Below are positions 1 through 64,000 of a stretch of 64,000 nucleotides of DNA, one piece after another (the stretch's first letter is position 1; each line of letters starts with the position of its first letter). Both the position numbers and the translations under genes were made by a program. This DNA is from Trichormus sp. ATA11-4-KO1 (GTDB lineage: Bacteria; Cyanobacteriota; Cyanobacteriia; Cyanobacteriales; Nostocaceae). The stretch covers positions 256,001-320,000 of the forward strand of contig JAHHIM010000036.1 in NCBI GenBank assembly GCA_019358915.1. Direction: 5' to 3'. Below the pieces are notes generated by a model, which saw only the letters and a program-made list of their open reading frames with translations, was not told the DNA's origin and searched no databases.

Positions 1-365
1 GATAAAATCAAAGTCAAACCTAAAAACACCTAAACCACACCTGATTAGTTTGATTAGCACGTCAGTTGTTGAACTAGCAGGTCAAATATATTTCCACCAG
101 CAGATTTACTCGATACCAGAGAAAAAATCTTTACATTAAAAATGATGTAGAATACTGAACTCATAAAAAATTTAAACTAATTTTGCAGTTTATTTATCTG
201 AGTTTGCTTCATTTATCAGTAGCTATTTAAAAGTTAAATATATATAGGTTTTTAATTATTTTTAATATTTTGTTAACAGGAAATTCACAAATAACTGTAG
301 GTGTTTCTGATGTTTAGTTTATTTATGGCTCTAGTGCTGACTTATGAAAAGGAGAGAGTAAAGTC

Positions 366-2345
366 ATGAATTCTAGTGAACATACGTTAGTTTTCTCCAA
401 TTCTCAATGGAAACTACAGCCAGAAATAGATTTAAAGTTTGCTCATTTTCTGATAAATCAAGCTGTAGATGCTGCTTTTTGTTTAGGAGATAATGAGCAA
501 TTTCTTTATGTCAACGATGCTACTTGCCAGATGACTGAGTATTCCCATGAGGAATTACTTTCTCTGAGGCTGCATGATATAGATATAGACTTTTCTCTAC
601 ATAATTGGTCAGATATCAAATCACAAGATTTCTCTACCTTTAAATCCCGCTATCGCGCCAAGGGAGGGCGCATATTTCTAGTAGAAATATCCATTATCTA
701 TGTAGAAAATAAAGGTAAAAATTTGGGCTGTGCTGTTGTTCGGGACAGAAGTAATGAAATAATAGAGTTGAGTGTACAAACATGGATGGATGAATTAAGA
801 AATGCCAAAAACTATCTTCAACAAGAAGCTTCGCAACTAAGTACAAAAGAAGCAGAACTAGGAATATCCCTGTCCATATTTCATTCCACCCTCGAGTCTA
901 CTGCTGTTGGTATTGTTGCAGTTAACTTTGAGGGAGATATTCTGAGTTTAAATCAGAAATTTATCGATATGTGGCAGATTCCACAATCCCTAATATTATC
1001 CAAGAAATGTCCTCAATGTAAAGCCTTTTTTGAAAATCAACTTAAAGATCCAGAAGCTTTTTCTCGGCTTGTTTGGGAAGTTTCTAGCCAGTCTGATTTT
1101 GAAAGCTACTATATTTTGGAGTTGAAGGATGGAAGGACGTTTGCACACTACTCTAAACCTCACTACCTGGGGGATAAAATTGTTGGTAGAGTGTGGAGTA
1201 TTTGGGACATTACTGAATCTAAACAAACAGAGGAAGCACTCAGGCTGAATGAAGCTAGATTCCGGACTTTAGCAGAAACAACAGAAGCGAACATTTTCCT
1301 GCTTCAAGGCACGCGACTTTGCTACATAAATCCGGCGGTGGAAAAACTTACTGGCTACAAAAAAGAAGAATTGCTCAACGACTTTGATATTCGCCAACTT
1401 GTTAAGAGTAAAGAACGTAGGCAGGTACGCAACCAAAATGCAGTAGCGAACTTTGAATATCAGGAAATGAATCTGCTCATAAAAGATGGCACAGAACGCT
1501 GGCTAGCTTGCGCGGTTGCCAAGCTTGATGGCACGCTGGATTTTGGGGGAAAACCAGTTGAATTGATTACAGGTATAGATATTACTGATTATAAAAATGT
1601 AGAATCAGACCTTAACCAGGCTTTAGAACAAGCAAAACAACTCAGTGAACTGAGAGCGCGATTTCTTTCTATGGTCTGTCATCAATTTCGTACTCCACTG
1701 AATATTGTTTCATTCTCCCATAGCTTACTTAAAGAACAAGTAGACAAACATACAGAAAAGAAAATTCAACCATTACTCGATCATATTGAAAAAGCCATTG
1801 AACAAATCAGCCAGATGTTGGATGATACTTTGTTCTTTGCTAAAGCCGAAACAGCAAAACTCAGCGTTGAGCCTCAACTGCTTGATTTAGTTCAGTTCTG
1901 CCATAATTTAGTGGCACAAATGCACATAAGCATGAGCCAAAGACCAATCAGTTTTGTCAGTCAATTTGACTTTTTATCAGCCTGTGTTGATCCAAAATTA
2001 CTAGAGCCTATTTTGAAAAATTTACTTGATAATGCAATTAAATATTCTCCCTCCCACATGGTCATTGATTTCATACTTGCTTGCGAGAATGGAAAGTTAA
2101 TTTTTCAGGTCAAAGACCAGGGGATTGGCATTCCACCAGGAGATCAACAAAGATTATTTGAACCATTTTATCGGGGGAGCAATGTTGAGAATATACCTGG
2201 TACTGGACTAGGATTATCAATTATTAAAACCCTTGTAGACTTGCATGGCGGTCAAGTTGCTGTGGAGAGTGAGGTAGGTGTAGGCACTATGTTTACTGTA
2301 ATGTTGCCATTAATTAAAGAAGAATCTGTCCTTTTCCAGTTATAG
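366..2345 (+). CDS. Multi-PAS sensor histidine kinase
   Basis: Three PAS-like segments (ending VVRDRS, WDITESK, IDITDYK), H-box SMVCHQFRTPL, N-box NLLDNAIKYS, G-boxes DQGIGI and GTGLGL; no TM segment. Confidence 0.92.
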   Translation: MNSSEHTLVFSNSQWKLQPEIDLKFAHFLINQAVDAAFCLGDNEQFLYVNDATCQMTEYSHEELLSLRLHDIDIDFSLHNWSDIKSQDFSTFKSRYRAKGGRIFLVEISIIYVENKGKNLGCAVVRDRSNEIIELSVQTWMDELRNAKNYLQQEASQLSTKEAELGISLSIFHSTLESTAVGIVAVNFEGDILSLNQKFIDMWQIPQSLILSKKCPQCKAFFENQLKDPEAFSRLVWEVSSQSDFESYYILELKDGRTFAHYSKPHYLGDKIVGRVWSIWDITESKQTEEALRLNEARFRTLAETTEANIFLLQGTRLCYINPAVEKLTGYKKEELLNDFDIRQLVKSKERRQVRNQNAVANFEYQEMNLLIKDGTERWLACAVAKLDGTLDFGGKPVELITGIDITDYKNVESDLNQALEQAKQLSELRARFLSMVCHQFRTPLNIVSFSHSLLKEQVDKHTEKKIQPLLDHIEKAIEQISQMLDDTLFFAKAETAKLSVEPQLLDLVQFCHNLVAQMHISMSQRPISFVSQFDFLSACVDPKLLEPILKNLLDNAIKYSPSHMVIDFILACENGKLIFQVKDQGIGIPPGDQQRLFEPFYRGSNVENIPGTGLGLSIIKTLVDLHGGQVAVESEVGVGTMFTVMLPLIKEESVLFQL

Positions 2346-2434
2346 ATGTTGAAATCAAAATATTAACAGTTATAACTCTGGGAAAGAAACAATTAATCTC
2401 ATCCGTTTCCTGCCACAATTTAGGGTGCTAGAAA

Positions 2435-3268
2435 ATGAAGTACGAATCACCGAAAAAAATTTTGGTAATTGAAGATGATACTGTTACCCGCAATCTTTAT
2501 GTAAAGGGTCTTCAAACTAAAGGTTTTGATACTATAAGTGCTGAAAATGGTATTACTGGTATTCAACAAGTACAAGAGCATGTACCTGATCTAGTAGTTT
2601 GCGATATTACAATGCCTGATATAGATGGTTATAGTGTTCTAACGATGCTACGCCAAGATCCTGTGACAGCAATTATTCCCTTTATTTTTATCACTGGCAG
2701 CTGCACTAGAGGAGCTGTTCGCAAAGGCATGGAATTAGGTGCAGATGACTATGTTACTAAACCCTCTACATTAGACGAACTGCTGAGAGCAATCACTACC
2801 CAGTTGCAAAGACAAGCTATACTCCAACGCTGGTGTGCCACTAAATTTCAAGAAGCTCAAAAATCAGCATCTGCAGATAAGACTTCAGCTTTGAACCATC
2901 CTCAATCAATCTTTCCGCCTATTCCTCAATTAAAAAAAGTTTTTGACTTTATTGAAGCCCATTATCACCAAGGAATCACTCTGTGTGATGTAGCCGAGGC
3001 AGTTGGTTACTCACCTGCTTACTTAACTAACCAAGTAGGTAGGCAGACAGGAGAGACGGTAAATAGCTGGATTGTTAAACGCCGCATGGAGGGAGCTCGT
3101 TTCTTGCTGCAAAATAATAACCAAACCGTCGAGCAAATTGCCAAAGAATTGGGTTATCAAGATGTGTCTCATTTCTCTCGTCAGTTCCGTCAACATCACG
3201 GTTTACCTCCCCATGCTTGGCGCAAGGAACATCAGGTTGGGCATTGCCGAATGGGAGTACGTGCTTGA
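2435..3268 (+). CDS. Response regulator with REC and AraC-type HTH output domains
   Basis: IEDD...CDITMP...KP receiver motifs; C-terminal AraC signature (IAKELGYQDVSHFSRQFRQHHGLPP); directly downstream of the kinase. Confidence 0.92.
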   Translation: MKYESPKKILVIEDDTVTRNLYVKGLQTKGFDTISAENGITGIQQVQEHVPDLVVCDITMPDIDGYSVLTMLRQDPVTAIIPFIFITGSCTRGAVRKGMELGADDYVTKPSTLDELLRAITTQLQRQAILQRWCATKFQEAQKSASADKTSALNHPQSIFPPIPQLKKVFDFIEAHYHQGITLCDVAEAVGYSPAYLTNQVGRQTGETVNSWIVKRRMEGARFLLQNNNQTVEQIAKELGYQDVSHFSRQFRQHHGLPPHAWRKEHQVGHCRMGVRA

Positions 3269-3492
3269 GGATGAAGGAAGTAGCCGCTATATAGATGACT
3301 TGATGCGTAGCGTCTTTCCGTAGGCAAGGTAGCCTGCGCTGGTTTAAAACCCTGATTTTTACCATACTCAGTGCTGAGTAAGAAGAAGGAAGCACTTTCA
3401 ACTCAGCACTCTTCATCCAGTGGGTATCTTGAATAGGCGATCGCTTGTACTGGCGTTGCTGAATCACGATATGAATTGTGCGATAGCTGGCG

Positions 3493-4965
3493 CTAACAAC
3501 GCCGCAACTGCGTTAACAAAACCACAATTTCATCCATTGCTTGGCGCACAACTCTAGCTGGCTGTTCAGAGTGATTGACAATTAGACTGAAAGCCAAAGG
3601 CTCATAATTAGGGGCATTGACGTATCCTGAAAGAGAAACAGCACCCGTCATCGTGCCTGTTTTCGCTTGGACAATTCCTACAGCTGACGTATCACGCAAG
3701 CGATTCCTTAAAGTGCCACTAACACCCGCAACAGGTAGGGAAGCCCGAAAAACTTCTGCTTGTGGTGATTTGGCCATCGCCTGTAAAGTTTCTACCAAAG
3801 CTTCTGGACTAATTAAATTTTTACGAGATAACCCAGAACCATCTACTAATATGTAGCTTTTTGGGTCAACTCCCAATAGAGTTAAAGTATCCTTAACAAC
3901 TTCCAACCCTGCATCAGCTGTTGTTTGATTATTTTCGACTGGTTGTTTGATAGCTAAAGCCCTGAGTAAAGCCTCCGCATACAAATTATTACTATTTAAA
4001 TTTGTCTCCACTAACAACTCAGATAACGGCGGTGATTCTACTGCTGCTAGTTCTCGTTCGTTTTTACCACCTGTACCGTTAGACATTTGTCTCACAGAAA
4101 TACCCGCAGCTACTAAACTCTGACGGAAGTGACGCAAAAAATTTTGCATCGGATCAAAAACAGCTATGGCTGTGATGTCAGGTTGGGAATTTACAGCCAA
4201 TTGCCCTTGAATTCGCAATACTGGCCCTTTTAAGTCACGGCTGACTGAAACTAACCCTGGTTGATCTTTTTGAGTAGTTACAGAAGTATTTTCCACTCGC
4301 CACTGATAAGCTTCAACGGGTTCAGCCCATTTTAATTGCAATGGTTTTCCTATGGTTTGGGGCACAACTGTCAACACAGAAGCATTTTCATTGACAATTA
4401 AGCTATTGACTGGTGCACCATAATAAGCTGCTAAGTCTTCCCATTCCCAACTGGGATGAACAATTTCTCCTTGAAAATAACTATCGTCAGCAATCAATTG
4501 GTTAACTTGACTAATACCCTGTTCACGTAACTGCTTGGCTAATATTTGCAGTTGAGGAACCTTTAAGCTGGGATCTCCTCTGCCAACTACACGCAAAACA
4601 CCATCGCCATCTTGATAAACAGAAGTACGAATGCGAAAATTTGCCCCCAACTGCTGTAATGCTGCGGCTGTTGTCAACAATTTGGTGTTAGAAGCTGGAG
4701 TAAAGTATTTTTCGGCATCATGATTGTAAAGAGTTTGGGCAGAAGCCAAATTTCTTACTAAAATTCCCCAACGTACCCGACTAAATTGAGGATGGTTTGT
4801 CACAGCATCCACTGCTGACTTGAGTTGAGCTGGGCAAATTGTTTTTGTGGTGGTTGTTGACGTGACTGGTGTTTGTATTTGTGCTTTAACTGTTTGCTGG
4901 GTGACAACGATTTGAGTACTAAGAAACAGCAACAGCAAGCTAACAGTAATTTTTTTAGACATCAC
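3493..4965 (-). CDS. dacB: D-alanyl-D-alanine carboxypeptidase/endopeptidase (PBP4, peptidase S13)
   Basis: Signal peptide; SxxK (PASNTK), SxN (SNN), DGSGLSR and KTG motifs. Confidence 0.93.
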   Translation of the reverse strand: MMSKKITVSLLLLFLSTQIVVTQQTVKAQIQTPVTSTTTTKTICPAQLKSAVDAVTNHPQFSRVRWGILVRNLASAQTLYNHDAEKYFTPASNTKLLTTAAALQQLGANFRIRTSVYQDGDGVLRVVGRGDPSLKVPQLQILAKQLREQGISQVNQLIADDSYFQGEIVHPSWEWEDLAAYYGAPVNSLIVNENASVLTVVPQTIGKPLQLKWAEPVEAYQWRVENTSVTTQKDQPGLVSVSRDLKGPVLRIQGQLAVNSQPDITAIAVFDPMQNFLRHFRQSLVAAGISVRQMSNGTGGKNERELAAVESPPLSELLVETNLNSNNLYAEALLRALAIKQPVENNQTTADAGLEVVKDTLTLLGVDPKSYILVDGSGLSRKNLISPEALVETLQAMAKSPQAEVFRASLPVAGVSGTLRNRLRDTSAVGIVQAKTGTMTGAVSLSGYVNAPNYEPLAFSLIVNHSEQPARVVRQAMDEIVVLLTQLRRC

Positions 4966-4975
4966 TCAATTTAAT

Positions 4976-5128
4976 TCGTAATAGAGCCTCCGGCACGCTA
5001 CGCGAACGTAATTCGTAGTTCGTAATTTTTAATTAGCCAGATGAGTAAAGGGCTGGGGACTAGAGATTAGTATTTTACTCAGCACTCCCCTTCGACTTCG
5101 CTCAGGGCTAGCGCACTCAGCACTTTTT
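4976..5128. repeat. STRR heptamer tracts carrying two small dispersed repeat insertions
   Basis: TTCGTAA tract interrupted by GCCTCCGGCACGCTACGCGAA (4986-5006); ACTCAGC tract interrupted by CCCTTCGACTTCGCTCAGGGCTAG (5088-5111). Confidence 0.75.
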
Positions 5129-5155
5129 AAAGACAGTATAATTTTTTCCTAAGAC

Positions 5156-5184
5156 AAAAACGCAGAGGATTTGTTCCTCTGCGT
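5156..5184 (-). terminator. Rho-independent terminator of ilvB
   Basis: 10-bp stem ACGCAGAGGA/TCCTCTGCGT followed by a T tract on the minus strand, about 55 nt after the ilvB stop. Confidence 0.75.
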
Positions 5185-5238
5185 ACAAGTGCAGTTGGGG
5201 TTAGTTCACCTCCAACATACCTTGAAGTTCATCAAGAT

Positions 5239-7140
5239 TTACAACTTAGTGCCACACTCAGAGCAAAAGTTGTGTGTGGGAGGATTTGTCGCACCGCAAT
5301 GGCTACAAGCAACTGGTTCTACTGCGGCTTTTGGTGGCTGCTTCGGCAAACCAATCATCTGAGCGTTGCTTTTACCTGGGGCTACCATTGGGTAGCAGTT
5401 TTCGTCTCTGGTGACTCGGACATCAACGACGACTGGGCCAGTATGTGCCAGCATTTCGGCGATCGCATCTTTTAATTGATCACGACTATCGATTACCATG
5501 CCCTTAATGCCATAAGCTTTTGCCAATAACTCTATATCTGGCATCCCTACTTCCATATTTGAGCAGGAGTAACGCTCCCCATAGAAGGCTTGTTGCCACT
5601 GGCGCACCATCCCCTGCCAGCCGTTGTTCATAATTACAGTCTTGACATTAATACCATATTGTGCAATCGTACCCAATTCTTGCAAGCACATCTGGAAACT
5701 GGCATCACCACTAATACAGATGACCTCTTCATCTGGAAAGGCCACCTTAGCACCCATAGCCGCAGGGACACCAAAACCCATTGTTCCCAAGCCAGCACTA
5801 GAAATCCAGCGTCTGGGGCCATTCTTCAAGAATTGTGCTGCCCACATTTGATGTTGACCCACGTCTGTAGTGTAAAAAGCGTGGGGTGCTTGGCTAGCAA
5901 TTTCCACAATCACCTCTTGGGGTGAGATGCTGTCAGGATGCTGCGGCACTTCCAAGGGATAATCTTGCCGCCAACGGTTAATTAAATTTAACCACTCTTG
6001 GTTTTTGTTGGGGATGTTCTTGATGCCTGTTTCTTGACAGCGACGCAACAAATCTAGTAACACATTTCGCACATCGCCAACTATAGGGACTTCGGGAACT
6101 CTATTTTTGCCAACTTCTGCCGGGTCGATATCGATGTGAATTACTTTGGCGTGGGAAGCAAATTCATCTAATTTGCCAGTTACGCGGTCATCGAATCTAG
6201 CACCAACACAGATTAGCAAATCACAATCAGTCACGGCAAAGTTAGCGTAAGCAGTACCGTGCATTCCCAGCATTCCCAATGCTAGGGGATGATGTTCATT
6301 AAAAGCACCGATACCCATCAACGTTGTAGTGACAGGAATATTGAATAACTCTGCCAGTTCTTGAATTTCCGCGTGTGCCCCTGCGGCGATCGCCCCACCA
6401 CCCACATACAATAATGGACGGCGACTGTGACGAATTAACTGGATTGCGGCATTAATTTGTCGTGGATTTCCCTTAACTGTGGGACGATACCCGCGCAATT
6501 TGACTGTTCCCGGTTCCACAGGTACATAATCACATTCTTCTAAAGCCACATCTTTGGGCACATCTATCAAAACTGGCCCTGGTCTTCCAGTGCTAGCGAT
6601 GTGAAAGGCTTCAGCGACAATCCGCGCCATGTCTTTGGGGTCGCGCACCACATAGGAGTGCTTGACTATAGGTAGGGTAATCCCGTAAATATCGGTTTCT
6701 TGAAAGGCATCCGTACCAATAGACGCCCGTGGTACTTGTCCTGTGACCACAATCATAGGAATCGAGTCCATATATGCTGTGGCAATGCCTGTGACTAAAT
6801 TAGTTGCCCCAGGCCCTGAAGTACCAAAACATACTCCTACTTTGCCAGTAGCGCGGGCGTAGCCATCGGCGGCGTGGGCTGCACCTTGTTCGTGCCGTAC
6901 TAGGATGTGCTTAATTGCGCCAGTTGCTTCCACTTTGTACAGGTCATCATAAATCGGTAGGATTGCCCCACCGGGATAACCAAAAATGTACTCAACTTCA
7001 TGACGTAGGAGGCTGTCAAGCAAGGCAAAACCACCAGTTGCCCGCTTGGGCGTGACGACTGGTGCTTTAGTAACAGCAGGATTCTGATTCTCAGTTTGTG
7101 GGATACTAGTAAAGGAAGGCAAGCGCACGGTCACGGTCAA
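5239..7140 (-). CDS. ilvB: Acetolactate synthase large subunit with C-terminal zinc ribbon
   Basis: [29 protein letters not shown] and ThDP motif GDASF...NN; ends CSHCG...CSECG. Confidence 0.96.
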
Positions 7141-7329
7141 ACCTCAGGCGATAGCTAAGTTAACACGTAAATTCTGTAGTTAATATTTCATTTTAATTGA
7201 AAAGTTAAATCAAATCCTGAGAGAAAAATATAAAGATGGACATAAACAAGGAATTGCTCTAATTTAGCAATCCGCTTTCCACTTCACTTAAGCAAGGATT
7301 TGATTAGAAGAATATTTCGGGAGGGTATG

Positions 7330-7563
7330 ATGCGCGAGTCAGTGATTTATCAAGAAATTCTCGAAGAAGGAGAACAGCGAGGGCGAGAAAAAGGAGAGCG
7401 CAATCTAGTTCTGCGTCTACTCACTCGCAAGGTGGGAGAGTTACCCCCAGGGATGCGTGAACAGATAGAAACTCTGCCGTTGGAGCAATTAGAAAATCTT
7501 AGTGAGGCTTTATTGGATTTTACCAGTTTGTTAGATTTGGAAACCTGGTTAGCCCACAAGTAG
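7330..7563 (+). CDS. Stand-alone Rpn-family C-terminal domain (DUF4351-like)
   Basis: MRESVIYQEILEEG...LVLRLLTRKVG...LEQLENLSEALLDF...WL is the typical tail of cyanobacterial Rpn/DUF4351 proteins; GGAGG at 7320-7324 precedes the ATG; no nuclease domain upstream. Confidence 0.7.
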   Translation: MRESVIYQEILEEGEQRGREKGERNLVLRLLTRKVGELPPGMREQIETLPLEQLENLSEALLDFTSLLDLETWLAHK

Positions 7564-7699
7564 TTTGTATTGTGAGAAACTCCGCAGGAGTCGCTAGGCG
7601 ATCGCAAAAATCGCACCTGCATTAACAGTATTCAATATATTCGCTAATCTGGCTTCACTTCTTTCGAGAAAAAACAATCCTTTTTTTACACCGTAGGTG

Positions 7700-8965
7700 C
7701 TAAATCACATCCTGTAGCACTCGGCGGGTGTTTTTCCACGCCCAAATTCCCACACCTGCCACGACAATACTCATTGCCACCAAAACTATTCGCAAGCCAA
7801 GAAAATCAGTTAATGGGCCAGTAATTGCCAATGGTGCTGATAGGGCAATATTGACGGCATGATTTTGAAAGCCAAATACTTTACCGTGCATATTGGGTGG
7901 TGTTTGCTGTTGAATTAAAGTTTGCATTGGTACGCCAATTAAAGCAGCACCTATACCCAAAAATGCACTTAGTCCTAGAGCTAGAACTAGATTATGGGTG
8001 AAAGTGAACACCCCTAAAACTAGAGCCATAATCAAAAATCCAATCAAAGGTAAGGGCTTGTGATGGAATTTATCACCCCAATGACCCAAAATGGCTGCAC
8101 CTAACACCATACCCACCCCAGCAGCTGCCAAGAAAAAACCAAATTGTTTTTCCTTCAAACCAAAATCGGCGGCTAATCTAATTGTTAGCACCATTAATGC
8201 CGCAAACACACAATATAAAGTAGTTAATTGCAGCATGGCATTTAAGACCAAACGATTTTTGGTCAGATAGCGCAAACCCTCTTTAAAGTCAGCCCAAGGA
8301 TGAATTCCGGTACGGCGATCGCTAGGAGATTTTTTTTCCCATCCAAAGTTAATGGGTACTATCACCAATCCCGAAAATAGATATAAGGTGGCAACTACCA
8401 TCTCTTGACCATAGTCAACCCCTAACCAGGTTTTCGCCAAACTCAATATTGGTTCTCCAATGGCAAAACCGACAATTAAAGCTCCCATCATGGTGCTGCT
8501 GTACAGCGCATTGGCTGCCATAAAATTCTCTTTTTTTACCAAAACGGGGATAGCAGCTTGCTCAGCTGGAGCAAAAAACTGTGCCAAGGTAGAAATACCA
8601 AAAGTCATTACCAATAAAATAAAAAACTCCCGTGGCGAAAACGCTATGAGCAGCATCAATAATGTCTGCAATAAGTTAGAGCCAACTAAGACGAACTTTT
8701 TAGAAAAGCGGTCTACAAAGATACCACCCGCAGAACCGAACAAAATCGCCGGTAACGTAAAGGCCAGCATCAAAGTGGAGTACATAGAGTTTTGGGCTAA
8801 ACCAGGAGGTGGTTGGTAGTTTTCCAGTAGGGCAATCATTAAGACGAAGAAGACTTTATCTCCCAACTGGGACAACAGCTGCCCAATCCACAGGAGCATA
8901 AAACCACGATTTTTGAGCAGTGCGCTAAACCCGTTATTGACAGCAGCTGGTTCAGTTGGAAACAT
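7700..8965 (-). CDS. MFS transporter
   Basis: About 12 hydrophobic helices, motif-A-like GIFVDRFSKK; start moved to ATG 8965 because the ORF-track extension is an STRR tract. Confidence 0.88.
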   Translation of the reverse strand: MFPTEPAAVNNGFSALLKNRGFMLLWIGQLLSQLGDKVFFVLMIALLENYQPPPGLAQNSMYSTLMLAFTLPAILFGSAGGIFVDRFSKKFVLVGSNLLQTLLMLLIAFSPREFFILLVMTFGISTLAQFFAPAEQAAIPVLVKKENFMAANALYSSTMMGALIVGFAIGEPILSLAKTWLGVDYGQEMVVATLYLFSGLVIVPINFGWEKKSPSDRRTGIHPWADFKEGLRYLTKNRLVLNAMLQLTTLYCVFAALMVLTIRLAADFGLKEKQFGFFLAAAGVGMVLGAAILGHWGDKFHHKPLPLIGFLIMALVLGVFTFTHNLVLALGLSAFLGIGAALIGVPMQTLIQQQTPPNMHGKVFGFQNHAVNIALSAPLAITGPLTDFLGLRIVLVAMSIVVAGVGIWAWKNTRRVLQDVI

Positions 8966-8972
8966 TAGATAC

Positions 8973-9027
8973 TTGGGGAATGGGGAATTGGGCATGGGGA
9001 ATTGGGCATGGGGAATTGGGAATTGGG
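8973..9027. repeat. STRR1-like heptamer tandem repeat
   Basis: TGGGGAA/TTGGGCA/TTGGGAA units in tandem. Confidence 0.8.
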
Positions 9028-9115
9028 AAGATGGGACAGTAGAAATAATTTTTCTTGTCCCCTTGTCCTCAACTCCCTACTCCCTACTACCTACTGATTC
9101 GTTCTGTTTTCCGGA

Positions 9116-9688
9116 CTAATTATCTTCATAGCGTTTTAGCAGCTGATGCAAAAATTCTGTTGCTGTCAGGCGCTCTGGCGGGGGAGAAACTTCAATAGAT
9201 GGATCTGCCCACCACCCTTGTACTATTTGGGGCGATCGCCACATGGATAAATGGTCAATTGGTGGTTCTGCATAAAAATTATTATGCCCACTACCTAGCA
9301 ACGAAGAACTCCAATGGGTGAAATAATCATGACTGATCCGATGTATGGGAAAGTTGCCACACAGTGGTACTCCCCAGCCATCTATAGCAATAAAGGCTTT
9401 GACATTACCTCCCAAGAGTTGCCAAGAATAAGCTGCACCTATTGCCCCAACCACACCAGCACTAAAGCTAATGAACACAACTGGCGATTTTAGCTCATGC
9501 TGTAAGCGATCGCCTAAAAACTGCAAAATGTGAAGTGATGATAAAGCTAATAAACTGTGGCCTGGAAAAACCAGCACTTTCACCTTATTTTGATATATTA
9601 AGCTATCAGATATGGGATACAACCATTCTGATATAAAGCTTTCAGTTAAGGCTGGCTCATGAATTCCAGGGCAAATGATTATACTCAT
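9116..9688 (-). CDS. Conserved hypothetical protein, alpha/beta-hydrolase-like
   Basis: Nucleophile-elbow-like ISFSAG, AIDGWG and a late His (IDHL). Confidence 0.6.
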   Translation of the reverse strand: MSIIICPGIHEPALTESFISEWLYPISDSLIYQNKVKVLVFPGHSLLALSSLHILQFLGDRLQHELKSPVVFISFSAGVVGAIGAAYSWQLLGGNVKAFIAIDGWGVPLCGNFPIHRISHDYFTHWSSSLLGSGHNNFYAEPPIDHLSMWRSPQIVQGWWADPSIEVSPPPERLTATEFLHQLLKRYEDN

Positions 9689-10065
9689 TCGTCTTTGGTG
9701 CTAAGAGTGGTCAAGTTGTTTATAAAAACTTCTGTATCCAATAAGACTGAGTTTTAAGTGATTTAGAGTAAACACTGTGCCAACAAAAATTTGCTCAATT
9801 ACCCAACCTTGCTTTTAGGATATATGAAAATTTCGCGCTGACACAAATCAGGTGTTGGATACAGAATACTAGAATAACTATTTTCTAATACTCAGTATTT
9901 AGTAATAACCCCAGTATGTCTTTTGATATATTGTTGTTAATTTTGTCCCTATCCTATCCAGGGGGATGGGATAATAATTTACGAGTCAGCGAAATAATCA
10001 AGCTATTCCTTAGCTCATTTTGTTCTGCACTCTGGTTTATATAGATTTATATTGAGGAACTCATT

Positions 10066-11184
10066 GTGGTTGCCACGCCGGAAAAACAGCAACACATCCA
10101 CGAGCAATTATCAGGTCAAGACCAAGTAGCTGTATTGCTTATGGGCTACGGTGAAGTTGAAAGCTACGAAGACTTCGCGAACTATAACGAACAGGCTTTA
10201 AATCTACTGACAGCAAAATTCGCACCAGTACCAACCTGGATTTATCCCCCCCTAGCAAAACTGTTGGCGTTATTTGACCGCCATGAATGGGGACATACGC
10301 ACCACGATTTTATCTCTCCACACAACGCCATCTTTGAACAGCAACGCGCTGGTATTGAAAAGAACTTACAAGCCAAGTGGGGCAACAATATCCAAGTTTT
10401 CAAAGCCTTCAACTTCTGCGCTCCCCACCTACCTCACCAAGTTCTGGCAGAAATTAAAAATCAAGGCTTCGATAAAATACTCATTTACCCGTTGTTGGTT
10501 GTTGATTCCATCTTTACCAGTGGGATTGCGGTTGAGCAAGTGAATAATGCTTTAGCCGAGATGGCAGATGGAGAGCAACATTGGGTCAAAGGACTGCGCT
10601 ACATCCCTTCCTTTTTTAACGAACCAGCATACATCAATTTGATGGCTCAATTAGTTGAGGAAAAAATTACCGCCGACTTAAGTGCAACTTATCTACCTTC
10701 TCAAATCGGCATTGTCCTCATGAATCACGGTTGTCCCCACAAAGCCAAAGGCTTCACCTCTGGGATTACCGAAAGTCAAGCGCTATACGATGCAGTACGG
10801 GATAAATTAATTAACCGCTATCCTTTGATTTCTGTGGGTTGGCTCAACCACGACACACCTCTGATTGAATGGACTTTGCCAAATGCCGAGCAAGCTGCTA
10901 GTAACCTGATTCAATTGGGTGCCAAAGTGGTGATTTTTATGCCTATTGGCTTTGCTACCGAAAACCATGAAACTCTATTAGATGTACACCACATCATTCA
11001 TACTTTAGAGAAAAAACATTCTGGTGTGAATTATGTACAGATGCCTTGCGTCAACGACCATCCAGAATTTTTGGACATGGCTGCTGAATGGGCAAATGCT
11101 CATATTAGTGAGTTAATCAATGAGCAAGCTATGGCAATTAATCCCCAGTTGGCGGGAAATCACCATCACCATCACCATCATTAG
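10066..11184 (+). CDS. Ferrochelatase-family chelatase (CAB-less paralogue, His7 tail)
   Basis: VLLMGYGE, NHG(C)P and PIGFATENHETL match ferrochelatase motifs; GAGGA RBS before the GTG start. Confidence 0.8.
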   Translation: MVATPEKQQHIHEQLSGQDQVAVLLMGYGEVESYEDFANYNEQALNLLTAKFAPVPTWIYPPLAKLLALFDRHEWGHTHHDFISPHNAIFEQQRAGIEKNLQAKWGNNIQVFKAFNFCAPHLPHQVLAEIKNQGFDKILIYPLLVVDSIFTSGIAVEQVNNALAEMADGEQHWVKGLRYIPSFFNEPAYINLMAQLVEEKITADLSATYLPSQIGIVLMNHGCPHKAKGFTSGITESQALYDAVRDKLINRYPLISVGWLNHDTPLIEWTLPNAEQAASNLIQLGAKVVIFMPIGFATENHETLLDVHHIIHTLEKKHSGVNYVQMPCVNDHPEFLDMAAEWANAHISELINEQAMAINPQLAGNHHHHHHH

Positions 11185-11197
11185 GTAACAGATTCCA

Positions 11198-11239
11198 GGG
11201 GGATAATATGAGAACAAATAAATTACTTTATTATCCCCC
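11198..11239. terminator. Hairpin after the ferrochelatase gene
   Basis: GGGGGATAAT ... ATTATCCCCC inverted repeat. Confidence 0.5.
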
Positions 11240-11268
11240 TCGCTTAAATTTAGTTGCTAACCTGAAGG

Positions 11269-11399
11269 TAAGTAGGTAGGCACAAATAAAATCAACTATG
11301 TAAAGAAAAATGAATCAGCTTAAAACCCTCTTCCCTTCTGCCTCCTGCCTTCTGCCTTCTGCCTTATCCTAGCGATAAATTTTCCCACCCACCTACTTA
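11269..11399. mobile_element. 131-bp MITE with TA ends and an internal heptamer tract
   Basis: Terminal inverted repeats TAAGTAGGTAGG / CCCACCTACTTA; internal CTTCTGC repeats. Confidence 0.75.
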
Positions 11400-11453
11400 A
11401 CTAGAAGATTTGGGTACAACCGTCTTCACAAGAATTAGTTTCAGGACGGACTG

Positions 11454-11663
11454 ATGACACAAACTGATTTATCTCCAGCTATTGCCGTCAATATCCCCAA
11501 CACGCTCACCCTGAAAGTTTCCCACGAGCAATTTGTGGATTTGGCACTCGCTAACCGAGACTTACAATTAGAACGAAGTGCTACGGGTGAGTTAATTATT
11601 ATGCCACCTACCGGAAGCGTTACCGGAGGCTCTATTGCGAATTGGTTTCATGCCCCAAATTAG
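11454..11663 (+). pseudogene. Truncated Uma2-family (DUF820) endonuclease
   Basis: N-terminus EQFVDLALANRDLQLERSATGELIIMPPTG is typical of Uma2 proteins; ends before the PD-(D/E)xK core. Confidence 0.8.
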
Positions 11664-11694
11664 CCTTGACACGCCAGTAGCTTCTGCTATTTCA

Positions 11695-12075
11695 CTAAAA
11701 AGAGAAGAAATGCTGTTTTAACACGTCTAACCGTGAACAGTGCCAATAATCAATGTGGGAAACAATCAAATTAGATGAATTAATTTTTAATTCACTCCAG
11801 CCAGAAATAAAAATCCGTGGTTTCCAAGGTAGGGGAGTATTCCAGCTAAGTGTCCATTCAGTTTTGATGCTGTCTCCTAAATGTTGAATATCATGTACAT
11901 CCATTTGCGGATTTAAAAACCAAGTTTGGATGAAATTAATCATCTGCTTATAGCGTTCAACACCACGAAATTTATTTAATGGGTCTTGAAAATAAACATC
12001 TTCAGCGTAAATGCTATAAGTTTGATTGGTGGGAAATCTTTGGTAGTCTGCCTTGAGTATGTCAATAATATCCAT
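11695..12075 (-). CDS. DUF2358 (NTF2/SnoaL-like) protein
   Basis: YSIYAEDVYFQDPLNKFRG...LPWKP...HIDYW pattern. Confidence 0.8.
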   Translation of the reverse strand: MDIIDILKADYQRFPTNQTYSIYAEDVYFQDPLNKFRGVERYKQMINFIQTWFLNPQMDVHDIQHLGDSIKTEWTLSWNTPLPWKPRIFISGWSELKINSSNLIVSHIDYWHCSRLDVLKQHFFSF

Positions 12076-12137
12076 TTCTGTAAGTTAGTTTGATATATGA
12101 AGAGTGCTGAAAGGTAACAAGGTGAGAATATTAATTT

Positions 12138-12716
12138 CTATTGGACGTTAATGTCTACCTCATTCCATAGGCGTTCTAACTGACGTTGCCAAGCAGCTAA
12201 TACTTCTTCTCGCGCTTCTGAGGTTTGGTTGATTTCACCCATTAATCCTTCTGCATAAAACCGTTCTAGGCTTTGCATGGTAGCTGGGAGTGATTGTCCT
12301 TGCTGTTTTGCTGTTTGGATAATTTGCCGAATCCGACTTTCAATTAGTCGATTGAAGACATTATCTAAACCTGCTTCATGTAAAGATACAAGTCGAGCGA
12401 TCGCACTGGCAAAATCTGCACTTACTAAAGTGCCACAATTGTGTTGATATACTGCCCAAACTACACCGTCATATAGAGCATAGCGGACTTCTTGTGTGTC
12501 ATCAAAGTTAGCTTCTAAAAACTGTGCTAAAAAAGGTTGAGCTTCTTGCATTGGCACAATTGGCAATAGAACTCGTATCCAAGTATGATCCTCAGAAAGC
12601 AGTACTAATAACCGAAAAGTAGAGGTATCAACTTGCCATGATCCAGGAGCGATCGCCTTTACTTCTGTAGTTCCAAATAATTTTGTGAGCGTCCCCGCAA
12701 TTTCTTCAGGTGTCAT
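12138..12716 (-). CDS. YbjN/T3SS-chaperone-fold conserved protein
   Basis: WIRVLLPI...FLEANFDDTQEVRYAL pattern of YbjN-like proteins. Confidence 0.55.
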   Translation of the reverse strand: MTPEEIAGTLTKLFGTTEVKAIAPGSWQVDTSTFRLLVLLSEDHTWIRVLLPIVPMQEAQPFLAQFLEANFDDTQEVRYALYDGVVWAVYQHNCGTLVSADFASAIARLVSLHEAGLDNVFNRLIESRIRQIIQTAKQQGQSLPATMQSLERFYAEGLMGEINQTSEAREEVLAAWQRQLERLWNEVDINVQ

Positions 12717-12751
12717 AGTCTTTTTTGAGCTTCTAGCTTTAGCGTAACGCT

Positions 12752-12964
12752 TTAAAGTTCACCAGGTGTATTGGCTGCTGCTTGAGATTGCTGTGCTACT
12801 TGCTGGACTACTTCCAAAGATAAATCTAACAATTGAGCGATCGCCTCCCAGATCAAACCAAACTGGATCATTCGCGGTATTGCTTCTAATTTGCCTTGCT
12901 GCTTACCTGCTTCTAGGCCTTCCTGATAAACTTTGCTTTGTTTCAACTCATTTAAACCTAACAT
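12752..12964 (-). CDS. Stand-alone Rpn-family C-terminal domain (DUF2887-type tail)
   Basis: MLGLNELKQSKVYQEGLEAGKQQGKLEAIPRM...IAQLLDLSLEVV; a short in-frame upstream remnant KLPQKSREEIEA supplies a GAGGAG RBS. Confidence 0.68.
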   Translation of the reverse strand: MLGLNELKQSKVYQEGLEAGKQQGKLEAIPRMIQFGLIWEAIAQLLDLSLEVVQQVAQQSQAAANTPGEL

Positions 12965-13151
12965 TGCTTCAATCTCCTCGCGGCTCTTTTGCGGTAATTT
13001 GTTTCACAGTTATGGAGGAATTGCACTTTAGGCTGCTCAGTTTAGCTTACCGTGTCAATGGTGATTCATCTTTTGCCACTACCGATGAAGACTGGGGAAA
13101 ATCTTGCGGTAAAATCTCTCAATGGCATCTTGTGCAAATAACGTATAAAAC

Positions 13152-13736
13152 ATGACTAAACTACTTGTGGTAGCCACAGGAAATCCAGGTAAGCTGAGGG
13201 AAATGCAAGCTTACTTAGCAAATTCTGGTTGGGAATTAACCCTCAAACCTGAAGAATTAGAAATTGAGGAGACAGGCGACACCTTTGCAGAAAATGCTTG
13301 TCTCAAAGCCTCTGAGGTTGCTCAAGCCACAGGACAATGGGCGATCGCTGATGACTCTGGCTTGCAAGTAGATGCTCTCAATGGCGCACCAGGAGTATAT
13401 TCGGCGCGTTATGGCACAACCGACGCCGAACGCATTGCTAGGCTATTAAGGGAATTAGATCACGAAACTAATCGGCAAGCACAATTTGTTTGTGTAATCG
13501 CGATCGCTCGTCCCGATGGTACGATTGTTCTGCAATCGGAAGGTATTTGTCGCGGTGAAATTCTCCATGTACCCTGTGGCGCAGGCGGTTTCGGCTACGA
13601 TCCAATTTTTTACGTTCCCGAACAGCAATTGACCTTTGCAGAGATGACAAAGGAGTTGAAAGGGTTAATAAGTCATCGAGGTCAGGCGTTGCAAGCTTTA
13701 ATTCCTCAATTGAAAACTATTCTGCATCAAGAGTAA
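13152..13736 (+). CDS. rdgB: Non-canonical purine NTP pyrophosphatase (HAM1 family)
   Basis: ATGNPGK, ADDSGL, PGVYSAR, GFGYDPIF, SHRG motifs. Confidence 0.95.
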   Translation: MTKLLVVATGNPGKLREMQAYLANSGWELTLKPEELEIEETGDTFAENACLKASEVAQATGQWAIADDSGLQVDALNGAPGVYSARYGTTDAERIARLLRELDHETNRQAQFVCVIAIARPDGTIVLQSEGICRGEILHVPCGAGGFGYDPIFYVPEQQLTFAEMTKELKGLISHRGQALQALIPQLKTILHQE

Positions 13737-13973
13737 GTTTTGAGGGGGAAGATAATTTTTAATTGTTGATGTATGAGAGGAAAGGCTATTTCAGGTAACA
13801 AGCATAATTTGATAAATATGCTGTAACTAAATAGTATGAAATTTGTAAAAATCAAACTCTAACGCAAGATTTTGACTGATCTAACTTGAGTTGGAGCACT
13901 ACCTTTTTGGGATTGATCACAATATGATGACAACTCCTGATAGCGCAGCGTGGCCTTAGCCATAGGTAATTAT

Positions 13974-14243
13974 ATGAAACATTTAGCAATCGCGACTTTA
14001 GCGGTAATTTTTGGCAGTTTTCCATTTACCGGACTAACTTCAATCTCCAAGGTTATAGCCCAAGAAACAGAGATGCAATCTCCTACAGAAGCTCCTCCTG
14101 ACACTGGTGTTAATCAGAAGATTGACATTCAAGTAGACAATGAAAATGAAATTGAAATTGAAGTAGAATCTCAACAAAATCCCTTGCCTCAACCAGCTTC
14201 AGAGACTCAAAATAATTCTGATATGCCTGATATGTCTGATTAA
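13974..14243 (+). CDS. Small secreted acidic hypothetical protein
   Basis: Signal-peptide-like N-terminus (MKHLAIATLAVIFG...VIAQ) followed by an E/Q/P-rich region. Confidence 0.55.
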   Translation: MKHLAIATLAVIFGSFPFTGLTSISKVIAQETEMQSPTEAPPDTGVNQKIDIQVDNENEIEIEVESQQNPLPQPASETQNNSDMPDMSD

Positions 14244-14342
14244 TTTTTTCTCAAAAAATGGTGGCTTGTAATATCTGGACTTTGCCTCCTGAGTCTTTGC
14301 AGTGTTGACATGAACTAGCCCTTTCAAAGTGTAATGTATTTT

Positions 14343-14409
14343 CTTTGTGTCTTAGTATCTTAGTGGTTAAAAAATCACTTTTGCAACACAAAGGCACAAA
14401 GAAACAAAG
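14343..14409. repeat. Inverted pair of triple 8-bp repeats
   Basis: CTTTGTGT-CTTAGTAT-CTTAGTGGTT ... CAACACAAAG-GCACAAAG-AAACAAAG. Confidence 0.65.
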
Positions 14410-14491
14410 GCAGAGATCGCCATCTCAGGAAAATCCATAATAGAATAGATATCCAAGCCACCGAAATTAAGAGAAATCAAAGGACGCTGAA

Positions 14492-14731
14492 ATGGATAGC
14501 TTCGATTATGTAATTTTGGTAGCTGGACTAGGTGGACTTTCAGCTGCTGCTTGCTTAACCAGACAAGGATACCGAGTCGCAGTTTTAGAAAAACATTACT
14601 TACCAGGCGGCTGTTGCCACACCTTTGATTATAGTGAATACAGTTTTTGTATGGATGTAGTGGAAATCATTACAGGGCAATCGGTACGGCAAAACCTAGA
14701 AATGCCTAAGCCTTTAGTTACAGTTGGATAA
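14492..14731 (+). pseudogene. Internally deleted FAD-dependent (phytoene-desaturase-like) oxidoreductase
   Basis: Rossmann N-terminus (AGLGGL...LEKHYLPGGCCHTF) with degraded GxGxxG, joined to a short tail; only 79 aa. Confidence 0.7.
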
Positions 14732-14790
14732 GCATTTACGTCCAAAAAATCCCCGCCAACAAGATCAATAATTACTGTTGACGGGAAGCA

Positions 14791-15024
14791 TCACAGTTCT
14801 AAATCTTCTGTTTCTTCTGTTTCCAAGTTATATGTATCCATGATCTCTTCCACTTCTTCTTCCACATCCTCATCTTCGTAATAGCTTTGATCAATAGATA
14901 CATAAGACACTAATCGGCCAGTACTTGCCAACCAATCGAGTAAGGATTCCTCCTGCTTGAGAGGAATTACAGGTGTTGGTTGGTGACGGGGTTCTTCTCG
15001 GAGAGCAGGAGATCGCTTAATCAT
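14791..15024 (-). CDS. DUF3134-family small acidic protein
   Basis: PALREEPR...VIPLKQEESLLDWLASTGRL followed by a D/E-rich tail. Confidence 0.7.
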   Translation of the reverse strand: MIKRSPALREEPRHQPTPVIPLKQEESLLDWLASTGRLVSYVSIDQSYYEDEDVEEEVEEIMDTYNLETEETEDLEL

Positions 15025-15205
15025 GATTTTTTACCCCCGAAGACTCGTAATTAACAGTGTGAACTGTGTATTTTGAAAAGCTTCTTTCGTATGGGTGATA
15101 TTTTTGTCTATCTGGAGAAGCAATTCTCATAGAAGATAAACAGAAGTCACTGCCGAGTATTGAAGTGATAGTATATTGTTGTCGGCGCTCTAATCCCCGC
15201 TCTAG

Positions 15206-15694
15206 ATGAACAAAGCATTGGATGAAACGCTTTCAATTGAAATTGCCCAAAGCATCAGAAGTAAAGCTAATAAGCCATTTGATAATGCTTACAGAGCAGT
15301 ATTAACAACTGAGAAAGCCAAGTATGTCCAGGGATTTTTAGCTGTTGCTGAGAAGCCATATCAACCGATTGAACATGGTTGGATGGAATTAAAGGATGGC
15401 TTAGATCAGTATTCTATTATACGCATTGTTGATCCTACCCTACCACACCTACACAAAAGCCCCCAAGAACTTTGGTACTTTGCGGCACAAAGCTTAAATG
15501 TTAAGCAACTGAAAGCGATAATCGAAGAATCACAAGAAGACTATCCAGAAGATGATCCACTTCCAGTATATGGTGATGCCCCTTATGAATATTACGGTGA
15601 TGTGATGTTGGGTGGTAAAGAATACTTACAAGCTTATCAAGCAGCAGAGGCTAAGTGTAGAGAACTCCAAGCATCACAGGCAAAGAATCGCTAA
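15206..15694 (+). CDS. Conserved hypothetical protein, possible transglutaminase-like fold
   Basis: YVQGF...PIEHGW...IVDPTL spacing. Confidence 0.6.
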   Translation: MNKALDETLSIEIAQSIRSKANKPFDNAYRAVLTTEKAKYVQGFLAVAEKPYQPIEHGWMELKDGLDQYSIIRIVDPTLPHLHKSPQELWYFAAQSLNVKQLKAIIEESQEDYPEDDPLPVYGDAPYEYYGDVMLGGKEYLQAYQAAEAKCRELQASQAKNR

Positions 15695-15731
15695 CAAAGT
15701 CCCCTGTAACCTGTCCCCTATACCCTTCATC

Positions 15732-16418
15732 ATGAGCCAGACTGCGTTAAATTTAGTTGCAATCTCCATATTTCTCATGACTTTATCGGTGCTGCTGGGG
15801 CCCTTAATTCACTTGTCCCCAACAGTACCAGCAATTGCGACTTTCACTATTTTGGGAATAGCTACTTTCGATAATTTCAGCTTGCAAGGTAAGGGCGGTG
15901 CGATTGTTTTAGATTGGATTGCTGGTTTTTCTGCTGAACACCGCGATCGCATTATCCACCATGAAGCTGGACACTTTCTCGTTGCGCACTTGCTCGCTAT
16001 TCCTGTGACTGGCTATACTCTCAGTGCTTGGGAAGCTTGGAAACAGGGGCAACCAGGACAAGGTGGTGTTACCTTTGATGATGCTGAATTAGCATCTCAA
16101 CTAGAAAGAGGGACAATCAGCGCCCAAATTCTTGACCGCTATTGCACAATTTGGATGGCGGGTATTGTTGCGGAAACTTTAGTTTTTAATCGTGCTGAAG
16201 GTGGAGCTGATGATCAAAGCAAGCTTGCAGGAGTTTTAGCAAGTTTGGGGTTTTCTCAATCAGCTTGTCAGCAAAAACAACGGTTTCATATTCTCCAAGC
16301 AAAAACTTTACTGCAAGAAAATTGGTCTAGTTACGAAGCTTTAGTCAAATCTATGCAACAACGCGCCACTGTTACAGATTGTCAGCGCGTTATTGATCAT
16401 GTAGCATCTGCAACCTAG
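15732..16418 (+). CDS. Membrane-anchored M41-like zinc protease lacking an AAA domain
   Basis: Two N-terminal TM helices, HEAGH zinc motif, MAGIVAE and GGADD; start moved to ATG 15732. Confidence 0.82.
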   Translation: MSQTALNLVAISIFLMTLSVLLGPLIHLSPTVPAIATFTILGIATFDNFSLQGKGGAIVLDWIAGFSAEHRDRIIHHEAGHFLVAHLLAIPVTGYTLSAWEAWKQGQPGQGGVTFDDAELASQLERGTISAQILDRYCTIWMAGIVAETLVFNRAEGGADDQSKLAGVLASLGFSQSACQQKQRFHILQAKTLLQENWSSYEALVKSMQQRATVTDCQRVIDHVASAT

Positions 16419-16437
16419 ATCCTGCCCTTGCTTTCAT

Positions 16438-16466
16438 CCCCACACTCCATTTCGTTGTGTGTGGGG
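16438..16466. terminator. Hairpin between convergent protease and dnaA genes
   Basis: CCCCACAC ... GTGTGGGG inverted repeat. Confidence 0.5.
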
Positions 16467-16487
16467 AATTCTAATTAATTCAGAGTA

Positions 16488-17867
16488 TTATTTACTCTTT
16501 TGTGTACTAGTCATATTGATACGATCGCTCAGTTGACGGAGAGTTTGCGCTAAAGTGCGATCGCTTTCTTGGAGTTGGGCAATTTTGTCACAACTATAAA
16601 TTACCGTTGTATGATCTTTACCACCAAACGCTTCACCAATTCTCGGCAAACTCAGATCAGTTCGTTGGCGCATTAGATACATACCTATTTGACGTGCCCA
16701 ACTAATTTCCCGCCGCCGTGAGTTACTTTTCAGGTCTTCAATTGAGACATCAAAAGTATCAGCAACAACCGCTAAAATCGTTTCTGGGGTAGCTGCTACT
16801 TTCTCGCTTTGTGTCTCTAAAACTGGTGTGATATTCTCCACCGTCATTGGTAAACCCCAAATAGAAATATAAGCTAGTGCCCGAATTAAGGCTCCTTCCA
16901 ACTCGCGAATATTAGAAGTGTAGTTAGAAGCAATATACTCAATTACATCTCTGGGGAGGCGAATATTTTCGTACTCAGCCTTTTTCTGAAGAATTGCCAT
17001 CCTAGTTTCTAAATCTGGAGTTTGCACATCAGCAATTAAACCCATAGAAAACCGGGAACATAGACGTTCTTGTAGTCGAGGAATTTGGTTAGGGGGACGG
17101 TCGGAAGCTATCACAACTTGCTTACCAGCTTCATGTAATGTATTAAAAGTATGAAAAAATTCTTCTTGGGTATATTCTTTACCTTCAATAAACTGAATAT
17201 CATCTACTAACAACACATCAGCCGCCCGGTAATGCTCCCGGAAACTTTGCATACTATCATTGCGGATGGCTGTAATTAAGTCGTTAGTAAATTGCTCTGT
17301 GGACACATAAAATATTTTGGAATCTGGGCAAATTTCCCGGCGATAATGACCAATAGCTTGCATCAGATGGGTTTTGCCCAAGCCGACACCACCGCATAAA
17401 AATAAAGGATTAAACTCCCTCCCTGGAGATTCCGCCACAGCCAAGGATGCGGCGTGAGCCATGCGATTGTTAGCACCAACCACAAATCGCGAAAATACAT
17501 ATTTAGAGTTTAAATCAGTGGTGGGTTGCTTTTTTTGGGGCACAGTTTCAGCGATGATACTTGGGTGAGGTAACTCCCAAGCAGCATCTCGTTCTCCCAA
17601 ATGGGTAATTCCATCATCCTGAGCAACAGTAATATAGATTTCTACAGGATGACCCAAAATGTCTTGCACTACATGAGCGATCGTGTTGATGTAATATTTT
17701 TGTAACCAATTACGAGCAAAAGGGTTAGGAGTAATTATTATCAAGCAGTTATTTTCTAATCGTTCCGCATTAGCAGTTTTGATCCAAGTTTCAAAGGTGG
17801 GACGGGATAGTTCTAGCTGTAAGCGCTCTAACACCTGATTCCACAGACTGTCAATGGGAATTTCCAT
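16488..17867 (-). CDS. dnaA: Chromosomal replication initiator DnaA
   Basis: Walker A GGVGLGKT, Walker [18 protein letters not shown], domain [11 protein letters not shown]. Confidence 0.98.
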
Positions 17868-18036
17868 TATTTACCACCTTGGCTGCTAATCATCACAATA
17901 GAAGATATCAACACGTACTAATTTAATATTTAGAAGTTATGGACAGAAAATGAGCTTGAGAGTTGTAATCATTCTGGGACAAACCCGGTAGGCAAGATTC
18001 TACCACCCACTGACCAGCACGGAGAAGCAAAGACAC

Positions 18037-19266
18037 ATGAAGACAAAAGAGCATGACTTGAGAGTCCACAATGTTGATACCTGGGTTTGGCCCCAGATGA
18101 TCAATTTGGTGCTAGTAAGTGGGGTAGCGGTGGTTTCCCTGGGGGGCTGCTCGCTTCTACCTGCCAAAACCAATGAGCCTCAGGTGGGAACCCAAAATAC
18201 AAATAATAACAGCCCGGCAATTACTCCCCCAGCAATTATTTCTGCATCTGGAGATCCTAACTTTGTGGTCGCAGTTGTCCAAAAGGTAGGAGATGCCGTA
18301 GTGCGGATTGATGCATCTAGAACCGTAACTTCTCGTTTACCAGAAGATCGATTTTTCCGGCGGTTTTTTGCGGATATAGAGCCATCACAGCCTAGAGAGC
18401 GAATTGAGCAGGGTAGTGGTTCTGGATTTATTATTAACTCCTCAGGCCAAATCTTAACTAATTCCCATGTGGTCGATGGTGCTGACTCTGTAACTGTTAC
18501 CTTGAAAGATGGTAGGACTTATGAGGGCAAAGTGCTGGGTGAAGATCCGGTGACTGATGTGGCTTTAATTCAAATTGATGCCAATAATCTGCCAATCTTG
18601 CCCGTAGGTAATTCTGATGTCTTGCAACCAGGAGAAGCAGTAATTGCCATTGGCAATCCTTTAGGACTGAATAATACAGTTACTTCGGGGATTATCAGCG
18701 CGACTGGTCGCTCTAGTAGTGACATTGGGGTGAGTGATAAGCGCGTTGACTATATTCAAACGGATGCGGCGATTAACCCTGGTAACTCTGGCGGGCCATT
18801 ACTCAATGTCAGAGGTGAAGTAATTGGGATGAACACAGCAATTATCCGAGGCGCGCAAGGGTTAGGATTTGCCATTCCCATTAACACAGTACAAAGAATT
18901 TCCCAAGAATTAATTGCTAAAGGTAGGGTTGATCATCCTTACTTGGGCATTCAAATGGTGACGTTGACACCAGAACTGAAAGAAAGAATTAATACTAGAG
19001 CAGGCGATCGCGTTAATCTCACAGCAGATCAAGGTGTTTTATTGGTGAGTATTGTGCCTCGCTCTCCAGCATCGGTTGCTGGACTACGACCTGGTGATGT
19101 AATTCAAAGCATTGATAACCAACCTGTTACCAAAATTGAAGAAGTACAAAAGCTTGTAGAAAACAGCAAAATCGGTAACCCTTTACAAATACAAGTGGAA
19201 CGTAATGGGCGAATTGCCCAAGTAGTAGTTAGTCCTGCACCTTTACCAATAGAACGAGAAGGCTGA
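18037..19266 (+). CDS. HtrA/DegP-family serine protease with PDZ domain (HhoA/HhoB-like)
   Basis: GSGSGFII, TNSHVV, TDVAL, GNSGGPL; C-terminal PDZ; lipobox-like LGGC. Confidence 0.93.
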   Translation: MKTKEHDLRVHNVDTWVWPQMINLVLVSGVAVVSLGGCSLLPAKTNEPQVGTQNTNNNSPAITPPAIISASGDPNFVVAVVQKVGDAVVRIDASRTVTSRLPEDRFFRRFFADIEPSQPRERIEQGSGSGFIINSSGQILTNSHVVDGADSVTVTLKDGRTYEGKVLGEDPVTDVALIQIDANNLPILPVGNSDVLQPGEAVIAIGNPLGLNNTVTSGIISATGRSSSDIGVSDKRVDYIQTDAAINPGNSGGPLLNVRGEVIGMNTAIIRGAQGLGFAIPINTVQRISQELIAKGRVDHPYLGIQMVTLTPELKERINTRAGDRVNLTADQGVLLVSIVPRSPASVAGLRPGDVIQSIDNQPVTKIEEVQKLVENSKIGNPLQIQVERNGRIAQVVVSPAPLPIEREG

Positions 19267-19329
19267 TTTATCAATAAAGTGCTTCCTTCCTGAGTAAGGA
19301 GTTTTACGCCAATTAGGAAATCTAGTTAT

Positions 19330-19821
19330 GCTTCAGCGATCGCAAGCGCGGCGGAGCCGAACGCAAACAAGCCGAGATTGTCCTGCAACAACTGAATGCT
19401 GAACTTGAGCAATGGGTAGTAGAGCGAACCGCACAACTGAAGGAGACAAACGATCGCCTGCTCAAAACGGTGATAGAGCAGCAACAAACCCAACTCATAC
19501 TTTTAGAACAAGCACAACTACTGGATTTAGCACACGATACCATCATCACTCGCGACTTAAATGGGGCGATCAACTTCTGGAACAAGGGAGCCGAGGATAT
19601 GTATGGCTGGAAGAAAGCCGATGCCAAAACTAACAGGAGGCGAAGTTTATCAGCATCTGCAATTACATGAAATTAAACTAGAAGTTGTACTAATTTCGTC
19701 ATACACTGAGCTAGGGAAATTAGCCTTAAGTTTAGGTATTGTCTATTATCTTAATAAACCATTTGAGATTCCCGATTTCTTAAAAACAATAAATTCGGCT
19801 TACGAAAGACTTCTATGCTAG
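19330..19821 (+). pseudogene. Chimeric remnant: PAS-kinase fragment fused to a receiver-domain fragment
   Basis: [16 protein letters not shown]...[31 protein letters not shown] (PAS), then in another frame [10 protein letters not shown]...VVLISS...YLNKPF (REC C-terminal half). Confidence 0.72.
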
Positions 19822-20140
19822 GGTAAACAAATAATCTTGAATAGCCAAAAAAAATGAGGGAAATGGGCGACAATTCAATAAGGTTTCTAAACATTAATCA
19901 TCCTTAAGCCATCAAAATTTGGTAGATGAAAGTTCGGTATAAGGAATAGTGTGCTAAATATTGTTATGTCTTAAATAACTTTGTACTGTCCGAGTGTCAT
20001 TACCTCGATTACCAGAGTGACAAAACAGAGTTAAGTACAGCCCGCCGTAAAAAAGGGTCGAAAATAAGGGAAGATAATTCTTTGCAGGAAAGTTCAGAGA
20101 ATTGAAGTATGCGGGGGCGCACCTCTAAAATATAGCAAAT

Positions 20141-20521
20141 ATGGTTTTTCAATACACAGAAGCACTTGTTACCATCGCATCTATTAATCTTGAGGATTTG
20201 GTAGATTTTTATGCCCAGTTACTGGGGCAAAAACCCATCAATTTCATCCCAAATATCTATGCAGAATTTCAACTTACTGGTGTGCGATTGGGTATTTTTC
20301 AACCGAAAAAAACACATGCATCTGAATTTACAACTTCAGCAAAAAGTAAGATAAGTTTGTGTCTAGAGGTGAGTAATTTAGAAGCAGCGATCGCTCACCT
20401 GAACATCCTAGGCTATCCACCCCCTGGAGATATCTCAATTGCTTCCCACGGTAAAGAAATTTATGCCTACGACCCCGACGGTAATCGTCTCATTCTGCAT
20501 CAAGCCCTGAAAAGCCTATAG
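20141..20521 (+). CDS. VOC/glyoxalase-family protein
   Basis: FYAQLLG, LCLEVSNLE, YAYDPDGNRL motifs. Confidence 0.85.
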   Translation: MVFQYTEALVTIASINLEDLVDFYAQLLGQKPINFIPNIYAEFQLTGVRLGIFQPKKTHASEFTTSAKSKISLCLEVSNLEAAIAHLNILGYPPPGDISIASHGKEIYAYDPDGNRLILHQALKSL

Positions 20522-20581
20522 GTGGGAAAGTAATTAGTACTTTTATGGGGATAATTAATTAATGATTATTGGTAATTTAGT

Positions 20582-21466
20582 ATGTCTATAACTCAAAATT
20601 ATAAATTGAACCTCATCCAATGGTATCCAGGCCATATTGCCAAAGCGGAAAAGAATCTTAAAGAACAGCTAACACGGGTAGATGTAGTACTAGAAGTACG
20701 AGATGCACGGATTCCTTTAGCAACACATCATCCGCAAATAAATGAATGGGTAGGGAATAAAGCGCGGATATTGGTATTAAACCGATTAGATATGATTACT
20801 CCCCAGGTGCGATCGCTATGGGTAGATTGGTTTAAGAGTCAGGGCGAGGTAGCTTATTTTACTAACGCTAAGCAAGGTCAAGGCGTAGTGGCAATTTCTA
20901 AAGCAGCTCAGGCGACTGGAGTGGATCTCAACCAAAGAAGACGCGATCGCGGGATGTTACCTCGTCCAGTTCGGGCTGTGGTCATTGGTTTTCCCAATGT
21001 TGGCAAATCAGCCTTGATTAACCGTCTTCTAGGAAAGCGCGTGGTTGAAAGTGCAGCTCGTCCCGGGGTGACTCGCTCTTTGCGCTGGGTGCGGATTTCC
21101 GAACAGTTAGAATTATTAGATGCTCCTGGTGTCATTCCTTTAAAAATGGGAAATCAAGAAGCAGCTGTGAAGTTAGCAATTTGTGACGATATTGGTCAAG
21201 CATCTTACGATAATCAGCTAGTTGCATCAGCATTCGTAGATTTACTAAATGACCTCCAAGATCAAGCAAGTGAATTGTTACCCCGCTCACCCTTGTATTC
21301 CCGCTACGAACTAGACCCCATACCCCATACAGGAGCAGCATATTTACATGCCTTGGCGGAGCATCGTTACAAAGGAGATGTAGAGCGTGCTGCTAGGCAT
21401 CTTTTAACAGATTTTCGTAAGGGTTTGTTAGGTACTATTCCTTTGGAATTACCACCCAACGTATAA
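20582..21466 (+). CDS. ylqF: Ribosome biogenesis GTPase YlqF/RbgA
   Basis: IQWYPGH, EVRDARIP, GFPNVGKS, PGVT, LLDAPG (circularly permuted GTPase). Confidence 0.95.
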   Translation: MSITQNYKLNLIQWYPGHIAKAEKNLKEQLTRVDVVLEVRDARIPLATHHPQINEWVGNKARILVLNRLDMITPQVRSLWVDWFKSQGEVAYFTNAKQGQGVVAISKAAQATGVDLNQRRRDRGMLPRPVRAVVIGFPNVGKSALINRLLGKRVVESAARPGVTRSLRWVRISEQLELLDAPGVIPLKMGNQEAAVKLAICDDIGQASYDNQLVASAFVDLLNDLQDQASELLPRSPLYSRYELDPIPHTGAAYLHALAEHRYKGDVERAARHLLTDFRKGLLGTIPLELPPNV

Positions 21467-21504
21467 ACAGGCTTTTTCCGTGTTTTTTGAGTAGCATTTG
21501 AGCA

Positions 21505-21676
21505 TCAAAAATCTGGGCATTCAGTTTTGGTGACATCAGGATGGCAATAGTACGCTAGTACCGACTGAATGTTGTCACCCGTCACCCAGCCAGTAAGCAA
21601 CCTTCTCTGGGGATACCCCAGACGCGATCGCCCAAGTAGCGAATGTATGGCGAGTACTGTAAACCCTCAGGTATTC
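21505..21676 (-). pseudogene. C-terminal remnant of a tyrosine recombinase/integrase
   Basis: Removing a 7-bp duplication (GTCACCC x2) gives EYLRVYSTRHTFATWAIASGVSPEKVAYWLGDNIQSVLAYYCHPDVTKTECPDF*, with RHTFAT, LG and catalytic-Tyr regions. Confidence 0.8.
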
Positions 21677-21854
21677 ACATCTTGCACCAAGCGACTGAAG
21701 TCGCGCGCTGGTTCCAAATCCTTGATTTTACATTAGTCCGCGTAGGACGTTCGGCGAAGCTACTTCGACAAGGCTCAGTACAAGTCAGTCGAGCCGCGGA
21801 CTTCGTTTGTATAGCCACGAATTTCATTCGTTGGGGCTAGGTGCAAAATATGTG
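21676..21854. mobile_element. Palindromic MITE/REP-like element with nested small repeats
   Basis: Ends CACATCTTGCACC / GGTGCAAAATATGTG; internal GCGACTGAAGTCGC and AGTCCGCG...CGCGGACT hairpins. Confidence 0.7.
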
Positions 21855-21980
21855 TTGGGTGGCTCCGGGGTGATTGGTGAGCCGTTGGCAGGTGCTATTG
21901 GTGGCGTGGCCACGGCACTGCTTGGTTACTTCGTGCAGAGGCCAAGCGGTACAGAGACTAAATCTGGGGATTCTTTTTAG
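21852..21980 (+). pseudogene. 3' remnant of a small Gly-rich membrane protein
   Basis: VLGGSGVIGEPLAGAIGGVATALLGYFVQRPSGTETKSGDSF*; begins at the MITE boundary. Confidence 0.5.
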
Positions 21981-22327
21981 TAACGGAAGACTTGATCGCC
22001 GCTCGTGGGCGTGGGGGAGAACTGGCACTGTGGATTCGTGAAACTTGAATAAATGCAAAATTTTTTTGCTTACATAACTCCCATAAAGTACCCGGAGGCT
22101 ATGGGGTGGCGCTTCGTGGTGGAATTAGCCAAAAAATAATGACTGCTTCAAGGATAATGCACTTTACTTCATTTTACTACTGATGCCTTGTATCTAAAGA
22201 TATATATCTCTATTTACATTTTATATCTAAAGGTAGAGAATAACGGTTAACGCAAATTTGGGAATTTTTCGAGGGGTTGATTCCCAAAAAAACCTGCCTA
22301 TTCACCGCAGAGTGCAACCGAGGCCAG

Positions 22328-23350
22328 ATGACGCAAGCTTTCAATCGAGTCCAACAGTGGGAACAACGTCGTGATGAAGCCAACCGCTACTACAAGCAGG
22401 GGAAGTTTCAAGAATATCTCAATTTTGCCAGTGAAAATTTACAGTTAGCTAGAGACATTCGAGATCGAGCTAGAGAAGGTCATACATTGAATGATATCGG
22501 TTTAGCTTATCTCCATTGCTGCCAACCTCAAAAAGCATCAGAGTGTTTTCATCAAGCACTTGCGGTTGCTATTGAACTTGGTGATACGCGAGCAGAGGCG
22601 ACAGCACTCAGCAATTTAGGTTCTACCTACAGCCGTCTAGGAAGATTTTCGCAAGCGCTGGAGTCTTTTGACAAAGGATTGCAAATCTTTAGGAAATTGC
22701 AGGATACCCAAGGTGAGGCTTCTACGCTCAATGATATGGCACTGATTTACGCCAGATTGGGTGAACCAAAACGCTCGCTGTTGTTACAGTACCAAATTTT
22801 ATCGATGCGGCGATCGCTAGGAGATTTTTCTGGTGAAGCAAATACGCTCAATGGCATTGGCTTTGCTTACAGCACCTTAGGTCAGTTTGAACAAGCTTTA
22901 GAATTTCTGCAAGCAGCACTACCAATTCAACGAGCCACCAAGAATTTGGTGGGTGAAGCTACCACCTTGAATAATATTGCCTCCGTCTATGGTGATTCAG
23001 GGCAACCAAAAAAAGCATTATTACTTTACTACCAGGTTCTTTTGACACGTCGAGCAATAGGCGATCGCGCTGGTGAAGCAACTACTTTGCAAAACCTTGG
23101 TTTTACTTACAATATTGTGGGGAATAATCGCCAAGCTCTCAAGTATTACAAGCAAGCGATCGCAATTTATCAAGAACTTAGTGATTGTTTGGGAGAAATT
23201 TCCACTTTGCTGAATATGGGAAGTCTTTACGCCACGACGAAACGCAAAAAGTCAGCGCTATTGTGCTACCAAAATGCCCAAGAGTTAGCCCAAGGTATCG
23301 AATGTCAGCCTCTCCTGAAAAAGGTACAGCAGTTTAAGGATGCTCTTTAA
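22328..23350 (+). CDS. Tetratricopeptide repeat protein
   Basis: About seven 40-aa repeats of the GEATTLNNIG...Y...G...AL type; no CHAT domain; ATG 22328 preferred over TTG 22277. Confidence 0.9.
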   Translation: MTQAFNRVQQWEQRRDEANRYYKQGKFQEYLNFASENLQLARDIRDRAREGHTLNDIGLAYLHCCQPQKASECFHQALAVAIELGDTRAEATALSNLGSTYSRLGRFSQALESFDKGLQIFRKLQDTQGEASTLNDMALIYARLGEPKRSLLLQYQILSMRRSLGDFSGEANTLNGIGFAYSTLGQFEQALEFLQAALPIQRATKNLVGEATTLNNIASVYGDSGQPKKALLLYYQVLLTRRAIGDRAGEATTLQNLGFTYNIVGNNRQALKYYKQAIAIYQELSDCLGEISTLLNMGSLYATTKRKKSALLCYQNAQELAQGIECQPLLKKVQQFKDAL

Positions 23351-23351
23351 A

Positions 23352-23417
23352 AGTGCTGAGTGCTGAGTGCTGAGTGCTGAGTGCTGAGTGCTGAGTGCTG
23401 AGTGCTGAGTGCTGAGT
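23352..23417. repeat. Perfect STRR heptamer array (AGTGCTG)9
   Basis: Nine identical 7-bp units plus AGT, between convergent genes. Confidence 0.95.
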
Positions 23418-23448
23418 AGGGAAAAGTATCTAGTCTTGCTGCTCAGTA

Positions 23449-24411
23449 CTACTGAACCAATATTTCTAAAAGCGATCGCTCTATGACTTGACTGACAAAT
23501 TGATTGCCTTGCAAGTTGAGGTGTATGTGGTCTTGGTACAGGGCTTTCGCGTTTGGTGTGGAGTTGAGTAAAGGTAAAAAATCTATATATGTAATTTGCT
23601 GCGCTTTAGTAAAGTCAATCAGCCTTTGACGGGTTTTAATTTCGTAATCGCGGGGGCCTGGTTCACCAAGTTCTCGCAACAAAGGAGTCATAACAAGGAG
23701 AAATTGGCTGTTGTTTTGCAGAGTTAGCGCTTGAATTTTCGCGATCGCCTCTAAATTAATTCCCACGCGATCGCCTGTTTCTGTATGCACTGCTTTCATT
23801 TCCGGAATTGGCTTTGGTTTGATAATATACCGTTGCCACACTTCCGCTAATGCCAGGGGAGGTTTTTTGTCTGGGTAGTTGCGATCGCGTCCTACTGGTA
23901 AAGAAGTGGGAGCAGTAGCAAATAAATCATCGGTATTAATTAATAACACTACTATCTGAGCATTAAAATTCCCAAATCTTTGTAAATACGCTAATTCGTT
24001 TCTTGGCCCCCAGGAGTTGGCTGAAGCATTAAGAACTTCTACTTCCTGATATTTACTAGTATTTAATGATTTTAATGAATGAGTGATCAGGCTGGATATT
24101 GTATTAGTCTGGTCTGTCCACCAGCCACCATTAGCGATGGAATCGCCGATAATTAGCACTCTGAGGGTAGAATCTGCGGGAGTTTTTTTAATTGGCTCAC
24201 TGCGCATGGAATATTCGTTAATGGCAATGCGATTACCAAAGCGACGAGTGCGCTGGTTGGGAGCTAATAAATAGCCAATTTCGGTATCACCAACGTAAAT
24301 TAGCGGATTACCAAAGCCAAAGAGCAACCTTAATCCTAATTCCATTACCACAGATAAACCGACAAGCACCAAAATAATGATTAGTACTAATTTCACTTGT
24401 AAATGCCCCAC
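23449..24411 (-). CDS. SGNH/GDSL hydrolase, membrane anchored
   Basis: IIGDSIANG, NTDD and DHIH (DxxH) blocks; N-terminal TM helix. Confidence 0.88.
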   Translation of the reverse strand: MGHLQVKLVLIIILVLVGLSVVMELGLRLLFGFGNPLIYVGDTEIGYLLAPNQRTRRFGNRIAINEYSMRSEPIKKTPADSTLRVLIIGDSIANGGWWTDQTNTISSLITHSLKSLNTSKYQEVEVLNASANSWGPRNELAYLQRFGNFNAQIVVLLINTDDLFATAPTSLPVGRDRNYPDKKPPLALAEVWQRYIIKPKPIPEMKAVHTETGDRVGINLEAIAKIQALTLQNNSQFLLVMTPLLRELGEPGPRDYEIKTRQRLIDFTKAQQITYIDFLPLLNSTPNAKALYQDHIHLNLQGNQFVSQVIERSLLEILVQ

Positions 24412-24472
24412 AACAAAACTTTTTTAGTGATGGGATCAAACCTCTCACTAATAACAAATTTTTTAACATAGT

Positions 24473-27349
24473 TTAATCGCTGACCAGCGTAACTTGCCCT
24501 CGGTCAACATAATACTTTGCCAGTATATTATTTAAATCATCATAAAATCTGACTTCAATGCCAACAGCGTGAGAAAGCCACTGAGCATCATCAAAATATT
24601 GTTGAATAGAAAAGCCATGTGCTGGATAACTGCGATTCCAAGCTGGCCATGCAATTTTATTCCAGTTATGACCTTCTGCCTTCAGTAAACTTTTGATTGC
24701 ACAAGTAGGTGTTGTACCTTTTCCTGCTTGATTACCCACTTTGACAATAATTTGTTGTATTTTCTTCACAAAAGGTGGATAATCTAACCAATCCAGCAAA
24801 GTAATTTGTGTCCTGCTTTTTAATTCATCGATAAAAGGTGAGACATTGTTTTTTTCAGTCAGAATAATTAGATGTTCAATAGCACGAGTTAAAGCAACAT
24901 AAAACAGGCGGTGTTCTTCATCAACTACTCGCTCAATGTTATCACCAAAAACACGGGTAAACATCAAATCTGGGTGGATTAATGGATAGCAACGAGGAAC
25001 AGCATCAAGTATTATAACTACATCTTTCTCAAGACCTTTATACTTGTGAGCAGTTGAGATAGTTAAAGCTTGCCTCAATTCTTCAGGAAGGAAAGAACGT
25101 AATAAATTCAATAATTTTTCGTGAGTGTTATGGTTTTTTCCTTGATGATTCACAAACCAAGGTAACTTATTTTTTCTGGTAAGTAAAACTATATTTTTAC
25201 CATCTTTGATAGGTTTATCTATTAGCCGCAGTATAGCAGGTGTAATAATATCTCCATAATGTTCATTTTGCTCCTTATAACTAGGTGTAAACTGTCCCAT
25301 ATCAGCAATTTCTACTTTGCCAAATATATTTTTATGGGCGCGAGCCGGAGTACCTAATCCCTGCATTAATTTATTACCAATATCAACAATTGATTTAGCT
25401 GAACGGTAATTAGTAGATATATTCAGTGTTTGCGATGGTTGAAAAATTTGTGCGAAATTATGATAAAAACGCAAATCAGAACCTGCAAAACCATTAATTG
25501 CTTGCCAATCATCACCAACACAGAAAAATTGTGCTTGAGGATTTTGTTCTCTAATTGCTATTATCAATTTGTGAAATAATTCTGAAAAGTCTTGATATTC
25601 ATCAATGAGTATGTATTTAAGATTCTTTATATCACCATCACCAGCTTTACGACAAAATACAGTTTTTCCTGACTGAATCATTGCCGCAGCTTTTTGTATC
25701 ATTCCATCAAAATCATCTTCACCTGTTTGTTTAAGGCGTTCTAGATAGGACTGATAAAATTTTTGTGCAAGTTCTAAAAAATGCTGCTCACTGTCACAAA
25801 TACAATGATGATTATCAATCATTGTGGCTAATTTCTCCGAAGTGAGAGATAGTTTGCGACAACGTTGGATAAATCCTTCAACTACCTTAGTAAAACGGTC
25901 GATAGCTCTAAGTTTTATTTTCTGCCAAATTTCATCTTCACTCAGGCGATCGCATCTAATACCATACTTTTCAATATTTTGCTTTAATGAAGCACAAAAA
26001 TTTTCTATTTTTCCATCTCTGAGCATCTTTGGTGATAGCTCTACAAAATGCCAGTTAGCTTGATATTGCCAATAATCTCGCTTTGCATCTGACATCAAAT
26101 CATAATCTGGATCGCCTTCGAGTCCGAAATATTCGATAACTATTCCTTGATGAACTCCAGTTTCAATTGTAAAATCAGGTCGATAATTAATGTTATTCCA
26201 CCAAAAATTACGTTCGTATTTATATTTGATATTATGTTCTAATAAGAAATTAGCAATGACTTTTTCACCAAAAGATTTGTAGTGAGTTCCATCTAATCCT
26301 TCTCTTGGTAATGAGCGACGGTAATGTAACATTTCTTTTGGACTTTTATCATAGCCACCTGAAACTATACGTTCCCAGTCTTCACGAAAGTGTGACATCA
26401 TCAAAACACGGATTTTCTCATAAACAACTGGGTTGCGGTGATATTCATAAATTACATTTTGTAAAGCTTTGGCTTTCTTCTGTTCACCATCTGGTTCATT
26501 AAGAAGAATGCTTTCTTCAGGATGAACTAATGCGTAAGCTAAGGCATGAAAAGTCATTACATGAGGAATAGAATTATTGGGTTGTAGGGTGAGGCGTTCT
26601 TTTATTTCTTCCGCAGCCTTTCGATTAAAGGCTAACAATAACATTTCATTAGGTGCAATACCGCAATGCTTTTGTAAAAATAAAGCTCAGTTTACCAAGG
26701 TGGAAGTTTTACCACTACCAGCCCTGGCTACTACTTGAATATGTCCTTCAACAGCACCAATTGCTGCTGCTTGCTCCATATCTGCTGGGGATTGCGAGTT
26801 AATATTAATCCAGTTTTGGATATATTTTAACTTTTCTAATTCATATTCATTCAAGGATATATATTTTGCACATTCATTTTTGTAAAAGTTATAAGCGTTA
26901 ATAAAATTTTGCTTAAATTGATATTTTAGGCTTTTGAGTAAAACTGGTAGATATAATTTGAGTTTTTTTACTGATTGTTCATTTTCAATAAAATCAATAA
27001 TTTCTTGATAGCAAATTAGGGGATGGAGTTTATTGAATTTTTTAATAAATTGATTTTTACTATATCTGAAAATAAAATTTTTTCCATAATCAACTCTAAT
27101 TATCAACTCAGAGAAATTTGCAACATTTATTTCACAAATTCTACCTTGGCTATAATATTGCATTCCCTTTATTTCATGTATAGAATGCTCATATTTAATC
27201 TTTTCGTCAAAGCGACTAACTACTCTCCCACAGATAATATTCCAGAGCTTATTATTATCACCAATAATCTCTGCAAACTTTTGAACAGTGTCAATCTTTA
27301 AGTCACTATTAATATTCTGCATAAATCTTACTAAAAAGCTCATACTCAT
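24473..27349 (-). pseudogene. UvrD/helicase IV-like SF1 helicase with nuclease-like insert, interrupted by one in-frame TGA at 26687-26689
   Basis: Walker A ARAGSGKT in the upstream ORF; LLLAFN, TFHA, IDEYQD, VGDDWQAINGF, NYRS, HKYKGLE and YVALTRA downstream; the two ORFs are in frame (LVN*ALFLQKHCGIAPNEMLLLAFN). Confidence 0.85.
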
Positions 27350-27416
27350 TTAATCGCCTACTTTCAGTTTTCCCGTAAACTGAGTATGAACTAACACTCA
27401 AGCAGAAAATTTAGAA

Positions 27417-27566
27417 TCAAAGTCTATATTGTGTTGTACTGTTGACACTATACCCATCTATAAAACCTGTGTCTATCACAAATTCAATAGTAAAATCTGG
27501 TATGTTTGGCAGTCGAAAAATTACATTTACGGTGGCGTGTCCGTCTTTGACAGTACCAGAAATCAC
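27417..27566 (-). pseudogene. Truncated clan AA (retropepsin-like) aspartic protease
   Basis: GTG overlaps the upstream stop (GTGA); MISGTVKDGHATVNVIFRLPNIPDFTIEFVIDTGF then degenerates, 49 aa. Confidence 0.72.
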
Positions 27567-27835
27567 TGTGAATCTCGCTCCAGGAACCCAGAGAAGGAAA
27601 CAGCAAATTTATAACCAATACGAATGCCGTATAGTCGAGCTAAGGGGTTTTTTTGCCGTAACAGGTGCGCTGATTCTCTGCCTGTTTTATCAATTGCGTA
27701 TTCACCTGTTTCTATATCGATAATCACCATCTTACCGATGTTCTCTGCTTGCTCCACTTGTTGACGAATGCGATTTTCGTATAGTTGTCTAGCACGGTTA
27801 GCAACTTCTTCTCGGCTCAGGAGTATGGCTTGCAT
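27563..27835 (-). CDS. Small DUF5678-like protein coupled to the aspartic protease
   Basis: IGKMVIIDIETGEYAID...YGIRIG pattern; stop overlaps the protease start. Confidence 0.65.
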   Translation of the reverse strand: MQAILLSREEVANRARQLYENRIRQQVEQAENIGKMVIIDIETGEYAIDKTGRESAHLLRQKNPLARLYGIRIGYKFAVSFSGFLERDSQ

Positions 27836-28079
27836 ATTTCTTGAGTAACTTCTGCGATTACGTGTTGAAGTAATATTGATACTATTGATACTCTATCTGT
27901 CATCATATCAAGGGTTTGCCGTTGACGATTATGCGATCGCCTGCACTACACTGAGCAAAAATGTTACTTGTTGCAAAGCTTAAACAAAATATTATGCGGA
28001 ATTTCGCTTGAACTGCAAATAGAAAGACTACAATCAAAACGGACAAATTAGCACTGTAACAAAGGAGGATTACAAAGCT

Positions 28080-28220
28080 ATGTCCGATTTAAATCGAGGA
28101 ATTATGAAATTTAAGGGTGCAGACTCCCCGAAAGTAGTCACCATCTCTACTGTACTGCTATTAGGATCGATCGCTGCCTTGATTATTTGGGCGCTGCAAG
28201 CAGCCTATGCGCTAAACTAG
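28080..28220 (+). CDS. ndhQ: NDH-1 small subunit NdhQ (46 aa)
   Basis: MSDLNRGIMKFKGADSPKVVTISTVLLLGSIAALIIWALQAAYALN resembles the NdhQ pattern (NRGIMKF.GADSP plus one TM helix) as I recall it; strong AAGGAGG RBS. Confidence 0.85.
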   Translation: MSDLNRGIMKFKGADSPKVVTISTVLLLGSIAALIIWALQAAYALN

Positions 28221-28407
28221 AAAACTAGCAGCTTAGGAATTAGGGGCTTAGGGGGACACTTGCAAAAAACGGTTTCCGCCGCGGCCAAGTGTCCATTAAG
28301 CAACTAAGTAAAAGCGCCCTAACCACCATCAAAAAATTTCAGAAAAACTTGAGAATTTGAGATTTGAGATTTTAGATGGAGTATAAGTCTCAAATCCAAA
28401 ATCCACA

Positions 28408-31299
28408 ATGATTGAACTTTGGGGTGCCCTAGTTATTTTAATTGCCTGCCCCGTCTTGGGCGCGTTACCAGTTATTGCTTGGATTACTTACGCCCTCAAA
28501 GGCAGGCAATTATCACAAATTGGCACTAAGAACGTCAGCGTTTCCGCAGCTTTTTATCACGGCGGTACATGGGTAGGACTTTTAGCAGTTTTGTCAGAAG
28601 CCCTTAAAGGTATTGCCGCAGTTTTACTGTCGCGTGTATTTTTTCCTGAGGGATCGCCTTGGGAATTAGTTGCTCTCATTGCCCTAATATTAGGTAGATA
28701 TGGCATGGGCAGAGGAGCGGGTACCACAAATGTGGTCTGGGGGTTTTTCGTACACGATCCCCTAGTGGCAGTATTTACCAGTTTGTTGGCAATTATCAGT
28801 TTTACGGTTCTACGATCTAGACAACTAGTAAAATTTGGCGTTTTGTTTGTATTTCCCTTGTTTGTCATCCTCTTAAACTCTGACAATTTCCCCAAAATCA
28901 TGGCGGCTATTGTCTTAGCTGGGGTATTGGGGTGGATTTATACAAAAATACCCGATGATCTGAATTTGCCAGCCCCAGAGGCTGATACAGATTCACAAGC
29001 AACATTTACATATTTACGCGGCGATCGCCCGATTCTTTCTTTAGATGATGAGTTGGATGCGGCCGTAGTCGGGCAAAAAGCAGCTACGTTATCTCAAATT
29101 AAGCGATGGGGTTACTCCGTGCCGAAGGGATGGGTGATTTCCCCAGTTGATGATCCCGAAGAGTTAATTGCTATTCTTCAGCCTTCTGATTTATCTCCTT
29201 TAGTAGTACGTTCTTCCGCTATTGGGGAAGACTCAGAACAAGCTTCCGCAGCTGGACAGTACGAAACAATTCTGAACGTTACCAGCAAACAAGAATTACA
29301 AACCGCGATCGCTCAAGTTCAAGCTTCCTATGATCATCCCTCTGCTGTGCAGTATCGCCGCGATCGCGGTTTACCAGATACCGCCATGGCAGTACTAGTA
29401 CAACAACAAGTCCAGAGTGTGTATTCTGGGGTGGCTTTTAGCCGCGATCCCATCACCCAGCAAGGCGATGCTATTGTGATTGAGGCTTTACCAGGTAGCC
29501 CGACGCAAGTTGTATCTGGCAAAGTCACACCAGAACAATATCGCGCTTTTGTTGTGGAGACAGAAAATATTGCCTCTGTCCAATTAGAGGGAGAGGGACA
29601 AGTACCACCAGCATTAATCAAACAAGTAGCGTATTTAGTCCGGCGATTAGAAAAACAGTATCACGGTCTGCCCCAAGATATTGAGTGGAGTTATGACAGT
29701 CAAACTCTTTGGATTTTGCAATCTAGACCAATTACTACCCTATTACCCATCTGGACAAGGAAAATTGCCGCCGAGGTGATCCCCGGTGTAATTCACCCTT
29801 TAACTTGGTCGATTAATCGCCCTTTAACTTGCGGAGTTTGGGGAGATATTTTTACTTTAGTCCTAGGCGATCGCGCCCTGGGGTTAGATTTTACAGAAAC
29901 TGCAACACTGCATTATTCTCAAGCCTATTTTAATGCTTCTCTCTTAGGGCAGATTTTCCTGCGGATGGGTTTACCACCGGAAAGTCTGGAATTTTTGACG
30001 AGAGGAGCTAAAATGAGCAAACCGCCTTTAAAGTCTACTTGGGAGAATCTACCAGGACTGTTAAGGCTATTGAGGCAGGAACTAAGTTTAGAAAAAGACT
30101 TTAAGCGGGACTACAGTAGCCTATTTATTCCCGGATTATCACAATTGGCTCATGAGTCCATAGATAACTTGCAACCACCCCAGCTATTAGAAAGAATAGA
30201 CTTTATTCTGGAATTGCTACGCAGAGGAACTTACTACAGTATTTTAGCTCCCTTGAGTGCAGCCCTCAGACAGGCAGTTTTCCGGGTAAAAGATGGGCAA
30301 ATTGATAACAGTTTTGCCCCAGAAGTAGCAGCATTGCGATCGCTAAGTGCTTTAGCCGCAGATGCCAAACAAGTATTACCTGAGTTTGAGCCGGATAAAA
30401 TATTTGAGCAATTAGCACAAACTCCAGAAGGAGAGAAAATTCTCGACGAATTTGATGAATTGTTAGAAGATTACGGCTATTTAAGTGATGTAGGAACCAA
30501 CATTGCCATTCCCACCTGGAAGGAAGATCCCCGTCCCATCAAGCAGTTGTTTGTGCAGTTGATGAGAAATGAAGCAGAGACGGGTGGCGTAGACTCCATA
30601 AATCGCGTCTTATCAATCAAACGCCAACGCGGGATAGTGCAGCGACGAGTAGATATTAAGGGAAGAGTCACCGAAATTTATTCTCGGCTATTAGCGGAAT
30701 TACGGTGGAGATTTGTCGCTTTAGAGCAGATTTGGTTAAAATCCGGCTTACTTAGGGAAACTGGAGATATCTTTTTTCTGGAGTTGGATGAAATACGACG
30801 TTTAATTGCGGGTGATGATGTTGAATTGAGCGATCGCTTATGTGAAATCATCAAATCTAGGCGATCGCAATTCGTCCAAGATAGTCAATTCAACCAAGTC
30901 CCGGTTTTAGTCTACGGCAATACACCACCCCATCCCCTGGCGCCATCAGCCATCTACTCTGACCAAATACTACAAGGTATTGCTGCTAGTCACGGGCAAG
31001 CCGAAGGACGGGTAAAGGTAGTCAGAAATTTACAAGATTTGCCCGAAATAGATAAAGAGACAATATTGGTAGTACCTTACACTGATTCTGGCTGGTCGCC
31101 TCTGTTAGTCAGGGCTGGAGGCTTAATTGCCGAGGCTGGCGGCAGACTTTCTCACGGTGCGATCGTGGCTCGTGAGTACGGAATTCCCGCAATCATGGAT
31201 GTTCGTGGCGCTACATGGATATTACAAGATGGTCAACGAGTACGGATTGATGGCTCTAGGGGGATTGTGGAATTATCAAATGATTTGAGACCAGAATAA
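28408..31299 (+). CDS. PlsY-like acyltransferase domain fused to PEP-synthase/PPDK-like ATP-grasp and phospho-His domains
   Basis: N-terminal TM region with GTKNVSVS, SEALKG, GRGAG; VVRSSAIGEDS...AGQYET, DIEW...LQSRPITT; C-terminal GGRLSHGAIVAREYGIP. Confidence 0.85.
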   Translation: MIELWGALVILIACPVLGALPVIAWITYALKGRQLSQIGTKNVSVSAAFYHGGTWVGLLAVLSEALKGIAAVLLSRVFFPEGSPWELVALIALILGRYGMGRGAGTTNVVWGFFVHDPLVAVFTSLLAIISFTVLRSRQLVKFGVLFVFPLFVILLNSDNFPKIMAAIVLAGVLGWIYTKIPDDLNLPAPEADTDSQATFTYLRGDRPILSLDDELDAAVVGQKAATLSQIKRWGYSVPKGWVISPVDDPEELIAILQPSDLSPLVVRSSAIGEDSEQASAAGQYETILNVTSKQELQTAIAQVQASYDHPSAVQYRRDRGLPDTAMAVLVQQQVQSVYSGVAFSRDPITQQGDAIVIEALPGSPTQVVSGKVTPEQYRAFVVETENIASVQLEGEGQVPPALIKQVAYLVRRLEKQYHGLPQDIEWSYDSQTLWILQSRPITTLLPIWTRKIAAEVIPGVIHPLTWSINRPLTCGVWGDIFTLVLGDRALGLDFTETATLHYSQAYFNASLLGQIFLRMGLPPESLEFLTRGAKMSKPPLKSTWENLPGLLRLLRQELSLEKDFKRDYSSLFIPGLSQLAHESIDNLQPPQLLERIDFILELLRRGTYYSILAPLSAALRQAVFRVKDGQIDNSFAPEVAALRSLSALAADAKQVLPEFEPDKIFEQLAQTPEGEKILDEFDELLEDYGYLSDVGTNIAIPTWKEDPRPIKQLFVQLMRNEAETGGVDSINRVLSIKRQRGIVQRRVDIKGRVTEIYSRLLAELRWRFVALEQIWLKSGLLRETGDIFFLELDEIRRLIAGDDVELSDRLCEIIKSRRSQFVQDSQFNQVPVLVYGNTPPHPLAPSAIYSDQILQGIAASHGQAEGRVKVVRNLQDLPEIDKETILVVPYTDSGWSPLLVRAGGLIAEAGGRLSHGAIVAREYGIPAIMDVRGATWILQDGQRVRIDGSRGIVELSNDLRPE

Positions 31300-31317
31300 T
31301 TAGCACTCAGCACTTTG

Positions 31318-32766
31318 CTATACCTGCGAAATATTGGTGGGTTGTGTTCTTGTTTTTAGAGGTAAGCAAATCGTAAAAGTTGCCCCCTGATTGACTGTGC
31401 TGTTGGCTGTAATGCTACCATTGTGGGCTTCTAAAATCCGCTTGGCGATCGCTAACCCCAGACCATTGCTACTGCCTTTGCGGGAAGGACTTGTCGTATA
31501 AAATTGCTCAAAAATGCGGGGTAAATCATTCTCAGTAATACCCGGTCCCTGGTCTTGAATTTTCACAACTGCTAGTTTACCGTCGTTGTACCCAGAAATA
31601 AAAACTTGAGAACCGGGTACTGAGTATTTAATAGCATTGTCTAGCACATTTAAAATAGCTTGTAATAGCCGTTCTGGATCACCTTGTATCAGTAGATCAA
31701 GCACATTGATCCGCGTTGATACACCTTGAGTTTGCATTCGGGGTTCCACTGCATTAACAGCACGGTTAATTAGACCACGCAGTGAAATAGTTTGTTGTTC
31801 GAGTTGAGTGACTCCTGCTTCCAAGCGTCCTAGATCGAGCAGGTCATGAATCAGTCGTGATAAGCGTTTGATTTCGTTCTCGATAGTTTGGAAGAAGCGA
31901 TCGCGCAACTGAGGTTCTTCATATGCTCCACTTTTGAGCGCATCTACCGTTACTTGAACATTGCTGATAGGTGTGCGTAGTTCGTGAGAGACATTTGCGA
32001 GAAACACCCGACGCTCTTGATCTAGCGAAGCCAATCGCTCACTCATGCGGTTTAGCTCCGCCGCCAACTGATCTAACTCATTGTTTTCACGGATATCAAG
32101 TTTATCGCCAAAATGACCACTGCCCAAACGAATCGCAAAGTTACGCATGGTTTCAATCGGTTTTGACAGCCGGCGAGCAAAATGAGTACTGATCAGCGCA
32201 CATAGTAAGATTGTCAGCGATAGCGTCCCCAAAACACTCCAAATTACTCTAGTGAATTGATACTGGAGCTGATCTAGAGTGATAGACATTCGCAGTACAC
32301 CCAGTAGTTGACCGTTCCTCACAATTGGTCTAGCGACATAAAGGCGATCTTCGGTTGATAAAACTCCTTTTGCCACACCTTGTTGCGGTCGATTTTGCAG
32401 AGCTTCCCGCATACCAGGAACGTTGTACCAGTCTGTAACTTCTTGATCTCGCTGTGGATCAGAAGTGGCTAGCAGACGACCTTGTTGATTAAAAATGCGT
32501 AGCGTCACATTTTGTGGCGCACCATAACGCTGCACCAGTACTTCTACCTGCTGAAGATTTTTTTGTGCTAAAGCATCTGCTGCACTCTGGCTCAACCCAC
32601 TTGCCCAGTTTTTCAAATCCGTCTGTCGTGTTTCCATGAAGTAGGCATGGAATGACCACAAAATGTAGCCTGCCATTAAGGATGTCCCCAAGGTTGTCAG
32701 TAGCAGGTATGTGGCTAACAGTTTGGTATGAATGGAATTCAATTTTATACCAGGCAACCAGTCCAT
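31318..32766 (-). CDS. Membrane HAMP sensor histidine kinase
   Basis: Two TM helices, HAMP, SHELRTP, NVLDNAIKYS, DQGPGI, GLGL. Confidence 0.93.
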   Translation of the reverse strand: MDWLPGIKLNSIHTKLLATYLLLTTLGTSLMAGYILWSFHAYFMETRQTDLKNWASGLSQSAADALAQKNLQQVEVLVQRYGAPQNVTLRIFNQQGRLLATSDPQRDQEVTDWYNVPGMREALQNRPQQGVAKGVLSTEDRLYVARPIVRNGQLLGVLRMSITLDQLQYQFTRVIWSVLGTLSLTILLCALISTHFARRLSKPIETMRNFAIRLGSGHFGDKLDIRENNELDQLAAELNRMSERLASLDQERRVFLANVSHELRTPISNVQVTVDALKSGAYEEPQLRDRFFQTIENEIKRLSRLIHDLLDLGRLEAGVTQLEQQTISLRGLINRAVNAVEPRMQTQGVSTRINVLDLLIQGDPERLLQAILNVLDNAIKYSVPGSQVFISGYNDGKLAVVKIQDQGPGITENDLPRIFEQFYTTSPSRKGSSNGLGLAIAKRILEAHNGSITANSTVNQGATFTICLPLKTRTQPTNISQV

Positions 32767-32775
32767 AATTTCAGA

Positions 32776-33144
32776 CTAATCCCCAGAACGACGGCGCAAC
32801 ACTGCTTTTATGCGTGCCAGCAGTTCACGGGTGTTGAAAGGCTTGGTAACATAATCATCGGCTCCTGCTTCCAAGCCCCAAATTTTATCAATATCCTGAT
32901 CTTTGGCTGTTAGCATGACGATGGGAATATCCGAAAATGCCCGGATTCGCCAACAGACTTCCATACCACTAACCTCCGGCAACATGAGGTCGAGCAAAAT
33001 TACATTTGGGACTTCTTTGTGGAACTGTTTGATGGCACTATGCCCATCTGCTGCTGTTGTTACTGTATAACCTTCTTTTTGCAGCGTGTAGGTCAGGCTT
33101 TCTCGTAGGGGTGCTTCATCATCCACCAGTAAGATGTGCGGCAT
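32776..33144 (-). CDS. Single-domain response regulator (OmpR-like receiver, no DNA-binding domain)
   Basis: LVDDE, LDLMLP, LTAK, GADDYVTKPF; stops after LRRRSGD. Confidence 0.88.
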   Translation of the reverse strand: MPHILLVDDEAPLRESLTYTLQKEGYTVTTAADGHSAIKQFHKEVPNVILLDLMLPEVSGMEVCWRIRAFSDIPIVMLTAKDQDIDKIWGLEAGADDYVTKPFNTRELLARIKAVLRRRSGD

Positions 33145-33261
33145 GTTACATCAGATTAACTTCTAGCTTTAGCCTGTCAAGGAGTTGCTTTTCTGGCATC
33201 CATCTCAGGTTATAAAGACAAAATGAGATGTGCTAATTGGTTGCTTGCTTGAGCTTGAAAG

Positions 33262-33772
33262 GAACGCGGATGAACGCTGATTAACGCAGATGGGTTTAAA
33301 AATTACGGACAACACGCTTTATTTCTACCTTGGGATTACCAAAATTAATTAATAGACATAGAGTAAGTCCAGTTGCTTTAAGATAGTTCATACATTGGGC
33401 AAAATGCCTATTATCTAGTGCTGTTACTGCTTTTAACTCCACAATAATAGCTTCCTCCACCAACAAATCAGCCCTGTAGTTGCCCACAACTATACCGTCA
33501 TACCAAACTTCTAGCATTTTTTGTTGCTCAACCAACAAAGTAGATTTCCGTAACTCATACACTAGCGCATTTTCATAAACCGCCTCCAAAAAACCAACCC
33601 CCAAAGTATTACCCACCTTAAAAGCACACCCAATAACCTTCTCCGTAATCCTATTCAACTCCAATCTGCGTCCATCCGCGTTCATCTGCGTTCCCCCCAA
33701 TAAAAACAAAAACAGCAAATGTACGCAACCAAACACCAAATTATCCGCGTACATCTGCGTACATCTGCGTTC
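33262..33772. repeat. Three triple-decamer blocks bracketing the GxxExxY gene
   Basis: GAACGCGGAT-GAACGCTGAT-TAACGCAGAT (33262-33291), inverted relative to ATCTGCGTCC-ATCCGCGTTC-ATCTGCGTTC (33664-33693) and ATCCGCGTAC-ATCTGCGTAC-ATCTGCGTTC (33743-33772). Confidence 0.88.
33296..33685 (-). CDS. GxxExxY protein (PD-(D/E)xK nuclease superfamily)
   Basis: LGVGFLEAVYE, RADLLVE, IVELKA, LLINFG; ATG lies inside a repeat block. Confidence 0.9.
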   Translation of the reverse strand: MNADGRRLELNRITEKVIGCAFKVGNTLGVGFLEAVYENALVYELRKSTLLVEQQKMLEVWYDGIVVGNYRADLLVEEAIIVELKAVTALDNRHFAQCMNYLKATGLTLCLLINFGNPKVEIKRVVRNF

Positions 33773-33781
33773 TAAAAATCC

Positions 33782-35995
33782 TTAATGCACTAACTCAATA
33801 GCCCGCTTTGTCAACGCCTCCGCAGTCAACCCATTAAACGCCATCAACTCACCTGCACTCGCTGTAGTTTCCCCACGCTTCCAGGCGAAAGTATCACGCT
33901 TGCAATTACTGCGTAACATAATTGGTTCCAGCATCGCGGCTGCACCACCAGTCACACCAATTAAGGCATTACCATCAAACAATTCGGCAAATTTGGCATC
34001 ATCCATAAACCCACCATCGGGTTCTGAACAAGTTTCCCAAGCAGTATCATCAGGACGATACAAACGGCGAGGATTAATAATAGAAATTATCTTCACACCA
34101 ATACCTTCAGTTTCTAAGAAAGCCGCCGCTTCAAATACTGGCATTAATGTCATATCACCTATGACTGCAAACACAACTTGTTGGTCACCAGGAACTTCAT
34201 GCAACAATACTGCACCATCTTTTAAGCCTTGATGTGTTTGTTTTAAAGTTGTGCGAATTGGTAACGGTGATTTACTCGCTGTAATTACAATTCCCTTATT
34301 CTTAGTTTTTAATGCCCAGTCATAACAAACTTGGATACTGTTAGCATCAGGGGGAAATAATGGGAATATATTTCCATTTCTCATCAATGAAGCAAAGTAA
34401 GCTTCAATTTCGGGGCGTTGGTGTGTCCAACCGTTGCGCCCTTGTTCTAACGCACCGGCTGTAAATAATGTGATTGTGGAGGGTGTTTGACGGCGTAATT
34501 CTGCCATTGCTTGGATGACTGTTTGCCAAATTGGTAAACCGTTGATAGCAAAAGATTCGTAAGAACACCATAAAGTTCTCGCACCCATTAAGGCTAAACC
34601 AGCTGCTAAGCCTGCACAAGCATCTTCACTTAAAGGTTCATAAACTTGTCCATTTGGTGCTTGGTTATATAAATCATCGACTGTGGGGTGAATAATTTTT
34701 AATGCTTGGTTGATGTTAGCAATTCCCGATGCTTCGTTACCGTCGGCGTTGGTGACTAAGAAGTTACTATCTTTTTTACCGACAATTCCCACTAATCTAC
34801 CCATTGCGGTTGTTGCAACTTTGGGATCTCCACCGACTGTATATTCTTCTAATGGTAATTCGCCTAATTCTGGTAGTGGTAATTCAAATTCTGTAACTAC
34901 TGTTTTGGCTGCTGGGCCTCCGCCTGCGCGTTCGGCGTTGGTGCGGACTAATTGCCAAGCTTCCACAGGTAAAGCACGTTCTTGTAATGCACTGATAATG
35001 TGGGGTGCATCCAATGTATCTTTGGGATACAAGTTGTGAGATTTAGAACCCCGTGCGTGAACTCCTGCACCTTTGAGTTGTTTAATAATGAATACGGTCA
35101 ACTGTCCATTTAAGGCTGAATGGGCGGCTTTATCCATACCCAAAAGTACAGCTTTGGTAAAGGCTAGGCGTTGCTCGAAGGAAAAGGCGGTATTATCAAC
35201 ATAATCTCCTGGTTGGTTTTGATCGTCAAAGTCTTTGGCATCTACCAACACGACTTCTGCAAAACCGTTTCCTTGCCAGTATGCTTGCATCTCTGCATTG
35301 GTTTTCAGGGAAACCATACTGTGATGTTCTTGGCTGTAACCATTCCACACCAGCACGGGTAAGAAGTTGGTGACACTGGGATAAGCAGTGTTGAAGTGTG
35401 CCATGGAACTCATAATATATGGTTCACCCAATCCACCATCGCCCACAGTAAAGGGGAATAATTTGTCTTGGTGTAACAAGGCGGCGGCCATGGCAAAGTG
35501 TTGTCCTTGTCCTAAGGGGCCGGCTGGTGCCAGAATACCGGGGATGTAACCAGAAAGGTGTCCTAAAAGTCCATGCTTTTCTCGGAAGCGATCGCGCAAT
35601 TGTTGGACTGTAAAAATTCCCATGTCTTCTAAGGAACGATCCAAAAACATGGCACTATAGAATCCAGGGGCATGGTGTCCCACTTCGGTAATGATATTCT
35701 TATGACCCAGCATGACCAATGCTGCATAAGCTTCTGCTTGACTGGCAAAACCGCCTGGGTGTCCAGAGGCTTTACTCCCAGTGACTTGCAACGTGAGGTA
35801 GCGGAGGGCATCGGCAGCAAGCAAGGTTTGATAGACTGCCACTGGATCTGTAGGATCTGCGATCGCTATTTTGCCAGACTCTATAGCAGGTGTTGCACCA
35901 TAAGTTTCAAAGCCTTGTAGCGCTTCACTAAAATATTGAATTCCTTCACAAAAATTAGGAAGCGCTGAAGATGCTTTTGATGTCATTACTGTCAT
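33782..35995 (-). CDS. ThDP-dependent phosphoketolase/transketolase-like enzyme
   Basis: SGHPGG, GHHAPG, GDGGLGE...WNG ThDP motif, LSED, SYESF, NGWTHQRP; start moved to ATG 35995. Confidence 0.8.
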   Translation of the reverse strand: MTVMTSKASSALPNFCEGIQYFSEALQGFETYGATPAIESGKIAIADPTDPVAVYQTLLAADALRYLTLQVTGSKASGHPGGFASQAEAYAALVMLGHKNIITEVGHHAPGFYSAMFLDRSLEDMGIFTVQQLRDRFREKHGLLGHLSGYIPGILAPAGPLGQGQHFAMAAALLHQDKLFPFTVGDGGLGEPYIMSSMAHFNTAYPSVTNFLPVLVWNGYSQEHHSMVSLKTNAEMQAYWQGNGFAEVVLVDAKDFDDQNQPGDYVDNTAFSFEQRLAFTKAVLLGMDKAAHSALNGQLTVFIIKQLKGAGVHARGSKSHNLYPKDTLDAPHIISALQERALPVEAWQLVRTNAERAGGGPAAKTVVTEFELPLPELGELPLEEYTVGGDPKVATTAMGRLVGIVGKKDSNFLVTNADGNEASGIANINQALKIIHPTVDDLYNQAPNGQVYEPLSEDACAGLAAGLALMGARTLWCSYESFAINGLPIWQTVIQAMAELRRQTPSTITLFTAGALEQGRNGWTHQRPEIEAYFASLMRNGNIFPLFPPDANSIQVCYDWALKTKNKGIVITASKSPLPIRTTLKQTHQGLKDGAVLLHEVPGDQQVVFAVIGDMTLMPVFEAAAFLETEGIGVKIISIINPRRLYRPDDTAWETCSEPDGGFMDDAKFAELFDGNALIGVTGGAAAMLEPIMLRSNCKRDTFAWKRGETTASAGELMAFNGLTAEALTKRAIELVH

Positions 35996-36166
35996 GCTGA
36001 GTACCTTATAAAAAGAGAGCAAACTGTAGATGCTTGATGAATTTAACAAAAATTTTACATCTTTAAGGTTGTCAAGGTTTATTGCTTTTTCACAAGGTTA
36101 GGATAAGTAGTTTAAATAGCTGATATCTTGTAGCCGCCCCATATATCACCCAGAAATTGATTATTA

Positions 36167-36196
36167 GCCTGATGTTTCTCACATCAGGCAGTTTTT
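36167..36196 (+). terminator. Orphan Rho-independent terminator-like hairpin
   Basis: GCCTGATGT-TTCTC-ACATCAGGC followed by AGTTTTT. Confidence 0.55.
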
Positions 36197-36403
36197 GCTA
36201 CTGGTGCCAGATATAACTAGTTACGTTCTGGGGAATGCCCATTTTACAGCTATTGAAAATGGTGTTGTTGTCTGTCCCTGCGCCATAGGGGTTTGTTTTT
36301 GCCAGATAGCTTTTTCGCTAAATCCTTCTGAGGATTCATGTAAAAGATGATGAATCTCAGAAAAATGAACATTAATTCTTAGCGATCAGCTATCAAATTA
36401 ATC

Positions 36404-37756
36404 ATGAAATTACCTAATGAACTATGCACCCCAGCATGGCTACAAACTCTGCAATTAATTGCTCAACCTACAAAATTTTTAGAAACTTGTGCTGCTAAAT
36501 ATGGTGATATATTTACAGTGCGAGTATTAGGTTTTAACTCACCACCGCTAGTATTTTTTAGTCATCCCCAGGCGATTAGTGATTGTTTTGCCATACCTGC
36601 CAAACAATTGGATTTTCAGCAGGCAACTCATGTATTTAAACCCTTATTTGGCGAAAATTCAATTGTATTTCAAGACGAGCGATCGCATAATCGTCAACGA
36701 CAGTTATTAATGCCACATTTTCATGGCGATCGCCTGAAAAATTACGGAGAAGTGATTTGTGAAATTACTAAGAATACAACAAAAAATTGGCTAACTGGTA
36801 CAAAAATTTCTATGCAGAAAATTATGCCCGATATTACTTTACAAATTATCTTACAGGTAGTATTTGGCATTAGTTCTGGTATTCGTTATCAGAGGCTCAA
36901 AAATTATCTCAGTTCTTTGTTAGAAGATATAACTAAACCGTGGTATTCCAGTTTGTTTTTTTTTACACCTCTGCAACAAGATTTGGGTGCATGGAGTCCT
37001 TGGGGAAATTTCCAAAGAAGGCGAGAACAAATTGATAATCTGATTTATGCAGAAATTTCCGAAAGACGTTGGCAAAATAATGCTGTACGTACAGATATTC
37101 TCAGTTTGCTGATGTCCGCACGTGACGAGAATGGACAGCAAATGACAGATAAAGAATTACGCGACCAATTAATTTCATTACTGCTTTTAGGTTACGAAAC
37201 AACAGCATCCGTCTTAACCTGGGCATTTTATTTAATTCATTCCCACCCAGATGTTAAAAATCAGCTAATGCAGGAATTAAATGTTTTGGGCGATACAACA
37301 AACCCAGAAGCAATAGCACGATTACCATACCTAAATGCTGTTTGTCAAGAAACACTAAGAATTTACCCCATTGCTTTAATTTGCACACCACGAATGGTCA
37401 AGGAAACAGTAGAAATTATCGGCAATAAATTTACATCAGGAACAGTTTTAGTTCCCTGTATTTATTTAGCCCATCGTCGCTTTGAAACTTACCCAGAACC
37501 CAAAAAATATCAACCAACAAGATTTATCCAGCAGAAATTTTCACCTTATGAATATTTACCCTTTGGTGGTGGTTATCGTGGTTGTATCGGTGCAGCCTTT
37601 TCTATGTACGAAATGAAACTAGTGTTAGCTACATTATTAACGCAGTTTCAATTAATATTGGCAGACAAATGTCCAGTCTATCCTGTACGTCGAGGTATTA
37701 CTATTGTTCCTAGTGGTGGTGTACCAATGATTGTTATCAAAAAAAATGCTGAGTAA
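36404..37756 (+). CDS. Cytochrome P450 (CYP110-like)
   Basis: I-helix LGYETT, ExxR (ETLR), heme motif PFGGGYRGCIG. Confidence 0.95.
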   Translation: MKLPNELCTPAWLQTLQLIAQPTKFLETCAAKYGDIFTVRVLGFNSPPLVFFSHPQAISDCFAIPAKQLDFQQATHVFKPLFGENSIVFQDERSHNRQRQLLMPHFHGDRLKNYGEVICEITKNTTKNWLTGTKISMQKIMPDITLQIILQVVFGISSGIRYQRLKNYLSSLLEDITKPWYSSLFFFTPLQQDLGAWSPWGNFQRRREQIDNLIYAEISERRWQNNAVRTDILSLLMSARDENGQQMTDKELRDQLISLLLLGYETTASVLTWAFYLIHSHPDVKNQLMQELNVLGDTTNPEAIARLPYLNAVCQETLRIYPIALICTPRMVKETVEIIGNKFTSGTVLVPCIYLAHRRFETYPEPKKYQPTRFIQQKFSPYEYLPFGGGYRGCIGAAFSMYEMKLVLATLLTQFQLILADKCPVYPVRRGITIVPSGGVPMIVIKKNAE

Positions 37757-37780
37757 TGAAGGAAGTACAAAAGTATCTAA

Positions 37781-37827
37781 AATCATTTAATCACGTCAAA
37801 GGGCAGCTTTGACGTGATTAAATGATT
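37781..37827. repeat. Perfect 21-bp inverted repeat after the P450 gene
   Basis: AATCATTTAATCACGTCAAAG-GGCAG-CTTTGACGTGATTAAATGATT. Confidence 0.9.
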
Positions 37828-38002
37828 CGACTTTATCAGCAATTCTACAAATTTGAAATAGCCAAGTAAAATTTCTCAGGCCAGCAAGGACTATGTATTT
37901 TGTTTTGATATACTCATATTTGCATATATCTTATTATAGATACGGTCTTGAGTGTCCAGAGTTTACATTAACCAGTAATAGGACTTATGAGAGTAAAATT
38001 TC

Positions 38003-38761
38003 ATGCCAGATAACCAAAGCTTTGAAGAACAATTTCTATCACAGGAAGCTGAACGCAGGCTATCTAACAAACTAGATGAAGCTGAACAAATTGATATAGA
38101 TGTAAAAACTGATATGTTGAAAATTGTTCAGGGACAGGCAAATGAGGTTTCGGTTACAGGTCAAGGATTAGTAATACAAAAAAACATCCGTGTGCAGCAA
38201 ATAAGACTGCAAACAGATAGCATTGCGATCAATCCTTTAAGGGCTATTTTTGGTCAAATTGAACTGAATGAGCCAGTAAATGCGGTTGCTCGTATTGTAC
38301 TCACAGAAGTAGATATTAACCGTGCCTTGACCTCAGACTTCACTCGCAGCTTAGTAGAAAAGTTTAACTTAAATATAGATGGCGAAGTTATCAGCTTTGT
38401 ACCGCAACATATTCAAGTATTTTTACCTGGAGATGGCAAAATCCAAGTTGAGGCAAAAGTACTACTAAAAGCACAGGAAAATACTCACCTTTTAGGTGCC
38501 AGAGTCATCGTACATCCACGAACTAATTCCCAACCCATTATGTTAGAAAGTGTCACCTGTACTGAAGGCAAGGGAATTTCGATAGAATTAATCTTAGCAT
38601 TCATGCATAAGGTAAAAGAGCTAGCAAGCCTCCCATATCTTGAATGGGAAGATATTGCATTTCGGATTATAGATATGGAAGTGCAAAAAGAGAGTATTAT
38701 ACTAATGATAGAAGCTAATGTGAAGCAAATATCTCCATCACAAATTGAATTCATTAATTAG
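38003..38761 (+). CDS. DUF2993/LmeA-family putative phospholipid-binding protein
   Basis: GQANEVSVTGQGL...INPLRAIFGQIEL...VLTEVDINRAL pattern. Confidence 0.75.
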   Translation: MPDNQSFEEQFLSQEAERRLSNKLDEAEQIDIDVKTDMLKIVQGQANEVSVTGQGLVIQKNIRVQQIRLQTDSIAINPLRAIFGQIELNEPVNAVARIVLTEVDINRALTSDFTRSLVEKFNLNIDGEVISFVPQHIQVFLPGDGKIQVEAKVLLKAQENTHLLGARVIVHPRTNSQPIMLESVTCTEGKGISIELILAFMHKVKELASLPYLEWEDIAFRIIDMEVQKESIILMIEANVKQISPSQIEFIN

Positions 38762-38868
38762 CATAACTGGAACTAGTTAAGGCTACTAATTTTTGATAAT
38801 TGTTAATTTAGTAATTTTATATAAAAATTTATAATATTAACAAGTTACTCTATTTCAAAATTACAAAT

Positions 38869-40563
38869 ATGCAAGAGTATGATGTTGTCATGATCGGTGC
38901 AGGACATAACGGGCTAGTTTGTGCTGCTTATTTGTTGAAGGCTGGATATAGTGTCCTATTATTAGAAAAGCGACCAGTTCCAGGGGGTGCAGCAACTACC
39001 GAAGAATGCTTACCCAAAACGGCACTAGGATTTAAATTTAACTTGTGTGCTATTGACCATGAATTTATTCACTTAGGGCCAGTTGTTGCCGAATTAGAAT
39101 TGGAAAAATACGGCTTAGAATATTTGGATTGCGATCCAGTGGTTTTTTGTCCTCATCCTGATGGCAAGTATTTTTTAGCTCACAAGTCTGTAGAAAAAAC
39201 TTGTGCAGAAATCGCCCGTTACAATGAACGCGACGCTAAAAAATATGCAGAATTCACAGACTATTGGCAACGGGCAATCAACGCCATGATTCCCATGTTT
39301 AACGCGCCACCAAAGTCAATTATAGATATTTTTGGCAACTACAATATTCAAAAGTTTAAAGATTTATTTTCAGTAGTTGGTTCTCCATCTAAAAGCCTGG
39401 ATTTTGTTCGCACCATGCTTAACAGTGCTGAGGATATCCTTAACGAGTGGTTCGATGAGGAATTTTTGAAAGCACCACTTTCCCGACTAGCTTCAGAACT
39501 GGGTGCGCCGCCTTCGCAAAAAAACCTAGCCATTGGCGTGATGATGATGTCCATGCGTCACAACCCTGGTATGGCTAGACCTCGCGGCGGTACTGGGGCT
39601 TTGGTGCAAGCATTAGTTAAATTAGTTACTAGTAAAGGTGGCGTTATCTTAACAGAACAGCAGGTAGAAAAAGTATTAGTGGATGATAAAAAGGCTGTAG
39701 GTGTAAGAGTGGCAAATGGCCAAGAATATCGGGCTAAATACGGCGTGATTTCCAATATAGATGCCAAACGTCTATTTTTACAACTAATGGATACTAGCGA
39801 GGTGGATCATGCTGACCCTGAGTTGCGAGAAAGATTAGAACGTCGCATCATTAATAATAACGAAACCATCCTCAAAATAGATTTAGCTTTAGACGAACCC
39901 CTACGTTTTGCATTCCACGCTCACAAAGATGAATATCTTATTGGATCTATTTTAATTGCAGATTCAATGGCTCATGTAGAACAGGCTCATAGTCAATGTA
40001 CTTTGGGAAACATTCCTGATGCTGACCCATCAATGTACGTAGTCATGCCTAGTGCTCTCGACCCCACATTAGCACCACCAGGTAAACATACTTTGTGGAT
40101 TGAGTTTTTTGCTCCTTATCAAATAGCAGGTGCAGAAGGCACAGGTTTGCATGGTACAGGTTGGACGGATGAATTGAAAAATAAAGTTGCAGACAAAGTA
40201 ATTAATAAGTTGGCAGACTATGCACCAAATGTGAAAAAAGCAATTATTGCCCGTCGTGTAGAAAGTCCAGCAGAACTAGGTGAAAGATTAGGTGCATATA
40301 AAGGGAATTATTACCACATTGATATGACCCTAGATCAGATGGTGTTTTTCCGTCCTTTGCCAGAACTAGCTAATTATAAAACACCAATTGATAATTTATT
40401 TTTGACTGGTGCGGGGACGCATCCGGGGGGTTCAATCTCTGGAATGCCAGGACGTAACTGCGCGCGTGTATTTTTGCAGGCAAAACATCCCATGGCGCAA
40501 ACTTTGAGGGATGCCAGAGATTCGATTAAATCAACCGTATGGTCAGTATTTAGAATTGGTTAG
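38869..40563 (+). CDS. crtO: Beta-carotene ketolase, CrtO type (phytoene desaturase family)
   Basis: IGAGHNGLVCAAYL, NLCAIDHEFIHLGP, GNYYHIDM, GAGTHPGGSISGMPGRNCA. Confidence 0.85.
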   Translation: MQEYDVVMIGAGHNGLVCAAYLLKAGYSVLLLEKRPVPGGAATTEECLPKTALGFKFNLCAIDHEFIHLGPVVAELELEKYGLEYLDCDPVVFCPHPDGKYFLAHKSVEKTCAEIARYNERDAKKYAEFTDYWQRAINAMIPMFNAPPKSIIDIFGNYNIQKFKDLFSVVGSPSKSLDFVRTMLNSAEDILNEWFDEEFLKAPLSRLASELGAPPSQKNLAIGVMMMSMRHNPGMARPRGGTGALVQALVKLVTSKGGVILTEQQVEKVLVDDKKAVGVRVANGQEYRAKYGVISNIDAKRLFLQLMDTSEVDHADPELRERLERRIINNNETILKIDLALDEPLRFAFHAHKDEYLIGSILIADSMAHVEQAHSQCTLGNIPDADPSMYVVMPSALDPTLAPPGKHTLWIEFFAPYQIAGAEGTGLHGTGWTDELKNKVADKVINKLADYAPNVKKAIIARRVESPAELGERLGAYKGNYYHIDMTLDQMVFFRPLPELANYKTPIDNLFLTGAGTHPGGSISGMPGRNCARVFLQAKHPMAQTLRDARDSIKSTVWSVFRIG

Positions 40564-40770
40564 TGTAACTAAAAAGCTGTCATGAACTAAGTGAACTAAA
40601 TACAGTGTTACGTGTCCTGACCTCGCTACCTTGCGAATATCCGCAGTTTTTGCCACAAAATCACTCGTCAGTCCTCTCTAATTGTGTTGATTGATTAATT
40701 TTGAGGCACATTTAGGCACGAATTGCCTAAATGTGCGAATATAAAGAAAATCTTAAGAAGGACAAGACTC

Positions 40771-41007
40771 ATGGTGACTGCCAAAATGATGCAACAAATC
40801 TGGGCTGTAATCGAGTCTACCCAAGTCAGCACTTTGCTTCAGTTTGATGATGCTGCCTTAGTACAATTACTTCTCCAGAAGTTAAAAGCCCAGCAAGTGC
40901 TGGACACACAGACAGATAGCACCCTCAATACTTACATCAAATCTAAACTGCCCTTAATTCGCGATACGGCTGAAGGTAGACTATCATTTGGGCAAGGTAA
41001 TCGTTAA
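40771..41007 (+). CDS. Small conserved hypothetical protein
   Basis: MVTAKMMQQIWAVIESTQ...YIKSKLPLIRD; AAGGA RBS before ATG 40771. Confidence 0.65.
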   Translation: MVTAKMMQQIWAVIESTQVSTLLQFDDAALVQLLLQKLKAQQVLDTQTDSTLNTYIKSKLPLIRDTAEGRLSFGQGNR

Positions 41008-41071
41008 GTACAAGAAACGAAATAATTGCTCATGGCTAGTCATTTTCTCAGTATTTAACCAGTACAACATT

Positions 41072-41338
41072 ATGAATCACTGGCTAGTAATTTCCCTGGT
41101 AGCTTATCTAATTGGAGCAGCAATTGAAGGGGTGAGTACAGCCAGTCAGCTATCTCATTCAGCTCCAGAGTTAACTCAAGGCACACAAGACCAATCCCCA
41201 GAATCAGGCACTCCGCCTAGCTCAAGTTGGCGAGTTGTTGCCACTATTGCCTCGGTGAGTATCTGTGGCGCTTTCTGTTGGCCCTGCCGCCTGCTACACC
41301 GTTCAATTAAAGGAAATATTTCATCTAAAGATTTGTAG
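41072..41338 (+). CDS. Small two-TM hypothetical protein
   Basis: Two hydrophobic segments; CWPCRL motif. Confidence 0.55.
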   Translation: MNHWLVISLVAYLIGAAIEGVSTASQLSHSAPELTQGTQDQSPESGTPPSSSWRVVATIASVSICGAFCWPCRLLHRSIKGNISSKDL

Positions 41339-41625
41339 TGCTTCACTTGCTCTGATATTAATAAATTTCTGGATTTATATATTTTTTGTATCTTTATATA
41401 CGGTTATGTATTTTAAGTGCGTAATATAAAAGTTTAAATTTGTTAATTTTTTTTAGACTAGTGACTCTTTGATCAAAGAGTATGGTGTATTCTCAGAAGA
41501 AATTTCCCTAGTTTTGGTAAGTAGTTTGAAAATTATAGGCGATCGCTACCGTCAATAATTAAGACAAAATCGTAGCACAAATTATTACAGCAATTATTTC
41601 ACAGGCAATATTGCATATCGTCAGC

Positions 41626-41971
41626 AGGCACGAAGAAAAGGTACTAAACTTTAGGCTTGAAAGCATAAACCCGGAGTTTAATAACCTATCTTCCTGCCTA
41701 AACTCCTAAAATACCTTAAAGGTTCCCTAGCCGAGAGATTAATAGGGTACTTTGGAGTGTCCTATCACCTAGAAGCCTAAGCTGGTGAATCTACTAGACT
41801 TCTCATCACCTGTTAATACAGCAAAAATGAGATATTTACGACAGTCACAGTCAACCAACCCATAATCCGGTTAAGTAGATGTCGTTAGGTCTAGAAAAGC
41901 CCGCAATGTTTTCAGGTGTGATGCAAAGCAGGCTGAAATAGGTTCATAGGTTAAGCACTAACCTGTGACTT
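41626..41971 (+). ncRNA. Candidate ~350-nt structured non-coding RNA, family unassigned
   Basis: Series of helices including a three-way junction, with G-U pairs that work only on the + strand; no ORF. Confidence 0.5.
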
Positions 41972-42131
41972 ATGTACTATATATTACTAAAGTAGTAAAA
42001 AGTATCGCTCTATAGAGTGTTGTTTGCTTGATAGTTGTATGTTATGTACAAATATCAACATTTACTATGGTTTGCATTAGTTTATTTAGTAGCTCACTGT
42101 TTCATCAGCTTTGTTATTGATGAATGTGAAT

Positions 42132-42818
42132 TCAACACTCAAAATTGTTGTATGTGAGGTAACGTGTAAACCACTCACTCGCCAGTTGCGCCACTGTTTC
42201 CAAAGCGCCTGGTTCTTCAAATAAATGAGTTGCTCTGGGAACAATTTCCAATCGTTTTTGAGTTCGTAACTGTTTGAGTGCATCCTCATTCATCTCTATC
42301 ACTTGTATGTCGTATCCGCCAACAATGAGCAACGTTGGTGCTTTGACGTGAGGTAATGCTGAACCCGCTAAGTCAGGGCGTCCACCGCGAGATACAACAG
42401 CTTTGACAGACTGCGGGCGTTTTGCTGCTGCGACCAAGGCTGCACCGCCTCCTGTACTAGCTCCAAAGTAACCAACTTTGAGGTGAAGGGTATGTGGGTT
42501 CTGTGCTAACCAATCTGTACTATCAACTAACCGTGATGCCAATAACTCAATATCAAAGCGTAAATGTCGTGTCCGTAAATCAATTGCTTCCTCATCAGGA
42601 GTAAGCAAATCAATTAGCAAATTTGCCAATCCTGCATTTTGTAAGACTTTGGCAACATATCGATTTCGAGGACTGTGGCGACTACTACCACTGCCATGAG
42701 CAAATATTACTATAGCTGTAGCATTATCTGGAATCACCAAATTGCCCTCTAGCTTCACATCACCTGCTGTCACTGACACCAGATGTTCGTGGTAGTTTTG
42801 TGTTGATGTCATGTCCAC
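42132..42818 (-). CDS. Dienelactone-hydrolase-family alpha/beta hydrolase
   Basis: FAHGSGSSRHSPRN, GASTG, SRGGRPD, ATHLFEE. Confidence 0.88.
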   Translation of the reverse strand: MDMTSTQNYHEHLVSVTAGDVKLEGNLVIPDNATAIVIFAHGSGSSRHSPRNRYVAKVLQNAGLANLLIDLLTPDEEAIDLRTRHLRFDIELLASRLVDSTDWLAQNPHTLHLKVGYFGASTGGGAALVAAAKRPQSVKAVVSRGGRPDLAGSALPHVKAPTLLIVGGYDIQVIEMNEDALKQLRTQKRLEIVPRATHLFEEPGALETVAQLASEWFTRYLTYNNFEC

Positions 42819-43012
42819 TGACTAAACCTCCGTGTACGAGTCTTTAGTTATCAGTAGCTTTTGTTCTATCCAGAGTTCACATATCTCTGCAACGCCTCAG
42901 AGTTTTTTATGTGTTATGTCCCAACTTGATGGTTATTCAGTAGCTTTTCTATTGGTAGCCCTTTCAAGGTGGATAAAAATTATAGTCAAAACATTCGTTT
43001 TTAAAATCTTTA

Positions 43013-43085
43013 CTCTGTGTCCTCTGCGTCTCTGTGGTTAAATAAATTACTTTTTAAACCACAGAGGCACAGAGAACGCGGAGAG
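43013..43085. repeat. Inverted pair of triple 8-9-bp repeats
   Basis: CTCTGTGTC-CTCTGCGT-CTCTGTGGTT ... AACCACAGAG-GCACAGAG-AACGCGGAG. Confidence 0.8.
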
Positions 43086-43150
43086 AAAGAAGGAATTTTA
43101 TGAGTCACCTTGAAAGGGCTACTTTTCTATTGGTTACCAATTGAAAATAT

Positions 43151-43266
43151 GGCGTTGCATATTTGCGGGATGATTTTGCTGGTTTTGTGGGATGGGCAGC
43201 GTTCGACTGAGCGCTCAGTCGAACGCTGCCCACCCTACAAGAATCATCCCTTGATTCAGCAACGCC
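43151..43266. mobile_element. MITE containing a REP-like hairpin with a 40-bp perfect palindrome
   Basis: Ends GGCGTTGC...GGGATGATT / AATCATCCC...GCAACGCC; palindrome at 43193-43232. Confidence 0.78.
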
Positions 43267-43514
43267 GAAAATATCAGTCGTCGGGAGGATGAGGTGAAAT
43301 CTTTATATCTTTTTATTTAATTATTCTTGCTAGTACCTTCTACATATTATGATAACGCCGAATCATCCAAAAATTGTTGCCAAAAGATGGAAATATAAAT
43401 ACCAATACTACGCCTACTGGAAGGGATGTAGAAAGTATCCTCTACTTAATTCAGGGGTTGGTAGTTCATAAAGATGTAAGCTAACAGAAAAGATATAAAT
43501 CATCTCATGATCTT

Positions 43515-44288
43515 ATGCAGCAGTCTACATCTAGAAACTACTGGGATTTTGTCCGGCAACTTGCTACACTATCCGCGATTATCGGTGCTTTTGTTGTCAA
43601 TATAGTATCGAACATCTTTCCACTCAATGAACTAAGCATAGGAGAAATTGCTAACACATTGTTCAAAAATGTTTTGATTATCCCTGCTAACTATGCCTTT
43701 GCCATTTGGGGATTGATTTACCTAGGGTTATTCGCATTGGCAATTTACCAGTTTCTTCCCAATGAAAAACACGATTTGGACTTACGCAAAACAGGATATT
43801 TCTTAGTAATTGCTTCTATTGCTCAAATTATCTGGGTTTATCTTTTTCTCTCCAGGCTGTTTGTTCTTTCTGTAATTGCAATGCTTTTGATTTTGCTACC
43901 ACTGATAGGAATTTATTTGCAGCTAGGGATTGGTAAAAAGCGTATAACTTGGAGCAAGAAGTGGTTTGTGCATTTTCCTATCAGCATTTATCTAGGCTGG
44001 ATTAGCGTAGCAACTATTGTCAATGTAGCCAGTGCCTTGGATTTCCAGGGGTGGGACGGGTGGGGCATCTCTGCTGAATTATGGGCTGTGATGATGTTGT
44101 TGGCTGCTTTCGCAATTGCAGCAGTTATTGCCATTCAGCGTCAAGACATTGCTTACACAGGAGTCACCGTGTGGGCATTAGTTGCGATCGCACTCAAGAA
44201 CTGGAACAATTTTTTACTCAGGAATGTGTCCTTAATTTTGGCAATTATCCTTGTTCTCATCATGACAATTAAAAGGTTACGAAAATGA
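43515..44288 (+). CDS. TspO/MBR-like tryptophan-rich membrane protein
   Basis: PANYAFAIWGLIY, SIYLGWISVATIVN; multiple TM helices. Confidence 0.78.
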   Translation: MQQSTSRNYWDFVRQLATLSAIIGAFVVNIVSNIFPLNELSIGEIANTLFKNVLIIPANYAFAIWGLIYLGLFALAIYQFLPNEKHDLDLRKTGYFLVIASIAQIIWVYLFLSRLFVLSVIAMLLILLPLIGIYLQLGIGKKRITWSKKWFVHFPISIYLGWISVATIVNVASALDFQGWDGWGISAELWAVMMLLAAFAIAAVIAIQRQDIAYTGVTVWALVAIALKNWNNFLLRNVSLILAIILVLIMTIKRLRK

Positions 44289-45235
44289 ACACTGATAGCG
44301 ATCACATCTCCCGCGACCATCCTTTGATTCAGACAATACATACTGCTGTCAAAGGAAGAGCTAGATATAAAGTATATGGACTTCAACATTCGCAAACTTG
44401 CAAAAGATACCTGGAATTTAAATTGTCACAAGACAAGAAAATTTCACACGCTTTTGCTAATTCTTTGACAGGAAATGTTCTTGTTAATTTCTCTTCAGAT
44501 TTCAGTTCTCATGATATCGCTTTGCTCCTCCAGATGATTATTTTAGATTACATAAAGGAGGTCAAAAAACTACCTGGAGAAAATGTTTATATCGATACAG
44601 CACCAAAAATAGACCAAGTAGGCAGTGAATTCGTTTTGGTATCAGGTATAGTCTCTACTCTGGTGTTTAGCACCGGAATTATATACAAATATGGTGTGGA
44701 TAAAGTCATATTGCTGACAATTCAAAAACTGCATACACCACTATTTGATTATATTATGTTGGGGATAACTTTGCTTGGTGAACCACTCATTTTCCTGTTG
44801 ATTTGTTTGGGATGGGAACTTAATTGGCTTTATTATAATCGTCAATGGCAAGCAACTAGTTTGGGCCTAGTTACATCTGGTGCAATAAGCTTAAATTATT
44901 TACTGAAATTGCTGTTTGGCAGGGCACGTCCAGTATTATGGAACCGTTTGGTTAATGTGAGTCACCACAGTTTTCCTAGCGGTCATGCCATGGGGGCAAT
45001 GATGATTTATGGTTTCATTGGCTATGTTCTGGCAGAACAATTTCCTCAATGGCAGAAACAAATTTTCGCCTTAACTGTGATCTTAATTGTTGCCATAGGT
45101 TTTAGTCGCCTGTATCTGGGAGTACACTGGCCTACTGATGTACTAGCTGGTTATGCCGTAGGTTTAGGATGTTTAATTGCTTGTATTTTCATTTGGGAGT
45201 TGGAGCAAAAGTATCGTTTTTCCGGGAGATATTAG
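44285..45235 (+). CDS. PAP2-family phosphatase with N-terminal HMA-like domain
   Basis: KLLFGRARP, SFPSGH, SRLYLGVHWPTDV; N-terminal IHTAVKGRARY...ANSLTGNVLV. Confidence 0.88.
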   Translation: MNTDSDHISRDHPLIQTIHTAVKGRARYKVYGLQHSQTCKRYLEFKLSQDKKISHAFANSLTGNVLVNFSSDFSSHDIALLLQMIILDYIKEVKKLPGENVYIDTAPKIDQVGSEFVLVSGIVSTLVFSTGIIYKYGVDKVILLTIQKLHTPLFDYIMLGITLLGEPLIFLLICLGWELNWLYYNRQWQATSLGLVTSGAISLNYLLKLLFGRARPVLWNRLVNVSHHSFPSGHAMGAMMIYGFIGYVLAEQFPQWQKQIFALTVILIVAIGFSRLYLGVHWPTDVLAGYAVGLGCLIACIFIWELEQKYRFSGRY

Positions 45236-45332
45236 GAAGCATCTTCAAAGCAACTTAATCTGTGATGAAAAGTTAATGATATTTATGAAGTCTTAAGAGT
45301 TATCATCGTTACCAAGGGTTAAGTTCAAAAGC

Positions 45333-45896
45333 TTGCAAAAAGTGAACTATTCCAAAGTTTACACTTCAAAGCAAGGCTGTCCTATTAATTTGGTTGGCAA
45401 AACGGGACAAGCGGTGCAAATTTCCATTCATTTACCCAGTCAATATATCTGTGCCAATCGCGAACGGATATTACCAGATTGGAAACAACGACCTGGTTTA
45501 TGGGTTGTGATTGTCTTACAGCAATCACGATTTCAACTAGTAAAAAGTACAGTAGAGATAGAGATAGAGAAAGAACATTTGCGGGAAAAGTTTATGAGAT
45601 TTGGCTGTGACTTGGCATTTAAGTTGCGCGATCGCGGTTATCTTACAGACCTCATCGACCCCCGTACTGGCTATCCCCTACTATCTCATCCAGGAGCAAT
45701 TCCTCACAACGATACAGCAGTGGTGAAAGCTTTGCTCAACTATCCCGTAATTAAAAATGAATGTTGTGTCCTAGTGCATCCAATTTGGGGTGCGGCAGTT
45801 TATCCCAGTGTCATAATATCAGAAGCCCCACCAATTATTATGGAATATTTCGTCAAAGAGATTGCTCCTGTGCATGGATGGAATCAACAGTCTTAA
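45333..45896 (+). CDS. MMADHC (CblD)-like protein
   Basis: EKEHLREKF...DLIDPRTGYP...CCVLVHPIWGAAVYPS pattern. Confidence 0.7.
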   Translation: MQKVNYSKVYTSKQGCPINLVGKTGQAVQISIHLPSQYICANRERILPDWKQRPGLWVVIVLQQSRFQLVKSTVEIEIEKEHLREKFMRFGCDLAFKLRDRGYLTDLIDPRTGYPLLSHPGAIPHNDTAVVKALLNYPVIKNECCVLVHPIWGAAVYPSVIISEAPPIIMEYFVKEIAPVHGWNQQS

Positions 45897-45936
45897 AAAT
45901 GGGGAGTAGGGGGGTTTGTAGTCAACAGTAGAAACT

Positions 45937-46925
45937 ATGATATTGCAACCCTCCAATCATGCAGCTTGCTACTTCCCCCTGATGAGTGGACGCTATGAAG
46001 TTAAGCCGGGGATGATGCCTTTTGGTTGCTGTTTGGGTAATGGTCAGGCTGACCAGCAGGTGTTTCAAATCGATGATAATTTTACTGATTACCGCCAGAG
46101 TAAACTTTTAGCTCGTGCAGAACGGTTGAGCAAATACTACCAGACCTCTAATTATTCTCAGGCTGTAGCAGGTGCGATCGCTCGTTTAATAATTACTCGC
46201 CTCACCCAAGAACACCCACAGTATTTTGATTGCCAAAAAATAGCCAATACCCTCATCTTCCATAACCAACTTACCCAAGAAACCCTCTGCTTAAATACAG
46301 ATTGGCAGTTACAGCAGGTACAAGGTAGTCAAGTTGTTCCCGCTTACGCCTCTATCCTTGATGCTTTAGCCGCGCAGGTAAGGAAGATTTCACCGTTGTC
46401 TGTCGTGCTGAAGATGGTAGCAATTGGCTGAGTGCAGTACATCTTTGCTATCCCAATCATTGGTCAGCCGAGGAAAAAATTGGCAAAAACTTTGCTGCTA
46501 TCCATGCACCCGTAGCCGGTATGGAAAAAATCAATCGCCGAGCGGATGCGATCGTCAATACAATGATTACTCAGAAACCAATGGTACGGTTCGCCTGGGG
46601 TTTAAGTACAGACACTCGCCTCAACCATCATCCCGAACCACCGCCTGATGTGTCAGTCAATGATTGGCAAGGTAGAAGCTTTGACCAGCAGCAACCGCAA
46701 CTTTACTTACGAATTGAACGACAGGTGATTTGGGGATTACCAGAATATGAAGCGGCGTTGTTTACTATTCGTACCTACTTTAGAGATTGCAGTGTGGTTA
46801 AACAAGACCCAGTATTACGGTCTAAACTTTACGCTGCAATTGAGTCTATGACGTTAGCATCGCTGGTGTATAAAAGATTGACAGAGAGTAAAGATAGTAT
46901 TTTGCAATGGCTAGATGAGATTTGA
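45937..46925 (+). pseudogene. DUF3445 / heme-dependent oxidative N-demethylase alpha-like gene, frameshifted near 46381
   Basis: Restoring one base gives AAQV(Q)EDF...VHLCYPNHWSAEEKIG...IHAPV, in frame with RFAW...LRIERQ...LFTIRTY. Confidence 0.78.
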
Positions 46926-46972
46926 TTATTAAACTTCTGTTGAAAATGCTCCCTTAATTTTTGGCTAGATTG

Positions 46973-47929
46973 TCAACTAATCTCCAAATTTTTGGCTTCA
47001 TCCTTGACTTTCTCAATTTTACTGTAACCTGTTTCTTTAACAAATTTCTTTGCCGCCTCAATCAGATACTCATAATAGGTACGAGCGACGATAGATAACT
47101 GTTTCCCAGAGGGATGCACCATATACCAAGTTCGTTGAATGGGAAAGTGTTCTACATCCAAAATGCTGAATTCTGTAGAGTCTGGCATCAAAGTATGACG
47201 AGATAAAACAGAAATTCCTAAACCCCCCGCGATCGCTTGTTTAATTGCTTCATTACTCCCTAATTCCAGTTTAACTTTTACTTTCACCCCATGTTCTTCA
47301 AACAGCTGTTGTACAGCCTGGCGAGTTCCTGAACCCGGTTCTCGCATAATAAAAGGTTCATTTGTTAAACGTTGGATGGAGATATTTTTCTCTTTGGCTA
47401 AGGGATGATTAACGGGAGCAAACACTACTAAGGGATTATCTAAAAATGGCTGATAGCTGACATCTAGATGATCTGGGACTTGACTCATAATGTACAAGTC
47501 ATCCATATTATTGCTCATCCGTTCCAAGATGCGTTCGTGGTTCGTTACTTGCAGCGAAATCTCAATTCCTGGATAAAGTTGACAAAATGGGCCTAATAAA
47601 CGGGGGATAAAATACTTTGCCGTTGTAATCACTGCTAAGCGCAATTGGCCTTGTTTGAGACCTTTTAAATTAGCCACAGTCATTTCAAACTGGGCTATGG
47701 TTTCAAAAATTTGCCGACAAGTAGCAAATAATTCTCGTCCTGCTTCTGTTAAGAATAAACGTTTTCCTACCTGCTCAAATAGTGGCAACCCTACCGATTT
47801 TGTGAGTTGTTTAATTTGCATGGATACGGTGGGTTGGGTAAGAAATAATTCTTCCGCCGCACGAGTAAAGCTACTGTGCCGTGCTGCTGCCTCAAACACT
47901 TTCAACTGGTGTAGCGTCGCCTGATTCAA
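46973..47929 (-). CDS. cmpR: LysR-type carbon regulator of the CmpR/NdhR clade
   Basis: ATLHQLKVF...AEELFLTQPTVS, TTAKYFIPRLLG, REPGSGTR, SNEAIKQA; position directly after ccmO favours CmpR. Confidence 0.8.
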   Translation of the reverse strand: MNQATLHQLKVFEAAARHSSFTRAAEELFLTQPTVSMQIKQLTKSVGLPLFEQVGKRLFLTEAGRELFATCRQIFETIAQFEMTVANLKGLKQGQLRLAVITTAKYFIPRLLGPFCQLYPGIEISLQVTNHERILERMSNNMDDLYIMSQVPDHLDVSYQPFLDNPLVVFAPVNHPLAKEKNISIQRLTNEPFIMREPGSGTRQAVQQLFEEHGVKVKVKLELGSNEAIKQAIAGGLGISVLSRHTLMPDSTEFSILDVEHFPIQRTWYMVHPSGKQLSIVARTYYEYLIEAAKKFVKETGYSKIEKVKDEAKNLEIS

Positions 47930-48030
47930 GGGTAATTCTCCTCTAATAGCGATGAGATAGATATAAATCTAGTATCACTGAACACTTGCAGTTGATGTGG
48001 AATTGCTCATACGAAGTTTTGAATTAAAAC

Positions 48031-48046
48031 ATAGATAAAAATCTAT
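48031..48046. promoter_or_regulatory. LysR (CmpR/NdhR-type) binding site ATAG-N8-CTAT
   Basis: ATAGATAAAAATCTAT about 100 bp upstream of the LysR gene; near-copy ATAGATATAAATCTAG at 47957-47972. Confidence 0.6.
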
Positions 48047-48159
48047 TATCCCTATTAGAAACAAATGGTTTTACTTATGATAATGAGAAGTTATCATTAA
48101 AACAACAAGCCAAGCATAAAATGCCTTTCAGTTAACAATTAGTATTAAAGACTGAAAGT

Positions 48160-48948
48160 TTATTCTTCCTCCTCCCATATTTCTTCTGTAATTTTTAGAG
48201 GGATATTAGCTAAATCTGGCAATTGTAGTACCTCTATTTCGGCAACCTGTTCTTTGATATTTACAGGCAAATTTAAAGGTTGGCGTTGTTCAATCCAGCA
48301 ACTTGCTAAAGGCAAGGTTTGCTCCATTTCATCTAGTGGTCGAGGAATCACCATGACGGCGTTCAATTCCCCAATACGTTCTGCCTCAAACATACCAGCT
48401 TCCACCGCCACGGCAACGTTAGCCACGGTGCCGCGAATAATAGCTGTACATAAACCTGCACCAATTTTCTCATATGCTGCTAAATGAACATCAGCAGCTT
48501 TGAGCATGGCATCACAAGCTCCTACCATCGCCGGAAATCCCCTGGTTTCCACCAAGCCAATGGCTAAGTTGCTCAGGCGGCTAGAATTACCTTCCTCCAT
48601 CAATTTGCTGAGGCGGCTGGTGATAGGCAGCACTATGTCAAGATTAGGATAAGGACGGGGTATCACCAAGCTAGAAACCAACTGACCAAACTGTTCAGCC
48701 GTTTGGGCACCAGCTTCTACAGCCAGACGCACATCAGCAATCCCACCTCTAATAATTGCCGTACATTGACCACTGCCAATTTTTTCGTAACCAACTAGGT
48801 GAACACCAGCTGATTTCAACATCATATCTGCTGTCCCCACGATCGCGGGAAAGCTGCTGGTGGATACTAAACCCAAGGCGGTATCCTTGAGGCTGTCTCG
48901 CCGGGATGCCTGAATTGTGCTAATAGAGCGTTGATTATATGTTTCCAT
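48160..48948 (-). CDS. ccmO: Carboxysome shell protein CcmO (tandem BMC)
   Basis: Two BMC domains (ADMMLKSA, CDAMLKAA; VIPRP twice); GGAG RBS before ATG 48948. Confidence 0.93.
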   Translation of the reverse strand: METYNQRSISTIQASRRDSLKDTALGLVSTSSFPAIVGTADMMLKSAGVHLVGYEKIGSGQCTAIIRGGIADVRLAVEAGAQTAEQFGQLVSSLVIPRPYPNLDIVLPITSRLSKLMEEGNSSRLSNLAIGLVETRGFPAMVGACDAMLKAADVHLAAYEKIGAGLCTAIIRGTVANVAVAVEAGMFEAERIGELNAVMVIPRPLDEMEQTLPLASCWIEQRQPLNLPVNIKEQVAEIEVLQLPDLANIPLKITEEIWEEEE

Positions 48949-48994
48949 GTGAATTCTCCAGGATCTCACGAAACTAACAACTTACAATTAACAC

Positions 48995-49735
48995 TTACTC
49001 AGACTGATCGTCAGAAATAGGTTCGCCCAAGGGTTGCCGATGTGGAAACAAAGTGACTAACAACCTATTGACACTTCCTTGCCCATAGATTTGATTTCCG
49101 AAACCGTGGGGAGATTCAGTGGTAGGCTGACTAGGTTCTGATTCTTGGGGGGTGGAACTAACAGAATTGGTGTTTTCTTCTACTGGTGCAGGCTGGGTTT
49201 GTGATGTAGGTGGAGGGTGAGAAGAGGATTTAGACTGGTGTTTGAATTGCCAGAAAGCTGATGCTGAGATTGTAGTTGAGGACATTACCTTCTCTTCATC
49301 TACCTTTATGTTATTTTCCTCTTCTTTGCTAGTGGCAGCAGCATGATTTATGGATGGTTCCAGTTGTTTTGTTTCCTCAAGGCGCCGACTTGTGTCTCCC
49401 AAAACTGAGCCTGGTGGAATTACCTCTCCAGCAGCAACAGAACAGTTAAAAACTGTCGTTGCTGCACCAACACAAGCATTTGCACCAATTTTGCCGTGGC
49501 CAACCATCAAAAAACCGGCTCCTAAGTTGGCTCCTGCTTCTACCTCTAGGGTGCCTTCGCTAACTTGGAGAATTGACCCCATACCAATACAAACCCCAGG
49601 GCCGATGATGATCTTGCTGTTTACAGCCGCTTGGAGTATCACTCCAGGTGCAAGTACTGCACTAGGATGAATGGTCACCTCGCCACTAATGTAAGAATCA
49701 AAATTATTGCTGAGGCGCAGTGGCGGCACAGACAT
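48995..49735 (-). CDS. ccmN: Carboxysome assembly protein CcmN
   Basis: Hexapeptide repeats, low-complexity linker, C-terminal encapsulation peptide IYGQGSVNRLLVTLFPH; start moved to ATG 49735. Confidence 0.92.
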   Translation of the reverse strand: MSVPPLRLSNNFDSYISGEVTIHPSAVLAPGVILQAAVNSKIIIGPGVCIGMGSILQVSEGTLEVEAGANLGAGFLMVGHGKIGANACVGAATTVFNCSVAAGEVIPPGSVLGDTSRRLEETKQLEPSINHAAATSKEEENNIKVDEEKVMSSTTISASAFWQFKHQSKSSSHPPPTSQTQPAPVEENTNSVSSTPQESEPSQPTTESPHGFGNQIYGQGSVNRLLVTLFPHRQPLGEPISDDQSE

Positions 49736-49770
49736 GGAAATTTTAACCTCGGAAGCCGGAAATAGAGTAA

Positions 49771-49905
49771 TGCTGAGTGCCTTCTTGCCCTGAGCGAAGT
49801 CGAAGGGCAGGGTGGAGCCAGTGCGTTGGGTGGCTTTGCCGACTTGTAGCATCTGGCGTTGCTGAGTAAAAAATACTAGTCCCCAGTCCCCAGTCCCCAC
49901 TCCCT
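49771..49905. repeat. STRR tracts with two inserted small dispersed repeats, between ccmM and ccmN
   Basis: TGCTGAG units flank a 24-bp element (49784-49807) and a 46-bp hairpin element (49814-49859); CCCCAGT tract follows. Confidence 0.75.
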
Positions 49906-49907
49906 GA

Positions 49908-51572
49908 TTAAGGACGTTGGATAATTGTTTCTAACACCCGACGTTTGGCTTTGGTATCAATACCAATTAAGCGCACATATTCTCCTGCATATTCAGCGAG
50001 ATATCCTTCCAATGCGGCGATCGCTTCTCTTTCAGAGTTGGTGTCAATTTGACCACAGCTAGCCCAAGAACCAGTGCGGAAACGTCTTTGGTCTACGTGT
50101 TCGGCACTGATTTTGTACCCACCAGCTAATAGTTGCCGGATTTGGTCTACGGTTTCCGAACTCAAGCTTGTACTGGTAGCTGTTGCAGTTCTAGATGACG
50201 CGCTACTGGTAAAGGATTTCTTCGTTCCAGATGACGTAACTTGACCGTTGGGTCGTTGGATAATACTTTCCAAGACTCGCCGTTTAGCTTTGGCATCGAT
50301 ACCAATTAAACGGACATACTCACCTTGATGATTTGTGATGCAGTCTTCCAAGGCGGCAATTACTTCATTCGGAGAACTAGAGTTAATCGGCTCACAACTT
50401 TGCCAGGAACCAGTGCGGAAACGCCGCTCATCTACGTGTTCTGTACCAATTTTGTAACCACTTGCCAATAACTGGCGAATTTGGTCTACTGTTTCGGCAG
50501 TTAATGAACCACTAGAAACATGACCGTTGCCGTTGCTGTTGCCATTGCCATTACTGCTGTAGCTACGACTACCATTATTAGCAGGAGCTTTAAAGCTGCC
50601 AGATGTATTGACTACACCATCTGGGCGTTGAATAATAGTTTCTAATACGCGCCGTCTACCACTGTCAATGCCAAACAGCCGGACATACTCTCCACTGTGG
50701 TCTCTCAGACAGCTTTCCAAAGCAGCGATCGCTTCACCCATCGATTTAGTTTCAATTGGCTGGCAACTCGTCCATGAACCTGTACGGAACCGTCTTTGAT
50801 CTACGTGTTCTGTGCCAATTTTATATCCTTGCTCTAACAGATAGCGCACCTGCTCTCTGGTCTCTGCACCCAAGCTATTGCTCGACACTTCACTACTCCT
50901 TTCCAACTCTAAAACAGTAATACTATTACTACTTGTATAAGATTTAGCAATCTCATCCCGAATGGGTGCAATACATTTGCTGTCCGCAGCACACCGATAA
51001 CCAGCTCGCAGTGCCTGGTTAATCCCTACCACATGATGAGCAAATTGCTGATCTTGAGCTTGTACATCTGGCAAGCGGTCAGCTTGCTGCTGGCTAGTAA
51101 TTATTGCTCCCGAAGGCACATACTTACCTGGGGGGATTTCTACATCTTGAATTAAAGCGTGCATCATGACGATGCAACCTGCACCCACTCTGGCATTAAA
51201 TACCGTTGAGCGAAAACCAATGAAGGAATCATCCCCTACATAAGCCGGACCGTGAATCAGCGCCATATGGGTAATCGAAGCATTTTTGCCAATCCATACC
51301 GAGTATTGATTTTGGTCATCGCCAATTACTCGACCTTGCTCTAATCCATGAATTACTACACCATCTTGAATATTGGTATTTTCGCCAATATAAAAAGGTG
51401 TGCCTTCATCCGCTCTAATCGAGGTCCCCGGAGCAACGATTACATTTGCACCTATCCGCACATCGCCAATAATATTGGCAACCGGATGTACAAATGTGCT
51501 TTCATGGATTTTTGGCTCGGCTAAATTCCTCGACCACGGGGTTGGGGGTGCCGCCGTGCTGCGGACTACCAT
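49908..51572 (-). CDS. ccmM: Carboxysome scaffold CcmM (gamma-CA domain plus three RbcS-like domains)
   Basis: [30 protein letters not shown]; three [12 protein letters not shown]...GEYVRL.GID repeats. Confidence 0.97.
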
Positions 51573-51665
51573 TGCGAGATTCCTCCTGAATTAAGCTTTT
51601 TGTCATTTATCCTTGATCATTTGCCTGTTGTCATTTTGCTCAAACTAATGACCAATGACTAATGA

Positions 51666-51968
51666 CTATCGATATTGGTCTTTTTTGCTGTACATGAGGC
51701 GATCTTCCAAATGAATGGTGTCAATTATCGCCACTACTGCTGCATCTAAAGGACGCTGTTCATTGCCCAGTATTTGGCGAGCGGCACTACCACGACTGAC
51801 AAGTACCCACTCATCTACTCCTGCACCCACAGTATCTGCTGCTACCTCGTAGTTTTGCAGGAGGTTGCCTTCTTCATCTACTAATTGCAACAACAGTAGT
51901 TTGACACCTCGAAGACTTGGATCTTTTTGCGTGCCCACTACTGTGCCACGAACTTTGGCAATTTGCAT
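51666..51968 (-). CDS. ccmL: Carboxysome vertex pentamer CcmL
   Basis: MQIAKVRGTVV.TQK...VAADTVGAG..EWVL...GSAAR. Confidence 0.96.
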   Translation of the reverse strand: MQIAKVRGTVVGTQKDPSLRGVKLLLLQLVDEEGNLLQNYEVAADTVGAGVDEWVLVSRGSAARQILGNEQRPLDAAVVAIIDTIHLEDRLMYSKKDQYR

Positions 51969-51974
51969 TACAGA

Positions 51975-52319
51975 TTATGGTCTTCTGCCGAAAGGACGAA
52001 TTGCGTTAACGTTTTCCCGGAATTGTTCTACATCTTCGGTATAACGAATTGGCAGGACATATTCCAAGTTCTCATGGGGACGAGCAATAATGTGAGTAGA
52101 CAATACTTGTCCACCATTGACTCGTTTGACTGATTCTACGCCTGCGCCTACTGAAGCTTGTACTTCGGAAACGTCACCCCGAACGATGACTGTCACCCGA
52201 CCACTACCGATTTTTTCATAGCCCACCAAAGTGACACGAGCAGCTTTCACCATCGCATCAGCAGCTTCTACCACTGCTGGAAAGCCTAGCGTTTCTACCA
52301 TTCCCACTGCGATTGACAT
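51975..52319 (-). CDS. ccmK1: Carboxysome shell hexamer CcmK1 (C-terminally extended)
   Basis: BMC domain AADAMVKAA...[16 protein letters not shown] plus a short C-terminal extension. Confidence 0.92.
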
Positions 52320-52412
52320 TAGTTCTAATCCTGAATAAAGTTTTTAGACTGGGACAAAAGTGGCGCTCAAGACAGCAACCTTGTTAATTACTTTAGTTTG
52401 TTTAATCAGCTT

Positions 52413-52721
52413 TTAAGTGCGGAACTGTTCTACGGCTTCCGTATAACGGATCGGCAAAACATATTCTAGGTTTTCATGGGGACGGGCAATGATGTGAGTA
52501 GATAACACTTCACCACCATTTACTCTTCTCGCTGCTTCAACCCCGGCTGAAACTGAAGCTTGTACCTCAGATACATCTCCCCGAACGATCACGGTTACCC
52601 GAGCGCTACCAATTTTTTCATATCCTACCAAAGTTACACGCGCGGCTTTCACCATCGCATCAGCAGCTTCTACTACTGCCGGAAAGCCCTTAGTCTCAAT
52701 CATTCCAACTGCAATTGGCAT
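52413..52721 (-). CDS. ccmK2: Carboxysome shell hexamer CcmK2
   Basis: 102-aa BMC domain, first gene of the operon, AGGAG RBS. Confidence 0.92.
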
Positions 52722-53379
52722 CGCAGAACTCCTAAAAAATTAATCCAATCAGTACTGTGTTTTGAAATGTTTGACGGGGAAGCCCATCTTGATCTGTGAA
52801 AACACTTCCAAATTAAGCATAGGAAAGCTTGGCGTTCCTGGCAATATAAATTAGTATAATAGTTTATGATAAAATAGTTTAAAAAAACTTAACAAAAATT
52901 TATACCCTGCTTTGCTCAATCGAAGTTCATCAATTTCTAGAGCAGCCACTTATGCTTTATAATTTCTTTATCACATTTACAAAATGACATTCATAACCGA
53001 GGCTAATCATGTCTGGTAGGGGAGCATTGATAACTGTATATTATGCTGTATCTATACTTTTGGCGATTTTGTGGGTTGAACAACGACTACGTGAAAAATA
53101 CATAATTATTTTAAATATAACGTATAAACTTCTTTGCGGAAAATAGAAATAGAAATTTCTCCACATAGGTGATGTAATAGAAGTAAATGCTTTTAAGTAT
53201 GTAAACTTATATTTAACTCTGCCTTAATAGGGTAAGCTAAATTTAAAATACTAGGCAAAATTGAGTCAAAAAATAGTTATAAAAACATCAGATTTAAGAA
53301 AACTTATTTTTTAAATAAGTGATTGTTTCAAGATTGTTCTAAGCAAAAAAGCAAGGCTGAGTCGTCAAGGAAAATTTAA

Positions 53380-55236
53380 ATGAATCAGTTTCTATTTTCA
53401 ACAAGTTGGTGGGTGCCATTTTATAGCTTAATCGGCGCACTTGTAACCTTACCGTGGGGAATGGGAATAATTCAGCGTACAGGGCCCAGACCAGCCGCCT
53501 ATTTCAACTTGTTGACGACTTGTGTGGGTTTCGCCCATAGCCTGTTGGTATTTAAACATATTTGGGATCAAGAACCAGAAATTTTGGTGATTAATTGGTT
53601 CCAAGCTGCGGATTTTGACATATCGTTTGCCTTGGAACTTTCGCCAGTCAGCATCGGGGCGACAGTCTTAATTACAGGATTAAGTCTATTAGCACAAGTC
53701 TATGCCCTAGGTTACATGGAAAAGGACTGGTCGTTGGCACGTTTCTTTGGGCTGATCGGATTTTTTGAAACAGCGCTGACTGGTTTAGCAATCAGTGATT
53801 CCTTATTTCTTAGCTATGCCCTGTTGGAAGTCCTGACCCTATCTACTTACTTGTTAGTGGGATTCTGGTATGCGCAACCGCTAGTAGTAACGGCGGCGCG
53901 GGATGCCTTCTTAACTAAGCGGGTAGGAGATTTGTTGCTATTAATGGGCGTAGTCACACTTTCGACCTTAGCAGGCAGTTTGAACTTTTCTGATTTATAT
54001 GTGTGGGCCCAAACGGCTAATTTAAATCCCATCACATCAACTTTGCTGGGGTTGGCATTGATTGCCGGCCCATCTGGTAAATGTGCCCAATTTCCCCTAC
54101 ACCTGTGGTTAGATGAAGCGATGGAAGGCCCTAACCCCGCCTCAGTGATGCGGAATTCGCTAGTTGTAGGCGGTGGTGCTTACATACTATATAAACTTCA
54201 GCCAATATTAACCCTATCCCCAGTGGCCTTAGAGACCTTGGTTGTGTTAGGCACATTGACGGCTGTAGGTGCAACTTTAGTCTCCCTAGCACAAATTGAT
54301 ATTAAGCGCGCCCTATCTCATTCCACTAGTGCATACATGGGCTTAGTGTTTTTGGCCGTAGGGTTAGAACAAGGTGGTGTCGCCCTCATGCTGTTGTTAA
54401 CTCATGCGATCGCTAAAGCTCTATTATTCATGAGTTCTGGTTCAGTCATTTACACCACTAGTACCCAAGACTTAACAGAAATGGGTGGTCTATGGTCGCG
54501 GATGCCAGCTACTACCACAGCCTTTATTGTTGGTTCTGCCGGCATGGTAACACTGCTACCCCTGGGAAGCTTCTGGGCAATGTTAGCATGGGCTGACGGC
54601 TTAGTTCATGTTAGCCCTTGGGTGATTGCCGTCTTGGTATTAGTCAATGGCTTGACAGCCTTAAACTTGACGCGGGTGTTTAGATTAATATTTTGGGGTA
54701 AACCGCAACAAAAGACCCGTCGGGCCCCAGAAGTTGGCTGGCAAATGGCCTTACCAATGGTTTCACTTACCGTAGTTACTTTACTATTACCCCTGATGTT
54801 ACAGCAATGGTATTTGCTACCTAATTGGGAAAGTATTGATTTTTACATATTATTACTGCTACTGGCTTCTACTGTAGTAGGTGTAGCCATAGGGTCTACA
54901 TTATATCTGCATAAAGCCTGGTCAAGATCCAGAATCCTCGCCTGGAGATTTATGCAGGACTTGTTGGGATATGATTTTTACATTGACCGCATTTATAAAC
55001 TAACGGTAGTCAATACAGTGGCACTGCTATCGAGAATTTCCGCTTGGAGCGATCGCTATCTAGTTGATGGTCTAGTGAACTTGATTGGGTTTGCGACAAT
55101 CCTCGGTGGACAAAGTTTAAAATACAGCATTTCTGGTCAATCCCAGGCGTACATGTTGACTATTCTCGTAGGAATCAGCGTCCTGGGTTTCTTTATTAGC
55201 TGGTCATTAGGTCTGCTAGATAAATTACCCTTTTAA
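53380..55236 (+). CDS. ndhF4: NDH-1 subunit F4 (low-affinity CO2 uptake)
   Basis: TGPRPAAY, KCAQFPLHLWLDEAMEGPNPAS; clustered with ndhD and a short Cup gene. Confidence 0.92.
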   Translation: MNQFLFSTSWWVPFYSLIGALVTLPWGMGIIQRTGPRPAAYFNLLTTCVGFAHSLLVFKHIWDQEPEILVINWFQAADFDISFALELSPVSIGATVLITGLSLLAQVYALGYMEKDWSLARFFGLIGFFETALTGLAISDSLFLSYALLEVLTLSTYLLVGFWYAQPLVVTAARDAFLTKRVGDLLLLMGVVTLSTLAGSLNFSDLYVWAQTANLNPITSTLLGLALIAGPSGKCAQFPLHLWLDEAMEGPNPASVMRNSLVVGGGAYILYKLQPILTLSPVALETLVVLGTLTAVGATLVSLAQIDIKRALSHSTSAYMGLVFLAVGLEQGGVALMLLLTHAIAKALLFMSSGSVIYTTSTQDLTEMGGLWSRMPATTTAFIVGSAGMVTLLPLGSFWAMLAWADGLVHVSPWVIAVLVLVNGLTALNLTRVFRLIFWGKPQQKTRRAPEVGWQMALPMVSLTVVTLLLPLMLQQWYLLPNWESIDFYILLLLLASTVVGVAIGSTLYLHKAWSRSRILAWRFMQDLLGYDFYIDRIYKLTVVNTVALLSRISAWSDRYLVDGLVNLIGFATILGGQSLKYSISGQSQAYMLTILVGISVLGFFISWSLGLLDKLPF

Positions 55237-55336
55237 AAGTGTTGAGTTAGTCACTGCGCTCCCATTAAAAATTAAAAATGAAGAATATAATTTTTAATTT
55301 TTAATTTTTAATTCCTCCCCTTACCTAGTTCTGCCT

Positions 55337-56839
55337 ATGCTGAGTGCATTAATTTTACTGCCGTTTTTCGGTGCGGCGTTAATCGGTTTCTGGCCTGCTG
55401 GCATCAGTGGAAAACTTTCTCGTAGGATAGCTTTACTCTTCGCCAGTCTTACTTTTTTGTGGACAGTTTTACTCACAATCAAGTTTAATCCAGGAGAAGT
55501 CACTCAACAATTTGCGGAATTTCTCCCCTGGATAGATTCCTTGGGCCTAAATTACAATTTAGGAATAGATGGATTATCTTTACCGTTACTGGTTTTGAAT
55601 GGCATATTAACTTGTATAGCCATCTACAGCAGTGATGAATCCCTGCAACGTCCTAGATTCTATTACTCCTTAATACTATTATTAAGTGCTGGGGTAAGTG
55701 GAGCTTTTCTAGCACAGGACTTACTCTTATTTTTCCTGTTTTATGAGCTAGAACTGATACCTCTGTATTTATTGATTGCCATTTGGGGAGGTGCAAGACG
55801 AGGTTATGCAGCTACAAAATTCCTCATTTATACTGCTGTTTCCGGCATCTTGATTTTAGCCAGTTTCCTCGGGATGGTTTGGCTAAGTGGTTCCTCTAAC
55901 TTTGCACTAGCAACCTTGAATACTACAACTTTACCTTTAGCAACACAACTTTTACTGCTTGGGGGAATTTTAGTAGGTTTTGGCATTAAAATTCCCTTAG
56001 TGCCCTTTCATACCTGGTTGCCAGATGCTCACGTTGAAGCTTCCACACCCATTTCCGTGCTGTTGGCTGGGGTACTGTTGAAGTTGGGAACTTATGGGAC
56101 ACTGCGGTTTGGCATGAACTTGTTGCCAGAAGCTTGGAGTTATTTAGCCCCTTGGTTGGCGACTTGGGCCGTGGTGAGTGTGTTATTTGGCTCATCCTGC
56201 GCGATCGCCCAAACTGATATGAAAAAAATGGTGGCGTATAGTTCCATTGGACATATGGGCTACGTACTGTTGGCGGCGGCGGCGGCGACACCTTTAAGCA
56301 CCTTGGGTGCAGTCATGCAAATGATTAGCCACGGCTTGATTTCTGCACTGCTATTTTTGCTAGTGGGAGTTGTTTATCAAAAAGCTGGTAGTCGCGATTT
56401 AGATGTAATTAAAGGACTGCTAAACCCAGAACGAGGTTTACCCGTAATTGGTAGCTTGATGGTTTTAGGAGTCATGGCCAGCGCTGGTATCCCAGGAATG
56501 GTCGGGTTTATTGCTGAATTCGTCGTTTTTCGGGGCAGTTTTCCAGTTTTTCCCGTACAGACCTTATTATCTATGCTGGGTACAGGCTTAACTGCGGTTT
56601 ACTTCTTAATTTTGATGAATCGCGCCTTTTTTGGCCGGTTGTCGCCACAAGTCATCAACCTACCGCGCGTATTTTGGAGCGATCGCATTCCTGCCATAAT
56701 CTTAGCAGTACTAATTGTCATTTTCGGTATCCAACCCTCTTGGTTAGTGCGCTGGACTGAACCAACAATTACAGCAATGGTTAATACCCAAAATTTAGTG
56801 GACGCAGTGTCTTTAGACAAAGTAAAAAGCCAAACTTAA
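55337..56839 (+). CDS. ndhD4: NDH-1 subunit D4
   Basis: KIPLVPFHTWLPDAHVEA, LLKLGTYG, AYSSIGHMG, LLNPERGLP. Confidence 0.92.
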   Translation: MLSALILLPFFGAALIGFWPAGISGKLSRRIALLFASLTFLWTVLLTIKFNPGEVTQQFAEFLPWIDSLGLNYNLGIDGLSLPLLVLNGILTCIAIYSSDESLQRPRFYYSLILLLSAGVSGAFLAQDLLLFFLFYELELIPLYLLIAIWGGARRGYAATKFLIYTAVSGILILASFLGMVWLSGSSNFALATLNTTTLPLATQLLLLGGILVGFGIKIPLVPFHTWLPDAHVEASTPISVLLAGVLLKLGTYGTLRFGMNLLPEAWSYLAPWLATWAVVSVLFGSSCAIAQTDMKKMVAYSSIGHMGYVLLAAAAATPLSTLGAVMQMISHGLISALLFLLVGVVYQKAGSRDLDVIKGLLNPERGLPVIGSLMVLGVMASAGIPGMVGFIAEFVVFRGSFPVFPVQTLLSMLGTGLTAVYFLILMNRAFFGRLSPQVINLPRVFWSDRIPAIILAVLIVIFGIQPSWLVRWTEPTITAMVNTQNLVDAVSLDKVKSQT

Positions 56840-56929
56840 TGATGGAAATAGGGGTTAGGGAAGGAGATAAAAAACTTAATCTCCCTATCTCCCCATTCCC
56901 TAATCCCTACATTTTTTGGAGATATTTTC

Positions 56930-58060
56930 ATGATAAAAATGAAGAAAAAGCCCACTAATCATCCCTTAGCTGAGTATATTGAAAGACTGCTCAAAGGAGG
57001 CGCATTACTCCCCGACAATCCAGACAATGTACTGGAAGTAGTTGGTATTCTTAAAAGCTATGGTGTAGTTTTAGATGCCTATTCCCAAAATCTTATTTAT
57101 ATTGCGGAACATCAATTTTTAGTATTTTTCCCCTTCTTTAAATATTTTAATGGAGAGATTACTTTCCCAAAATTAATCCGTCACTTGTGGCATGATCGCA
57201 TTAATTTTGAATATGCCGAATATTGTATGAAAGCCATGATGTGGCATGGTGGCGGAGGACTAGATCAATATTTAGATACACCAGAATTCCAAGAAAGAGC
57301 ACAAGCAGTTATTCAAGCAAAATTTAAAAATAATCCCATCGTAATGGGAATGAATCAACTATTTCCCGACTTTTTAACTGAAATGTTGCGTGTCTCTGCC
57401 TATTACACTGGGTTGGGACAATTTTGGCGGGTGATGGCTGATATGTTCCTCGACCTATCAGACCGCTATGATCGAGGAGAAATTAAAACTATTCCTCAAG
57501 TTGTAGACCATATTAAAGCAGCTTTGGTGGCAGATGCTTTAAAGCCTATTACCTACACCGTTAAAATTCACAATAAAGCCTATGATATCATCCCCAAATC
57601 AGTTGGGTTGACATTTTTAGCCGATACAGCAGTGCCTTATGTAGAGGCAGTATTCTTTCGGGGAACCCCTTTTCATGGCACAGTTTCATATAATGCTCAA
57701 GCATATCAAATTCCCCTAGATCAATCTCGATTTCAGTATGGCGCACTATACGCAGATCCTTTACCTATAGGTGGTGCGGGTATTCCTCCTACCTTGCTGA
57801 TGCAAGATATGCGTCATTATCTGCCAGATTATTTACACCAAATTTATCGTCGTAGTCTTCGGGGTGAAGATGATTTGCGAGTCCAAATTTGCATAAGTTT
57901 CCAAAAATCGATGTTTTGTGTGACCACGGCAGCGATTTTAGGACTAATGCCTTATCCTCAAGATACTCAAGATCCATCTGAGCAAACTGCTAATCGAGTC
58001 TATTTACAAAAGTGGATGGATCGATTACAGACTTCACGATTGCCGGATGTGAATAAATAG
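56930..58060 (+). CDS. cupB: CO2 hydration protein CupB (ChpX)
   Basis: HDRINFEYAEYCM, FFRGTPF, ADPLPIGGAGIPPTLL; 376 aa matches the shorter CupB class. Confidence 0.92.
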   Translation: MIKMKKKPTNHPLAEYIERLLKGGALLPDNPDNVLEVVGILKSYGVVLDAYSQNLIYIAEHQFLVFFPFFKYFNGEITFPKLIRHLWHDRINFEYAEYCMKAMMWHGGGGLDQYLDTPEFQERAQAVIQAKFKNNPIVMGMNQLFPDFLTEMLRVSAYYTGLGQFWRVMADMFLDLSDRYDRGEIKTIPQVVDHIKAALVADALKPITYTVKIHNKAYDIIPKSVGLTFLADTAVPYVEAVFFRGTPFHGTVSYNAQAYQIPLDQSRFQYGALYADPLPIGGAGIPPTLLMQDMRHYLPDYLHQIYRRSLRGEDDLRVQICISFQKSMFCVTTAAILGLMPYPQDTQDPSEQTANRVYLQKWMDRLQTSRLPDVNK

Positions 58061-58211
58061 ATGCATTTTAATTTATGAATTTATCTCGCGCAAAGGCGAG
58101 GCAGCGCGGTCTTGGGGGTTTCCCCCATGAGCGACTGCCGTAGCAAAGGCGCAAAGGTACAAAGAAAAATCAGGGTAATTTTGGCATTTCATATTCTGAT
58201 TCAGCAACGCC
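58061..58211. mobile_element. Degenerate MITE with nested repeats
   Basis: Right end TTCATATTCTGATTCAGCAACGCC; internal GCAAAGGC tract interrupted by hairpin element GAGGCAG...CTGCCGT (58098-58141). Confidence 0.62.
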
Positions 58212-58365
58212 AAAATCTGTTATGGGTTATGCGATCGCCTACTCATACTTGCAATTCAAATCCATGTGTGATTCATTTCTCAGCCAGTAAAACAGTTAAT
58301 TTACGGAAATAGTGTGACTTATTGGCTTTAGCGATTTAAAATCTGAGTCAAATCATTGGTATATT

Positions 58366-59196
58366 TTGCTATTCGTGTCCACTTCTGCAAAAACCTTTCC
58401 TGTCTGGGGATTTTTCCTGCTGGGAACTAACGGCATACTAATGTTGGCGGTCATCTTGCTCATTTGGCAACAACAGCAATTGACTTCAGTTTTTAGCGCT
58501 ACACCATCCCTAGATCAAGTTCATCAATCCCCAGCCGTCAAACCAGAGTCAGTCCCACGTCATCAACTCAATTACCAGCAGTGGGTAGACATTCTCAAAC
58601 AAGAAGCCAAAGTAGCAGCTGATCAGCGTCCTCAGCGTTTAAGCATATTGGTAGGAGATTCTCTGACTCTGTGGTTTCCCGTTGAGTTATTACCCGAAGA
58701 TAGAAACTGGCTCAATCAGGCAATTTCTGGCGAAAGCAGCGAAGGACTATTAAAAAGATTAGCCTTATTTGACAGTACCCAGCCTGAGGTAATTTTTGTG
58801 ATGATTGGCATCAATGATCTGATTCGAGGGGTAAGCGATCAGGTCATCTTAGATAATCAGCAGCGAATTATGATTGACCTCCGTAAGGCGCATCCCAAGG
58901 CGCAAATCGTTGTACAGTCAATTTTGCCTCATGGGGGAGAAAATGCCACTTGGGAAGGACGAGAGAAACTGCTGGTGATTGCTAACAGTCGGATTCGTCA
59001 GTTGAATCAACAACTGCAAAGCATCGCTACCAAAGTAGGTGTTAAATATCTTGATTTGTATCCCTTGTTTACTGATCAACAAGGTAACCTGCGCCATGAA
59101 TTCACCACTGATGGCTTACACCTGAGTCCCACAGGCTATGTAGTTTGGCGTACCGCATTACAAATGTATAGCAATATGGAATTAGCATCTCTGTAA
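58366..59196 (+). CDS. SGNH/GDSL lipase-family protein
   Basis: VGDSLT, NQAISG, GIND, DGLH; N-terminal TM helix. Confidence 0.9.
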   Translation: MLFVSTSAKTFPVWGFFLLGTNGILMLAVILLIWQQQQLTSVFSATPSLDQVHQSPAVKPESVPRHQLNYQQWVDILKQEAKVAADQRPQRLSILVGDSLTLWFPVELLPEDRNWLNQAISGESSEGLLKRLALFDSTQPEVIFVMIGINDLIRGVSDQVILDNQQRIMIDLRKAHPKAQIVVQSILPHGGENATWEGREKLLVIANSRIRQLNQQLQSIATKVGVKYLDLYPLFTDQQGNLRHEFTTDGLHLSPTGYVVWRTALQMYSNMELASL

Positions 59197-59388
59197 TAAT
59201 ACCAGGGGACAGGCTGGAAAGTTCTTTGGTGTGCGGGTTTTATGATTAGTTTATGTTCTAACTTATTTCGTTAAATCAATTGCAGCGAATCAACCAGTTT
59301 GTAGCGACAATTGATTTACCGGATATTCTGGTGGGTATAAGCAATTGCCACCAGAATATTTGACTCGCTATGCAAACAAAGGAAACAG

Positions 59389-60015
59389 ATGGAAACTAAG
59401 CCAATGGAACCATCACTAGCACTCACAGAAATTCCCCCTGGCTATCTGAACATCATGGGTTATGTTGACGAGTCAGAAGTTAATGGACCTGGTTGTCGTG
59501 CTGTTATCTGGGTACAAGGTTGTCCGCGTGAGTGTCCTGGCTGCTTTAATCCTGACTCCTGGTCATTTGAGATTAACCAACTGATTTCTGTTGATACTCT
59601 GGCTGAAAAAATTCTCAACAAACCTCGCAATACAGGCGTAACATTCTCTGGTGGAGAACCTTTTTGGCAAGCAGCTGCACTAGCATCTCTAGCTCGCAAG
59701 CTAAAAGCTGCTGGGTTAAATGTGATGTCTTTCTCAGGGTTCACTCTGAAGCAACTACAATCTGAATCTGCTCCGCCAAATTCCCAAGAATTGTTAGAAG
59801 AACTAGATATTTTGATTGATGGGCCTTTTGTGGAGTCTCTAGCAATTAATTCTCCCAACTCCCCTGTTTCTTCTAAGAATCAACGGGTTAATGTCTTCAA
59901 CCTGGATTTATCCGACCAAATTACTTGGGCTAGCGACCAGATAGAAGTCCACATCCTCAAGGATGGTAGCCGCATTGTCACTGGCTACCAAGGTGGATTG
60001 ACGTTGAGTGATTAA
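59389..60015 (+). CDS. Radical SAM / 4Fe-4S protein, NrdG-like activase family
   Basis: NGPGCR, CPRECPGC (CxxxCxxC), SGGEPF, DILIDGPF. Confidence 0.88.
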   Translation: METKPMEPSLALTEIPPGYLNIMGYVDESEVNGPGCRAVIWVQGCPRECPGCFNPDSWSFEINQLISVDTLAEKILNKPRNTGVTFSGGEPFWQAAALASLARKLKAAGLNVMSFSGFTLKQLQSESAPPNSQELLEELDILIDGPFVESLAINSPNSPVSSKNQRVNVFNLDLSDQITWASDQIEVHILKDGSRIVTGYQGGLTLSD

Positions 60016-60281
60016 TATTTTTTGAGTAGTAAATTTACCGTGTTCTTAACGTTTTAACGCTGGCTGCCACAGTTCACATCTGATTAGCTGCTTCCATTAT
60101 TGATTGAGTGGGGGTTAATTTCTTCCTTTATTTTCGCTGATTTTCACCCCCACCTGCTAGTTCATCTGTTCTAACAAATCTGAGATGCTCCCAACTGATC
60201 CCTTAGTTATTACCATTTGTCATTAATTTACAGATCAGTGGTCAATAGAAAACAACTGATCAATCAACAAAGCTTGTCACA

Positions 60282-60725
60282 ATGAAACTAACTACCAGAG
60301 GACATTACAGTGTGAAGGCGTTACTAGATTTGAGCTTACAGCCAAGTTATGGGCCTGTACCTGTGAGAGCGATCGCTAAACGCCAAGATATCCCAGCACC
60401 TTACCTAGAGAAATTGCTAATAGAAATGCGTCGTGCGGGATTAGTGAAATCAATTCGGGGTAGCATTGGCGGTTACCAACTAGCACGAAAACCTGCACAA
60501 ATTTCTATAGGACAAATTTTGGAGGCTGTCGGCGAAACTATCACTCATTTACCTCATCACACTCCCACGCCAGCGCAAACTGAAGATTGGGTAACCTTTA
60601 CTCTTTGGCAGAGACTCAACCAAAAACTGAAAGAAGCTTTGTACAGTATTACTCTCGCAGATCTCTATTATGATGCTCGTAGTTGGCAAGCTTCTCTTGG
60701 GGAAGAAGCTAGCTTTGTTGTTTAG
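60282..60725 (+). CDS. Rrf2-family transcriptional regulator with no Cys residues
   Basis: MKLTTRGHYSV, YLEKLL, SIRGSIGGYQLA. Confidence 0.9.
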   Translation: MKLTTRGHYSVKALLDLSLQPSYGPVPVRAIAKRQDIPAPYLEKLLIEMRRAGLVKSIRGSIGGYQLARKPAQISIGQILEAVGETITHLPHHTPTPAQTEDWVTFTLWQRLNQKLKEALYSITLADLYYDARSWQASLGEEASFVV

Positions 60726-60765
60726 TTATTGGTCATTGGTCATTAGTCATCGGTCATTGGTTATT
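60724..60765. repeat. STRR2-like TTGGTCA tract
   Basis: TTGGTCA-TTGGTCA-TTAGTCA-TCGGTCA-TTGGTTA. Confidence 0.8.
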
Positions 60766-60785
60766 AGGGGTCACACATCAGACAA

Positions 60786-61748
60786 ATGACATTAGCAGTC
60801 GTTTTTATCGTTGCTGCACTTTTAGATTACTTCATCGGTGATCCTTGGGGTTGGCCTCATCCAGTGCAAGTTATGGGTGGGGTAATTTCTCGCCTGATAA
60901 AATTTTTTGGGCAAGTTTGTCAGAGTTCTTTAACACAACGGATGGCTGGAATTACGTTAGGCATGATCCTAATAATTGGTAGCGGCTGTGTCGGCTGGTT
61001 AATAATTCAAACTGCCAAAAGGCTGCATCCATTATTGGGAATTATCTTAGAAAGCATTCTTTTAGCTAGTTGTTTTGCTTTGAGAAGTCTGCGCGCAGCA
61101 GCCGAAGCTGTTTTACAACCTTTAACAGCAGGAGATATAGGGGAAGCGCGTCATATTTTAAGTAATTATGTTGGTCGAGATACACAAAACCTCTCAGAAC
61201 CAGAAATTTTGCGAGCCGTATTAGAAACAGTCACAGAAAATGCTACTGATGGAGTTATGGCTCCACTTTTTTATGCAATTGTTGGTGCTTGTTTACCAGG
61301 TGTAGGCCCAACTCCTTTGGCTTTGGCATATAAAGCCAGTAGTACCCTTGATTCAATGGTGGGCTATCGAGAAGCACCCTATACTTATTTGGGGTGGTTT
61401 AGTGCCAGGTTAGAAGATTGCTTAACTTGGTTACCTTGTCGCTTAACAGTAATCACCTTGGCAATTGTATCGGGTAAACCCGTGCATGTTTGGCGAATTT
61501 GTCGGCGAGATGCAGTTACTGATCCTAGTCCCAACTCTGGCTGGAGTGAGTGTGCTTATGCTGCTATTTTGGGCGTGCAAATGGGAGGTCAAAATTGGTA
61601 TCGCGGAGTAGCCAAACCAAAACCCCTGCTAGGAGATGCAATTTATCCCATCACGCCAAATTCTATTCAAAGTGCCCTGCAACTGACGCGATATTGCTTT
61701 TTATTGTGGTTAGCGATCGCTATACTCTCAATAAGCCTAAACAGGTAG
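60786..61748 (+). CDS. cobD: Adenosylcobinamide-phosphate synthase CbiB/CobD
   Basis: GDP...HPV, VGRDT, EN.TDGVMAPLFY, TLDSMVGY, SPNSGWSE. Confidence 0.93.
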   Translation: MTLAVVFIVAALLDYFIGDPWGWPHPVQVMGGVISRLIKFFGQVCQSSLTQRMAGITLGMILIIGSGCVGWLIIQTAKRLHPLLGIILESILLASCFALRSLRAAAEAVLQPLTAGDIGEARHILSNYVGRDTQNLSEPEILRAVLETVTENATDGVMAPLFYAIVGACLPGVGPTPLALAYKASSTLDSMVGYREAPYTYLGWFSARLEDCLTWLPCRLTVITLAIVSGKPVHVWRICRRDAVTDPSPNSGWSECAYAAILGVQMGGQNWYRGVAKPKPLLGDAIYPITPNSIQSALQLTRYCFLLWLAIAILSISLNR

Positions 61749-61884
61749 TAGAGGTGCAGAGGTGCAGAGGAGAAAAAACTAATATATATCTAGGTTCAGT
61801 CTAAAAATTAAATTACCACTACTCTGCATCCAAAAAGACTATCAGATTCTTTTCTTCTCCTGTCCCCTATCCCCTCTCTAAATT

Positions 61885-62418
61885 ATGTCTGCCAAAGTAG
61901 TCGAAATTCTCTCATCTGAAGACCTCCGCCGCACCTTAACGCGCCTGGCCTCTCAGATTGTGGAAAGGACGCGTGATTTATCCCAACTAGTACTCCTAGG
62001 TATTTATACTAGAGGAGCGGTATTAGCCGAATTGTTGGCACGTCAGATTGAAACTCTTGAAGGTGTCACCGTGGCGGTAGGAGCATTAGACATTACATTT
62101 TATCGAGATGATCTTGACCAAATTGGCTTAAGAACTCCAGCGAAAACCAACATTCCTTTTGATCTCACAGGAAAAACAGTTGTGCTGGTAGATGATGTGA
62201 TTTTCAAAGGTCGGACAATTCGCGCTGCATTAAATGCTGTCACTGAGTATGGTAGACCAGAAGTAATTCGTTTAGCTGTTTTAGTAGACAGGGGTCATCG
62301 AGAATTACCAATTCACCCAGATTTCATTGGCAAGCAGTTACCTACAGCCAAAGAAGAAGTGGTTAAAGTTTACTTACAAGATGGGGATGGCAGAGATGCC
62401 GTGGAATTGATGGGATGA
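61885..62418 (+). CDS. pyrR: Bifunctional pyr regulator / uracil phosphoribosyltransferase
   Basis: [41 protein letters not shown]. Confidence 0.95.
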
Positions 62419-62420
62419 TG

Positions 62421-62480
62421 AAAGTGCTTCCTTCCTGAGTGCGCTTGCCCTGAGCGAAGTCGAAGGGGAGTGCTGAGTAA
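62421..62480. repeat. STRR tract with 24-bp small dispersed repeat
   Basis: GAGTGCG[CTTGCCCTGAGCGAAGTCGAAGGG]GAGTGCTGAG; element at 62444-62467. Confidence 0.8.
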
Positions 62481-62492
62481 AAATACTACTCC

Positions 62493-64000
62493 CTACTCCT
62501 TACTTTTAACAGTGCTAATAGTTTGTAATAACTGATTAGCTGTGTAGGGTTTGGATAAAAAGGCTTTGATGCCAATATCATAAGCTGCATTGACTTTATC
62601 ACTTGTTACCAGTCCACTGACGGCAATAATTTTGACACTCGGATTGATTTTTTGCAATGTCCTGATAGTTGTCATGCCATCCATAGATGGCATGACCATA
62701 TCTGTTAAAACAAGAGATATTTCATCTCGATGTTCCACATATAAAGCTATAGCTTCAATGCCATCGCTAGCTGTGATTGCTTTGTAGTTATGACTTTCTA
62801 GAGATGTTTTGGTAATATCACGAATGGCAACTTCGTCATCTACAACCAAAATCAATTCACCGTTACCTTGAGGTAAGTACTGTTCGACTTCTTCTATGGT
62901 TTCTGCGGCCTCTTGTGCTGGTAAATAAACTTGAAAGTGGCTACCTTTTCCCTGCTCGCTGTATACATTGACAAAACCACCGTGGCTTTTGATAATACCA
63001 AGTACTGTAGAAAGCCCTAATCCAGTGCCTTTACCAAGTTCTTTAGTGGTAAAAAATGGCTCAAATATCCGATCTAATATTTCTGGTGGAATACCTATTC
63101 CCGTATCGATAACGGTAATTACTACATAAGAGCCAACTTTAGCCTCAATGTTCATTTTGGTGTAATTTTCATCAACTAAAAGATTTTCAGCTGATATTTT
63201 TAAAGTGCCACCATTAGGCATAGCATCACGAGCATTAACACATAGATTCATCAGTACTTGATGTAGTTGGGTAGCATCACCAGATACTGTCCACAAGTTT
63301 TGTGGCATCCGAGTAGTAATTTCTATTGACTTGGGAAAGGTTTCTTTAATAATTTGCTGAACTTCTATAATTAAGTGTTTTAGTTGTAAAAGGGTGCGTT
63401 CCCCCTCCAGACCGCGAGTAAAAGATAGTACTTGCTTGACCAAATTAGCTCCACGTTTAGCATTGGAAATCAATATTGGCAGTAATTGCCGAGAGCGCTC
63501 ATCATTGATTTTTGACTCTAAAAGTTGCGCTGTCATCAAAATTGGAGCCAGAACATTGTTGAGGTCGTGGGCGATACCGCTTGCTAAAGTGCCAATACTT
63601 TCTAATCGTTGGGTGCGGAGAAATTGGGCTTCTAATTGTTTTTTTTGCGTAATATTAGTATTAACAACTAGGATGGATTTTGCTTTGTTACCAAAGTCGC
63701 GGACTAATGTCCAACGGCTTTCGACAATAATGTCTTTACCTGATTTGGTTCTTTGATGTAACTCTCCCTCCCAGGAACCATTTTTCATCAAATAGTTGAA
63801 TGCTGCTTGTAATAGAGGTTCATTTTTTTCATGCCACAAATCTTGTGTTTTTTTACCAATGGCTTCTTCTTTTTTCCAACCGTATAAACTCTCTGCCGCT
63901 TTATTCCAAAATAAAACTGGATCGTCTAAATCATGTACAAAAATGGCATCGGTGGCGATGTCAAGTAAAGCAGCTTGCTCGCGGATTTTTTGTTCTGTTT
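62493..64000 (-). CDS. Hybrid PAS histidine kinase / receiver, 5' end outside the window
   Basis: Frame open to the window edge (IREQAALLDIATDAIF...FWNKAAE PAS), AHDLNN H-box, NLCVNARDAM, GTGLGL, C-terminal REC. Confidence 0.93.
   Translation of the reverse strand, partial: TEQKIREQAALLDIATDAIFVHDLDDPVLFWNKAAESLYGWKKEEAIGKKTQDLWHEKNEPLLQAAFNYLMKNGSWEGELHQRTKSGKDIIVESRWTLVRDFGNKAKSILVVNTNITQKKQLEAQFLRTQRLESIGTLASGIAHDLNNVLAPILMTAQLLESKINDERSRQLLPILISNAKRGANLVKQVLSFTRGLEGERTLLQLKHLIIEVQQIIKETFPKSIEITTRMPQNLWTVSGDATQLHQVLMNLCVNARDAMPNGGTLKISAENLLVDENYTKMNIEAKVGSYVVITVIDTGIGIPPEILDRIFEPFFTTKELGKGTGLGLSTVLGIIKSHGGFVNVYSEQGKGSHFQVYLPAQEAAETIEEVEQYLPQGNGELILVVDDEVAIRDITKTSLESHNYKAITASDGIEAIALYVEHRDEISLVLTDMVMPSMDGMTTIRTLQKINPSVKIIAVSGLVTSDKVNAAYDIGIKAFLSKPYTANQLLQTISTVKSKE

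Follow-up and report, generated by a model that had tools for sequence, protein, structure and literature searches.

A candidate structured RNA of heterocyst-forming cyanobacteria, predicted behind a promoter-like module shared with c-di-GMP enzyme genes

Described RNAs and the candidate locus

The systems closest to the locus treated here are the orphan ncRNA motifs of bacteria and the sRNAs of Nostocales (Rfam; PMC4734099, PMC12873609), which are intergenic and gene-free, possess their own promoter and a terminator-like end, and show covariation. The candidate described below is likewise of this type, with its promoter and ends predicted, but described Nostocales sRNAs are far commoner. Other known classes share single features with it. 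For instance, the c-di-GMP-I riboswitch (GEMM) is called to mind by a promoter-like module that precedes GGDEF-EAL genes, and c-di-GMP enzymes are reported to control cell fate and heterocyst development in heterocyst-forming cyanobacteria. The tracrRNAs of Cas12k (V1 and V2) are of a similar size class, are cyanobacterial, and have short motifs (GGGTTAG; GATAGG..CTCC) resembling those of the candidate, while the omegaRNAs of HEARO/IscB, IsrB and TnpB resemble it in length and in having a multi-branch fold.

The window, i.e., the whole stretch analysed, comprises 64,000 nt of contig C36 of Trichormus sp. ATA11-4-KO1 (genome G000). The gap that holds the locus extends from the end of a convergent small ORF (41338) to that of an alpha/beta-hydrolase gene (42132). 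An initial annotation had described the locus as an ORF-free gap carrying a series of hairpins. No ORF of at least 60 aa overlaps 41626-41971, and all twelve helix segments named in that annotation lie where it placed them, with 74 of 74 pairs able to form on the plus strand. Two small ORFs of 94 and about 93 aa occupy 40723-41338; they lack an NCBIfam match and are not found at the corresponding place in a second genome, G011.

Rfam models gave no match at gathering score in the window and none at E<=10 within 41300-42200; for five homologous loci, five weak matches fell elsewhere and none on the element. This RNA is not described in the literature searched; PMC12873609 may list it in its motif set. 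Five diagnostic words are absent from six supplementary files of PMC4734099. The lack of an Rfam match, together with covarying homologues and the lack of a conserved reading frame, supports the earlier proposal of a novel ncRNA. As to a type I toxin-antitoxin system, six-frame translations of four homologues have no common start, and the open frame of the core is not hydrophobic. We regard the locus as most likely a real, rare and undescribed structured RNA candidate that belongs to none of the families tested, and for which a function can be proposed.

The reading that we prefer, and to which we give about an even chance, is that of a stand-alone, minus-strand ncRNA behind a captured promoter of c-di-GMP genes, acting in trans and most likely by binding protein as a decoy or scaffold. 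The module, which elsewhere would drive c-di-GMP enzyme genes, would start a transcript near 41969. This transcript would form two 5' hairpins and then a multi-branch domain, in which a variable insert would be framed by two conserved blocks that helix P3 unites, and would stop at a long 3' hairpin near 41626. Its expression would follow the same signal as that of the c-di-GMP genes.

Anatomy and probable direction of the predicted RNA

The features of the predicted RNA and of the module before it are listed in Table 1.

Table 1. Features of the candidate locus and the adjoining module (positions in the window).
Feature	Position	Strand	Remarks
Candidate ncRNA locus	41626..41971		
Predicted ncRNA	41626..41969	-	~340 nt; ends predicted
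P1 hairpin	41946..41966	-	GTTA-N5-TAAC palindrome
P2 hairpin, then U-rich run	41898..41934	-	two-sided changes in G060 and G379/G380
P3, 5' strand	41891..41897	-	partner 41730-41724; joins both conserved blocks
Variable two-hairpin domain	41778..41887	-	60% identity to G087
Conserved core	41720..41777	-	84% identity to G087; contains P6 and the P3 3' strand
P6	41767-41761/41746-41740	-	CUCC-bearing loop, 41760-41747
P7, long 3' hairpin, terminator-like	41626..41699	-	41693-41667/41658-41632 conserved
Promoter-like module	41970..42047	-	common to 15 genomes; function predicted
TAACAT box	42039..42044	-	from alignments; possible upstream element or alternative -10
Unpaired motif AGCAAACAACA	42018..42028	-	conserved
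Imperfect palindrome	42006..42019	.	centre ~42 nt before the predicted start
GTA-N8-TAC box	41974..41987	.	encloses the putative -10, TATAGT, at 41981-41976

The curated minus-strand structure has 57 pairs, and across the three genomes with a full copy (G000, G011 and G087) 97.7% of its 171 cells are paired; these three sequences, two of them 90% alike, also served to build the structure, and the covariation therefore leans mostly on one comparison. Changed pairs are kept in 15 of 17 cases between G000 and G087 and in five of six between G000 and G011. The three full copies contain five two-sided changes, a number reached by 2 of 500 shuffles, and all five are in P7, where 98.6% of the cells of 23 pairs are paired at 60% identity. 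Such changes would also be expected of an ordinary terminator. P3 forms seven of seven pairs in each full copy, with two one-sided and zero two-sided changes, and in P6, as in P3, the changes among these copies are one-sided. Alternative helices are possible in all three.

Identity to G087 over successive segments is 89, 60, 84, 58 and 60%, and that of the neighbouring gene is 77%. This profile suggests that P3 links two blocks of conserved sequence, and that in P7 the pairing is conserved rather than the letters. It also bears on the proposition that there is no single RNA here, but AT-rich repeats folding by chance alongside a terminator and the stub of a promoter, or else a decayed gene, which we consider extremely unlikely. 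The end hairpins are explicable as operator and terminator (the P1 palindrome may double as a DNA operator), and a decayed gene could account for an eight-codon match to the RuvC region of Cas12k on the plus strand and for an open frame of 21 codons on the minus strand. Against this, the core (84%) and the 5' domain (89%) exceed the neighbouring gene in identity, and both frames, as judged by tblastn with four Cas12k proteins and by reading of the frames, lack a common start, are flanked by stops and are accompanied by frameshifting gaps.

The initial annotation had assigned the RNA to the plus strand on account of G-U pairs thought to work in that sense only; in fact, the MFE structure of either strand contains 12 G-U pairs. 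For G000, folding beats shuffles on both strands, as that annotation had proposed to check, with z of -3.26 for plus and -4.91 for minus (0 of 100 shuffles as good on either). The plus-strand helices persist only in part in G087, where 51 of the 74 pairs are kept (53 on the minus strand) and two helices fare poorly, i.e., the second helix (3/6) and the one closing the junction (4/8). Read in the minus sense, G087 itself folds at z of -5.01; for the plus sense, z is -1.26, and 9 of 100 shuffles do as well. The covariation term of RNAalifold is favourable for minus (-2.29) and unfavourable for plus (+5.8), and the same 57 columns yield 56, 55 and 56 pairs on the minus strand of the three full copies versus 49, 51 and 49 on the plus strand. 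Counter-evidence to a clean strand call comes from G011, which folds alike in both senses (z -4.5 and -4.7). The orientation of the module is strand evidence independent of folding: since it faces same-strand GGDEF-EAL genes in 11 of 15 genomes, it would fix the direction of transcription. The RNA is thus most likely read from the minus strand, opposite to the first proposal. The three full copies have z of -5.5, -4.5 and -6.3, while the five gene leaders examined fold weakly (z -1.7 to +1.3).

Known sRNAs feature C-rich anti-SD loops, and the CUCC of the P6 loop is kept in all three full copies. An RNA of this kind, with its own predicted promoter and a terminator-like end, might be a trans-acting, base-pairing sRNA whose P6 loop or 5' linker blocks ribosome binding sites. 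We deem this unlikely, as the conserved core is mostly paired and a crude scan of 4197 mRNA starts with three seeds returned nothing better than shuffled seeds did, the best duplexes (-17.8, -20.2 and -20.7 kcal/mol) being within or short of the shuffled-seed bests. A closed core, conserved paired sequence and the lack of an mRNA target above shuffled seeds in that scan weakly favour protein binding over base pairing.

The promoter-like module and its genomic settings

The module, which the initial annotation did not describe, is conserved, and AGCAAAC and GTAR are spaced by 41 nt in all 15 of its members. It is best taken as putative promoter DNA with a start near 41969. Alternatively, TAACAT could act as the -10, with a start near 42032 and an RNA of 410 nt. 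The fixed spacing disfavours this arrangement, which is kept conceivable by covariation of the palindrome among the first five members. Only 5 of 15 members pair the palindrome fully, and it may be either a DNA site or a small hairpin. GCAAAC and the short hairpin of the module resemble the GEMM consensus, but the five loci have no Rfam match, the loop is not GNRA, and the hairpin is often broken while the spacing is fixed, as would suit promoter DNA. Seven of 15 members, among them the four that bear RNA, have a perfect copy of the NtcA-like GTA-N8-TAC box; NtcA control of the module is a predicted lead, with the box perfect in those seven only and coincident with the -10. Since G000 has no second copy of the module, no regulon is marked by it there.

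An inverted repeat at 42028-42058 overlies the upstream box in G000 and G011 only, the two genomes in which the hydrolase gene sits between the module and a membrane-protein gene; it may be the terminator of the hydrolase gene. The gene at 43515, presumably TspO-like, matched no Pfam or NCBIfam model.

Homologues are few. BLAST matched 4 of 201 genomes of the family, namely G000, G011 (90%), G087 (74%) and, for the 5' part only, G060, and a pattern search of all 389 family genomes added one chance match and nothing else. Covariance models of the 5' part added G046 (5/151), G379 and G380 (2/80), and then five (6/80, one weak match being dropped) and three (3/78) further members; when 40 genomes were searched again, no more came to light. 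The module thereby totals 15 of 389 family genomes, of which 110 were searched only with the weaker model R2, and the 3' 260 nt were found in G000, G011 and G087 only, in a search covering all but 108 family genomes. Copies are patchily distributed. Beyond the family, model R3 matched 0 of 143 genomes, and 28 short order-level BLAST matches in 300 genomes were not upheld by the model. Plasmid and phage BLAST gave nothing, or short matches at E>=0.2 only. Scanning of a genome contig collection yielded five matches (two real, three by chance) and of metagenomes four (two loci already known and two chance matches inside genes), and scans of viral collections returned 0, 5, 32 and 17 matches, none reaching beyond the seed. 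Three candidates were discarded before counting: a match in G209 inside a gene, a weak one in G295 (31.8 bits), and a second one in G060.

The module is found at four unrelated kinds of locus. A same-strand gene comes next in 12 of 15 genomes, and in 11 it encodes GGDEF-EAL domains. Nine modules lead an orthologue of a kinase-AAA-GGDEF-EAL gene (by Pfam for G046; by DNA similarity at the 5' end for the other eight), and two lead a CHASE3-PAS-GGDEF-EAL gene, with another GGDEF gene after it in G379. The link to c-di-GMP would run through the shared promoter only. The kinase-GGDEF-EAL gene has no close match in G000, G011 or G087 (best 47-55%). Flanks upstream of the kinase-AAA-GGDEF-EAL gene differ in most of the nine genomes (L114-L122, L060), and this gene may move together with its promoter. 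Repeat elements of 130-190 nt are inserted in three of the leaders (L117, L118 and L121).

The remaining settings differ from these. In G060, only P1, P2 and the U run follow the module, as an 80-nt stub; the histidine kinase gene beyond it is convergent. In G087, the long hairpin is followed after ~65 nt by the start of a same-strand aldo-keto reductase gene. G000 and G011 have a convergent gene next, and the pairing is nonetheless kept. The RNA is not tied to one particular downstream gene. In G029, the sister genome of G087, 356 nt are cleanly missing, beginning just ahead of the -10 and reaching through P7; both flanking genes are kept at 95-96%, the junction is at a 9-nt repeat, and the upstream half-module remains. 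As 15 genomes carry the module uninterrupted, we read this state as a deletion in which the RNA was lost. The RNA is dispensable in G029.

Could the RNA be a cis-acting leader, akin to an attenuator or riboswitch, that has been orphaned in G000 and G011, with the long hairpin as a controlled terminator? The reductase gene of G087 would suit such a role, as would the position of the module as gene leader in 11 other genomes, the hairpin that the kinase leaders share shortly before the start codon, and the alternative helices. Yet G000 and G011, neither of which has a gene following the RNA, still keep the pairing when compared with each other; the reductase is located elsewhere in G000 without a module and survives the loss of the RNA in G029; and the kinase leaders show no significant homology to the RNA beyond the first ~110 nt. 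A same-strand downstream gene, the mark of a riboswitch or attenuator, is present for one of three full RNAs, versus the 12 of 15 modules. We judge a cis-acting leader to be distinctly unlikely.

As a further possibility, the module could be the front of an undescribed, c-di-GMP-linked regulatory leader that, in three genomes, was turned into a free RNA titrating the regulator of that leader or binding the second messenger. A signalling gene would then have given rise, through its promoter and leader, to a new RNA gene; the P1-P2 stub of G060 would be its minimal form and G029 its loss. We hold this to be quite improbable. Under the preferred reading, the trans-acting RNA presumably arose by capture of promoter plus leader. 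If transcribed, the locus would represent a family of structured RNAs in heterocyst-forming cyanobacteria that has gone undescribed and is tied by its promoter to c-di-GMP enzymes. The 16 loci, in which one promoter serves either of two signalling genes, a short stub or a long RNA, and in which the RNA has once been deleted, would be a compact case for how RNA genes arise, although rarity and the absence of a partner limit their importance for now.

Comparison with guide RNAs and mobile elements

The initial annotation had also proposed an orphan guide scaffold of transposon type, and an orphan omegaRNA- or tracrRNA-like scaffold, or a mobile-element relic, would accord with the size of the RNA, its closed multi-branch core, its patchy distribution and the occurrence of the module at four unrelated kinds of locus. 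Moreover, the profile of Cas12k V1 tracrRNAs ranks G011 above 298 of 300 shuffles (two score as high), with a 15-nt motif in common. The same profile leaves G000 and G087 unmatched, i.e., it matches one of three copies, and the candidate is not downstream of cas12k and has no array or anti-repeat. As far as the opening 400 characters of each sequence in Dataset 1 of PMC12416283 go, the V2 tracrRNAs are unlike the candidate by eye; the word GGTTAGTGCTTAA also occurs in one CAST record of that source.

More generally, profiles gave no match, weak motifs apart, to 36 TnpB/IscB loci (30 of them TnpB) or to tracrRNAs at seven cas12k loci. Among 55 neighbouring proteins at five loci there was no effector nuclease or transposase, and no recombinase or reverse transcriptase of the kind linked to IS110 bridge RNAs and retron ncRNAs. 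G000 contains no match to cas12k or to the RRXRR family (IscB/IsrB) and a single ordinary TnpB; PF14239 is absent from G000 and G060, gives short matches in G011 and G087, and gives full matches in G046. In contrast to the omegaRNAs of HEARO, IscB, IsrB and TnpB, the candidate has neither an Rfam match, an adjacent effector nor a variable 5' end; its 5' side is the most conserved part of the element, unlike a variable guide. A TnpB omegaRNA spans the tnpB 3' end and the right end of its element, and no tnpB is near this RNA. The element is, furthermore, single-copy in G000, and the plasmid, phage and viral collections hold nothing of it. We conclude that a guide scaffold or mobile-element relic is very unlikely, and the trans-acting, protein-binding RNA remains the preferred reading.

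Several minor observations concern Cas12k. On the plus strand, 41891-41911 spells eight codons, SLGLEKPA, a match to part of RuvC-I in Cas12k, and the RNA is therefore complementary to ~23 nt of cas12k mRNA where that gene is present, G000 being without it; this complementarity is probably due to chance. A Cas12k gene remnant on the plus strand was considered and rejected, as GLEKPA lies in eight codons bounded by stops, and the pairing of P2 and P3 also accounts for its changes. Elsewhere, locus L021 of G011 (contig C22) has a truncated cas12k and an intact-looking tracrRNA running into a tRNA gene, with no CRISPR array, and may be a decayed type V-K transposon.

A simple repeat scan detected no CRISPR array on contig C36 and nine CRISPR-like arrays, of several repeat types, on contigs C1, C10, C11, C18, C60, C68 and C73 of G000. 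Within the window, a HODM_asu-like gene (PF11927) at 45937-46925 is in two pieces of 164 and 134 aa in different frames, a split that may reflect a frameshift or an assembly error.
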